A stretch of 64,000 nucleotides of DNA from Yuukianura sp. NJ FZ-2021 (Eukaryota). This document shows, one piece after another, positions 1 to 64,000 of this stretch. Where the stretch lies: the NCBI GenBank assembly GCA_046563655.1, contig CM102285.1, positions 3,410,001 to 3,474,000 of the forward strand, given 5' to 3'. Each line of letters opens with the position of its first letter. The first letter of the stretch is position 1. Below the pieces are notes generated by a model. It ran no database searches. It was given only the letters and a program-made list of their open reading frames with translations, and was not told the origin of the DNA. Made by a program: the position numbers and the translations under genes.

Positions 1-408
1 GTCCGGTTTTGATTCACATACTTGGTTTGCCGAATTTGCACTTGCAAACTTCACGCGTGGAACTAAGTCAAATTGGAATTAGATTTAAGTAAAGTTTGAA
101 ACTAGGATGATAAAAATCGATAATTCGATATAAATTTGGTAAAACGGCACATCGATTTAATTGGATTTAAATAACAATTAGCTTACCCGCTGCGGGCCGA
201 ACCGAAATCGGAACACGCGATTGCTTCCGCAAGTAGTTTTCAGGAGGGCAGAGGCAGACCTGCGGAAGACCCATTGTTCGGAAACACCCAGTTTTCTGGC
301 AGCAGCTTTCGCTTTTCACCATGTTTGAATATCTCGACCGATACCTATAATACAAACAATGGTTTATCGTTAACATGAACATTCTAGTCATTTACTCCTA
401 CAATTGAC

Positions 409-3400
409 ATGGACTTACATTGGCGGCTTCATGATGTGACAATCTGGGATTTGAATGGCATTGTAGACACTCTCGCCATGATTGATATTGCGACACAAGG
501 TGTACATCTTCTTTCAGTTCCTTGAGTTGGACCGCAGTAAAATCAACGTTTGCTTCAAATTCGGAGAGGAAAACGATGGGAAAAAGAGGTCAAAATGAGA
601 GCTCGACTCCTGAAAAAATCGAAGCAAGCAGGCGGATTGATCCAACAACATTTTGGACACTACTTTCTGCGTAAACAAGCCTGTTACCATGGCAATACAT
701 GTCATACATCCAATTGCTTGTATTGTTGTTATTGGCATCTTCTCTTCAGGTCAAGTTCTTTGCGAAGTCATAAAATGAAATGAATCCAAAAATGTCAAGA
801 CGCCGCTATAATCATAATCCGAGCATGTGCAGCGTTGTTTACTTTTTTTTAGGAGATCTTGGATTTGGATTGGATAAAAAGAGAAACGGTTGGGGTAAGG
901 TTTAACGATCGTAATTTCAGCCCCACGAACCACTTTGCAGCTCCAATTATCACGCTACGCTGTGCCTGTGCGGCTACTTATGCTTTAGCTTTAGCTTACC
1001 TTTTTATTTACGTTTGAACGGTTATAAATGTTTTTCTTGAACAAAGATTTATAAAAAAGCTATAAATGTAGCCAGTCGCAGTTTATTGTAACCACACAAG
1101 ACGGGTGTGGTGGTTACATTGTGCGACTACAACGAGAATCGTTACACCTTACGTCAACCGAAGTTCCACTGATATGATAACAAAAATCTGTATTTCTCTG
1201 TTCTCAATTCAGCTGACCTCTGACCTTCAACAACTGTCAGTGAGTGACGAGTTGTCCTTGTCACGTTCAGTTTTACGTAAAGAGAGAAGATCAAAAAGTA
1301 ATCCATCACCATGAACGGAATCCTCAGTATAATCTGGACATTCTTCAGTGATCCTGTAGCTTTAACGGGCATTCACATGTTCTATGCTGTGATTATACAG
1401 CTGATCGTATTTTACTCGATTCTGTTCCTGATGCTGATATCCTTCCATATCGTCAATATCCTGGACTTGAAACGTAGCAGGTTCTTTCACGAAGCTGAGG
1501 CTGCAAGGAATTTTGCAGTGAGTCTGGTTATTGTTTATCTGAAACTTACAATTTCCGGGTTAGGTGAGCTAATATTTCAATTTGAATTGATCTTTACTTT
1601 ACAGAACCACATGCAATTGGATATGCAACGTACACTTGCTGACTTTATGGACAAAAGCTTTAATTTCATGTGGAGAAAGGATAAGGGGTTCACTGATGCT
1701 GGTATGGTTCACCTTCTTCCGAAACGACTTCGGACTGATATCGCAATGCACATGTTTGCTCCAATGGTCGAGAAGGTATGCAGCATTTAGTTTTATGAGT
1801 CAATCGGATTGTTTCAACTTCGGCTTGGATGTTATTTTGTTTTGGTTATCCAGTCACACTTTTTTTTCTATTTCAGTCGGAAATTTTGAAAACTTGCTTT
1901 GACCCTGAGGAGCTTGAGGTGCTTGCCAGCCATGTTCAAATCAAACATTACTTCGGGAACTCATTCATAATTTCACCAAAATCAATGGGAACTTGCATGT
2001 TTTACATCGTCCGTGGAACTGTTGACGTGAGTTTAATCGAAAGACTCGGCATTATCGTTGTATTTCCTATAACTTGTATTAGTATTCAAGTAACGTCCGT
2101 CGTGGTAACTTTCCATAAAGTTGGGATTGATGGAGATGGATGTTCAAAATCATTGATTATATCTTAATGTCCACCTATATTTCCAGATCATAGACGAAGA
2201 AGGCGATGAACCCAGTATTCTTTTCACAATGAGCAGTGGTAGTTTGATTGGAGAAGCAGATGCTTTTCTCCCGCAGTTTCGGAGGGAAGGTGTCAAAACT
2301 CGATACGAATGCGATGTTCTGAAACTTAGCAACGCGGCGGTTACGAAAGCTATTGACAACGATACTGAGAAAATTGCTGATATTCTGGAAATTATCAAGG
2401 TTAATATAACAATATAACATTTACAGATAGATAGGTTAATACGAACACTTGTTCGTTACTTTCATAGAATCTTACAGTGTTAAAATTTTGAAACATTGCA
2501 GAAACGGACAGAGTTTGGCTTGACGGAGAACGCAGAAGCCGAAGAAGCTTTGGATCTATCAGAAACTAGCTCAACTGACTTTTTCGCGGACGATCAAGAT
2601 GATGATACGGATACGTAAGTATTGAAATAATTGAAAATATATAAACATAAACTCCAGAATGATTGAAATCGACATAACGTACTATTACAGAGACACTGAA
2701 GTTGAAAATGCTACGGAAGTCTCCCATATTACTCATATCAGTCCGTTTGCATGGCTGAGGTTTTTTCGTCGGAATCCGAAAACACTTACAGCAGCCACAG
2801 AAGATGCCCATGAAGCTAAATCCACCATGGAAGGATTCAAACAGCTACCAGACGCCACCAAAAAGTATAATTTTGCACAGGTAAGTCCTTTTTTACAGGT
2901 TTTGATCGTCGATAACCTAATCTGTACTGCATTCATGTAATATTATAATATTATATTATAATGCTTCGCACATTTTGCCTTAGATTGAACCCCCACCGGA
3001 CCACAAATGGAAATACGGCGTCGTGTCTACAAATACACAAGTCTTTGATACATGGAACGCCGTTGTATTTGGTGTATCTCTGCTCTACTCCTACGGCCTT
3101 CCAATTTGTGTCATGCTAAACAACGAAACACGTACTTGGTGGGTGGACATACTTGTTGATCTGGTCAACATTTTGGATTTGCTGTTCAAATTATTCGTGT
3201 TCTACCGCCCTAGTGGTAATTTCCATTTTCTTTATGCGCATAATTAGTTCTTCCTAGACGATCCAAGAGTTTAATATTTATTTATGCTTCATTCAGAGAT
3301 GCATCACACCGTACCGCAAAGGCTGGCTCATATAAAAAGAGAATTCAAGAATCCATGGATTGCCGTTTCTATTGTTCCCGTGTTACCATTTCATCACATA

Positions 3401-6400
3401 TGGAGGTTTGCTGGCACTTCGTACAGAAGCTACCTGTATATTAGACTTCACCTTTACATTGCTCGTCTTGTCACGGTAAGTATACTTATCTTAATATATT
3501 AAGAATAGACGTATTTTTTAATGTATTAATGTTATCGAATTTGCAGATTCACATGTACTTCCGAAAGTGGGAACACGATGTCCGAAACAACCTGGTATTC
3601 ATGCGTATACTAAAAAATACGATATACATGTCCGTCTACATCGTTTTCTTCACGTGCATCTTTTGCTCATTTGGATGCATCGCCTATCCGTAAGTTGACT
3701 TGAATTTGAAAATTGTTGAAAGAAAACTTAAGCAGCGGCAAAAATCTTGCTCATGACCAATGCATTTTTTCGTTTGTGATTATTTAGGAACTGTGAACAA
3801 ATAGGAGGTGATACTTGGCTGGCGCAGTATTTGAACATACCGACTTCACCGGATGATCCTGTCGAAGATGACAACGAGTTCTACTATGCTTTCTACTTGT
3901 CTCTGTATTGGACTGTGTCCACCATGTTTGGAGTTGGCTACACAAACTACCTCATGCTCGTTCAGAAAAAGGAAGTGACTCTGTTCATAGTTCACCTTGT
4001 CCTCAGTTTCATACTGCTGACTTACTTCTTCGCTGACCTCGAATCAGCACTTTTTGGTCATGTTGATAACGTGTAAGTGAGAGCTCAAGAATTCTACTGG
4101 CGTACTGCGAACTAATCGTAACATTTTCCATTTGTATTTTTAGGGTCAGTCGATTGTGTACAACAGCTTCGATTCTTACATACTTGGACGACGAGTTGAC
4201 TGATTTGAGCATTGTGGAGCAAGTAAATACTTTTATGGATCTGCAATGGGAGACCCTGTTCGGAATGGATTCCCCAGTTCAATCAGGATTTTTACATGTA
4301 TCTCGTTCCATGTTCAAGGAACTACTGGTGGCAGTAGTTGCTGAAACACTTAGCAGTGCAAAGTTCTTCCAGGTGAAGTGTTTGCATTTTTTGTTGAAAC
4401 CAAATTCATGCGACGAAACCCATTTTGCATATTTTGTGGTGGTTGTGTTCATCGGTAGGATATGGATCCGCATGTCCTAAAATTGTTTTGTGGACTGTGC
4501 AAAATTAATACCTTACCGCCAAACATGTGCCTTATGACGGAAGGTGAAATGGTCGAAGGACTTTACATTATACGTCGTGGATATGCGGAAGTAAGTGATG
4601 ATGAAGCAATATGGAATGTTAAATAGTTAACTAAATAGTAATTTTTATAAAACTAACTGTTTAACACCTTATTGCGCAGGTATACAAAGGCGCTACGGAC
4701 ATTCTCGTGGACATCCTTTCAGTTGGCCAAAGTTTTGGAGACGTAGAACTCATTTACAATCAACCTTCGAGAGTCACCATTCGAGCAGTAACGTACGTCG
4801 AACTCATCTGCATTGGTAAGAAGGACTTTGCTGAAGTGTTGGCTACGTCGGACTTACACAGCTCAGAAGTTGTTGACTTGAAAAGCCATCCGGAAGCCCA
4901 TGAGGTATTCAGTAGCAAACCCACAGCTTATTTGAAAATAAAGACTAAACTAATAGATACAAACTAAAACGGAGGTTGATTTTTACAATATTGTTTGCAG
5001 TGGTTTCAAGAACACTTCCTTGTCACAGAATCGGAATGGCGTAACCATCAGTACGTTCCTCCACCACTTCCTCCACAATTTATGCGTGTGTACGCCTTCA
5101 AAGGGGAGCCCGGCATTCCACCAAAAGAGGACCCATACTTAAGTTTGTTCCATCACTCAGGACTCCATTGGGCAAGGTATGATGATGCATGAAACTTCTT
5201 AACATTAAGCACGGGCTTCAATTGGCTCAAGTTTGTATTTATTGTTACAGATACTGCCTCTTTCCGATCGGTTTTGTCCCAACTGGTGAACCAGTCTTGT
5301 TGTTGAACAAAATCCGCGCCTATGTTGCCCTGCTAATGCTTATTTTCGTGCCCATCGTTCAAGCCAACCCTTACTTGAAGCGGGATTACATGTGGATTGT
5401 CAACATCCTGGATGTATTTGTATTTCTGGACATGTAAGTGTTGTGTCTCCTTTGAACGTTTTTAGATTTGTTAGTTGTTTACTGTTTCTTTCAGGATTGT
5501 ACAAGCATATACTGGATACTTTGACCGTAAAACAAAAGGCCTTATTACGCATCCGCTAATGACGATGAAGAGGTATCTACTTGGACCGTTTCTTCTGGAT
5601 CTGTATGGCAGTCCTATTATATATACGTTGATTGATCGATTCCTGATAGCAATTGCATTCGATGGGTAAAGTTCAATTGTTGTTGTGAATTTTCAATGTT
5701 TTCATAAGAAGCGAGGAATTGCCTTTACTTTTCTAAATTGTTTCAGAGCAAGCCATAAAACTCGTTTGGTTGCCTATTTCTTACGAATGAATCGTCTAGT
5801 TGGAACCTATCGCTGTGTTAACTACGTCAAAGAAAGTTACGACGATTTAACACTCAAATCCAAATGGAAGTAAGTTCAATCCAGGCTATTCTGTTTTAAA
5901 TAAAACTATCAGGTGGTTTTTGTACAAATCATGAACTAAAGTGACTTTGGATTTCCAGAATTGCTTGGCTTCTATCGTTGTTCCTGATTTTTCAAACACA
6001 CTTCTTTGCCTGTATTACGATTGTGTTGGCTTGTCCAACCACTGTCGAAGAACTTCAGAAGCAAGATGGCATCTGTTACCCACATACATGGATAACCAAT
6101 GGAAAACACCTAAGTATGCGCTCTATAACGATTTATAATATCCCAAATAATAGCTTACAGTAGGGATGGTTTTTTAATTTTTTCAGGGAGAATGTTGGCC
6201 AAAAATGAGACAATTCTGGGCTCGCATGTATACCTCTTTTCTTTTTATTATACTGCAACAACTTCAGTTGGATGTGGATTTGATGACTTCAAGCCGGTTG
6301 GCATGATCGAACAGAACGTTGCAGTTCTGCAATTGTTTATTTGTAAGACACTAAACTCAATAATATATTTGTAATAATTTTATGTATGCATTTTAGTAAC

Positions 6401-9400
6401 GCTTATTCTGTTACGATTTGGTTTAGATATTATCGTATTTACCTATGTCTTGGCCAAGTTTGCTGCGAGTCGTTCGCTTTTCGACTACAAGCTTCTAAAA
6501 TTCCAATACCACATGAAGCATTTGGCCGATTGGCTCAACCGTGAGAACATCCAGTTAGCACTGATCAGGTAAATGTTTCAATTGTGTTTGACTATGCGAC
6601 TAAGCTTGCTTGTAATGATTAAATTTATATTTTTTTTTCAGGCGTATTCTACAACACTATGATTACTGCTGGATGAGAACCGAAGGAATTCAAACACAAG
6701 ATTTCTGGCCTCAACTGTATCCGACACTAAAGAAGGATGCGATGTACGACACCTATGAAGATGTTTTCCGATTGGTAAGATTTCTCTATATAGTAAAGAA
6801 CGGCGAATGCATAACTTTACTACGAATCAATTTTCTCATTTATATATCTATGCTCTATGTTGTAGGTTCCAGATTTTGATGGCATTCCGCGGGTTTGCAT
6901 GCGTGAAATCTTATCACGAGTTGAAGTTCGTTATTACCTGAACCACGAAGTGGTTGTCCGAATTGGCGACATTTGTCAGTTCATTTATATAATTGGGAAT
7001 GGAAACATGGTTGTGAAGCTAGGAAGTGTGCCGGACTTCTCCGATGATGACATAATTCAACTAAGCGAAGGAGGGTAAGCTAAACAACGATACTTAAAGA
7101 TGGTTCGTGATAACGAAGATTTTGAATTTTGTTCATTCCATTTTTTTGTAGAATACTTGGTTCCATTGATCCAAGTGTCTGCTATGCCGTTCACGACTGT
7201 ACAGCTGTTTGTTGGACAAACGTTGACATGTTTGTGATTCCACGGGAGGAGTTTATGAGTGTCTTGCGAAAATATCCTGATGTGGCAACGTCCTTTGTGC
7301 TTGCAGCAAGTCGGGGCAAAAGAAGACGAACGGTTTGTACTTTATTTCTTGCAAACCTTCAAAAGTGTTTAAGAAATTAGCATATTAAAATCTGATCTTT
7401 TGTTTTTTGTTTTGTTTTGAAAGATGAAGCGGAATCAAACTGAAGGTTACAAGTCAAGCATGAATGATTACGACCCACAAAACCTAAACCTAACTAAAGA
7501 GTCCACTCTTCGACCGATTCTGCGCCGAGAATTGAATGCAGCAATTTCAGATCAAAGTGTTTCAAAAAGCAAGGATTCGCAGAGTGCTAAAGATCCGAAG
7601 TATGCCGCTCGGGTCAATTCTCGTAATTTGGATGAAGTGTTAAAGGAGTACGCAGGAGTGTAAGCAGTGAAATTTTGAAAATATTGAACCGATTTTTCTT
7701 ATAGTGTTTGAGCATGTCGAAAAAGTAGTGTCGATGTCGAATTTGTGATATTTTTTCAGAAATGCAAAAGAAGCTAAGGCGAGGCGTGGAACGAGAAAAA
7801 TATTAGCGTCATGTCTTCTTCCGGTTTCACGAAATTTCATTTTGCTGGACACTCTGTATTTTTGGGCGGCTGTGTTGAGTTCAGGAGTGACTGCATTTCA
7901 ATTTGCATTTAAAGTAAGTTTAAAATACTACTACGTAGGTGCTAATAATTCAGATATCACAACAGTTTTGAATAGCATTCGTTTGTTTTTAGCGCTACGA
8001 ATGGGCGTTTTGGATTATTGGCTTTGTAACGGATGCTGTCTATATTTTGAAAATGATTCTCAGCTTCTTCATTACTTACTACAATGAAATGACAGACTTA
8101 ATTTCCAACGTCTCGGAAATTGAGCATGGGTTTGAACATCCGAAATTCAGACTAAATATTTTAATCATGGCTTACACAATTGAGATTTTACGAAGTTTTT
8201 TAATGAAATCCTGCAGATACCTGAGTAGCTACGATGGATTCATCATGGACTTGTTTTCTTCGCTGCCGTTTGAGCTGTTTACGCTCATTTACAAGGCTGT
8301 AGCACCGGAGACTCCTGATAAATCAAAAACCGCTTTCCTGTCCTGGGCAAGCTTACGGCTCAATCGACTTTTTCGGCTGGTAAAGTTTAAAATATTCGAT
8401 TAACTTTGTGTTAACTTAACAATCGAAGAGTTTGTTTTATAAATCCTATTTGTTCCATATAGTTCTTCGTGATCAAGCACTTATCTAGAATGCAGCGTCG
8501 AGCTGGAGTCAATGTGAACCTGGTATTTTTGAAAATTCAACGGCTCGTCATCACAACTATAATTCGTAAGTGCATTTCACCATGTACCTACTACAATAAA
8601 AAGTTAAAAAGTTACGTAACTAAAAAGTTAAACCTTAAACTAAAAGCGTAAACTGCTTTTCTCAATCCCTTACAGTACTGCACTGGCTCGTGGTTATATT
8701 CTACGTTTCCAGCGTGAAATTCAAAGATCTCGAAGGAGATCACTGCGACTCGAGCAGTATGAGATACACCGACAATTTTCACCTCAACGCCACTACCGGA
8801 TTTGCACCCAGCTCTTGGAAAGAAACAAAAAGTAATCTATCCAGCTCAGCAATTGGCTTTAACTTTACGTGACAAGTTAGGGATACTCATTGGAAGTTAT
8901 TTTTTGATAGAGGAAACTGGCCATCGTTTATGCTACCCATACGTCATGACGCTTTATTTTCTGGTCAACACCTTCATGACTACGGGATACGGCGACATTT
9001 TCCCCATTACGCCAGCTGAGATCGTATTTATTTCACTGTTAGCCATTGCCTCTAAGGTTTACGTTGGATTGGCACTTATGGATGTGTTATCTGGAATTCA
9101 GTACACTAGCAAATCCTATCACATTGCTGCTGATGCAACAGTCGTAAGTCCATTAGAATTTTAGATTGCCTTACGTTTCTTAGTGCTGGCAGAATGTGTC
9201 TTACTGTATACAATTTGAATATTTTTAGAGTCTGTACAAGAACTACGGTCTTCCCAGCAACTTGATTCGTCGTGTCAAGAGTTACTTCAAGTATGCTTGG
9301 CAGCAAAATGGCGGAGTTGTTGCTCCGGAGTTTTTATACCAAGCGCCTGAAATTCATCTTCTAGACATTTGTTACAACGCCTATGCCCACGTATTGGAAA

Positions 9401-10010
9401 ATGTAAGACGAAGTTAATCCGTTTTGGAGACGACGATATTTAAACTACATTTACTAACAAATTAGTGCTGTTATTTTTTCAAGTCGCTGTTATTCCGATA
9501 CCTACCTCTCCGGTTCCTGAAGTTTGTTTGTACAAAGCTGCAGACTGTTTGGATATTGAGCGGGGACTGTATTGTCAAGCAGCATGATGTGGATGATAGG
9601 CTGTACTTTGTTCACCGAGGTGTAATTGAGAGTCGACGTGAAGTGTACGACGAAAACGGAGAGTTGGAGACGACTGCGCTGGAGTACAGCATGGGATCAT
9701 CATTTGGAGAGGCATTCCGATTGAGATTGTATTAAATATTAGTGAAATATAAGAATTAATTATCCATTCTGCATTTCAGATTAACGGACTTCTTGGCACC
9801 GACAAGTATCTGAGCACGTACACTGCAAAAACGAATGTTGACCTTGTCTATCTTACCCATCCGCAATTGAAAGAAATCTTCGAAGTCTTTCCAGCCGAAA
9901 AAGTAGAAGTTTTGACTCGGCTGAGGGTTAATTTTGAACAATACTCCGAGAACAAACATGAAGCTGAGGATGAAGAAGACGAAGAGGAGCTGTACTTTGA
10001 TGAAACATGA
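409..10010 (+). CDS. Multi-exon four-repeat cyclic nucleotide-gated channel (tetraKCNG/CNGK-like): 4 x [6TM-pore-C-linker-CNBD]; 5' boundary and repeat I S1-S5 uncertain
   Basis: Four successive C-linker/CNBD modules: I ~1605-2399 (MFYIVRGTVD...LIGEADAF), II ~4145-4905 (LYIIRRGYAE...FGDVELIY), III ~6640-7330 (IYIIGNGNM), IV ~9230-9900 (LYFVHRGVIE...FGE). Pore motifs at 1335 (WTFFSD), 3930 (GVGYTN), 6270 (GCGFDD) and 8979 (TTGYGD). S4-like RMNRL and LRLNRLFRL. Linker exons join the repeats; terminal exon ends ...EEELYFDET-TGA at 10010. Confidence 0.85.
887..1160. mobile_element. MITE-like element, copy 1 (imperfect ~22 bp terminal inverted repeats, internal TGTAGCC/GCGGCTAC motifs)
   Basis: Left cggttggggtaaggtttaacga (887-908) versus right tcgttacaccttacgtcaaccg (1139-1160) are near-complementary; both ends resemble the element at 52748-52977. 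Confidence 0.65.
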
Positions 10011-11264
10011 AAGTCAGATGCCAGCTACAATCAGAATTCAAACAACTATAATTTGAAGTTAAGTATAATAAGTTTATTTACATAAAAATGTCGTTATAAG
10101 TTACGAATTAGCAGTGGTAAATGTTTATTAAACTGTAACGTCACAACGTAAGGTACTGCGGTAGTACATTGGTTTAGGCTCCTATTGTTCCCTAAACAAG
10201 TTACATTGATCGGTGCACTTCCGCGTTTCTTCGAGTTGTCAAACTTTTCAGAGAATTAGTTGGATCCATCTACGCACGTTTCGGATGTTTCAGAATTTTC
10301 AGTGGATTAGTATGGCATGAGGCGGGGACCAAAAAGGGAGGAAACTACGGAAACGAAGTTCATTCCACTGTGAGAAGCAGAAGAGAGTGGAGGTCCACGC
10401 TCAACTACTAACTACTTTAGTACAATTGTACTACAATTGAGAAGTTCGTGTCGAAGGTTAGGTTAGGTAACGTAACGTACGTAACGTAACGGTGTAGGTA
10501 GTAAGTTACGTAAAAGGTACGTTGTTATAAAGACGTTTTGGTTCCGTTTAGAGAAGGACAAGGAAATCAGTACTCTTTCTCAGTCACAACCACAAGTACT
10601 TGCGTTGCGATACTGGACTGATTTGCCAGTTTACTAAACGACTACTCGGGAGTTGGTGAAGGTCATCTGAGAACTGAACTTTGACATTTCGTCGAATCAG
10701 TAAGTAAAGATATGTAACCGAAGTAAAGTTAACCTTATTCGTAAGATAACCCTTATTGTATACATCTGAAGGTGGATTCTTGCAGGATTGGATTCTAGTA
10801 GCGTACTTACCATCCATTATTCAAGGCTTGGCATTAATACAGTAGACACATTTCAGTATTCAGTTTACAATGCATGTACTGCTATTAGACGAGCAGATAC
10901 GTTGACGAAAGTAGACAGGGCGACAGGGGTCTTGTGACAGGACAACGCCTTTAGCTAATCCACGATACAATTCCCTGTAAAAGTTAGTTCTGAAACAGCC
11001 CTTATCAAAAGTTATGAGGAAGGGAAGCATGGTAAATCGACTGGTATAAGTCTAGTTCATTTGGTTACATATATAAATATTATCAGGTATGTAAGTAGGA
11101 AGATTATCATTATCCGTTGCAGCTTTTTGAGGAGCGAGTCGACGTTTCATAAATTACCTCTTGTGAGTATATCCGCTGCAAATTATCCCCTGCTGAGCAC
11201 TTGAGTTGTTACAGGGTACAAAAAGCATTCTTTCTACTTTTCAGTTCATCTATCATCTACGGAA

Positions 11265-12128
11265 ATGGACGATTTGGCCAAGAGGCTCGGTATGACGGCT
11301 TTGAATGACTATAATGACCGTCTAGAAGATTTACGCCAACGTGAGGAACTCGTGAAGTCCCGAGAAGATAAACTGCAGAGGAGCAAAGACGCAGTGTATC
11401 GCGACTCTCAGAAGTTTGAAAGTTTACACCAACAGCATATTATAGAGATGAACCAGCTAATGACTGCCCGGGAACAAGCTAACCAGGACGAGCAAAGATC
11501 CAAAGAACTTCGAGTTTGTATTGCAGAGGATGAACGTCAGTTGAAAGCTACTAGAAAGGAGTTGGACCTGGAGACTGGAAAATTAGCTGATGTAAAACAT
11601 AACATTAAAGTGGCCTCCGAAGAATTGGTCGTTATACGCAAGTCTTATCGCAACGTTGAAGAGCGACTGTCAAAACTGAAGTCCGAAGAGCAGCGCTTCA
11701 AAGAGTCGGAAAAAGAGTTCAAAAAAGCAAACGAAAAGCTTGCCAATTGCCGAAAAGAAATTTCGAGTTTGGAACGACAGCTGACTGAACGCAGTGAAGA
11801 TCTCAAAGAAGCTACGGAGGCTCTAGCTTACATCAGGAAACAAGTTCATGACCAGCAGGAAACATGGGAAGAGCTGCTGGTAAAGATCGACGATATGACG
11901 GAAAAGCGACAGGCACTGGATCAAGAACTTGCTGCTATGACTGGTGCAAAGGAGAGCAATCTTCGCCATGTTTTGGAAATTGAACAGGAGAATCAACGAC
12001 TTACCGCACAGCTCAATGCTCAATCTCAACAAAGTGCCAACGCAATCATGCAAGCCAAGAAGCTGCAGAATCAGTTCGCTCAGATTACCAAAACGGCGAC
12101 TGATCTTTTCGGAGACTTCGAAGGTTGA
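11265..12128 (+). CDS. Single-coding-exon coiled-coil protein, 287 aa, unknown function
   Basis: Uninterrupted E/K/Q/L-rich heptad ORF from ATG to stop; likely 5'UTR intron (gtgagt ~11163 to ttttcag ~11243). Confidence 0.75.
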   Translation: MDDLAKRLGMTALNDYNDRLEDLRQREELVKSREDKLQRSKDAVYRDSQKFESLHQQHIIEMNQLMTAREQANQDEQRSKELRVCIAEDERQLKATRKELDLETGKLADVKHNIKVASEELVVIRKSYRNVEERLSKLKSEEQRFKESEKEFKKANEKLANCRKEISSLERQLTERSEDLKEATEALAYIRKQVHDQQETWEELLVKIDDMTEKRQALDQELAAMTGAKESNLRHVLEIEQENQRLTAQLNAQSQQSANAIMQAKKLQNQFAQITKTATDLFGDFEG

Positions 12129-12957
12129 ACTTGCAGCCTGCAGTGCCGTTTCTCCTACTTAGCACAACATTGTAACTTGTAAGTTCAGAAATCCTTTCTT
12201 TTCCTACTTTCGTAAAAATTTCTCTAAAAAATATTTATTTCCAATTTAATATACAGTTAACGAAGGATTTCATATCCTACTATTTCTTATCTTTCCTAAC
12301 AGAATCTATTCTCTGTTATTTATGTAATTTGGTTCTGTATTTAGCACAGAGCTCTCTTTTGTAGTAAGGATAGTATTCATTTCATTATATTTAACATTCC
12401 TATACCTTTAAATTAAAATCTAAAAAACAAAAGGCAATCGACGGTAAAACGACAACGAGGACAGTTGTAGCGTAGTTGTACAACTGTTCCCTTTGCTCCG
12501 TCTATAAAAATGAGTTTTAAGGGTTACAGTAGATTACTTGATTTGATTTCGCTAGACGTTTTCGAACAGTATTGAGGTAATCATTAGATTTATTTCTAAA
12601 GATATGACTTAAGTGTTTTTTTGTGTGTTTTGCTGCTGTGTCGCTGCTCGCAGTGGTGTCGCTTTCCTCGGAGGTGATCACGGTGTGTCGAATATGAGGA
12701 AAATTACGTTGGTTTTTGTCCAGTTTGGTCTTTTTATACTTTTCATATAAGATTCGTTAGTTTTATGAACTTTGAGTTGGTTCATCGCTTCGGCAGAGAA
12801 TTTTTCTGAGTAACCAATTTTTGAGTCTTCGCGGTGCTGCAGCAGCTTGAGCCCTAAACTGAACTTTTCTGGATGTGACTCCTGAACCTCCGACTAACGT
12901 AGCAAGGGTACGACTGAAACATTTTATAACGTATTTAAATAACAATTAATTTCAAAA

Positions 12958-14000
12958 ATGGAAGCCATAGGTAATAATGATTTATGATTTCGTTACTTTT
13001 GTTTCACCCAATCACAGATTTTATCCCAGTTTTCCGGATAAGGAACTTCCAGGAATTGGCAAGCTTCACGACCCCAACTGATGCAACTCCTTTCAACCAA
13101 ATCGTACTTCGAACCTCTGCAAATAATTTATCATTGCAAACCATTCCCGGTAAGTTTTTATGTTTGAATTTCAATTTTGCAAAAACCATTTCATTTTGGC
13201 ACATTATGTAACAAACCTGAAGTTTTCTGCGTTCATTTCGTTTACCCAGGCTTCGAATTCTTCAAACAATTTCGGAGTTTTTCCGACGTCTTCACGACTT
13301 CGAAGAGAAAACACAGGGTACTTGGATTTTGGAGTTTCGTGCAATGGAACCTACCGCAGCATCCTAAACTTTATTTACACCCAACAACGTTGCTGTTGAT
13401 AATTTACCAAACTCCGAAGGATTCCAAGATCTCCGTACTCATAGAGGTATCCATAAACAATAATCCCAACGTGGTCGACAGCATCGGGGACGTTGTCAGT
13501 GGAACTGCTCGTGGCGCCTGTAAGTTTTCGTTATGAAAAAAAATTGTGTAAGTTTTGAAATATGTGAATTAATTCATTAAATTACATATAAATGAATTAA
13601 TGACCTAGGAAGAAGTGACCCAGAGCTGTTCCAGCTACACCAAGAGTTATGTCCCAACACACGGCGTGCACTGGATGGTCCGAAACTTGTGGAATTCCTG
13701 CCACTTTTCCAACCAGGTCAGTCACATTCTGAAGAGCGTTCATCCTGATTCGCAATGTCACCGGCTTCTCACTCCCACTTCATTATTATCAGGCACACGA
13801 ACGTCAATTTTTCCAGAAGTGAAACCGCTGTATCAAAAACTATGAAAATTGGACGGAAATTGCTGAGGCACGATCCCGAGGTACGTCTTCACCTTGAAAA
13901 GTCAGTTTCACTATTATCTGATTGTAACTCGTGCTAATTGAAAAATTGAATTTGCAATTTCAGGGTGGCTCTTCCTCTTCCACGGCTTCACTTGTGCCAC
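12958..14000 (+). pseudogene. Possible degenerate multi-exon gene of unknown family
   Basis: ATG at 12958 and good splice sites give three in-frame exons (MEAI|DFIPVFRIRNF...QTIP|GFEFFKQF...ARGA). The next junction (donor ~13520 to acceptor ~13608) creates TGA or needs a frameshift. No recognisable domain. Confidence 0.3.
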
Positions 14001-14456
14001 TTTAGCGGCACCCACTCTTCCACTAACAACAAAACAAGGCTTCCTATCTGGTATCGACGATCTTATAGTTTAGGTACGTTCGTATCTATATGCTTAAAAG
14101 AAGAATAAGTAGCGCAACCAGATGCCGTGATGCCAAGCCCAGGGAGACGTCACATCACTTTCCCTATTTTACACAACAAACTTCTGAATCATGACTCTCT
14201 TCTTCATTCGCTCGCTAAAAAAAGAATTTGACCTCGCTTTTCCACTTTTCCAAGAAAAAATAGAAGAAAACGTGTTGGGCCAGCTTTTTATGAAAAGACA
14301 AAAACTGAAAATGCGATGAAGAAGCGATTGGAAGTTTGGAAAACTAATTCGCATGTGCGTTGTTTTACTTTGGCAGTCTAGCATATGGAATGTCTTGAAA
14401 GATTTTAAAAACCGAAAATATTACTATGGATCTAATCTAACTTAATTTGACTATTT

Positions 14457-15440
14457 TCAGGTGCCTAATTGAAAAATATTGTTTTCTGATTTTTCATAGG
14501 CCTCAAACCACCAGGAGTTGACTGTGTAGAAGACGTCTTTTCGTCGCTCGGCTTCCGTTTTGCCTGCCCAGTCTTTATCCAACCAAGGCTTCGTAAAAAT
14601 GTAATGGACTACTCGTACTTCATCGTCTCTCCACATATTGGTGTGAGCAAAGGTCAAAGGTCGCAGAGCATTGTAATAGTAAGGTAGACATGTCCATCGA
14701 CCAGCATAAACTTCGTTGAGGAAGTCTTGGTCTGGAAAGCGGTACTTGTCTAGTGACTCGATCGTTTTCAATTTGTTTATGAGTTCTTCAAAGGCATGTT
14801 TTGAAGGGCGGAACACAATTAATCCGGAATTGAAGTATGGAGCACACTTTTTGGGTGGATCGCCGTTGGAAATGTGTGAGTTCCTGGAATAGTAGGTGTA
14901 CGAACAATTTTCTGGAATCCTGCAAATTTTGAAAAAAAAATTATTAAATTAATGTTTTTTTTAAAGATCGCTAGAGAAAAACTGATATTTTCCATACCAA
15001 TGCACTGGGTAAGATGGAACTTTCATTGGATTACAGAGGCATCCTGGACTGGCAGCGATCCAACCTTCTGGAAGTTCAAGTTCCATCAAGTCATCTACAT
15101 TTTGACGAATGAGCATGTCAGCATCCAATAGGACGACGCGTGAGTATTCAGTTAAACCAAAGACTTGTATTTTTGTCCAAGTGTCACGATAATAAGGTTG
15201 GGCATACTGATCATCCAGAACGTCAATTTCAATGTTTGTTGTTTCTTTTAGCACACATCCACAGTCTTTAAGTTTTTCTACACTTTCGGCAGACAGAGTG
15301 TCACGGGTATACAGGACCACAAGGGGGTAGACACTTTTTACAGATCGAAGTGACCACCACAACACTTTGACACCAAGGAAGTAATCGTCGGAGGTCAAGA
15401 GCACTGCGAAAGCACCATTCACGCCCTCCGACTTGTGCAT
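14457..15440 (-). CDS. Glycosyltransferase family 8 (glycogenin/galactinol-synthase-like, fungal-type); 2 coding exons, intron 14920-14997
   Basis: Motifs TWTKIQVFGLTEYSRVVLLDADML (DxD), FNSGLIV, FPDQDFLN, LPYYYNA and VVHYIFTKPW. The phase-2 intron joins VHW|IPENCSY. Confidence 0.92.
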
Positions 15441-16838
15441 TTCTCCTGAATTCAAAATTTGGATCGATTACAGAACTTTCCCTCTCGCGTAAGCTTCTTT
15501 TTTTCAAAAACTTTCTCTTTGATGGAAACAAAAACTGCTTTGGAAAACTAGAAGTTTTTTTTTCTCAAAAAGTTTTAACAAAATTGGGGTTTCTTCATTG
15601 AATGGCCATTGGACGACTGATACTGATTTGGTCTGCGTGTACTAAATACTAATCGTGTAATTTAAATTTTTGGTTTCAGAATTCATGGTCGGACGTGGAT
15701 TAGATTATGTTTAACGAGTTCAAATGCGGGGACTAAGCACGCGTAGAAGTGTGGAACTGTTGACATACTATAATGGTCTGAATCACGCCTGTTAGACGGT
15801 AAAGGTTATCACTTCGACTTCACTAGCCACTTCACATACCAAAAGAATGAAAAGATGTTTTATAGTTTTCCAATTTCAGTTATATCGGGATTAGCCATGG
15901 ATTTATTCTTCCCTGTATTTAGATGTTGTAAGAACAGACGTCTTGAAAGTTGACCTTGGATATTTTGGTTCTAAGGACGCTGCTGGAAATGAACTTTGCG
16001 TTGTCTGGAAATATCAAATTGTACGAAAAAAAAACACTCTTTTGTACAGAAAAAGTTATTGGTTGTTTACTTATTGAAGTTGGACGTTCACTGCTTTTCC
16101 TGTATGTCAATGAATAAGCTAACACTTAATTCTATAACCATTTTGACGAAAGGGAATTCTATAAAATAATTTCCTGGAAGCACTTTCACATTTTACCATC
16201 TTTTACCGTCACTGAGGACTGAAGAGCTACTATTTGCCGAGCCTTGCCGGTTGCCGCCTAAAAACCTTCTGTCAACTTCCCACTCGGGTTTTTCTATTTT
16301 TTGCCAAATGCTACTGTGTTATTTCTGCTTCTAGTTTTCTTTCCTTTTAGCTTTGACATTTCCGCAAACGATAAAAGATCCGTGCCCAGAAAGTATTGGA
16401 TTTTTTATTTGTCGATTTTGCGGTTAGTCTCGTGTTATTTTACGGTTCTAATTGCAACTGGAAAGAGACCAGGCGGAAAACATTGAAATTTTATACTAAC
16501 GATTTAGAATTGGAAAAATCAAGGTCAAAACCTTTCAGGTTCTACAAAACGAGCCCAATTGGGAACCAGTGACGTCAATAATTTTGTGAATTCGTGGATG
16601 CGAAATAATTCAATTTTTTTATTCGCTTTGGATTGACACGAAAATTTAAATATTTGTGTAAGATTGCATTAATATAATATTCATGTAAACTGACATAGTT
16701 TGCACTTTCCTATTTTATAACTTTATATCGCTCATTTTTCTCTTCAATTATGTTGTTAAAACTAATTTTACAGAAATTAGACTAAACAAACAAACCAAAT
16801 ATTAAAACTAAATAAAAAATTAAACGGATCGATCCTTG

Positions 16839-17727
16839 TCATTCGGAAATTGCTTCTCTTCTGAACAAAATTTCTTCTTCTTCTGGTACGACGATGACAC
16901 GAATCAAGTTCCAGCGCTGTCTTGATTCTTCCTTGTGCCCGCTGTTCAAACACTCTCCCTCACTTACCAGATTACTATCAATTTTACCCCTAAATTTTAA
17001 CCATTAGTTAAACTCACTGTGTTAGGCCTGAAAATTTAAAAGTTCTTTAATTTATAACTTACTTTTTCGCAGAAGTACCAACTTGAAGGCACAAATTCGT
17101 CCGGGCATTTTGAATTTGGAATTTTTCATCTCCATAGTATTTCACTTTCCAGACGTTGAGTTCTGCCAGTGTTCTTCCTGGAGGGTAAAATGCTGTTACT
17201 GTATTAAGGTACTCGTGTCTCGACTGGATCCAATAGCCTTGATGCTTGCTTCGAAGCGCTGAAATTTTAAACAAAACGGAATTTCAAAAAACGAAATTGC
17301 TTAAACTGAATTTCGAAATTTGGTCGAAGCAATTTTGAAATTTTATCAAATCTAACACATACGTTCCCATGTTAGCGTCCATCCTTGTGTCATGACGTCT
17401 GTATTTGGCATAGTAGCAACAAGTCCTGTTCGAAGTCCCACTATCCCCTGCTCAACTACTGTCAGGAACTAACTTTTTCAATTAAAAAGTACCGAAAAAG
17501 GTATGTGCAGATTAAAAAGTTTAAAATTTTCATGTTCTAAGAAATTCACATTTCGAAAATCTTACATTTTTATTTGCAACGTTGCGAATTTTGTAGTTCC
17601 CACCATCTCGAATCTCTGGCGGTTGCGCACGCTGTTCCGGATGCACTTGCGCATTTGAGTAGATCAAAAATCCACAACATACAATTATTGCAACAAAAAC
17701 AATTTCAAATTTTTTAAAAAGCAACAT
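16839..17727 (-). CDS. Secreted ricin-B (beta-trefoil) lectin-like protein, 4 exons
   Basis: Signal peptide, then GNYKIRNVANKNFL, QGW, NVWKVKYYGDEKFQIQNARTNLCLQV and RQRWNL (three QxW-type repeats). GT-AG introns; stop at 16839-16841. Confidence 0.75.
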
Positions 17728-18285
17728 AACTGCCAAAGCCCAAACTTTTTCGTCCTTAAAATCAGATAAAATGCTCTTAGATGTCTTGACTGATAAGTTT
17801 GAATTTTATGAATGAAATCAAAAGTGAAATTAAATTCGCCCATACTAAATTTTTGCTTTTGTTTGAAAACCAAAATTTCACTTTGTGTGAAAACTTGTAA
17901 TACAACTTTACATACTCGCGTAGTGACTTGAGCGGATGACCTACCTAAGCAAATTGCGGTTCTGCGAATGTAATTTGTGATGCGCATAAGATTGCGTTAA
18001 ATCAAAAGTGACCTTGCGTTTCTTAATTGTTGGTCCTAGTACCACCAATTTCTTTGCCAAAAGTTTAATATCCATTGGGGCATCTAAATTAGAGTTATGT
18101 TGTGCAATTTTAATGTAATGTTGAGCTTTTGGCCAATGAGATTTAATTATGCACTTCTTCCTTTTACTTCCCTTAATTTCAAGTGACCCCCAATGAATTA
18201 TATAATCACAGTTAAAATTCAATTTCAGTTTAGATTTAGTCTTCAACAGAAGCAGAAGACAGCGTCCTGTACAATAATAACAAAC

Positions 18286-21073
18286 ATGGTGTTGGTTTTT
18301 AGCAAAAGTTTGTTTGTATGTTTCATCAGTTGCGTGATTTTGAAAGTTTTCTGTGCGCAGGAGCATGTGGGAATCGCAGGGATTCACAATGAGGTTACCT
18401 CTGGCACAGGGTCACGTGACCTTGACCCTGCTCTAGTTCCCATCATGACTGAAGTGTACTTGGGTACTGACATCGATGGTGACTTGACCCTGTTAAGCAA
18501 AGATGGGAACTTGGATATCACCATTAGTGGAGACATGCTGAGAAGAAACAGTACGTTTCATAATGTCATCCTGGTGTGTACTGCAGTCTTTCCAATTCAG
18601 TGGACTTATGAAGGCGATGGCGTATGTGATATTGAATTTCAAAATTTAAAAGCTTCCAACAAAAATTTTTTTATTGAAATGATGGAAAACAGGATTTTAT
18701 GCGTTTGAAATGCTTAAATTTTTAACACAGGCTCCCACTCGATTGTATTCATCTGAAATTCGAACGGTAGGATCTTTTCGAAATGAAAGTTCGTATGAGT
18801 ACTTCAGTACGCTTGTGCTCATGCCCGAAAGACACAATGAACATTTCACTGGCACTTACACATGTCGAGGGGTTAAGCATACAAAACACCAAATTTTCTA
18901 CCATCTCTATTTTCCTGGTAAATACTCCAAGGCGTCCTCAGTTACCCATTTTGACATTGAATTTGTACTTTGGAAATTTTGAATTTGAAAATTTTGTTAT
19001 TGAAAGGTCCGTTCGGATTTGCAACAATTCGGAACCGTGTGATCCGAGTTACAGAAAACCAAAAACAGCTAAACCTTCCGTGCATGATGACGAATCCAAA
19101 GATATGGATGGGACTATTCAAAATATTTCCAAAGGTATAACTTTTTTTGCATGAAAAAATGCGGGAATTCCGAAAAAGCTTTTTCCTTGTAAATATGTCC
19201 TCATCTTCATCTTTCACAGTAAACACTAACCATTTTGAACATTTTTGAATAAGGAATATTTTCCTTACATTTTTTTTTGTTGCTTTTGAATTGTAAATTT
19301 TAATGAAATATGTTGCTTCAAATTAGGAAGAATCCAGTGACTGGTCAAACCTCACTGCAGTGACCTTTGACCCCAAGAGGGGCTACACCCTGGACCTGTC
19401 TAGAATTTCCAACCCGTATGGAACTTACTACTGTAGCGTCAATGCTCAACCGAGTTTTTGGAAAATAGACGTCGTTCCGCCAAAAGGTAAGTTTTTCTTT
19501 ACATTACCGCGAACATTCCAACCTTTTTCATTTTTTGCATTTACCGGAATTATTTCCCTGTGTGCTTATGAATTTACGACTTTGCTTGTAGAGCTGGAGG
19601 TCAGAGTTGAACCAAATGAAGATGTAGTGAACCAAGAGAACTTTAGTAATGCAACATTTACATGCAGTTCCAAGGAGAAGGTGCTGCTGACCTTTCCAAA
19701 TTCACATGTCATTGGCACCATAGAATACGGATATAACAAGTCGCAGGAATTCCCCTTCTACGCCATTCTGCACATGGATTCTCACTTGGCAGTGTTTTCA
19801 ATACTGCACAAATTTCTCAAAGTAAATTGCATCTCGCAGCGATCAAGGAGAGTCCTTCATTCTTGGGAATTGACGAGAGTTGGTCAGTAGTATTCAGATT
19901 TTTGAGCCAAAATGTTTCAATCCTAATGTTACAGATAACACGTTCTAAGTCATGTTTGTAAGGGATGTAATATGTAAACATTTTGTTGACTAATGTTTAA
20001 GTTTGTTTTTGCAAACATGTAGGAGGTGAGGAGCTCAGTATCAAGTATTTGCCAGCATCTTCCAGGATTCTTTGTTGCACAAAGTCCGGTTTGTCTCCGA
20101 TTTACGAATTTGTCAAATGCGAAACCAAAACGGACTGTGCTATCAAACGCCGCTGCTTTACAAACGGACGTTGTGAATATCCGTTTCCACCGGAATTTGT
20201 CGACGCTCCACCAGGTTGTAGCGCTGTGGAATTTCAAGATCGCGTCCCAACTCATGTCGCCAAATGCTCAGTGGGTGACAAAAGCCGAATCGTTCCGATC
20301 ACGGAAAATATTAACAAAAGTGATATACGTGAGTGTGGGCAAAACAAACATTTTTTTGCACGAAACTAAAGAACTTAACGTCTATTTTTATTTAATAATC
20401 AACTAAGTATGTTGTATTGAACAGATTTTTGAAGGTTTCTTTTTTAATTTTGCAGTGATAGATGAAGTGGATGAAATTCCTCCAGCCGAGGCAATTTTGA
20501 AACTGACAGTGATGAAAAGTGATAAACTGGAAGTGAAGTTCAAGTGTTCCGGAAGCTTATACTTTTTTGCGTTGAATTTCGTTTTTGGTATCGAGCGGAG
20601 TAATGGTACTATGGAGTACGCAAATCCAGGTTGTTTTGAAACAAAAATTCCAAATTTCTTAGGAAATTAGAAACTTTTTAATACTAAAAGAAAATTAATT
20701 GTTAGCTAATGATCAAAATCTTTTCTTTCTTTTTTTTATATAGAAAATGTTGAGATGTGGGAATCTCATGAACCGACTCTTAGAATTGGTGATATGGACA
20801 GATCCATAACTCGGATTTATTGCTTTGCTCCAATCAGTTTTTCATCTGAATGGATCAATGTATCCATGTCTGTTTCAGTTTCAGGTAAAAACTTTTCAAT
20901 TAGTCTATTATTATTTTACGTCCATCCAACATAACGATGTCATTAATTTCATTTCTCGTTTGAAATACCTAGAAACTTCGAAATCAAGAACGTCTCATTC
21001 CTCAAGCAGTACAAGCAACAGCAGAAGTGACTTTTTGCGTATGCGCAGGCGTTCAAGAGAAATGAAAGTTTGA
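18286..21073 (+). CDS. Secreted multi-Ig protein resembling the PDGF/VEGF receptor (Pvr) ectodomain; no TM helix or kinase
   Basis: Signal peptide; Ig motifs LVCTAVFPIQW...FTGTYTC and LNLPCMMTNP...TFDPKRGYTL...GTYYC (VEGFR Ig2-like), then further Cys-paired modules. The last in-phase exon (20973-21073) ends in a Ser/Arg-rich tail and stop. Confidence 0.72.
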
Positions 21074-21805
21074 AACTCTTCAGTGATACTGGCAACTCTG
21101 ACTCTAACTTAAATCATTTTAACATTAGCCTTCTGGAACCAACGCCAATCATTTTTTGTTGTTATTTTTCAATTATAATGCCAAACCCTCACAAGAAAAT
21201 TGAAGTCGACTTCCAGGCGAGACATCCCGTCATATCGCAAGTAGTAGTCATGAGAAATTCTGCGAAAAGCGACAAAACCGCTCTTATCTATTTGAATTTG
21301 AAAAGAACATTCAAGTATCCCGGTCTTATGTTAATTTAACATTAACTCGCCATTTTTATATTACACTTTTGACTATATAAACCGAAAGTTAAAAAAAAAC
21401 CTTCGACACATTAAGAACAAAATTTGATTCTTGTAAACTATTGCATTCAGTTCCATCCAACACATTTTGATGTTTCTTTGGGGGTTTGAATTGTTTACGT
21501 TCAAACTTGATTGAAATTGGGTAACACTTTAGGGTTCAAAAACTACTTTATAATTTCAGTTTTTTTAACTTTTTGTTACCTATTTGTAGATTAATCGTTC
21601 AGTAGAAAAGGAAGTGTCAATTTTTTCGGTAGGGAATGACGATTAAACTCAGTTTTTGCTATTTGATTTACTATTACACCCATTTCCAGTTATAAATTAC
21701 CATTAAGCGAACTTCAGAAACCACAATTACGTTTCCTGTTTTTCAAAAATTCTCAGTTTGTGAAGAACTGCAGTCTCAACAGACTGCACTTCGTTCAACT
21801 GCATC

Positions 21806-24800
21806 ATGACTCTTAAGACAGTTCTTATTGTTTTGTGCATTCCAATTTTCAGCGATTTCGATAAATTTGCTTCTGCTGCAGAAGTATGTCCAAGTGCCGC
21901 AATTCTGGCGGAGGTGAACACGACTTACACTTTTGTGAGCAGTGCTTCCCAGCCGTGCACGTTTTCCTACGTTTTCAATTTCTCCTTGCTAACTGAGCAA
22001 GAGATCTTGGTAACACTTTTTCAGAACTTTAAGAAAAATTGAAAAATCTCTTAAGAAGTTCTCAAATACATTGCAAGTATTAATATAAAAAATATTAATG
22101 AAAATCATAACGCAGGACACGAAACTGGATGTCCAAGTTGTTGTGGAAGGCAGGGGAGCAGAATCCGAAGACAGTCCGCTAATGGTGGCCGTGCGTCAAC
22201 AACACACAAGCACTCTTATCAAGCTACCGTATTCCTTCCAAGAGGAAAATGACAACCAGACGTAAAATATTTTTGGTTTCGAAAAAATTCAATTGCAAAA
22301 CTAAAATTTATTAATAAAAAACTTTTCATTAGAAAATGGTACTACTCAAGCAGGAGAACTTTGTGCCTAACGACACATCATGGGATTTTAAACAGAGAGG
22401 AACCTTCAGTCATGGTTTACGTTGAAACTTACAATCTTAGCGGCATTAAATTCTCCATCTGTATCAACCGATTACGTGGACTGCTTATGCAGTAACATAT
22501 TAATATTTTACGTTTAACTTTTTTGCTATGGTTTTAATTTTAGACAAAAAGTTGAAGTTTTGAAATTTTTACTTTATCCACCTAATTACTTATTAAATTT
22601 TTAGTATCGGAGATTCTAGAAGGTTCGACGTGAGTCCAATGGCTCCGACATTTTTCCGTTTTGAATTTGACGACAACCCAGAGGTTCATGCCATAGAATT
22701 TTTGACAAAATCTGAAGGGGTGGGGGCTAACATTTGTACAATTGTAGCGATTGATGATTCCACGGTACTTCAAATTTTAACTCACATTTTACTATATATA
22801 TGAAAAATATATACATTTTATTAGTTACGACGCTAACTAAAAATCAAAGTATACTGGCAAAGTTTTGAAATGTTACACATTTTTGCGTGCGTTTCTTTAG
22901 TGTCCAGTATATGACCTTGAGGAGAATGTAGCCAGAACAGTGGAATGGAAGCACATGACAAGGGTAGCAGTGACGCGGCTACTTGTAAACCATTCATTTT
23001 TAACTTTAACAAATTTTAAAACTACAAAAAAAAAAACTGAAACGCCGAAATTTAACATATCAAAAAATATATAAACTCAAAATTGTTTGCAGCGTAAAGA
23101 TTTCCCGAATGGACTAAAGGTCTTGCTCATTCCGCGCGCAAGTGACGAGAACTGTGCCTGGGTCTCTAGTGACATTGATGCCTTTAATCCCAACAGAAAC
23201 AAAACATTGACCTTGGAAGTCATGGCCCTTGCTGACCGTGACCCCATTTGCATGGTCGCTATTCAAATCACTCTGGTTTTCCTTCCGGTTTTTGCAATAG
23301 CAATTATCATATTCTGTTGCTGTGAAATGAAATTAAGGTACAGGAGTCCACCAGTTATAGAAACTGACCCTCCCACTCTTTCTCCTTCCCCTTCTACCCC
23401 GAAATTCCGATGAGTGGAGGGAAAAAAGTAAACACCTTTGCTCTGTATGTCCAATCTCAATCTCAAAACAACTTTCTTGCACACCAATTGAAGTATTACG
23501 GTAACGGTGGGAGGAGAATAGAGGAGTGAGCCAATCAGAGCGAGTTTTTAAAACTGGTGGACTCCGTATGAGACTACGAGGAACACTAAATAGTTGGAGT
23601 TTAGAATGTTCATATTAATCTAAAGGATTTAATACTCGATTTAGATGAGAAACAATAATCACACTCGCGTACATTATTATATTGAGGTAAAGTTTATATA
23701 AAATAAGGTGTTCTTTTTTAGAAAAAGTTTGCAGAATAAGATACCCATCCCAGCGGAAGCTGCTCCCGTAGTACCGGATGATGTTGAGACCGAACAAAGG
23801 AATGCAGACATACAATTGCAACCTGTTGAAGGTGAGGGCCAAGTGCGAAACGGGGTACTCCAAGACGCTGAAGGTGGACATCATTTAGGAAATGACGAAA
23901 TGATTCCTGATGAAGTTGGACGTCAAGCAGGAAATGAGGAAATGGATCCTCCTGAACGTCCACATTCGGGTGGAAATGGGGAAATTAACCTTGACGAAGA
24001 TATACATCTCATCAAAAATGAGGAGCTAGAAGGCGGACCTGACCTGAGAGATGAACGGCCAAATTTCTTGACCTATCATGATGTCGTTCAAAAAGCTGGG
24101 TCTGCTACGTACAACAGGTTCTGCCTCAATACGTTGTACACTTCCGTCTTCTACATAATACCAGCGTTCCAATTTCTCTTGTATCATCAAAAGGTATTCA
24201 ACTTAACATTTCTAATGCAACGTGATCATAGACTTTTGATGTCGCAGAGTATGATTGGATCAGGTGACTTCGACCACTGCTACTTCAACGAACTTTGTCG
24301 CGTACGCATTCCCGGCTGGAGTGACTTTAATCACTTCATTTCGAACATCCTCTACATTTTCTTTGGTTTGTCTTTTGCGGGGATTGTATGCTACAGATCA
24401 TATACGCTCAAGAAGCACAAAGACCGGATCGGAGCACGAGAAATGGAAAAGCGAGGACTGCGCATTCCATATGGCGCATACTATGCTATGGGAATGTCGC
24501 TTATTGCAGAAGGACTCTTGAGTTCGGCTTACCATTTCTGCCCCTCTGGCTCAACATTTCAATTTGGTAAGTATCCTTAACTTAACATTTAATTTAACAC
24601 TTAATTTATAGGTTCCGAGAACTAAAGATTTTAATACTGTTACATAAGATGTCGCATTTATGTATGTCATCTGCGTCATCATCCTCTCATGCATGTACCA
24701 AGTTAGACACAATGGAAACCCGACCGGGTAAGTTGTACTGTAAATTTTTAGAATTTAATAAATTCGTACACAGTCGCACAGATTGATGAATGAAATCCAT

Positions 24801-26635
24801 GTAATCGTGTAACTTGGCATTTTAGGACCAATGCCTTTGTCCTTCTGGTGATCCTGACATGCGTTTCTGGCATTTTCAGTTTTTTTGAAAGCAGAAATAC
24901 CTATGCCATTGTTATCTTACGCTGGCTTTTTGTACTTTTCCATGCCCTCGGAACGTTGGCATTTTGTATTGGCTTGTTCTGCTTTGGGACAATCAAGGAA
25001 TCGGGTGAGATATTTTTGGGCATACAATTGTAATGGGTGCTTGAAACTCTGAAATCCGTTCCTAGCATTTTGTTTCAGAGAACCTAAGGGAAAAGTTTGC
25101 ATTCATTTGCTGCACAATCAACGTCCATAAAGATTTTTTTTGATCAACTTGAAATAAACTTGTTGGAATCAGAATAGGGGTTTGAAACAGCCAGCATTCA
25201 TGAAATCATAAAACAACGTAAAATATGACGCAGAAGTTTATTTAAGGAACTAAATTTAATGCAATTAAAACAGCAATTAAACATTAATATAAGAGATTAA
25301 TAATAATAAAGCATGTACAATTCTTTTTAACAGAAAATGGAGCTTGGGTGTTGGAGTTTTACAATGGACCGAAAGCTCTTGCTCGGCAGTTCTTACGGTG
25401 TGCGGTAAGCATAACTTGACAACATCATCATCATACCAAGACGGACAAATTTTACGTTTTCTTGTTTTGTCCATTTTAGTGCCGATCAATTCCTTTTTAA
25501 TGCTTTTATATTCCGAATTTCATTTCCTATCTTTTCACTTTTCGAACTTTTTTACTGTTACATGTGACCTCATTACTTACGGCCAAATTATTTCGACTAT
25601 ACTACGCGGAATCGTACGTCGCACGGCCGATGACCTGAGTATAACATAGTAAAATTACTTACTGGGATAAGTATTGTGATGCACGCAACTTGAAACACTT
25701 CCATTGGTTGCTAAAAATGAATAGCTTCGAAAGGAGAATTGCTTCGGCAAATTTCTTTCTAATAATGTTAAAGGATACGTTTTTTAGAAGTAAACTACCT
25801 AGAAAAAGGTCATTTTGTTAGAAGCAATTCATTTGAAACCTTTTCAATTGCGACCAAATTACCTACTACGCTTGAAACTTACCAAACTAACACCTTTACA
25901 GGGTCCGCCAGCAGTGTTTGTACGACCAAGCAACTTGATACTGGGTACCAAAATTTTGCAATTCGTAGTTACTTTCTTCGCCAACCTTTTGTCTTCTCTG
26001 GTCTTTGCAATTGCTCATAAAGACGACTTTGCGCACTTCTTGCTCGACTTGCTCATCCTCAACATTGCATTGGTCCTCGTATTCTATGTAATTTGGAGAG
26101 TAAGTTTGTTGTCTGCCTTTTTTTAACATTTTATTTTTATAGTTTTTCAACAGTAAAAAAAATATATTTAAAATTTTATGTTGATCAAGATTATTTCAGC
26201 TAATGTTTTTTAATTGCTTTTAGGTGGTGTTTCACTATATCAATAGCAGACGACGCAGTGAATTGCCAACGAATGAGGACAGTACTTGCCGGTTTGTGTG
26301 TCAATCTTTGATTTACTTTGGTGCTGGAATAGTCCTGTTTGCATTTGCTCTTCACAAGTTCAATATCAATCTAACTGACTGGCAGGCGACTCCAGCCCAG
26401 TCCAGAGCATTCAATCGAGAATGTTCCCAATTTTGGCAAGACTACGATGAACACGATGTTTGGCATTTCCTCTCCGCAGCAGCACTTTTCTGCTTTTTCC
26501 TGGTGAGAAAACTCTTCAACAGATTTAGGAACTAATTTGTTTTATTTGGAATTTTGGATAATGCATTTTTAGGGATTGCTTACGATTGATGACGCTGTGA
26601 TTCTGCAAGAAAGAACCAAGATTCCAGTCTTTTGA
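21806..26635 (+). CDS. SID-1 transmembrane family (SIDT/sid-1-like, CREST superfamily) protein, multi-exon
   Basis: Motifs CYFNELC...DFNHFISN, YAMGMSLIAEGLLSSAYHFCP...FQFD, TPAQSRAFNREC...DEHDVWHFLSA and C-terminus LLTIDD...KIPVF*. Signal peptide and ectodomain exons lie upstream. Confidence 0.95.
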
Positions 26636-27569
26636 AATTAAACTTGTAGAGGAAAAAGAGAAGATGAAGAAAATAAAATAAACCCAATGTCTGCTTTTGC
26701 TTGTTTTTTAAACATAAGCAGCGAAACTGAGAATTAATACAACGTTAAGAATTAGTTAATTTTCGGCCAAGATCTGAAAAGTTTCTAATACTCTCGATAA
26801 TAAATATTGGCCAACTGATTTTCCATTAATGTAGTAAACCATTAGACAGCTTGAGACCTTCACTTGTGACCTTCAAGCATAAAGTCATAGGACATAAAGG
26901 CAACTTTTCATTTTTAGAACTCTAAAGAAACATAACTGAAAAACTACTTCACTTTGGTTTTCTCTTGAACAAAGGTTTGCAGTAGAATTATCACTAATGT
27001 AATTTTTTAGCTAAAACAATCCTCTGCTTGACAAATTTCGAAGTTGATTCAATTTTCCAGTTGATCCAATTCCATCTCTGATGGAGTTATTCGCTTACGC
27101 AATCCTTCCAGTTAACAAAATGACTTAAAAGTGTGTACAATGGTTATCTAGCCTAAATTTCATAATAACTTAATGCTATGGTGGTTTGGTACGCGTGGTA
27201 GTCGTAATGATATAATTTTGAAGTATTATTTTGACAATAAAATAACTTTAATGAAGAAGCTTTTTTAAACCTTCTAAGAAGCTCTTTGCGAATAAACTAC
27301 ATTACCATGTTACACGTTGGCCTAATAATCTTTATTTGAACAATGATGTTTCAAATGAAATAGCTATGCAAACAAGCGTGCCTTTACTCAGAGTTCAAAA
27401 ACCTAACTCTCAAAAGGAAGGTCAAGCTATTAGTTTTACATTTTGTGTAACAAAAATAAAGTTTGCGCCCCAAAATTCTTCCAGTTTCAAAAGTGTTGTA
27501 TGCCGGACCGTCCAACTGGTTACGTTTAAATTATACCCCAACGTATACAGATTAATTTTTTTTTCAAAA

Positions 27570-28899
27570 ATGCAGGGTATTTGGCGGTTTGTTCGAAAGT
27601 GTATTTCGTTTTTAGAGTTGGACTCCACTGTGCAAATTGTGAACACAATTACCTACAAATGGGCAAGTTCTTTGTACTTTTGCTCCTACGAATACAAAGT
27701 GGAATATTTAAATCCTGACAGTCTTAAGCCTACCAAGAACTCCTATACTGTTGACATTGTTTCTTGGATGCTAAGCCTTGTTCTCACTGGATTCGTGCTC
27801 ACTTTCTATGCCCAATCCTATTTTGAGAACGTTACGCAAACGGAAAGCCTATTTATCGTATTTACTAGCACAATTCTCGTTGCGTATAACATTAGTCAGT
27901 GGTTTTTCCTAGGAAAATCTCGTAGAGAAAGCGGCCGACAAATTATCAATGTGGTGTTGGCTTACCAGTTCCAATACGCGAACAGTCTAACTACAGTTTA
28001 CAAAATTTGTTGCGGCATTATCATGTGTATTACTGTAGTTTACCCATTACTGTTCTTACCTTTACTGTATACAGTTTCGTGGTACTTTCCGCGGTGCTTT
28101 GTATTGCTCTTGACGTTCGTCCAAGCTGTTGTTGACCTGATGACCTCTGATCCTTCCATCCGTCCTTTCGCTTACGAAGTGTTCAAATTTGTAGTCTTTT
28201 CCACCATTGCCACGTCGATGGCGCACGGCCTTGTGAGTATATGCATTGCAGGGCACTGGATAGTTGTCTATCACTTTACCATGAGTTCTACCTTCAAATC
28301 CGAACTGGAATCACAAGATCTGTAAGATTCATGCTTACATTATATAAAATTTACATAGTTATAAAAATGAGTGTATCGTTGCATTGTACATAACTTTATG
28401 CAACATACGTTTTTATTTTGGCAGAATGGAAAACTATGATTCTCCTCTAGATACGACACTAGAATCAGACTGCGTGCAATACTTAAAACTTAAATGCGTC
28501 GAGAAGGCGTATTTGGCCACTTTCAGTGATTTTGTATCATGTGTATTGGTCCTCATGATCATTATTACTATTGTGGCGACTTACATAATACTAAACTACA
28601 AGCGCTATTCGCTTATTGTTGTTCCCGTCGTTGCAGTTCCGGATGTTTGCCTGACAATTATAGTGCTTTCTCTTATGATGAAAGTTACAGCGGCTCATCT
28701 TGCCTCAAAAGAATTGATTAGAAAGTCGCAATGCAAGTATCAACGGATCTCTAACCTGCATCATAGGTTCTGGAATGGAATGACGCCAACCAAGGTCACC
28801 GTAGGAAATTTCTACAGTTTTGAATCTAAGGAACTCATATTGGTCATCTACGGAGATATTGTTCTCGAGTGTATTGTGGATTTACTGTTAGCATTTTGA
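27570..28899 (+). CDS. Divergent 7TM chemoreceptor-like protein (gustatory receptor superfamily), 2 exons (intron 28322-28424)
   Basis: About seven hydrophobic segments. C-terminus PTKVTVGNFYSFE...IVLECIVDLLLAF resembles the arthropod GR TM7 region. Phase-2 intron is in frame. Confidence 0.65.
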
Positions 28900-29357
28900 A
28901 AATACATGACCATATGCATCAATCTTGTTACATAATTTAGACTATAAAGTTGCCTAATATTGCACCAAGAGAAGGTAGTCAACCCATGTTACGCCGTGAT
29001 ACACGGTACATACACGTCTCCCGTCTACATTCCCTACTAATTTTCTGCGGAAATATCATATAAGCATTACTTACGCACTTGAAAAGTAGTATATGTACTA
29101 CTATAATTCTAGTAAGCCTTAAAGTAGAATGTCATTTCGTTTTTATTTTGTCGAATGTTGTTGAAAATCTAGTAGAGCAATAGAACTTTTGTTGTGTGAA
29201 TCTCCCACCGGATTACCTAGTTGCGATTGGTTGATTGCAGATTACATATTAGCACATGTGTGTACATGTACATAGTAGATTATATGGCGAAACAGAAGTC
29301 AATCTAAGAATTTGATGATATGGTAACTTCTTGTTAACAATTCAAATATTGTATGAA

Positions 29358-32010
29358 TTAACTTTTTGTGTCAATTATTCTTGTTGTTCTTCGTCCAGGT
29401 TTTCGTATGACTCCGTCATTCCAGGGCTGAACTTTTCCAGACCCAAAAATAATGAAGACAAGATTTCCAATTATGTGAATTGCGGCTCCCAGACCAAATA
29501 TTTTTCGCCACTGACCAACGGAAGGCTGACAAAAAATTCAACCATTAAGAAGGCAACAGGAACAGGACATAAGTTAATAAAACCATACATCATATAGGTA
29601 ACAACGCATTAGAATTTATGTAGTTTATGCAGTCCAGTGAACGACAACTAAAACCATACACCTGTAGTGAAATTCTTTAATTTCGCAACAGTGGAGGGAA
29701 ACGGGAAAACCAGTGAAATTACGCGATTTACAAAAATTTCAACTGAGCTCAACTGAAGTTTCACATTTTGAGTTACATTTCCCGCCATGTTTTATGTAAC
29801 TTGTTACAACTTGTTTCTACGGAAACAACATAGGGATGTAGGGTTTTAGCTGGCACTGGCACTCACTGTATATGATGCATATGTATATGATGTACGTTGC
29901 GCGTTGCAGAAAATCGGCATACATTAGTGCATACACAATAGAAGTATATACAATAGTATATATATGTAGTAGTATCTATATGGTGGCAGTACATGTAATA
30001 GTAACAATTATAGTGTATACAAACTTACGTTGCCTTGTAGTATGTATCCAGCAATGCTAGGCTAATTAAAGAAAATTCAAAAATACTTGTTTAGGTTCCC
30101 GCAAATATGAAATGAAAGGAATAAAACTTGGCAGAACTGACGGATAGAAATCCTGGAAGAGTTGCAATTGTGTTCCCCAGCCCAAATAAAATTCCTGCAA
30201 AATTCGGTGCTATGTCAAGATGGTTACAGAGAACTCCACCGAAAACAGCTCCAATACAACCACATGCTAAGACTAGCAACACCACCGCTGCTGTCGCATT
30301 GCAACCAGCAAAAGCAACACCCAGCATGCACAAAGCTGAGCCTAAAAGCGCTGTTTTACAAAATAAAAAATATTGGCAATATTTTCATTTTTTTAAACCT
30401 GTGGGTTACTTTAGCCGTATTGACTTACCAATTGTTGTGTTAATTTTTCTGACGGTGATGGTTGAAATAATATCCCTGTTCTGCAGAATGTCGCCAATTT
30501 GGATTATTATCATAGACATAAGCCAACTACACGCATGCGGCAGAGCCGAAATCCAGCTACTCTGTTAAACAAAAATAAAGACAATTTTTAGAATTTATCG
30601 ATTTCAGTATATTTTCAAAATGCATTAAACTAAATCCGTAATCAATTCTGACATAGCCTTACACTTTGGAGGTCAAAATGTAATACAGTCTTCAGATACG
30701 TTGGAGTCATAATGAGCAACGTGTAGTAACCCCATGTACTCGCTGGTTGACATACAAATATTGCCCACATTGGAACGCTTGTAAAGATTGATCTCCATGG
30801 AGTTTTGCACTTGTTCTGAAATTTTACCAAAGATTCTTACAAAAAAAATAAATTTTCGATTTACAGGAAAACTACAAAGCACCGTTGTACTCACCGTACT
30901 GATGAAATTGCATAGTTCCTAAGTAGAATCATTTTTCGTTGTTGTTTGTTTTGTTACTACTTACAGTATTTATGATATGCTGATCGGCCAAACTGAGCTC
31001 GATTTCTTTAAATTCCTGGTCAGAAATGGTGGGATGTGATGCTGGTGTATCATAAATGAGCCAAAACCAAACTCCTGTCCATAAAATTGTTACGACGCTC
31101 GTAATATAAAAAACTGCGGGCCAACCTAAGTAGTATGCAATGTTTCCACTGGTGAGCAAAGTCGCTGCTGAACCAAACGGCATTCCAGCATATATAAAAT
31201 TTGCAAACTTTCCGCGTTCTTTTGGAGGTATCCATTTTGCAATAAGGACGTGTACAGCAGTAATGCAAATTCCCTGTGATTCAAATACATATTTTCCATG
31301 TGTTTTTAAAATTGGCAAATCAAGAATTTGCTAATACTGACCGTATATAAACGTTTTGATTTGTTGTAAATTTTTCTCATACCCCAAACAAGCCCTGAAT
31401 TATACGAATTGCTGTTAGAAAGTACGGTCCAGCAGATGAGGCAATAGGAATCAAAAGTCCTGCCAACGCTGAACCAAGCATTGCACCTCCAAAAGGCCAT
31501 TTCCCGCCAAATCTTTGTGTCAAAAGTCCACCCGGAAACATTGTCGTAGCGTAACCCCAGAAGAATGACCCCAAAATAAATCCAACAGTTTTCTCATCCC
31601 AGTTAAGGTCTCCTTGCGGCAAATTCGTATGTTCTGCTTCCGAGTCGACTTCTTGAACAGGACAACTTTCACTGAACTGTTCTCCACTGGAATTTGTACT
31701 GATGTTTGAAAACAACCCGGTCAACTTTGTAGCTTCAAGTTCCGGTAACGAAATTTCAGCCTTAGTTGAATTTACCATCACTACAATTACTATGGACAGA
31801 TTGAAGCGTAAGGCGTAGCTGAGGCTCATGCCTGTGAATGCCATCAGAGCCAAAATATGACGCTTTCCAATCACAACTATACAAAACAATTAATTTCTGA
31901 TATTGTATTAATACAAATTAGGCTAAATAGTTGTTACTGTTACTGTTGTTATGTTTACCAGAGGGTTTGCGAAATTCAGTAGAAGCGGAAGCCCATGCTT
32001 GAAGAACCAT
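29358..32010 (-). CDS. SLC17 anion/phosphate cotransporter (sialin/Picot-like MFS), multi-exon
   Basis: Motifs YALRFNLS, ILGSFFWGY, KWIPPKER, GWPAVFY, TPWRSIFTSVPMWA, NHLDIAPNFAG and last exon QWRKIF...GSGKVQPWND...TKS*. Confidence 0.93.
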
Positions 32011-32709
32011 TGCTGTAGAAACCCTAAGATGGAATATCTCAGTTCCGAAGTTTGGTCAAAAGTAGGAATGCACGAATGCACCGCCTATTCATTATCGTTA
32101 GACGTTTTCCAAAAAATAGTGAGGGAGATTTTGAGTGACAGGTATTGGACAACCATAAGAATGACACATGTCAAAGTATCCACTTAATATTATCAATTGC
32201 ATTTTCAATTGAAACAAAGCTAATGTGACACGCGAAGGCACTGGTATACATTGAGAATGTCATCGAATTTATTAAAGCGTTAAATAACGTCAGTCAGGGC
32301 TTGTTAAGGGGCTATTTGAGAAACTATTTAAAAGGATAAAGCGATTGAAATTTTTGCATATTTCAACATACATGTAGGCGATCCTTAACATTTAGTAAAA
32401 TAACAAGTGTAATATTGTGTGACAACGTAATGAATCATGCCTTTTTTAGAGAAAAGCAGTAGTGAAAGTACACAAAATAGAAACATTCAAATGTGAGCTA
32501 TAGGTACTTAAAAACAAAAAGCTGACAAAGTTTCAGACTATCCCCAATTTTCATTGCATAAAACTTTTGAAACCGAGATTTACAAGTAAATACCAATCTA
32601 AGTATTACACAAATGTTGGTTGTTCTTCTTATTATATTTTTATGCTCCTGTAATATTTTGTATCGCTGTATTTAGTCTCATTATATTATTTAACTACGTT
32701 AATATACGA

Positions 32710-32994
32710 CTAATAACAAGATCTATCTTCCAGATACCACTCACCCCACATACCCCCTACCCCTCGATTAATGCATAGCGTAGGTGTCCTACATATTCCG
32801 CCGGGACATCCAACAGTAACCTGGCACGCCACCATCCAGTCTCCATGGATGTTCCAAAGACGAGAAGTATATTCGCGCCTACCTGGTCTGGAGCACTCGC
32901 CACTAGTGTAAGTACCCCAATTAGCACCCTTTGTCAAGTTCTCTCCAAGCACAAGGATCACAATACATAGAACATACAGAAATGTACGAATCAT
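32710..32994 (-). CDS. Small intronless secreted Cys/Trp/Gly-rich protein (94 aa)
   Basis: ATG at 32994, hydrophobic signal peptide, mature region with 6 Cys and 5 Trp (C..PGRREYTSRLWNI..DW..AC...C.NRG.GGMWGEW...DRSC). Confidence 0.8.
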   Translation of the reverse strand: MIRTFLYVLCIVILVLGENLTKGANWGTYTSGECSRPGRREYTSRLWNIHGDWMVACQVTVGCPGGICRTPTLCINRGVGGMWGEWYLEDRSCY

Positions 32995-33210
32995 TATCCG
33001 TTCCCGATTCAAACTTGTGACAGATTCAAATCAGGAATCCATTTATGACTAGTGATTGGCCGCGGTCAAATTGGTTGTGTTGTTATTGCCATGTGACGTA
33101 ATATAAAGTCTGTCATCCAAGGAAAATAGTCGTTATCTAAAATAAAATAAAACGGGGTTTTAGTAAAAGAATGTCATTCTAAGTGTTGTAGAAGTGAACA
33201 TAGGTAGTCG

Positions 33211-33481
33211 TGTCATTGGATCTTAAGGATTAGGTATATAAAATTTAGGAAAACACAAAACAGGTAGGCCAGAAAAATGTAAGCAGTGTATTTACATAAG
33301 CAATACTATTTTGCTAGCAATATTTTCACCAATTTCGAGCTAAGTTACTTAAAAAATTCTGCTTTACTTGAACGTTTTTTTTACTGTATTGTTTATGCAA
33401 ATACACTGCTTATGGTTTTCCGACATAAATGCTTTGTGCTTACCTAATTTCTACTTACCTAAGTGTCCTAATTTAATGGCG
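33211..33481. repeat. Degenerate long inverted repeat (fold-back/MITE relic), ~95 bp arms
   Basis: taagcagtgtatttacataagcaatac (~33280-33306) pairs with gtattgtttatgcaaatacactgctta (~33387-33412). Alignment continues outward through ttaggta...ttagg versus cctaa...tacctaa. Confidence 0.65.
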
Positions 33482-34900
33482 TTTAGAAACGCAGTGCAAT
33501 AAGTAAGAAATTTTACCAAATCGTGAGGGTTTCTCACTTGTATACGCTATATACGTTCTTCGGGAATCCTTATTCAAACTGGAATTAAAAGTGAAATGGA
33601 ACTGGAATATCAAATTACAAAGAACTCAGCCGAAACTAGAGTATGTGTGTTATATTTAAGTGAGACTAAACTATATAGTAATTACATATATTAACCTAAC
33701 TGTCTGGTACAACTAAAACCGTTGCTTCAATTTATGTGGAATTACATTTAGCAAGGAAATGGAACACTCAGTGGGATGCACCCAGAGAACCACAAAAAAT
33801 GTCCTCATTTATAGGAACGCAAAATTAGTAATTAAGATTTTACTCGTCTTCATTAGGGAAATCACTCTACCAGTTTTAAAAAACTCTTTCAAATAAACTT
33901 TACCTTCATTCCATGCTAATTATGAGCCAGAATACCTTTTGGATAACTCGTTAGCCCAACGCAAAAATATCTCAACTCATAAATTCATAATACTAACTAA
34001 ATTCCTATTTGACGCATGAAATGGTATGCAAGTAGAGAGAGTTTAGGAATACAAAAGCACAAAAATTTTATGGTCTATTTTTTCCTGAGGAGCAAGCAAG
34101 TTTCAGACTTCGTATCAAGCAACATAAACGATATACGTTCCAATGCTTCTCGGGGGTACTGTACACTTTCAGGGTCTGGTACACTTTCAGCAATTAGCAT
34201 GTGTGTTCGACTAAACTCAAACAAGCTTTGGTATATTCCCATTGCCGGATGAAATTCAGCAAAAGTTCAACAGTTTCATTTGACCTGAAATTTGTAAAAT
34301 ACATAATCTTCAATTTAGTTTCACCATATCATATTATTAACAACTACAAAGACGTCGCCAAACTTCAGAACCGTGAACAATTCTTCTGTTTGTATCTACT
34401 TTCTAAGTAAATCGTGAGCTTCACTTTTTTTGCAAACGATTGGATAAAGAAAGACGATGATCCTCAGTTCTTTAGGAGCAATGGAAAATTCTAAAAAAGA
34501 GAAAAATAAAACTGTTCTAAATTTAGAACTTCGACGACGACAGATTGAAGCCACAAGCTGAACAAGAATCAGAAACACGCGCTAAGATCTATTCAGTATC
34601 TTCCCAGAATTAGACGCTGAGTAAGTATCTTTTTGCAAAATAAAAATGTGAAGCTTAAAAATAGGACTCTTGATATTATTTAAGGTGAATTTCAGTTTCT
34701 TTCTTTCAATTTGAAATTGAAGTTTGGAGTGTTTAAGAACTTTATCGCCTAAATCTGTAACTGAAACTCAAGAAACACAATCTAAAAACAATTGAAATAT
34801 CTAACGCTTTGGATCTTTGAAAGTTTCTTTTCTTTTCTTTCAAAATCCTGTATATTTTTACATTCGGAGTTTGCACTAACTAAAACCAATTAAATGGAAA

Positions 34901-37900
34901 ATGGATAGTACAGAACCAGTTAGTATGAACGAAGGTGATGACCGACCAAGTGAGTGCGAGCGACTGCAGGTCAAATGTCTCCGATTGGAAAACAAAGTAA
35001 GAATTTGCTTTCATTCCATTACATACAAAGTCTGTGATAAATTTCTTAAAAATCTTCTTCTTAATCAAATTTGCAGCATTTAAGTCAACAATCTTGTTAT
35101 GTACTGCAGTAAATCACATTTTGTTCATATAAATACTGATTAAAATTTTCAGGTGAAAACTTTGAAAGACGTGTCATCAATTCGCAAAAATTTGTTGGAA
35201 ATTCGAGAACGCGAAGCAAAAGATCTCATTCGGAGACTAGATGCCATTGAACAGAATTTAAATCGCGAGAGGGACCTTCGTTTTGAACTGAAAGGGAAAT
35301 TGAACGAAGCTGAATCGGAATGTCGGTACCTTACGGGCAAATTGTCCGAGAAAGATGTCGCCATGGACCAAGCCAAAGCTATTTACGAGAAGAGGGTTCG
35401 AGGAATGGCAATTCAGTTGGATGATGCGGCCGAGTCTCTTCAAAGAGTCATGCGGGAAAAAACGTCTCAAGCTGAAATTCTGAAAAAGATTTTAACTGAG
35501 TCGGAGCTTTTTCGGGGTGAAATGGATTCAAAACTTGTTGAAATGGAAAACGAAAAAGAAGAGCACAAGAATGTCATCGATCAACAAAACGGCGATATTG
35601 ACGAGCTCAAAATGGCACTGGAAATGGCTCTCGTCGAAAATTCAAGACTTAGACAAGCAATGATGAGTTACCGTTCTGAAAATGCAGATCAACCAGAATC
35701 ACCGTTAGAACAAAATTTGACAAATCAAAATCAACTACAACGTAATTTTGAGCAAACAGTTAAGCAGTCGTCGTCAGGAATTCGGAATTCAGCAGAAGCA
35801 GAAAACTGTCATTCGACAACAGTTGAAGTGCAGGATTTAATTCAGAAACTTGAGCAATCAGAAGCTGCTGATCTTGTGCAACCGTCAGGTGAAATTTTAC
35901 TGCCCAAAACGCATTTTATGCAAAATAAAATTTCGTTATGTTTCAAATATGAACAAAAGGAAAAACGCTGAAAATGTTTTAAATTTCAGAGCACAAGGAA
36001 AGCCAAGTGACGTTGGTTGAAACAAATGAAATCGAATCAAAACCAGATTTGAGCGTCAGCGAGACTTTCGCAAAGCTTCAAGATCTGATAGTCGAGAAAA
36101 AAGTTCTTCAAAGTGAAATCCATGGACTTAAGCAACTCGGCAAAAAATTGGAATCCAAAGTAAAAAAAAAACATGTTTTTTTAAAAAGTTTTGCGCAATA
36201 TTCTTGAACGAACTCATGATAGTTGGAACTCAGAAATATGATTTTAAATAGGTTGACAGACAGTCACATCGGCTTTATTTGGTGAGCTTGGAAGTCAACA
36301 AAACTTGGAGACTTGTTTCAAAACTACGAGCTCAATGTGGCCAGCTTCACACGTCAAAATCTGTTCACAAGTAAAATCTTAACTCTTTTAAAAAAATTCA
36401 AGAAACATACACTCCCCTAAAATTTCTTTTAAAATTTGACCCCCAAAGCTTTTTTCTTTGCATTATATTTTTTGCATACTATTTTCTAAGGTACGAAGTT
36501 CAAGAGAAACGTCGCTTTGTAGAAAAATTGAAAAAGGAATTAGGAGCCTCCCGTCAAAAATGGATGAAACTTCGTGAAAAAAATGCTGCTTCACAAGTAG
36601 AGCTGGACAGCATTCGGGACGAATTTGCACGACGTCGAGCAGAAGTTTGTGAGTCCCGAGAAAGCGCGTTTTTTGAAGATTCGTGTTCAACTACTGCGTC
36701 GTCCGTTGACGAAGATCAACTCGACGTAGAAGATACGCAGGAGGTTACAAGCTTCGAAGATGATTTGCCAGCCGACCTTCAACTGAAGCCCACGCTCACT
36801 CAAAGTGACGCAGATCTGACTGTGGATGAAGATGGAATTCCCGACTTGCCCTCCGACCTTGAGCAAGAGAGGCCCGAAGAGGCTATCAGTGCCAACTTCT
36901 CCTACGGAGGTATTATTTTAATAGGTTTTTGAAAAAAGCTATTTTAAAAAAGACAAAGGCAACAAAAAAGTTCTGGTTTTGTTCTAAATTAATTAGTTTT
37001 TTTGTTCTAATTTTGTTGTAAGATCTCATCGAACGTAGAGCTCGTCGTCTGCAACAACTGGAAGAAGAGTGTCATCTTTTGTTCAACAAATTGAAATCAA
37101 GTCGAGTTAGAAATGCGACGTTAGCCTTCAGATTGGCAAATCTCCATAATCACTATGGTTCGGACAATCACTCAGAAGATTCGGCTCTAGATGGAGAAGA
37201 ACCCGGTAAAATATTTGAATTCAAAACTTTTCTGTTTTTTGTTAATCGTCAGTTCATAGTGTTGTTGCCAATTTTGAAAAAGTGCTACACATGTGAATTG
37301 TTCTTGAGTTAAGACGTACAACTTTGGAACTTTAATAGAATCTGCATGCTCTCAAGCGTGATTTCTCTAAAAATAGGAGAAAAGGCGCAGGATGTGTTTG
37401 TTTCTTTAGAAATTTTTTTTTTCATGAATTTTCCAAATGTGTTTACGTTTTCGGTCGATAGCTCAGAAATTATTTTCTTTCCGTTTCCGTATTTTTGTAA
37501 CTTTCCATTTCAAATTTTAAAACTAAAAAAAAACACGTTTCTATCAAGCACGAACAAAACAAGCCGAAATCTGTCCCAAAATTACCTGAAGCTGTCGAAT
37601 AATTTAAATGCCTAAGAAATCTAAAAGTTTTAGGCTTTGTTTGTGTGTGTGTTTAAATGCTTGCGATTCTAGGTTATGAAGTACGGCATTTTGTATTTGT
37701 GGCAAGAAACCAAAAAAATGAGGGAACAAAAAATTTAGTTTTGAAAAAATTATTTAATAACTTTTTTTTTGTTTCTCAGAACTCCTGAGCGAAGCTTCTG
37801 GTGACACAGCCTACGAGAGTCGCAGTGATGTCCTGTTGTTACCAAACGGTGAAAATGAACAAGATGACACTGAACTGGCATCTGACATTGACGAGGTCAT

Positions 37901-40176
37901 AGTCGTGGAAGAGCCAGAGAATAGCACTTCCGAAGAAATAATTGAGCAGAGTTGTACACTTTTGGCATCAGATCCAAATGTTATTTGTTCAACTGAAACG
38001 GTTCCTGAACACCATGCGCAGAACAATGAAGGACCTAATGCATCTCCAACAAATTCTACAGTGTGTTTGCCATCCTCGGTTGCAGTTGAACATGAATTGA
38101 CCTCGATGGGCGTTGGAGCCAAGTGCAATTACTCCTCTAACCCGAATCTGCCAGATACGCTTGATGAACTCTCAGCAACAGAAGATGATGAGCAAAGGTC
38201 AATTCCTCCACTGTCTGTACACAGTTTAAGCAAAATCATAATTCAGCAACTGCCCAAATGCTTAGCAGTACTCAAATTAGAAAACTGCAGTTTGAAAAGG
38301 GCAGTGGAGACTAGTGGTTCCCTGATGAAGGAGGCTCAATTGCAATTGGAGGAACAGCGGACTCAAGTCGCCGCTTCAGAAATTAAACAAATGGAGCTTC
38401 GAAATGAACTGGATTTGAAACAGAGACTCATCAGAGAACTTACCACCAAAATTCAAATTGCTACCGAAAACTACCAAGCTATCAACGAGTAAGTCCAGCA
38501 TAGGTTGTATAGTATGCAGTCTGTTCCACATATTTTTAAACAACTCAAAATTATGGAGCAAACTAGTTTTGAAGAAGTAAGTTTACATTGCCCAATCCTG
38601 CTAAATTGTTCAAAAGCGTCCAAAAGTTTAATGGCTTTTACCGCTCAAACGATTTTTTTGTAATTTCTTCAAGATAGGCTTGGAACGTGAATTTGTTGTT
38701 TCTTTTCCAGTTTTTTTGAATTTTGGCTTTGACCTTGCAGGGAGCATGGACAAATGTCAGAGTACATCCAAATCAAGATGCAAGACACGAAGATTCAAGA
38801 GCAAAGGAAGCTAGTGAAGATGCGAAATTTAAAGAATTGTTCAAAATGCAAAAAGAAGTTTTCCTTGTTCAAACGGAAAGTGCATTGTAACACATGTGGC
38901 TACAGTTTTTGTGGAGACTGTCTCTCTCAACCAGCGGACTTACAACAACTTTCCATTGAAAGGTAGTTATGCATTAACAATCGTTTCTTAAGACAAATTC
39001 AAAAACGAAACAAACAAAAATCAAAATTCGGAAAGTGAATTCTACTTCTATGATTGCAAAATAAACCGTAGTAAACGCCGTACGTAAGTAGCGAAAGGAA
39101 GCTAGACCACACAATCCTGAAATTGTGTCCTCACCCCCAGGCTATGACAAACCGATTTACGAAGACAGATTGCAAATCGGTCCAGGGGTTTCGGAGGTAT
39201 AGTTATAGTACAGACAGGAAGACGGACAGACAGGCAGACAAGCAGACGGACAGACAGACAGACAGCCGGACTCGGAGAAAAACATAAAGTAGGTCATGCT
39301 TCCCCGAGTAGGACGAGGGACGCAATTTTGCAACTTCTATCGTCTGTATCTCTGTAACCGTAGATCAAAGGTCAAGGTCGCCTTTACAAAAGTTGTTCAG
39401 CCCAATGAGATAAACAACTTTTGTAGAAGTCATTTTTTCGATTTCCGTAAATAAAGTATTTGACCTTGACCTTTGACCTGGACATGGACAACTTCCGGTC
39501 AAGCTGGACACTGATTAGACACCCCTGGAATATGTGAAACGTAAATGTGGAAACAGATTGAAAATCGGTAAAGTGGTTCTGGAGTTATAGACGCGAATAG
39601 CACGAGCGACCCCATTATGCAACTTCCAAGGTCTATATCTCCAGAACCCCAGGTCAAAGGTCAAGGTCACCTATACAAAAGTTGTTCGTCTCGATGAGAT
39701 GAACAACTTTGGTATAGGTCATTTTCCCGATTTCTGTCAAAATTGTATTTGACCTTGACCTTTGACCCGGACCTGGACAACATCCGGTCAAGCTGGACAC
39801 TAATTAGACACCCCTGGAATATGTGAAGTAGAAATGTGAAGACAGATTGAAAATAGCTCCAGTGGTTCTGGAGTTATAGACGCGAATAGCACGAGCGACC
39901 CCATTATGCAACTTATAAGGTCTATATCTCCAGAACCCCAGGTCAAAGGTCAAGGTCACCTATGCAAAAGTTGTTCAGTTCGATGAGATGAACAACTTTT
40001 GTAGAGGTCAATTTCTCGATTTCTGTCAAAAATGTATTTGACCTTGACCTATGACCCTTAAGGGGTCTACTTCCGGTCAACTGGGTCACCGATTGTTCAC
40101 CCCCAGACCAGGTCAAGTTCATCTGTAAAGACAGATTGAAAATCGGTCCAGCGGTTCCAGCGCTAGCTTGACCAGC

Positions 40177-40236
<60 letters not shown>

Positions 40237-40413
40237 TCGGGGAAAAACATAAAGTAGCTCATACTTTCGCTACTTAATAAATGTGCTGAAATTTCATTTT
40301 CTTCGTTCTTTAGGGAAAGCCGGAAGAAACTCCTAGTTTGTGAACCTTGTGATGAACGAAAACGGAAATTGGATTCAGTAGTGCAAGAGCATTTTAAAAA
40401 TTTGCGAATGTGA
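34901..40413 (+). CDS. Long coiled-coil protein with C-terminal FYVE-type zinc finger (FYCO1/RUFY-like architecture)
   Basis: In-phase coiled-coil exons from 34901. Zn finger CSKC...HCNTC...CGDC in exon 38741-38962, completed by exon 40314-40413 (LVCEPC...NLRM*). Confidence 0.8.
39330..40150. repeat. Tandem array of ~2.8 units of a 289-bp repeat with nested internal palindromes
   Basis: Anchor gcaactt recurs at 39330, 39619 and 39908. Each unit contains tcaaaggtcaaggtc...tgaccttgacct(t/a)tgacc and caaaagttgttc...aacaacttt. Confidence 0.9.
40175..40236. repeat. (CAGA)n microsatellite
   Basis: Directly visible tetranucleotide run; a degenerate second copy lies at ~39210-39265. Confidence 0.95.
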
Positions 40414-41215
40414 TTCGAAATTTGGATTTAAAATAATTTTATTGGATGTATCACTTTTAATGTATTAAACTCTTCATCATTTCTTACAATTGAAGCAATT
40501 GTTTTTAAATAAAGTATATGGCACTTGATACACTCTGATATGTTTAGTTGTAGCAATGCTGTGATTTTCTGGTAGTGATTTCTGCTGTTGGCACGAAATT
40601 GTTGGTTCCTTCCATCTGCAATGTACATGTTATAATTCACAATTGACTCGACGTTTGACCTTGTAGACTCCGTCCTTTTACTTCTCAGGCTTCTAGAACT
40701 TCCATAGTCTAATTTGGAAATCACGTTGTATTATGATACCCGCGCAAAATGGCGCTAGTCATTGTTTGGCACACACGCTAGCGGATGGATTTGGATTATA
40801 CACTGCATATTCTGTAATACGTCTATAAAGAAATCAATGTACTTCTTTCACTTTCAGTGTATTTCTTTCACTTTCAAAGATTTAGATGCTTGCCGAAAAT
40901 GAAACTATATGTTATACGTTAAACGTTATGCAAAGGCAACACCTAAAAAAGCTTCGAGTGTGACCATCATTTTTCAGTATAAAAGTATACGCTGAAAAAT
41001 GATAATAACAGGAAGTATTTAGAGTTGAAATTAAATTACTACAATAGAAATTAAAATAGTATACATGTATTTTAACTTTGTTTTGTTAAAAGTTAATGAT
41101 TTTGTACTTTGTCTTATACCAGACAACAATACAAAATCGTGTAAGAAAAATTATTAATAAAAAATACTTCGGAAAGCGACAGTGGCAGGCCAATTTGCGC
41201 GGGTATGCTTTAGCT

Positions 41216-43593
41216 TTAGTTGTTAACCGGTAGATATCGGAAGAAAATGTTTCCACGTTCGCGAAGCTTTTCGATTGCACATGGCCGGATTACTAACTGA
41301 AATAGTTAAAATAAAATTCTTTCTTTACAAAATATTAAACAAATTAATATAAAAACTAAAATATTCAAATAAAAATATTCAGGACTTGAGTTCAGAATGT
41401 CTTTAGCATTCACAACTTACTGTATTTTGATACAAGTCCAAATAACTTAGTTGCGGCATCAGTAAAAACGAACGCAAAATTGAAACGTGAGTCACTTCTG
41501 TTCCCACCCAAAGCAGACGAAGTTTTCGCAGTCCTTAAAAAAACAGAAGTCACAATTACAATTTGTGGCAATTCTAAACCCAACATTTAAAATTAAATTT
41601 TTGAAATTTTTGTAACAAACTTTTCAAATTTTGAATTGGTTCTCCAGTAAAGTCTTTTCCGATTGGTTGGTACTTCTCATCTGCCCAAATCTTATTGATT
41701 GCATTATGGGACAAGCCAGTAATTCCAGAATCAGTCAATCCAGCAAGGTCAGTTGCTTCAAATGACAATTCCTCCAAAACCTTTGCCTCTCGAATTAAAA
41801 ACTGCAGTTCTTTGTCTCCAATTTTGAACAGGGCATAGGTCAATGTTAAAGACCTCAACAGATGACTCCATTTGGGCATCACTGAATTCTCGGTAAGCGA
41901 AGGCCACGTAAGGTAATTGATTGTCCAATCACCATTGTCGAATCCAAGATTGACCGATGACCTCCGGTAAACCAGAATGTTTTGCTCGCAATGCATGACC
42001 TCGGTAAGGTCATCCAGATTTGGATTTGGTGCGTACAAATGGACGCTCGTCACTGAGAAGTGGACACCCCTTGGTACAATTGCCGCCATTTTTTCAAAAT
42101 CCGTGTCCTTGCTTAAGTACAATTGACCAATAGAAAATTTTTTGAGTTTGGTGCTGCATTCTCTGAAAAATGGAACAAGATTTTCCAGTATGAAGGAATC
42201 CGTGACATGAGCAACCGGAAATCGCTGGAACGAAATTTCCCGTAATTCAGTAAGTTTTGGTAACTCTTTCCACGGAAAAGTGCTGACGAATCGCGGGAAT
42301 TCAGCGTATAGGCTGGAACGCAATTCATACTTGGATGAAGACAGTCGTGTGTCAAGTGCCCCTCCAACACGGTCTGGAAAATTGTCCAATCGGAATACTC
42401 TCAGTGATTTTGAATTTTGAATAAAAAGTTTTTCCAGAACCGCTCCAAGTTGAAATCTGTGCGTAGTATTTCCAGAATCGCCTTGTAAGTCCAAAGTTTC
42501 CAAATTTCGGAAAACAAGTAACTCCAAACGATCCAACAAATTTAAAAAGTTGTGCATGTCTTCAAAATGGAGCGTGAGGTGTTTCAGATTTTGAAATTGT
42601 CGAATCCCGCTCATTTTGACAATGTTTGGCACAGGCAGAGAATCTGTGAGTGGATAAGTCATCAACGAATTGTGAATGATCGTGTCGCCAGTAATTTTCA
42701 AAGTTTTCAAGCTCATCAACTCTGCAACGATTTCTACCAGTTGAGAAATTTTCATTTGACTATTTTGAATTTCGAGATAAGTGACGTTGATCATGTTGCG
42801 GGAATTCATCCATGAGTAGAACTCAGGTCGAATTGGTGTCCAGAAAGAGAAGAGGTGGCGCAGACGCAGAGAGGTTAGGTCAAGCGGTGGTATGCCGCCG
42901 CTGTGCTTAAAATATTTGCTAAGTTCGGTTCGCGTTTTATCGGTTTGCTCGGATTCGACATGACAGTGGCAAAGCTTGTCCCGAAATGAATCGGAAATGG
43001 AAATTATTGAATTCCATTGAAAGGAAACTAGACGGCAAGTCTTTAAAGTGTCCACATCCAACTTGTCAAAAATCACATCCAGAATTTCCTCCTAACATAC
43101 AAGAAAATTTGAAATTTTAACCCTAGGAAAAAATTTATAGAAAAATTTGACCACTAGCACTACTTTTTAACACTTTTTAACCTTTTGCTCCCAAAAATAT
43201 TCTTGTTGAAATGAAAAAAAAATTTCATTTTTTGTAAAAACGGAGTCAAAATTGATGTATACAAAAAATATCAAGTCGTATAATGATAGAATAAGTAAAA
43301 TAATATAAATGAAATAATAATAAATAATTAATTAATTAATAGTTAATAAATATCTTAAAATTAGATTTAAAAAATGTTATTACCGGAAGCTGTTCCATAG
43401 GACTCAAAATTTCGGAATCCATAGCACTGTCTCCGTCGTCGTTCAAAAATCCAAAATTGCTTTCACTGTTTTTGCCAGACCTTCTAACCAAGCGTGCAGT
43501 TTGTCGATTTGTTGCTTCTGAGACAGCAGGTTCTGACCTTCTGTGTACCAATTTATCATAAGCTACTTGTGCGTAGTGGTAAACTGATTTCAT
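41216..43593 (-). CDS. F-box/leucine-rich-repeat protein, 4 exons
   Basis: F-box SPMEQLP|EEILDVIFDKLDVDTLKTCRLVSFQWNSI spans intron 43092-43383, followed by LxxLxL repeats (LKHLTL, LETLDL, LRSLTL, LEELSF, LRKLRL). Terminal exon ends YLPVNN*. Confidence 0.88.
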
Positions 43594-45068
43594 ATTGGTC
43601 ACTCCACAACAATAGACCAATTAACGACTTCAATTGAATAAATTCCTGGCAAGTAGCCAACACTTTTCGTAGTGGCAAACACCATAAAACTTATGCTTAC
43701 GTGATCAAAACAATGCGTCCAAAAATTTTCCAAAGTACTACACATGAACACAGCAATTCCAATTTGTTGCTATTGTCATTTTACTGTCCTGTTTTGAAAT
43801 TAGCAAAAACGTGACACTTTTGTCCAGAAACAGATTTTTGTGAGCCTTTTGTAAAAAATCTGCACAAACTAATGTACGCGCCTCAAATGCCAAAGACGTT
43901 ATTAGCAAAAAATTTGCAAAACTTGTCAAGTTGACAATGGCCAAGGAATGTAATATGCAATGGGATCAAGGTAAACCAAAGTCCTGTGGAGGACGTCAAG
44001 TTCTTCCTTAAGTTACAAAATTGTACAAAGTTGTTCACGAATCATGCGCAAAACAACACGTAGGAAACGAACAACACAATGCATTTGATATTTAATGTGC
44101 AATAAATCAAAAGTTAATAGTCCGTATTCAACAGACTTAACTTTTATGATGTTTCTGGAAACTGGCCATTCTTCTCATTTTTATGTCCTACTTTTTTGCG
44201 AGACTTCCACCCCACAAAAGTCTCAATTTCGTTTCAATTGATTCAAACTTCCCTCCAAATCTTTCATTCATGTGAAGCAACACTTACCTAACATAACCCC
44301 TACCTTGACTGAAACGAACTTTCAATATCACAAACATTATGCAAGGGGCAAGGTAATTGTAAATGCAATTAATCGAGAGTACACGTTCTTCAGTTGCGTA
44401 AATGTTTTTGATTTTAGCAACTAAAGGTTGCAAGTTGTTGTTTACGTTTTTTTGGACACGTAGACGGAGTGCCAATAGTTCAAATTCAAATTGTATTTCA
44501 AAATTGTTAAAGTCGGCCGGCTAACGTCTGACGTGAGCAAAAAATTTATAAAATGAAATTGTAAAACTGAAAAAAAAAGACAGGCAAATGAAGGAACTTT
44601 TGGCGCAAAAATTGGGTTCATAAAAAATAAAGAAAATTTGTGAAGATAGCTACAAAAGACAGCAAATTGTGTAGGTCTTATGGTTTAATTAATTTCATGA
44701 GTGATTAATGCTTTTATAACTAATAGATTCGCTAACTCCTGTTCTAAAGTTTATGTTTAAAAAGCATAAGTACACCAAAACAAACCTAAACATGAACACT
44801 TTGAGTAAATTTAAGAGAGAGGTGAAAGGTTAATCATTATGAACACACACTTTTATGGAAGTTTGTTACTGACGATTTGGAGTTGATCTGGAAATGACAG
44901 TGATGTTTTCTGTTACATAAACTACTGACATTAGTGAGACTCTTCAAGACTTAAAACTAAGAATTATTGCTCAAATAGCTGCTAGCAGCCAGCTTTCAAA
45001 AAAATTTAAATTCTGTGCGCAGAAGTTAAATGTCATAAAGTGGCGGGCAAGATGTTGGGCAAATATTG

Positions 45069-48000
45069 CTAAAATTTATCCCATTTTGCAAGTTGTTCTA
45101 TCGCCGAAAGAGAGCGGAGTTCGTTGGGTGCAAGCGCAGCTTGTTCCTTGGCTGGCCTTGCCCAGGCGGCAATCACAAATTTTTCAATGTCACATTCGTT
45201 TTCACCACGCAGGATTCTAAAAGTTCCGTCTTCGCCCCAGGCAGTTCCCCAGGAATTGGCAATGGTCTAAAAGAAAGAATTAAGAAGTCTAGTTAGAGAA
45301 GGTTAAAGTAACGCTAATGTTAGGTTAGCGTCATGTTAGGTCGAATTTTTCAAAAGTTACCCAGTATTTGACACGTTGACCTCGACGGTTCTCTTCGCCC
45401 CATCCAAGGATCCGAACCGAGTGGAACCCAATGGAGCTCGTCGGTTTGAGGTTCGTTCTCCGATAAATCCCGGTACGGTACATGAAGAAATCCGGAGACA
45501 CTTCCATCACGGCTAAAATTTACATCATCGGCATTAGTTAAGAATGCCAAATTTTCAAAATCAAAATTTTGGAAATAAAATTTTCTGCTAGTTCAATACC
45601 CTGAACAGGTCCATAAGTCAAAATTTCAAATCTAATGTCATCTTCCATTTTGCTGATTCTGTACGACGGTCCGGTTTTGTACGGTTGCGTCCGATTGTCG
45701 GGTGGGGCTGAAGTTTTGCAGTCGTGAAGTGATGCACGACGCGTCATTGTACACCGCCCAGCTTCTCCTGTCCGCCCACTCACATACGGATAACAATCTT
45801 CATCGACAATTCTAAAATACAGTGCAAAATAGGAAAAAAAAAGAAGTTTAGTTCCATTTTTAAAAGTTTTCAGAAAACTTTTGTTCGAAAAGCTTTTTAA
45901 AATAGATTTCCGCAATTTGTCTTTTGTGTCTTCATTAGTACCCAATTTGTCTCATGAAATTCCAAGCTCTGTCCAAGTGACCTCCTTCACATCCCAATTG
46001 TCCTCTGTCACACGACAACAAATGCTGAGCTGACAATCTAGCGACCTCCGCTCCCTTCGTTTGAATTGCCAATCTGTCGGCTAAATACAAAACACAGACA
46101 AATTTATTGACAACATTGAGGCTGCACAGGCGGCAGTGTCGCCACGCGGAGAGGCACTTGAAACACATTGACATCGTGGAAATTCACTCATACTTGGACT
46201 CATTTGGACGGTAACTTTATGAACGCTATCACCGTGGACGGTCGCAGGACATTTGGACGAAACGAAAACAAAATCTAGCTTAAGGGAAGAATAAATCCGT
46301 CTATCGCCGTCAGTAGGTGAATGTCCATGAGCAAGGTTTGTTGACTGATTTTCTTTAACAGGTTGAGTAATATATGATGTTTTTTTTTTAATTTTGCAAA
46401 AAAGTGTCTTTTCATTTCAGGGCATCGTAGTCATACAGCCAAAATTTTTAAGATTTGCATACGAATTGTTAGACATTTTTTCGGGTTGATGATACTAAAA
46501 TTGGTCCAAATGTTGTTGTTTTTTTTTTCGTTTTTTTTTGTCAACAAGTAAAGTAATACCTAACCTGTTAAAGAAAATTAAATTTCGTTGTCAACGAACC
46601 TTGGTCCATGAGCGTCCAGTTACATACTTTAGTTTTTTTTGTGAGTAAATGTGAAAGGTCACCTGTCACAGCCACGGTGCTGACTGCCCAGTCGGATCCA
46701 CACCAACCTTGGTCACTAATTGGCTGGATGAAATTGGGCCAATTTCTATTCAATCTTGCATCAAAAGACGACGGCAACGAACTTGGCTCGTAGATTTGTC
46801 TTATTGGCCGCATGTTGTAAACCTAGAAGAAAAACAAAATAAATTCAAAAGTGCCGAAAAATTCCACACAAAAATCAAAGACTTTTTAAACTTCTTTTTC
46901 TTCTTCTCTAATTTTTTTTAAAAATTTGTTACAGCATTTTCAGGCAAAAGCGTGCCGAGGCGATAAGTGATGCCATCAGAGAGGGTTCTTCCCCAGAATT
47001 CACTATAATTTGATGCTTGCCACAAGTAATCTCCACTGTTCACTATGTTTATCAGATCCGTGTCTATCAAGCATTCCTTCTCTTCGCACATCCAGATTCC
47101 ATAGCCAGCGTTTCCATTTTCGCATTTACTAAAATCAACCATGAAAATAGTTTTAGAACTTGTTTACATAACTCTTCTTCAAATTTAATTTGAAACAAAA
47201 AATTAGGAGCCGTTCCGCCTGAAAAAGAAGCTCGTTAATGTATCAAGTTTCATTTTCAATTTATAAATCTGGGTCAGATACAAAAAAAATTGTAACACCA
47301 AAATAAATTGTGGTAACACCAATTTTTTTTACACTGCCAAATAATATCAATTTGACTGGAAGTAGCAACGAAGTAAATCATGTTGGCATAAATACCAAAG
47401 TAGACGAGGCATGAATCGTACCATAAATTGCAATTGTTTTTGCGAGTGGATCCAACGCTGTAGGGCGTCCTATCATGGTAACACTCTGGAAATAAATTAA
47501 AGGAAGGCGTCAAACTGAATTTAGATTGTGAATTACGATATGCTTCAGTAATTTAATTACGACCAGAGTAAAGTAATTCTCATTTAGTTATTTAGCCAAT
47601 CACACTCATCATCTACGAGATTTATGTGTTTCTATTTCCCGTCACAAGGTTGGGTTGCTAAGTGTTAGGATAAAGTTAGTGTAATTATAAAGACAAGTTA
47701 GTTATAAGCAAAGTTTGTAAAAAAAAATTCCTTTCTACACCAGGTTGTCTAATAAAAGAAAGTTTTAAAATTTGTTTAAAAGAATCAAAAAAATCTGCCT
47801 TTTCTATAGGAATTTTTTGCATGTAGTGTAAATAGGATTGGGACAGGAATTTGTTTGAAGTAAGATTTGTGGAAACCCTGAAATATTGGACAACCTGTTG
47901 TAGGAAATACAATTTGTTTTATTTCGGTTGGCAAGGAACCTAACCTTGGTTATAAGGTTAGTTATGGGTTAGTTTTTTTATAATTCATACCTTGTAAAGT

Positions 48001-48785
48001 GACATTCTCAGGCCTGGACACGCCTTTGCAAACATACGAAAAATCTGGACAGCAGTCATGGTCTTCTCTGTACACCGTTTCCGTTCCATCACAGAAGTCA
48101 TCACAATAACAAAGATGATCCAGAATTGGCGTATGACATTCATCGTTTCGTCCGTCGCAACAACCACCAATTCGAGATTCACAATATTTCCCCTAAAATG
48201 GAAAAGAAGCCGCCAAAGAATGTTTAATTTTTACAACCAATCATCTTCTTAACAAACCCAAAACTGCATTATAATTTTGAATCAACGTAAACCCAAAATC
48301 CCTAAATTGGACTTCTTTTGGCTTTCTCATTGCCATTTTGAACCTTCTCTGGTCTAAAATGCTCGGAGGTGTTAATTGCTAGTTAGCTCGACCTAATCAA
48401 AAACTTGTTAAATAAAACTGGAAGCTATAATTAAACTAAAAATGGAAATGCGGTAAGCCTTTGTAGAAAATTGAATAGTAAATCCAAAGTTACGCCTAGT
48501 TTCAATTTCCGCGAAATACGCAACTCCCATTTTCAAAAAACATGCTTGAATCTTTTTTATGTCCTTGTTTAAATTTTAATTAATTTCTAGTTTGGGCAGA
48601 CTTTAATTAATATAAAATTTCTTTTCTTTTAAAAATTTTGTGTGTGTAAATTAAAAAAAAAGTACAATTAATTAAAAACTTACCGGGATGTCGTCAAATC
48701 TTCCGCCAAGGGCAGAGACCCATTTTGTATTTATTAAAAGTAGAACACTTAAGACGGAAACCACAACACAAACAATGTGACCCAT
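45069..48785 (-). CDS. Swim: Tubulointerstitial nephritis antigen-like / Swim (somatomedin-B domain plus non-catalytic papain-family C1A domain), secreted
   Basis: Signal peptide; SMB-like CCDGRNDEC...CYCDDFC...DCCPDF; then [51 protein letters not shown] and [12 protein letters not shown]. Confidence 0.9.
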
Positions 48786-50221
48786 TTTCACAAAACAACA
48801 ATTTTTTAAACTTTAGCTAAACAAAATATTTGTTGGCTAAAATTCAAGAACTTCACAAGAAGAAAACTTCAGAAAAATTGAAAAACTGATGAGCACAAAA
48901 AGCAACAACTTTTTTCTTTTTTTTTTTTTGAAAATCACGAGACGTCAAAACGCTGAAGATGACGCGGAATGGCGTCAAACTAAATACTACGTCCACCCTT
49001 CCACTACTGCCGCTCCGCTTTGAAAGTGTTGTTGGACTGGACACTTCCTTCCTTCAAGTCAATTAAGTTACTGATTGACGCTTCAACACTTTACTTATGT
49101 GCTGCTGCTGGGAGTTTGGCATGGGTGTCAGCTTAAGCCAAAGTTTAGCTGGACTCTGCTTACCCGCCCATGTCGTAGGCTGGGAAAAGGCATTTGCCAA
49201 AAGCGTAGAAAACAAACGGCAGCGGGGGAACTCCATCCAATTCCAACCTCCTTCGGAAAAAATTCTGTGGGTTATCAAATTCAAAAGAAGATGTTTAATA
49301 AAACTAAAAGCGACAAAAACTTTTACACCCGAAGATGCTTTGCCAATTTGAGAACATAAAACGACTCATCAACTGTCACATCATCAGATATTATCAAAAT
49401 TAGATCAATTGTCAACTTAAAAAATATGTAATATTCAAATTTTTAAATTTACAACTTCAAATTACAAATTGGGAAATTGTAAATTCAAATTAACCTCTTC
49501 AAGTTATGGCCACCTTAACGCAAGGAGAATGTCCAACGCCTTCAATCATCTCGAGAGTAAACAACTTTCTGAGACCTTAAACAATGATTCAACAAAAATT
49601 TCGATTTCATTTTTCCAATTGCGGTTTGAATTGCAAATTTTAAATTGAATTGCAAGTTTCCATTTCAAGTTCGGAATTGCAAATTTCGATTTCAACCATC
49701 AAGTCTTAGCTTGTAAAGTTCAAATAAGTCCTTGGGTTTGCCTTGATGCTGTCAATGTTTGGACAGCATACGAAATCACAAGTCTAAAATTATTAGAGTT
49801 TTCAAGAATTCATCATCACATCTCTTGACTAAAATTGAAAATTATGCGTAGAAATGAACATTTTTTTCGTAGTCCATAAAATTAACAAATAAAATTAGCA
49901 TAAAATTTGTCAAAAGTTAAGTGTATACTATGCGTAGGTGAATGTGCTTCTGATTGTGATGTGATACACATCCGGTCATGGATTGATGAAATGGCATCGT
50001 CATAGACATGGACACATTGCATCGTGTTGTACAAAATTTTTCTGTACGTCAGCACACATTCAAGATTGATTGCCACTGAATGAACATTTAGACTTTTAAC
50101 AGTTTCAAAAAATTTAGAATTTTGAAAAAGTGATGATCAGGGCACAAATTCAAACTATTTGGAATGCTAATGTGGCTAATGAATGCTGTCTCATAAATTG
50201 CAACCCACTTCAAATTCTATT

Positions 50222-50273
50222 ATTTTCTAGAACACTAGATCTATGAAAATAATGTTCTAGTGTTCTAGAAAAT
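50222..50273. repeat. Perfect 18-bp inverted repeat with 16-bp spacer
   Basis: attttctagaacactaga (50222-50239) and tctagtgttctagaaaat (50256-50273). Confidence 0.85.
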
Positions 50274-52747
50274 CATATGTGTGACACACATACACATTCC
50301 GAGAAAGTATTCCAAAAAATATTTTTGGCGTTATTGATAAAGTGTAAAATGCATACCAATCCCACTCCATTCAGTCATAAATCAATCAACCACTCGAGTC
50401 TTAACTTTAACTTTATGAGTATTTTTTGAAGGGGTAGATTGGTCATTGGCCTTCAATCTCAAAATAAAATTTTCTGCATCTTTGCAACACCCGACACCAA
50501 TTGGCAAGGGCGGGCAAGCTGGCTCCAAAAAAATTATTTGCACTAAATCTTCTTCAAGTGTTTTTTTCTTACACCTTGCAAAACCAAAAATAGCGTCCAG
50601 AAGAATGACGCACAAGGTGAGGAATTTGCAAAGATTTCTGCGAATTCTGCGAATCAAATTCGAGAGTGAATGAAAAATGGGGCTCTTTGAAGATGATCAA
50701 ACCAGGGACGCATATCCTGTTTTTATTACTCACTTTTTGAGAAGCCTATAAAAAGTATACAAAAAACGTTATTGGTTAGTGATGATGATTAATACATGAC
50801 ATCATTTTCAGATTGATTTTTTACACATTCGACGTCTTTAAGATATAAAACGTAAAAGTTTTTTTCTTCAAATTGAAAAATTGGAGCAAATCAAGACGTC
50901 AGAAGATGATTTAAGTAACTCAGGAATACCCATGATAGTTCAAAATAAAATTGAGAAGTTACAGACGCAAGAGTCGACGGATTTTAGAGCCACTAAACGC
51001 TAAACTGCTCCAAATTCTTAAAAAGTTTCTTCTCCCCCATTTATCTTCTACGCTGGAGCTACACGCCTCAGAGTCTGTGCGGAGCTGCTTTGATTTTCCA
51101 ACCTTGTCTAAAAATTATTATTTTTTAGAATAAAAATGAAATGGAGGAGCGTGACAAGCCCTGACTGCCTCAAGTGACAATTAATGGACATAGAAGACCT
51201 TAGTCAATTCATCCACTTGGCACGTACTACTGTCCTGCCACACTTTGGCACTCGAAACCATTTTACGCCTTTCTTTGACCCTGTCTTTCAACGGTTTTCA
51301 AAAAGAATAGAAAACAATTCGAGAGTGTAAAGTGTTGCAGGAAGTGATGAGACATGTCTTGACACTTATTAAGTGGGTTGTAGTTTACAACTTGTAAACT
51401 GTGTGTACCGATGTTAATCAAAGCAATTAAGAAAATAATTAAGACAAATTAATGCAAAGCTGTGTTCAACCGAACTCATACGTGCACTTCATAAGTCCTA
51501 AATTACATAGAAGAAGATAAATCTGAATATTAAAAAAAAACTCGAGTGTCATGCAACCCGAAATAAGAATAAACCCGTATTTTTTTTATCATAAAAAAAG
51601 TGGGTTAGAATAGCATAAAAATCCGTTTTCAAACAAGCTCTGTTTAAAACTAAAATGTAATTCAGAGTAACAAAAAATGTAAATTTTTTCAAACAAAATG
51701 AGTAGTGAAATTTAATGAAAATTTTTCTGAGAATACTCTTATAGGAAGGAACCCTACTGATGAGAAAAAGCAAAAAAAAAAAACGTGGGTTGCCACTTTT
51801 ACTTAAAGTTACACTTTTGAGTAACTTGTTTTCAAAATTTGGAAAATAGAAAACTCCGTGCATGGACAAATGTTAATTTGTTAACTGTTCTAAAAGAAGC
51901 AAAATTGCAAGTGCACCATAGTAAACTTTTACCAAGAATTACAAAAACTTGAGAATAGGAAAAATCTTTAACGGCTATTTTTGATGCAAAATTAATAAAC
52001 CTTAAAATGAAATCAGAAATTCTACAGAAAAATGTCTGAAACAGACAAATAAGTAAGAAAAAAAAATATTTATTATTTAAATAGACTTTTATTAATTTTA
52101 ATTTAATAAGAAAATTGAAATAATTTTGGAACTAAAATTGAAAAAAAAGTTCAAGTTTTTCTCTCTGTGAATAATTTACGACTTCTCGTTTGTCAGCATC
52201 ACCCAACGATTGAACAACATTACATCACAAATAAAATAAAACAAATATTGTAGAAGACTTGTTGAAGTCAAAGTGACATGATGAGATGACGAAAGGAAAC
52301 AATTTGAATGAGCGAGCGTTGGCTTAGGGCCATAGCACGAACGCGACTGACGTCTGCCACTTTTATATGCTTGTAATTCGTAAATTCCTGTTTTAAAGTC
52401 TTGCCCTAACACCATTAACAATGAAATACTATACGTACTATTGAAAAGATGCTGGTTCTATTTTGATGTGCCTGATGATTTAGATGATTCGACACTTTTG
52501 GTTTGTGGGTTAAACAAACTGAATCTAGAATTTGTTGTCTACAAATTTTTGTTATGTCATTTCTATGTCCTCACGAGTCTATTCGAAACGAAACCTAGTA
52601 TTTCGATTATTCAAAGTTTGAACAATCAAGAAAATATAAATTACTTGAAGAAGACGTTTTTACTTGTTGGCAAATTTTCAGATGTTGAAAAATAATATTT
52701 TAGTGTGAAAATTTTTTGTCGTTTGTCTCAAGATGTGGGTTGAGAAG

Positions 52748-52977
52748 GTACGGTTTAACGACCTTCATTGTAGTCACAAAGTGTAGCCACTTTGAGTAGC
52801 CACACAGCGCGGCAACAAATGTTGCCACCAAGGAAGGTTAAGTTAAAGTGTCTAGTAGACACTGTCTACGTAATTTGCTAGTGGTAACTTGTGACCCGTT
52901 CAGCCACTTATTGTAGCCACAAAAGATGGTCGAAGTGGCTACAACATGCGGCTACAATGACTATCGCTAATCCTTAC
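52748..52977. mobile_element. MITE-like element, copy 2 (same family as 887-1160), with arrays of TGTAGCCAC
   Basis: Ends gtacggtttaacga and tcgctaatccttac; subterminal inverted repeat tcattgtagtcaca..tgtagccactt versus aagtggctaca..gcggctacaatga. Confidence 0.7.
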
Positions 52978-53048
52978 TCCGACATAAGCTTGAGCCGAAT
53001 TTAAATCGTACTTAAGGATTTAACTTAGCGAGGCCTCAGTCAAAATTG

Positions 53049-54130
53049 TCACTGGTTAAATAGAAAAGAAATATCGATGGTGGCGCCTGTCGGGGTATGG
53101 TCTTCTTCACCCTCTTCAATTGCATGAAATTCGATTGTTGGGTCTTCGGAATTGTATTCAGCGTCTGGGTCCAATGCGATTAAAGTTGCTGTGGCGGTTG
53201 TCGTATCAGCGTCTGAAGTCTCAACTTGTTCTCTAGCAGCTATCGAAGACGACGAAATTCTAGCAAGTTTTGAAGCTTTCTTTCTATGTCGCAGTATACT
53301 TTGGAGCTCCGACTTTTTGAGGAAGAGGTTGGCATTTGCATCATCCAGTCGCTTTCCTTTTGGAGGTCTTCCTATCCTAGGGAAAAGAATTGGTTTCAGC
53401 CTAACTTTCCTCATTGACTCAAAAAGTTGCGTCTCAGTCTCAATCGCTTTCAGTTGGTTTAGAAATTGTTTCATAGCACTGAGGCCAGGTTTCCCTCTGG
53501 TAATCAAGTTTTGAAGGCGAAGGAGCTCCGATTTGATTTCGTTCTGTGTTGCGGCAAATTCGGCCAGAACCTGTTCACGTTTGACAACATATTCGTCGGT
53601 GTGGTTATGATGATAGTAGATTTTTATTATGGTGGGAAATGGCGGCATCAGTCGTAGAAACTCATCCTTCTTTTTCGTGTCAGGCGTTAGCTTCTTAATT
53701 TTAAAGTCTATTTTAGCAGTACAGTTTGTAGATTTGGATTTCTGAGTCTTCCCTTTGTTGTGACAACTGTGATGACAGTACCACTGCCTTCTCAGAATGA
53801 ACCTGCAAACATAAAGCACAATTTTCAGTTGCTGATTAAGATTACTGGCAGCCGCATATGTGTATGTTACCTCGTTGGTCCTGATAAGCATCTTCCGACA
53901 ATCCATCGTGTATGCGAGTTCTTCTGATAGGTTTGTAGCCATGTAGCTACTTCGTCCATTGAAAAGAGAGAACATCGTAGCGTAATGCATTGTAAATCAC
54001 CTCCGGTCGGTACAGCATCTTCTGTCACAAAATAATCGTATTGAACTGGTAAAAAACGCACTACAGCGTCGCCTTCCTTGCTCAATACTGTTTTCACTTG
54101 TACAATCCCACTTCCCTTGTCCCGGTTCAT
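53049..54130 (-). CDS. MULE-transposase-derived WRKY/GCM1-type zinc-finger protein lacking a DDE domain; 2 exons (intron 53803-53870)
   Basis: Spliced ...WLQTYQKNSHTRWIV...PTR|FILRRQWYCHH...TNCTAKIDFKI...IKIYYHHNH, then a helical region, an AT-hook-like RIGRPPKGK and an acidic tail. Confidence 0.7.
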
Positions 54131-54688
54131 GTTCCTTACGTACAATTTACACGACTAATTGATTGAAAGTAGCCAACTTACAAGTTGGATCGAGAAAGAA
54201 AAACTACTAATAAAATAGATTCACATCCCATAAATTAATTAGTTTGACGTTGATCACCTGTTGTTTGTTTACTTTTCTGTCTGTAGCCACAATAAATTTT
54301 AGCTATGTTGAAGATGAAACTTTTGTTTTGCCGGTCGCTTCAGGGGTTTCCAGGCTACCTCACTTTTACTTATCAGCTTTGGTCAAATTCAAATTTCTAA
54401 TCCGTAGAATACATAGAATCCTTTCTTTCACAATTACGTTGTTTAAACAATATACTAAGTTGCTTGTCGAAGATTGCAAATATTTACAACACACGGTACT
54501 AAAATGACAACTACAAATAATACAAGTAAGTAAACTTTTATTTGAGTTGATCTTTCTTCGTGTTCTTGCCAAAACTTTTCCTCGTATGCGTAACCTTTTG
54601 TAGTAAAATACATTAAATTTGGATGTAAGTTAACACTTAAATTAAAATTTATCATTAAGTACATTTTATTGAAGCACTTAATAGATTA

Positions 54689-54930
54689 TATTGTCATTAT
54701 TTCCAATAAAACTCGAACACGGCACTATAAGAAGTTATTGGTGGGTGATACGGGTGTTGAGGAGGACAACTCTATTCAAGACTTTCAAAAATACGTTTCG
54801 CGCGAGTGAAATTCAAACATTAAAATCCAAGATAAAAATGAATTAAAACCCGCAACATGCAAGATGCAACACCGTTGTTGCTGTTGCATTGCAACAGCTT
54901 ATTTAAAATTTAACACAAAGTGTTACAACT
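54689..54930 (+). repeat. Diverged direct repeat copy A of the PLC-gamma upstream block
   Basis: Shares acacggcactataagaagttattggtgggtgatacgg and ttgcaacagcttatttaaaatttaacacaaagt with 55804-56062. Confidence 0.9.
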
Positions 54931-55162
54931 ATGAAGGGAGATCGACTGCTTTTCAATACGATTTGCTGCAAGATTTTTTTAAAAAAACACAAGCAAAAAT
55001 TCCTTGCAGAAAATAGGGACGAACATTTTCTGCAAGCTTTTTTCTTGCAGAGAACGGAGGCGTTGTTATAAGAAGTTTGCGCAAAATCGAGCCGTTGTTA
55101 TAAGAAACATCACGGGCATCCAGCTAATTGAATACTAGTAAATGTATTGCGATTTGCGAAGG

Positions 55163-55255
55163 CTGGGGGGCAAGCCCCCCAGACCCCCCCCCTCCTTTTT
55201 TGAGTTAAGATGGAACTAGAATCTTCGGTGGCCTACGGCCACCGAAAGATTCTAG
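55163..55255. other. Two GC-rich DNA hairpins
   Basis: ctggggggc-aa-gccccccag (55163-55182) and ctagaatcttcggtggcc-tac-ggccaccgaaagattctag (55216-55255). Confidence 0.85.
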
Positions 55256-55803
55256 ACTGTAGCGTACGTACCAGTTTGACTGACTAATCGCACAAAAAAC
55301 GATTACACAATAGTTAAATTTAGAAAAACACGGGCCAAAAACAAATGTTGGGTGCAATTATCCAATATTTAGTTTATTTCAACCGTTGTTTGTACAAAAT
55401 TGTCATGCGCGCAGCGGAGGGTAGATTCGCTATTGGGAGAGTAAATGAGGAGAGTGGATAAGAAGACCACTACTATGACATATAGCCTTGTTTTCCTCGT
55501 GTGCTTGACCGTGAGAGTTAACTGTTGGTATCGTTTTGCTCCTGTTCTCTACACAAAGTGACGTGAGCCAAAGTTAAAAATCTCACTTGTCACACACAGA
55601 GGATTTGGAGGACTGTGTTAGAGATGCTGTAATATGTAGTAGATTGTAGAAGTCTGTGCTTGGAGGTGGAGGAGTAATGTAAAAGGGACACCCCAGGATC
55701 GTCCCACCCTACCAAGCAGAGACTTCTTTCTACATATAGTAGTTTGCATGGCCATGCTATTAGCATTGGCCGGTCGGTCGTTCGCGTCGTCAATTAGAGT
55801 GTG

Positions 55804-56062
55804 ATATTGTTATTATTTCCAATTAAACTCTACACGGCACTATAAGAAGTTATTGGTGGGTGATACGGCTCGATTGAAGAGGACAAGCTCTATATAGACA
55901 GCCCAAATTCGATTCTTCGCGCGAATGAAATTCAAAAAATCCAAGCTTCTTAATTAAAACGTCCGATTTCATGCAAGAAAAAAACTGCAGAAAACTGTTG
56001 CTCTTGCTATTCCATTGCAAGTTGCAACAGCTTATTTAAAATTTAACACAAAGTTTTACAAC
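55804..56062 (+). promoter_or_regulatory. Direct repeat copy B; probable promoter/5'UTR exon region of PLC-gamma
   Basis: Lies just upstream of a plausible 5'UTR intron (cag|gtagta ~56188 to ttttcag 56450) and the PLC-gamma ATG; duplicated at 54689-54930. Confidence 0.5.
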
Positions 56063-56586
56063 GACTTTTTCCTTCAACTTTTAGATTTTGGAAATTACTG
56101 GGAACTGGGGAAGTTGGTTTTTGTTTTGAGTCCCGGACTCCGAGAAGTCATAAATTCCCGTAAAGAAAGACAAGTGCGAAAGAATCAGGTAGTAAATCAT
56201 TAATTAACTATCCGCTTTGGCTTGGTACCAGGTTTGTCGTTGTTTTCTTGTAAAACTTTTTAGTTATCGCCGATAACTAAAAAGCTTATCGCACTATATT
56301 AATCGACGTTGAACCCAATGTGAAGATTTTGTATTTTAAAACTACTAGTAAGCGTTTCGGCTCTCAAGTAAATAGTTCAGATGAAATAGTCATATGGGCT
56401 AGAAACTAATATTTACTGTTCATTAAATGTACTTTGTTGCGTATTTTCAGGGACGTTGGCGGCATGAAAGGTCAAAGATGAACTAGTAGGAACTGATGCA
56501 GTTATTTGGAGTACTGACATGACAAGCGCTGCATGTGCTAACCGTATACCACTCCCATAGGTTGAGCGTTTATTGAATATTCCAAA

Positions 56587-59500
56587 ATGGATACCAGCGG
56601 TCTGGGATTCGGAAACGTCGCTGGTTTGGGGAACTCTAGCAACGCCTTTATTCCAGATATGGAAGTCGTAATTTCGCATCTGGAACGTGGTACTGTCGTC
56701 ACCAAATTTTTTTGTCGGAAAAGACCCGAACGACGAACCCTGTCCATCAAGAGAGAAACAAGGCAAATTGTATGGCAGCGGAACGTAACAGGCAGGAATA
56801 TTTCTGAGGGAGCAAGTAAGTTAGATTTTTTGTGGCTCGAATGACAATGTCAATTAGTTTAAACCATAAGTCTTCCATAATTAATATGATTGGAAACTTC
56901 CAGTTGACCTTCGTGAAGTCAAGGAAATTCGCCTGGGCAAACAGTCCAAAGACTTTGACCGCTGGCCAGATGATGCCAAGCGCCAAGAGCCTTCGAAGTG
57001 CTTTATTGTGTTTTATGGAGTTGACTTCCGTCTTCGTACTCTTTCCATTGCAGGTAAGTTGATCAAGTCTTGATTCTGTAAAGCATTTATTTAACAGATT
57101 TTCTAATATTTGTTGAATTTTATAGCCTTATCGGAGAAAGAGTGTGAGTTGTGGGTCAAAGGTTTAAAATTCTTGGTGGAAGATACAGCTCATGCGCCAT
57201 ACCCCTTTCAGCTATCGGTTTGGCTTAGAAAGGAATTTTATGCCATGGAAAATGCAAAGGGAAAGTAAGCAAAACGTAATTCAGCTGAGATTAAAACAAC
57301 TGAGTTATTAATCAATTTGCTAATTCTAGTTTCTTTTGTTCTAGCATTGCTTTAAAAGACTTGAAAGTTTTCTTGCCAAAAATCAATTGTAAAATGTCCA
57401 CAACGAAACTTCGGACTATTTTCCAAAATGTTGACACACGGAAATCTGGTGAACTCGGATTTGATGACTTTATGATATTGTTTCATCGACTGCGAAATGA
57501 CCATACGGTAAGGAGAAAGTAGTAAAGAAGTACAAGGCTATATTCTCATCCTTATCATTTATATTCCATTCATTCAACTTTTCGATCTTGTCATTACATT
57601 ATGTTCTCAACACTTGAACACTTGATTTCTCGTTCTGTAGATATTTACTGACAGTTTGAGCAACTATTCAGCGGATCAAACGACAATCACATTGAAGGAG
57701 TTTCAGAAGTTCCTTGAAACGGAACAAAAGGAGCCCCTCGTGAGTTCTGAAGAAGCGTCCAAATTTATTAGAGATTACTTACAAGATCCCAGTCGAGATA
57801 CTCTTGAACCATATTTTACTACGTCTGAGGTAATTGTCTACGAGTAGTTAACAAAATGTTAAATATTTTAAACATTTAGGTATGCTTCTTTTTCAGTTTG
57901 TGGACTTTTTGTTTTCAAAACAAAATGAAATTTGGGATTCAAAACATTCCGTCGTCAATCAAGACATGACAAAGCCTCTCTCTCATTACTGGATTGCGTC
58001 GTCGCATAACACGTAAAAGCTGGGTAGTAGCATTTTCTTTCTTAAATTGATTGTTAATTTCCGTTTGATTTGTATAAGGTATTTGACTGGTGACCAATTC
58101 TCATCTGAATCTTCAGTTGAAGCGTACGCTCGATGTCTTCGGATGGGATGTCGATGTGTCGAATTGGACTGTTGGGATGGACCGGATTCCCAAATTCACA
58201 TTTTCCATGGACATACTCTTACGACGAAAATAAAATTCATCGACGTAGTACGCTGCATCAAGGAGCACGCTTTTGCTACATCTCAGTACCCGGTCATTTT
58301 AAGTATAGAAGATCATTGCACGCTGGTCCAGCAACGAAAAATGGCACAAATATTCCAGGAAGTATTTGGTGATATGCTCGTCACTCAAAGTCTAGACAAG
58401 AATGAAACTCAACTGCCTTCGCCAGAGCAACTCAAGCGACGGATAATTCTAAAGCATAAGAAATTACCGGATGGAGCGGACGAAGGATCATTCGTTTCCA
58501 AGAACGACGATTTTTCAAAGGACATGGACTTGAGTAACACTATCAAGAATGGAATCATGTTCTTGGAAGATCAGGAAAACCAAGTTTGGAATCCACACTT
58601 CTTTGTTCTCACTCACAATAAACTTTTGTACACGGAAGTGACGAATCAAGCAGATAATGACGATGCTGAGGAAGATGAAGAACAAGATACGACTGATGCT
58701 AAATCTACAGATTCAACTGATAAGGCAAACGTAAGTCATGTGACAGTTTGTCACTGACCTTTGACCTCACTTTACATAAGTCACACCCGTAACCTTGCAT
58801 CTAACTTTTTGTGTTGTCTAGGCTCGGCATGAAGAACTCCATTTCAGCGAGAAATGGTTTCATGGACGCCTGAGAGGAGGCCGTAATGCTGCCAACATGC
58901 TGATCGAAAAGTACAAGCACCTTGGTGATGGAACATTCCTGGTTAGGGAGAGTGACACCTTTGTTGGCGATTATACGTTGTCGTTCTGGTTAGACTTGAT
59001 GAATGTTTTTAAAAATCGCTTATAGTAAAAATTATGATGATGATAGCAGAATTTTCAATTGCAGGAGAAGGGGAAGAACTAATCATTGCCACATTCATTC
59101 CAAGTATCACTGGGGCAGACTAAGCGGTAAGAAGTGTAAACTGACAAGAGTCTCTTTTTGACTCAATTGGTCAATGTTAATGTTCAATTTGTTTTCTCAA
59201 TAATGTTCATTCGTGTGACTCAATTCCGTTGCGACGTACCGCATTTTGTTTGTGTTTCAGGTGGAATAAAATTCTACTTGGTGGACTCGGTTACATTCGA
59301 CAGTTTGTACTCCCTCATTACGTATTACAGAACTAATCCAATACGTGGTTTGGAATTTCATATCGTTTTGGGCGAGCCAGTTCCCCAACCGCAAAGTCAC
59401 GAAGACAAGCCCTGGTTCCATGGGAGCATCGATCGTACTCAAGCCGAGGACAAACTTCGCAGAATTCCACATGATGGGGCCTTCCTAGTTCGAGTTGTTC

Positions 59501-62500
59501 AGCATGGTGACGCTCGATTTGGAATTTCCTTTCGGTACGATTTTAAATTGTTGCCTTACTTAATATTATTGGCTTAACAATTTTTCTGTATTTATACTAG
59601 GGCTGACAAACGAATCAAACACTGTGTGATAAAGGAAGATGGCCGCTTGTTTACAGTAGGACTGAACAAATTTGAGACATTAGTGGATCTGGTTAATTAT
59701 TACGAGAAGCATATATTTTACGGCAGAACTTCCCTCACACTTCCTGTAACTGATGAATTAATTCGACGCATGGGAGTTGTAAGTATTACTTACCCAAATC
59801 CAAGTAATTGGTTCATTAATTCGTTGTATAAATTTATATTTGTTGTCTGATTAACAGAATCCGGATGAGGACGATGGTGTATACGCACATCCAGAGTATT
59901 TAGACACGAATATTTTTAATCGAACGGTACGTCTTCAACGGTTACGTTTTTGCATGACTAGTAACGTGTTTTCTTTGTTATAATCACAATGTGATTTTAT
60001 TTGTAGCCAATCCAAGTACGGGCTTTATACGACTACACCGCAAGACGAGAAGATGAGCTTACATTTACGGCGAACTCCATAATCAAAAACGTTATTCAAG
60101 AACATGAAGACTGGTGGGTAGGAGAGTATTCTGGAAAACAAGGATGGTTTCCAGTGAACTACACGATGGTTGGTAATAATTTTCCAAAGTATAGAAGTGT
60201 TTCAATATTTAAGTGCTTTTATAGTTTTGGATCTTGAAATTTTTATTACCACTATGAATCGCTGATCATTATGAATTTTTCGTAGGTGTTGCCTGAGAGT
60301 GAGTACGACACATTAGAACTCGACCAGGGAGACACAACACCGCTAGGCAACCTGCAAAAAGGATCGGTAGAGATGATGGGAGCTTACGTTGAGATGGTTC
60401 GGAATGACTACGATGCCAATCTTCCTTTTGTGTTAAAAATCTACATGGATCCAAACACTCCTCCATTTATCGTGGGTCTCAGATCAGAACAAGAATCCAA
60501 GGAGTGGCATGACGCCATAAAAGAAACTGCACAAACAGCCAGCGACAGAGTAAGCGATAGTTGGATGTTAAAAGTAGACTTGAATACTCTTTTTTTATAT
60601 TGAAAGAGCCTGTTTTACTTGTCTTAGGAGAATCAAAACAAGAAAATGGAGCGCATGAACCGAATTGCCAAAGAACTGTCGAGCATCATCATCTACTGCT
60701 GTTCTGTAAACAAGTTTGTAAAGGATCGTTACAGCAAGGGCAGAATCTTCTACGAAATGGCATCATTTCCAGAAACGGCAGCAGAAAAATTGATGTGCCT
60801 ACAGGAACTGAAATTCTTTATTTGGTATCACCAGGTAAAGCACAATCTTCAGAAATCGACTATTTATGACAATCACAATCAAAGTCTTTCACACGATTCA
60901 ACGATTTCGAAAACTTGAGTTCTTTTATGATTTTCAGGTACAATTCAGTCGGGTGTATCCAAAAGGACAGAGATTAGACTCCTCAAATTACAATCCTCTT
61001 CCAATGTGGAACGCTGGGTGCCAAATGGTTGCTTTAAATTATCAAACTCCAGGTAAACAGTATTTTTGTATAACTTCAGTGTAGTTTTGATGCAACATTT
61101 TTGACAACGAATCAATGTGATAATTGTTGTAATTTTTCAGACAAGGCAATTCAATTAAATCAAGCCAAATTCAGGCTCAATGGTGGGTGCGGTTATGTTC
61201 TGAAACCGGAATTTATGTTTGACGAGAACTTTGATCCTAATGCCAAGGCTTCGCTAGTCAACATTGAACCTGTTATTCTAACTATTAGGGTGAGTCACTT
61301 TTGGATAATTGTGTGGACTCTTTCTTGCCACAGTAATTAATTTTCAATCAATCAATTGATTGATTGATTAATTTTGACTTCGTTTTTAGGTAATCGGTGC
61401 TAGACACTTGTCAAAGTCCGGCAGAGGGATTGTGAGCCCTTTTGTTGAAATTGAAGTACTAGGTGCTGACTTTAGTCTGAATTCGAGCACCAGCCAGAAA
61501 ACGAAAACTATCAGTAATTTTTTCGTACTTTGTTCAGTAAAACCGATTTGAAAACGTAATTTTTGTATCGCTCTGATCTTTTCCTTTTGTTATTAGGCGA
61601 CAACGGTTTTAATCCAGTTTGGAACGAGAGTTTTGATTTCGAAGTGCCTATTCCGGATCTGGCTATGATACGATTTGTGGTGCAAGATGAAGATATGTTC
61701 GGAGATCCAAATTTCTTGGGCCAAGCTTCTTATCCCGTAAGAAAATGAAAATGCAATAGATAGGCGGAACTTTTCAAATATTTTACTGATGCAAACACGA
61801 AACTGTAGATGAAGAAAAATCTTGATTCTTTTTAGGTTTTGTCCATGCGTCAAGGCTATCGAAGTGTGCCATTACAAAGCAGTAACAGCGAAGAACTGGA
61901 ACTTGCCTCACTATTAGTCCACTTAACAGTCAAAAGTGCACGCGTAAGATAATGTAACACGCTTTAATGTTGAGAAGTTTTCTTTATTTTGGGCGTTTTT
62001 TAAATACTTTTAAACTAAAAATTAAGCCAAAACGATGCTTTGGGCAGTTAGTTATTCCGATACTTTGAAGGACAAATTACTGCTCTTCAGTAATTTGAAT
62101 GTTTTTTTTTATAATAGTCAACAACGAGAATTTGACAATCATGGACTCTAATGATAATGAATTCTTTCATATGTTATATTTTAATGGATTTGAGAACTGT
62201 TTTTGATGCTGGGATTTGTTTTGGATGGTTCTGACTGTATTTGCCATTTTGATAATTACTTTTGAAATCTCTGTAATTCACACTTGTTGATCTGGGAGTA
62301 ACTGAAAAAAACGCAATGATGAGTCATTGCGTCATATTTTGTTTTAAAATTGTTATTTACTTTGGTGTTTTATTTTTAACTTTTGTTCTTTTCCAGCTTT
62401 GGATTTTCCTATAGTTTTTACGAGGGACTTTGCATTTGCATTTTTGTGGGAATTAAAACAGCTATTTTATACTGTAATTTTTTTAAGTTCGGGGCTTAAT

Positions 62501-63285
62501 GATTTGTACCTCCGAGCCCAAAATTTTGTTATCGCTGGCCGCTGGAACCGCTTTTTGACAAATGTTTTTTTTTCAAAATACTTAGAAAAGTTTTTTTTTA
62601 TAGAATTTTTTTTTTAGAAAAACAGTTTTTGTTGAAATATTAACCATTTTTTGTCTATATGATGGTTACACATGACGTCCCATCAATGAATTACTTTGTT
62701 GGCTTGGATTGCTTCCCTTCTACAAAACGAGCTGGGAATTACATATGATTTCGTTTTGTTGGAAATAAGCTTCTCCTTTGTTGGACTCTGGGAATTTGCT
62801 TGAAACGATTATTGTTACTGTGTCTTATTGGTGATTTACTCGGGTATGTTCATTTTTAAAATGCATTGTTTTATTTTAACTTATTGGTTAGTTGATTTGG
62901 AAATTTTCAGCTTTTTAATAAGTTTTCTTATTTGCAGGAAGAAGAGGAAGAAATCCGTCGTTTGAAGGCAACGCTGCCACGTCTTTCCAGAGTAATCGTC
63001 GAGAGTGTTGAAGAGGGCGACATGCAGAAAGAAGTTTCAGTTCGAGACGAATTTTTAAAAACGCAAGACCAAATCATTTCATTGGTGGAGGGCCAAAGAC
63101 ATCGACGACGCGCCACAAGTCAAATGGGGATGGCATCGTCTTCGGCCTCTTCCGCTTACGCTTCTTCGTCGCAATCATTGGCTTCCATAGCGAGTTCGAC
63201 GGTCGGACCAACTGCAAAGATGGAGCCAAGAAGATCACATTCTGTTCATTCATATCCATTTATTAGAAAAACTTCCGGAAACTAG
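56587..63285 (+). CDS. sl: Phospholipase C-gamma (small wing orthologue), multi-exon
   Basis: PH domain ([11 protein letters not shown]), EF region, X box ([34 protein letters not shown]), two SH2 ([14 protein letters not shown]), SH3 (ALYDY..EDEL..DWW), split PH, Y box ([15 protein letters not shown]) and C2 ([10 protein letters not shown]). Last exon 62938-63285. Confidence 0.97.
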
Positions 63286-64000
63286 GTTGACCAAAACTAG
63301 GAAACGTTAGAACAAGCTTTTCACAAAAACTTAACGGCTAGCTTTCACTTTCAGTCCAAATGCACAAGTATTTAGATGAAACTGTTAGTTACTTTGCAGC
63401 ATTTTACAAAGAAAAAATACATTTTATTTCTTCTAATTTTGATTAGAGCACAGCCTAATACAATTTTCCACTCACCGCAACTTATATTTTTTGTAAACAC
63501 TTGTTACATGCCAGTTTCGCTGCAACATGCGTCGGTTACACAAGTTAGTTTATGTTGACCACGTTAGAGGAATGTTCAGACTCGTACATTCGTAACAAAG
63601 TTGTTGTAGTTTCGGATTGAAAAGACTAGCTTTTATTCCGCAAATGACGAATGTTTGGGTAACCTAGCCTAATTTTTTGTAACTTTTGGGTGCTCTAAAA
63701 CATTGTCCTGTGACGCTTTGGTGTAGGATTTCATAATTCTACCATACAAATTGTCTATAATCCTTAAGTGACTACACTTCTTATGTAATGACGTTCTATG
63801 GGCTTTCATTGTCCTTGGCTTTTGCCTTTTAACTCTTCCATTTAAATACTCTCCATTTTAAAGCGTTGAAAATATAAACAATTGAAGTATGATTCGACCA
63901 AGGTCAATGTATTTTTTCTACGTATCATTGCATCAGTCGATCAGTCTACATATCGTCATTCTCAGTCAGTCTGAGTATTAAGAACAAAATACTTGCATAT

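Follow-up and report, generated by a model that had tools for sequence, protein, structure and literature searches.

A GT8 glycosyltransferase gene maintained in a springtail chromosome, its probable fungal origin, and the FAD oxidase linked to its bacterial relatives

Glycosyltransferases of family GT8 are retaining enzymes that use UDP-sugar donors and a DxD-bound metal. Two described members serve for comparison with the gene analyzed here. Animal glycogenin shares with it the DxD, NxG, His and KPW motifs and, judging from the model of a homologue (P0004; TM about 0.7), presumably the GT-A fold, but has no Cys insert and carries a long C-terminal tail. Plant galactinol synthases (GolS), cytosolic retaining GT8 enzymes that act on a small acceptor and have an insert with Cys at a comparable position, resemble it in these respects, and differ from it in their hydrophobic C-terminal pentapeptide and in having no known oxidase partner. 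As a horizontally acquired springtail gene it also has well-known counterparts: in Folsomia candida, 809 foreign genes have been reported, of which 32.8% are fungal, and glycosyltransferases are among the three largest CAZyme classes of these genes; the main text of that report makes no mention of GT8 (PMC5490193). Fungal gene transfer is thus ordinary in springtails; what is new is the oxidase partner.

The gene lies on the minus strand of a 64,000-nucleotide stretch of DNA (the window; C3:3410001-3474000) from Yuukianura sp. NJ FZ-2021, within a 15.3-Mb contig of a 98.7-Mb genome assembled in 22 contigs. The genome is that of an arthropod, since it contains 41 Chitin_bind_4 matches; these cuticle matches led us to reject a nematode host, to which the style of the introns had pointed. 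The features of the gene and the location of the partner oxidase are collected in Table 1.

Table 1. Features of the GT8 gene (positions in the window) and location of the partner oxidase gene (contig C7)
Feature	Position	Strand	Basis
First coding exon of GT8, starting with the ATG at 15440; covers residues 1-147 plus two bases of the Trp148 codon	14998..15440	-	PF01501, 33.0 bits
Intron, 78 nt, phase 2, GT-AG, 20% GC, T-rich 3' end; splits the Cys insert	14920..14997	-	Sequence; splicing predicted
GT8 coding exon 2; residues 148-301; stop TGA at 14459-14457	14457..14919	-	PF01501, 46.6 bits
DxD metal/nucleotide-sugar motif, D106-A-D108	15117..15125	-	Both Asp conserved throughout 87 family rows (100%) and shared with native glycogenin
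Cys insert, C134-x-C136...C153; spans the intron; absent from glycogenin	14904..15041	-	All three Cys conserved throughout 87 family rows (100%), in part because of how the rows were selected
FNSG motif, residues 177-180	14823..14834	-	Sequence and family alignment
Q212-D213 of the GT8 DQD/DQG motif	14724..14729	-	Family alignment
H240 (family-specific), H253 and KPW 258-260	14583..14645	-	Family alignment
Splice-acceptor-like site 5 nt upstream of ATG; possible 5' UTR intron	15446..15452	-	Sequence only
Partner oxidase, 502 aa, two exons, one intron	C7:7385322-7386934	-	Best PF04030 match of 21 in the genome

The spliced reading frame (15440-14457) encodes 301 residues with 0 internal stops, and each exon scores above the Pfam GT8 threshold of 24.3 bits (33.0 and 46.6 bits). 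A preliminary description of the locus had reported a Cys-rich insert between the DxD and FNSG motifs, a single coding intron, and neither a signal peptide nor a glycogenin-type C-terminal tail, and had set the gene apart from animal glycogenin; our analysis agrees on every one of these points. The three-Cys insert sits between D106-A-D108 and FNSG (residues 177-180), and the only predicted coding intron, of 78 nt with GT-AG ends, falls inside the Trp codon of this insert, where its removal restores the family motif. The catalytic motifs of GT8 are complete (D106/D108, N178/G180, Q212/D213, H253 and K258-W260), and the protein ends 41 residues past KPW with no long tail of the glycogenin type. 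A hydrophobicity scan revealed no signal peptide: the maximum was 1.18 (19-residue window), in a segment that corresponds, in the alignment with glycogenin, to the first strand and helix of that protein. None of six upstream ATGs within 660 nt of the start opens a signal-like frame, and the start position is the same as in the homologues. The acceptor-like AG found 5 nt before the ATG may mark an intron in the 5' UTR, or a very short exon may lie upstream. On the best reading, the product is predicted to be a cytosolic retaining transferase.

Structural information came from the Endogone homologue P0004, which is 47% identical to the host protein and whose model (pLDDT 97) has a glycogenin-like fold, with glycogenin and 6mw5 as best matches; by this proxy, the host protein would adopt the GT-A fold. 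Matches in the ESM Atlas were restricted to generic GT8 and ALO clusters. The three Cys may, together with the invariant H240, form a Zn site, for which they are candidates.

Orthology with glycogenin was considered and rejected. A separate gene, which we take to be the native glycogenin from PDB alignments and its tail-exon motif, is located on contig C2 near 6.14 Mb, is interrupted by several introns and is followed by an exon for the tail; the GT8 protein is 24% identical to its product and is devoid of the C-terminal tail that binds glycogen synthase. The comparison of similarity scores proposed in the preliminary description came out in the direction expected of a foreign gene, at 243 bits for the best non-animal protein (Endogone) versus 53.5 bits for the native glycogenin, the animal side of this comparison consisting of that protein and the PDB glycogenins. 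Similarly, a profile built without the rows of the window scored the host GT8 at 359 bits and the native glycogenin at 90 bits. The other eight PF01501 matches in the genome appeared by inspection to be GXYLT-like (seven) or LARGE-like (one). Each exon of the GT8 gene matched the genome once in the exon searches, indicating a single-copy gene, and these searches found no paralogue in the host.

Relatives were collected by two kinds of searches. The exon searches, which cover longer proteins and depend on shared words, retained 56 proteins among 498 candidates for exon 1, with 39 named (38 fungi and the oomycete Aphanomyces), and 54 among 135 for exon 2, with 38 named, all fungi. When 1.84 billion representatives were searched with a profile, 503 matched at E 1e-30; 30 clusters were looked up among the best 150 of these, and the 17 that came with an organism comprised 12 fungi of several phyla, two green algae, Plasmodiophora, Microcoleus and Lentzea, with no animal. 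As the host protein itself would rank near the top of the profile list, a full-length close orthologue among the representatives should have shown. No annotated close orthologue surfaced in the exon and profile searches, in which the named relatives included no animal orthologue, and the closest homologues are at most 47% identical over 200 aa. In GTDB, 112 GT8 relatives were found and 80 kept (196-226 bits), including 47 from Pantoea, others from further Enterobacterales, Cernens and Actinobacteria.

The fungal members of the subfamily illustrated by Endogone (P0004) and Jimgerdemannia (P0003) are 43-47% identical to the host protein over about 285 aa. The host protein keeps 51 of the 57 sites conserved in the family, among them the three Cys, DxD, NxG, QD, His and KPW, and departs from the family at the other six, including R234-P235 in place of K-T; it differs from its fungal relatives in being animal-borne and on a long branch. 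The residues before its first Cys are SPG, where xHA is usual. Fungal proteins of this kind often bear the automatic label 'galactinol synthase'. A viral carrier was also considered and discarded, as only 5 of 110 pattern matches were viral, all partial and 26-29% identical.

The CxC[N/D]...[Y/F]P..W pattern was present in 165 of 240 homologues. The preliminary description had regarded the insert as typical of fungal GT8 proteins, which is too narrow: the insert also occurs in Pantoea, Erwinia, Sodalis, many Actinobacteria, Microcoleus, Plasmodiophora, Aphanomyces and the green alga Cymbomonas, and because bacterial members carry it, it is not a fungal signature alone. By its profile matches and catalytic motifs the host protein is assigned to GT8 and, by the insert (CxCN...YPxxWxPxxC) and H240, to this Cys-insert subfamily.

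Phylogenetic analyses grouped the host protein with fungi. With FastTree on 93 rows, it joined a fungal group (0.94) and was separated from the bacterial one. With IQ-TREE (LG+C20+F+G4), run on a selection of 43 rows with 277 columns and with a bootstrap that had not completely converged, it was placed among 21 fungi (84/93), where Dikarya plus Geranomyces formed its sister group (91/76); no starred set contained it, and the unnamed GolS-like rows grouped apart from it. Forcing it together with nine bacteria was borderline rejected (p-AU 0.046), whereas forcing it together with the native glycogenin, the sole outgroup and a very long branch, was not (p-AU 0.226), although the latter constraint merely shifts it to the base of the family. 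The tree comparison suggested in the preliminary description thus leans, without firm support, toward a fungal over a bacterial grouping, and as the glycogenin constraint was not rejected, the tree alone does not prove nesting in fungi. The position among fungi also differs by tree, near Mucoromycota/Zoopagomycota, sister to Dikarya, or with long-branch unknowns. We consider it very likely that the gene was acquired by horizontal transfer and that the donor was probably a fungus, which these placements weakly suggest to be nearest Dikarya or Mucoromycota.

The gene is intact and is maintained in an arthropod chromosome. Its neighbors in the window include CNG-channel, SID-1, MFS and PLC/SH2 (PLC-gamma-like) genes, and C3 also carries cuticle genes; the genes immediately flanking it gave no Pfam match above cut-off. 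GC3 values of its two exons (0.41 and 0.47) lie within the range of six other gene segments of the window (0.32-0.50). The stretch is present in five DNA runs from two studies, and contigs of the four runs analyzed covered all 30 bins in each. Depth over the gene was on a par with the flanks in run X1 (201-412 versus 131-371) and lower in run X5, from the second study (2.3-5.8 versus 2.5-7.6 nearby and 16-17 further right); runs X1, X2 and X4 possibly derive from the sample used for the assembly. Two X5 contigs bridge the ends of the gene (the stop at 14294-14698 and the start at 15124-15506), no single mapped piece spanning the whole stretch. Among 40 of 346 differences listed, 16 fall in the coding sequence, 11 of them synonymous and 5 non-synonymous. 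Set against 195 synonymous and 708 non-synonymous sites, they yield a pN/pS of about 0.13 (binomial p 7e-5), which supports purifying selection on the alleles.

These data bear on the alternative that no transfer took place, the gene being either an ancient paralogue of eukaryotes that other animals have lost or a product of contamination or wrong assembly. The family spans fungi, protists, algae and bacteria, many of the matches are unnamed, and the host protein is on a long branch for which a position outside the family was not rejected (p-AU 0.226), all of which would suit an old paralogue. We nevertheless consider this alternative highly improbable, as the family has no named animal member, the best placement is inside fungi, and the gene sits on a 15.3-Mb contig among animal genes, with ends bridged in a second study, a host-type intron and alleles under selection. 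The domesticated transfer proposed in the preliminary description is thus supported by the lack of named animal relatives, the separate native glycogenin, the host-type intron, the host-like GC3, the even depth and the purifying selection.

In bacteria, the Cys-insert GT8 forms a two-gene cassette with FAD oxidases of a single clade, characterized by an ALO domain and a PQINxE motif. An oxidase with FAD_binding_4 and ALO domains was found upstream of GT8 on the same strand at 79 of 80 GTDB loci, in two phyla; the gap is below 200 bp at 76 of these, while two have a split best match and one pair abuts. Bacteria with such cassettes include Pantoea, Erwinia, Sodalis, Arthrobacter, Subtercola and Nakamurella, and their GT8 proteins are 37-44% identical to that of the host. 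As these loci had been chosen by GT8 and 47 of the 80 are from Pantoea, the rows are not independent, and two independent tests of the linkage were run. The first used an even sample of 401 actinobacterial genomes from a single order, with an oxidase threshold of E 1e-70 set to catch the subfamily. The oxidase was present in 18 genomes, GT8 in 20 and neither in 381, and GT8 was located directly behind the oxidase, less than 200 bp away, in 18 of 18 cases (17 of 17 without the query genome). The second test started from metagenome loci selected by likeness to the host oxidase, with at least 547 relatives of which 80 were kept. A Cys-insert GT8 was directly downstream at 10 of the 12 loci scoring 246 bits or more (one was cut and one had none) and at none of the 68 scoring 164 bits or less, 46 of which contained the intact end of the oxidase plus a further 400 nt; this split follows a gap in the scores noticed after scoring.

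Lone GT8 genes were found in two actinobacteria and in Cernens, with no oxidase in the fetched DNA of the former or in the genome of the latter. No alternative partner lies upstream of the two actinobacterial genes, one of which has a convergent GT4 gene. The flanks of the cassettes vary, and no third gene recurs across both phyla. Neither the oxidase-GT8 cassette nor an erythroascorbate glycosyltransferase gene was described in the literature searched, that is, in titles and the first parts of abstracts, with most subscription papers outside its scope.

The host oxidase gene is among intron-bearing, host-type genes on contig C7 and is unlinked to the GT8 gene on C3. Among the best 120 of its 230 matches, the nearest named ones are Gorgonomyces, a chytrid (49%), Sorochytrium (35%) and Streptomyces (34%), and a metagenome protein (P0263) is 73% identical; these 120 matches include no named animal and no oxidase of Dikarya or Mucoromycota. 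In a quick tree, the C7 oxidase was placed in a starred clade of 27 rows (SH-aLRT 98) together with all the cassette oxidases tested, and generic bacterial ALO proteins fell outside; the PQINxE motif is present in 25 of these 27 rows. Its placement thus makes it a non-animal member of the cassette-linked clade, 36% identical to the Pantoea cassette oxidase (317 bits). Unlike the genes of a bacterial cassette, the two arthropod genes are on separate contigs, have one intron each and are both nearer to fungal than to cassette copies.

The C7 oxidase has the FAD_binding_4 and ALO domains in common with GULO, fungal ALO, plant GLDH and bacterial alditol oxidase, and differs from all of them in forming its own clade, in scoring below all family cut-offs and in having no FAD-linking His. 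For TIGR01678, whose cut-off is 396.8 bits, its exons scored 95 and 55 bits, full-length P0263 162 bits and cassette-type oxidases 125-162 bits. Of the solved relatives of the cassette oxidase, among which there was no GULO or ALO structure, alditol (xylitol) oxidase is the nearest, with 104 bits, and galactonolactone dehydrogenase scores 68 bits. Where alditol oxidase has the presumed FAD-linking His, the C7 oxidase has Met, and the cassette oxidase Met or Leu; the presumed substrate-binding Glu of the Glu-x-Arg pair is replaced by Ile, with the Arg kept. The host genome contains 53 TIGR01678 matches, the best at 116 bits, with six top loci that are plant-GULLO-like. No animal GULO was seen among them, and as this search was run exon by exon, it does not establish that GULO is absent.

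We consider it fairly likely that GT8 and the C7 oxidase act in one pathway. The alternative is that the transferred GT8 works independently of the oxidase, for instance by adding a sugar to a toxin, to a protein or to erythroascorbate taken up with a fungal diet, and that the oxidase is an unrelated acquisition. This would be in line with the location of the two genes on different contigs and their different nearest fungi, with GT8 standing alone in Cernens and two actinobacteria, with the lack of a Dikarya or Mucoromycota oxidase among the best 120 matches although those fungi have GT8, and with the nearest solved sequence relative, 6mw5, being a protein-modifying galactosyltransferase. We regard it as quite unlikely, since there are many subfamilies with an ALO domain and the one retained by the host is exactly that linked to GT8 in the bacterial cassettes.

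In a common pathway, GT8 would use a UDP-sugar and a divalent metal to form the alpha-glycoside of a small soluble acceptor, with retention of the anomer, and the cassette suggests that this acceptor would be common to GT8 and the oxidase. Glycosylation of a pentose or lactone would be the likelier first step and oxidation the second, because every oxidase of the bacterial sample was accompanied by GT8, GT8 can stand alone, and the oxidase is devoid of the presumed substrate-binding Glu. The missing Glu and His could mean that the substrate is glycosylated or deoxy, and a glycosylated substrate would explain why the oxidase always keeps GT8 while GT8 stands alone. The missing residues could instead mean a different chemistry.

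A search for enzymes of the Cys-insert GT8 or partner oxidase subfamilies with measured activity returned none, and the nature of the product is for this reason a guess from the family of the partner. Lentinula, Hypsizygus and Phycomyces are producers of ascorbate-analogue glycosides, and the exon searches showed that all three carry a Cys-insert GT8. Fungi are reported to make erythroascorbate, 6-deoxyascorbate and their 5-O-glycosides (PMC6191929, PMC4396506) by routes called poorly understood (PMC4396506), and one such glycoside has been named, as a metabolite label only, as an alpha-xyloside (PMC12598303); an alpha product needs a retaining enzyme. Loss of GULO has been dated before the crustacean-insect split (PMC11377030). 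These facts, namely the fungal 5-O-glycosides, the alpha-xyloside label, the GT8 of the producers and the loss of GULO, favor an ascorbate-type glycoside. Considering the whole chain, we tentatively propose that the product might be a glycoside of an (erythro)ascorbate-type reductone, by analogy with the fungal 5-O-glycosides, a proposal about which some doubt is in order. It could be kept in store as an antioxidant or reductant by an animal whose lineage is reported to be without GULO, and arthropods offer a precedent for such storage in the capped ascorbate ester of brine shrimp cysts (PMC6191929). A transferred GT8 and oxidase that together make an ascorbate-type glycoside would be the best explanation overall, with a little less than an even chance of being right.

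Several observations count against this reading. The solved relative nearest to the cassette oxidase is alditol oxidase, its scores are far under the cut-off for lactone oxidases, and it is devoid of the presumed FAD-linking His and of the Glu of the Glu-x-Arg pair. Ascorbate synthesis is regarded as absent from prokaryotes (PMC6191929). The oxidase is nearest to a chytrid and GT8 weakly to Dikarya or Mucoromycota, the pair is unlinked, and three bacterial GT8 genes occur without the oxidase. As there are many foreign genes in the host genome, the presence of both may be due to chance. A stabilizing effect has been described for 2-O derivatives (PMC11066809), and 5-O-glycosides leave the enediol free.

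Alternatively, the transferred oxidase and GT8 might make a compatible solute that is not a reductone, that is, a polyol or aldonic acid glycoside similar to glucosylglycerate or glycosylglycerol, to tolerate drought, cold or salt. The cassette linkage fits this equally well, bacterial ascorbate would not be required, alditol oxidase is the nearest solved relative of the oxidase, and GT8 cargo genes of Aspergillus oryzae, which may or may not belong to this subfamily, have been tentatively tied to salt stress (PMC13562431). However, the oxidase is also devoid of the Glu and His of alditol oxidase, and the cassette, with its varying flanks, contains no phosphatase or transporter. We consider this alternative unlikely, though well worth keeping in view. 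A polyol glycoside would still represent an undescribed small-molecule pathway common to bacteria, fungi and an arthropod.

The proposal of an ascorbate-type glycoside can be carried further. In its fullest form, the Cys-insert GT8 would be the fungal (erythro)ascorbate alpha-glycosyltransferase, the plant- and soil-associated bacteria with the cassette would make an ascorbate analogue, and a springtail lineage that had lost GULO would have rebuilt the pathway from fungal genes to store a vitamin-C-like glycoside. We hold this complete scenario to be unlikely; if true, it would contradict the view that prokaryotes make no ascorbate analogue. The oxidase and GT8 pair bears on the identity of the enzyme for the fungal ascorbate-analogue glycosides, on whether bacteria make an ascorbate analogue, and on the source of a vitamin-C-type reductant in hexapods without GULO.

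The preliminary description had instead suggested a galactinol-like or other sugar osmoprotectant; in its galactinol version, GT8 would act alone as a galactinol synthase on UDP-Gal and myo-inositol. Some fungal matches do carry the automatic label 'Galactinol synthase', plant GolS is likewise a cytosolic GT8 of similar size, and a gene resembling inositol or levoglucosan dehydrogenases is adjacent to GT8 at 27 of the 80 bacterial loci. However, this neighbor is convergent, on the opposite strand, and almost confined to Pantoea, and the labels derive from similarity, the function of fungal GT8 proteins being described as largely unclear (PMC13562431). The constant partner is an oxidase, which galactinol synthesis does not need, rather than an inositol gene. 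The host protein is also without the C-terminal pentapeptide of plant GolS, and the named matches of the GT8 searches included no plant GolS. The galactinol product proposed earlier thus depends on automatic labels, and we judge it very unlikely. What emerges for this widespread subfamily, automatically labeled 'galactinol synthase', is a near-constant oxidase neighbor in bacteria, and the springtail genome has both halves of the pair.

The non-animal, ALO-domain FAD oxidase encoded on host contig C7 belongs to the clade whose bacterial members are linked in a cassette to the Cys-insert GT8, the type of glycosyltransferase found in the window. Its closest named relative is from a chytrid, and the gene is likely to represent a second transfer into the host. 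An oxidase from a 9.3-kb JGI metagenome contig (P0263), predicted to be full-length and in one piece, shares 73% identity with the C7 protein; it could come from another arthropod or from the donor lineage.

In bacteria, the two-gene cassette of oxidase and GT8 is common to Enterobacterales and Actinobacteria (L013-L092, L106-L119 and L194-L211), with flanks that differ between loci, and it appears to be undescribed to date. The GT8 tree placed Erwinia with Actinobacteria, which suggests transfer between phyla. A lone actinobacterial GT8 in genome G263 scored higher against the window's GT8 (229 bits, 47%) than every cassette copy.

Features identified in the host (G000) and in bacteria (C, contig; L, individual DNA locus)
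Feature	Location	Strand	Remarks
ALO-domain oxidase, 502 aa	G000:C7:7385322-7386934 (L103 2323-3935)	minus	two exons
Lone GT8	L212:5047-5892 (G263)		no oxidase; convergent GT4 gene adjoins
At least four BBE-like FAD oxidase genes, tandem array	G000:C3:3397700-3405500 (L192)		~19-27 kb from GT8; from reading of ORFs
Microbial-looking FAD oxidase	L100 (G000:C6:198490-200229)		weak ALO match
GXYLT-like-looking GT8 genes, tandem expansion	L004, L006, L008, L009 (G000:C4:1.288-1.294 Mb); also L003, L005, L007		
Multi-exon gene upstream of GT8	window ~16840-17750	minus	N-terminal hydrophobic segment
Short Cys/Trp-bearing ORF	window 32713-33030	minus	secreted-looking

The host also has a large family of plant-GULLO-like FAD oxidases on contigs C2, C4, C6 and C7 (L094, L096-L098, L101, L102, L186-L191), with TIGR01677 as the best match in the three scanned and a signal-like N-terminus in at least one. 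As read from the ORFs, the BBE-like genes each have two exons and look secreted. N-terminal hydrophobic segments are carried by the GXYLT-like-looking GT8s.

Within the window, the short ORF gave no match in a Pfam search, and the multi-exon gene matched a ricin-type lectin weakly, under the cut-off (E 0.002). Allelic divergence is high in two dense clusters: the assembly differs from a haplotype present in both sequencing studies by 11 differences in 50 nt (13749-13798) and 13 in 103 nt (14463-14565).
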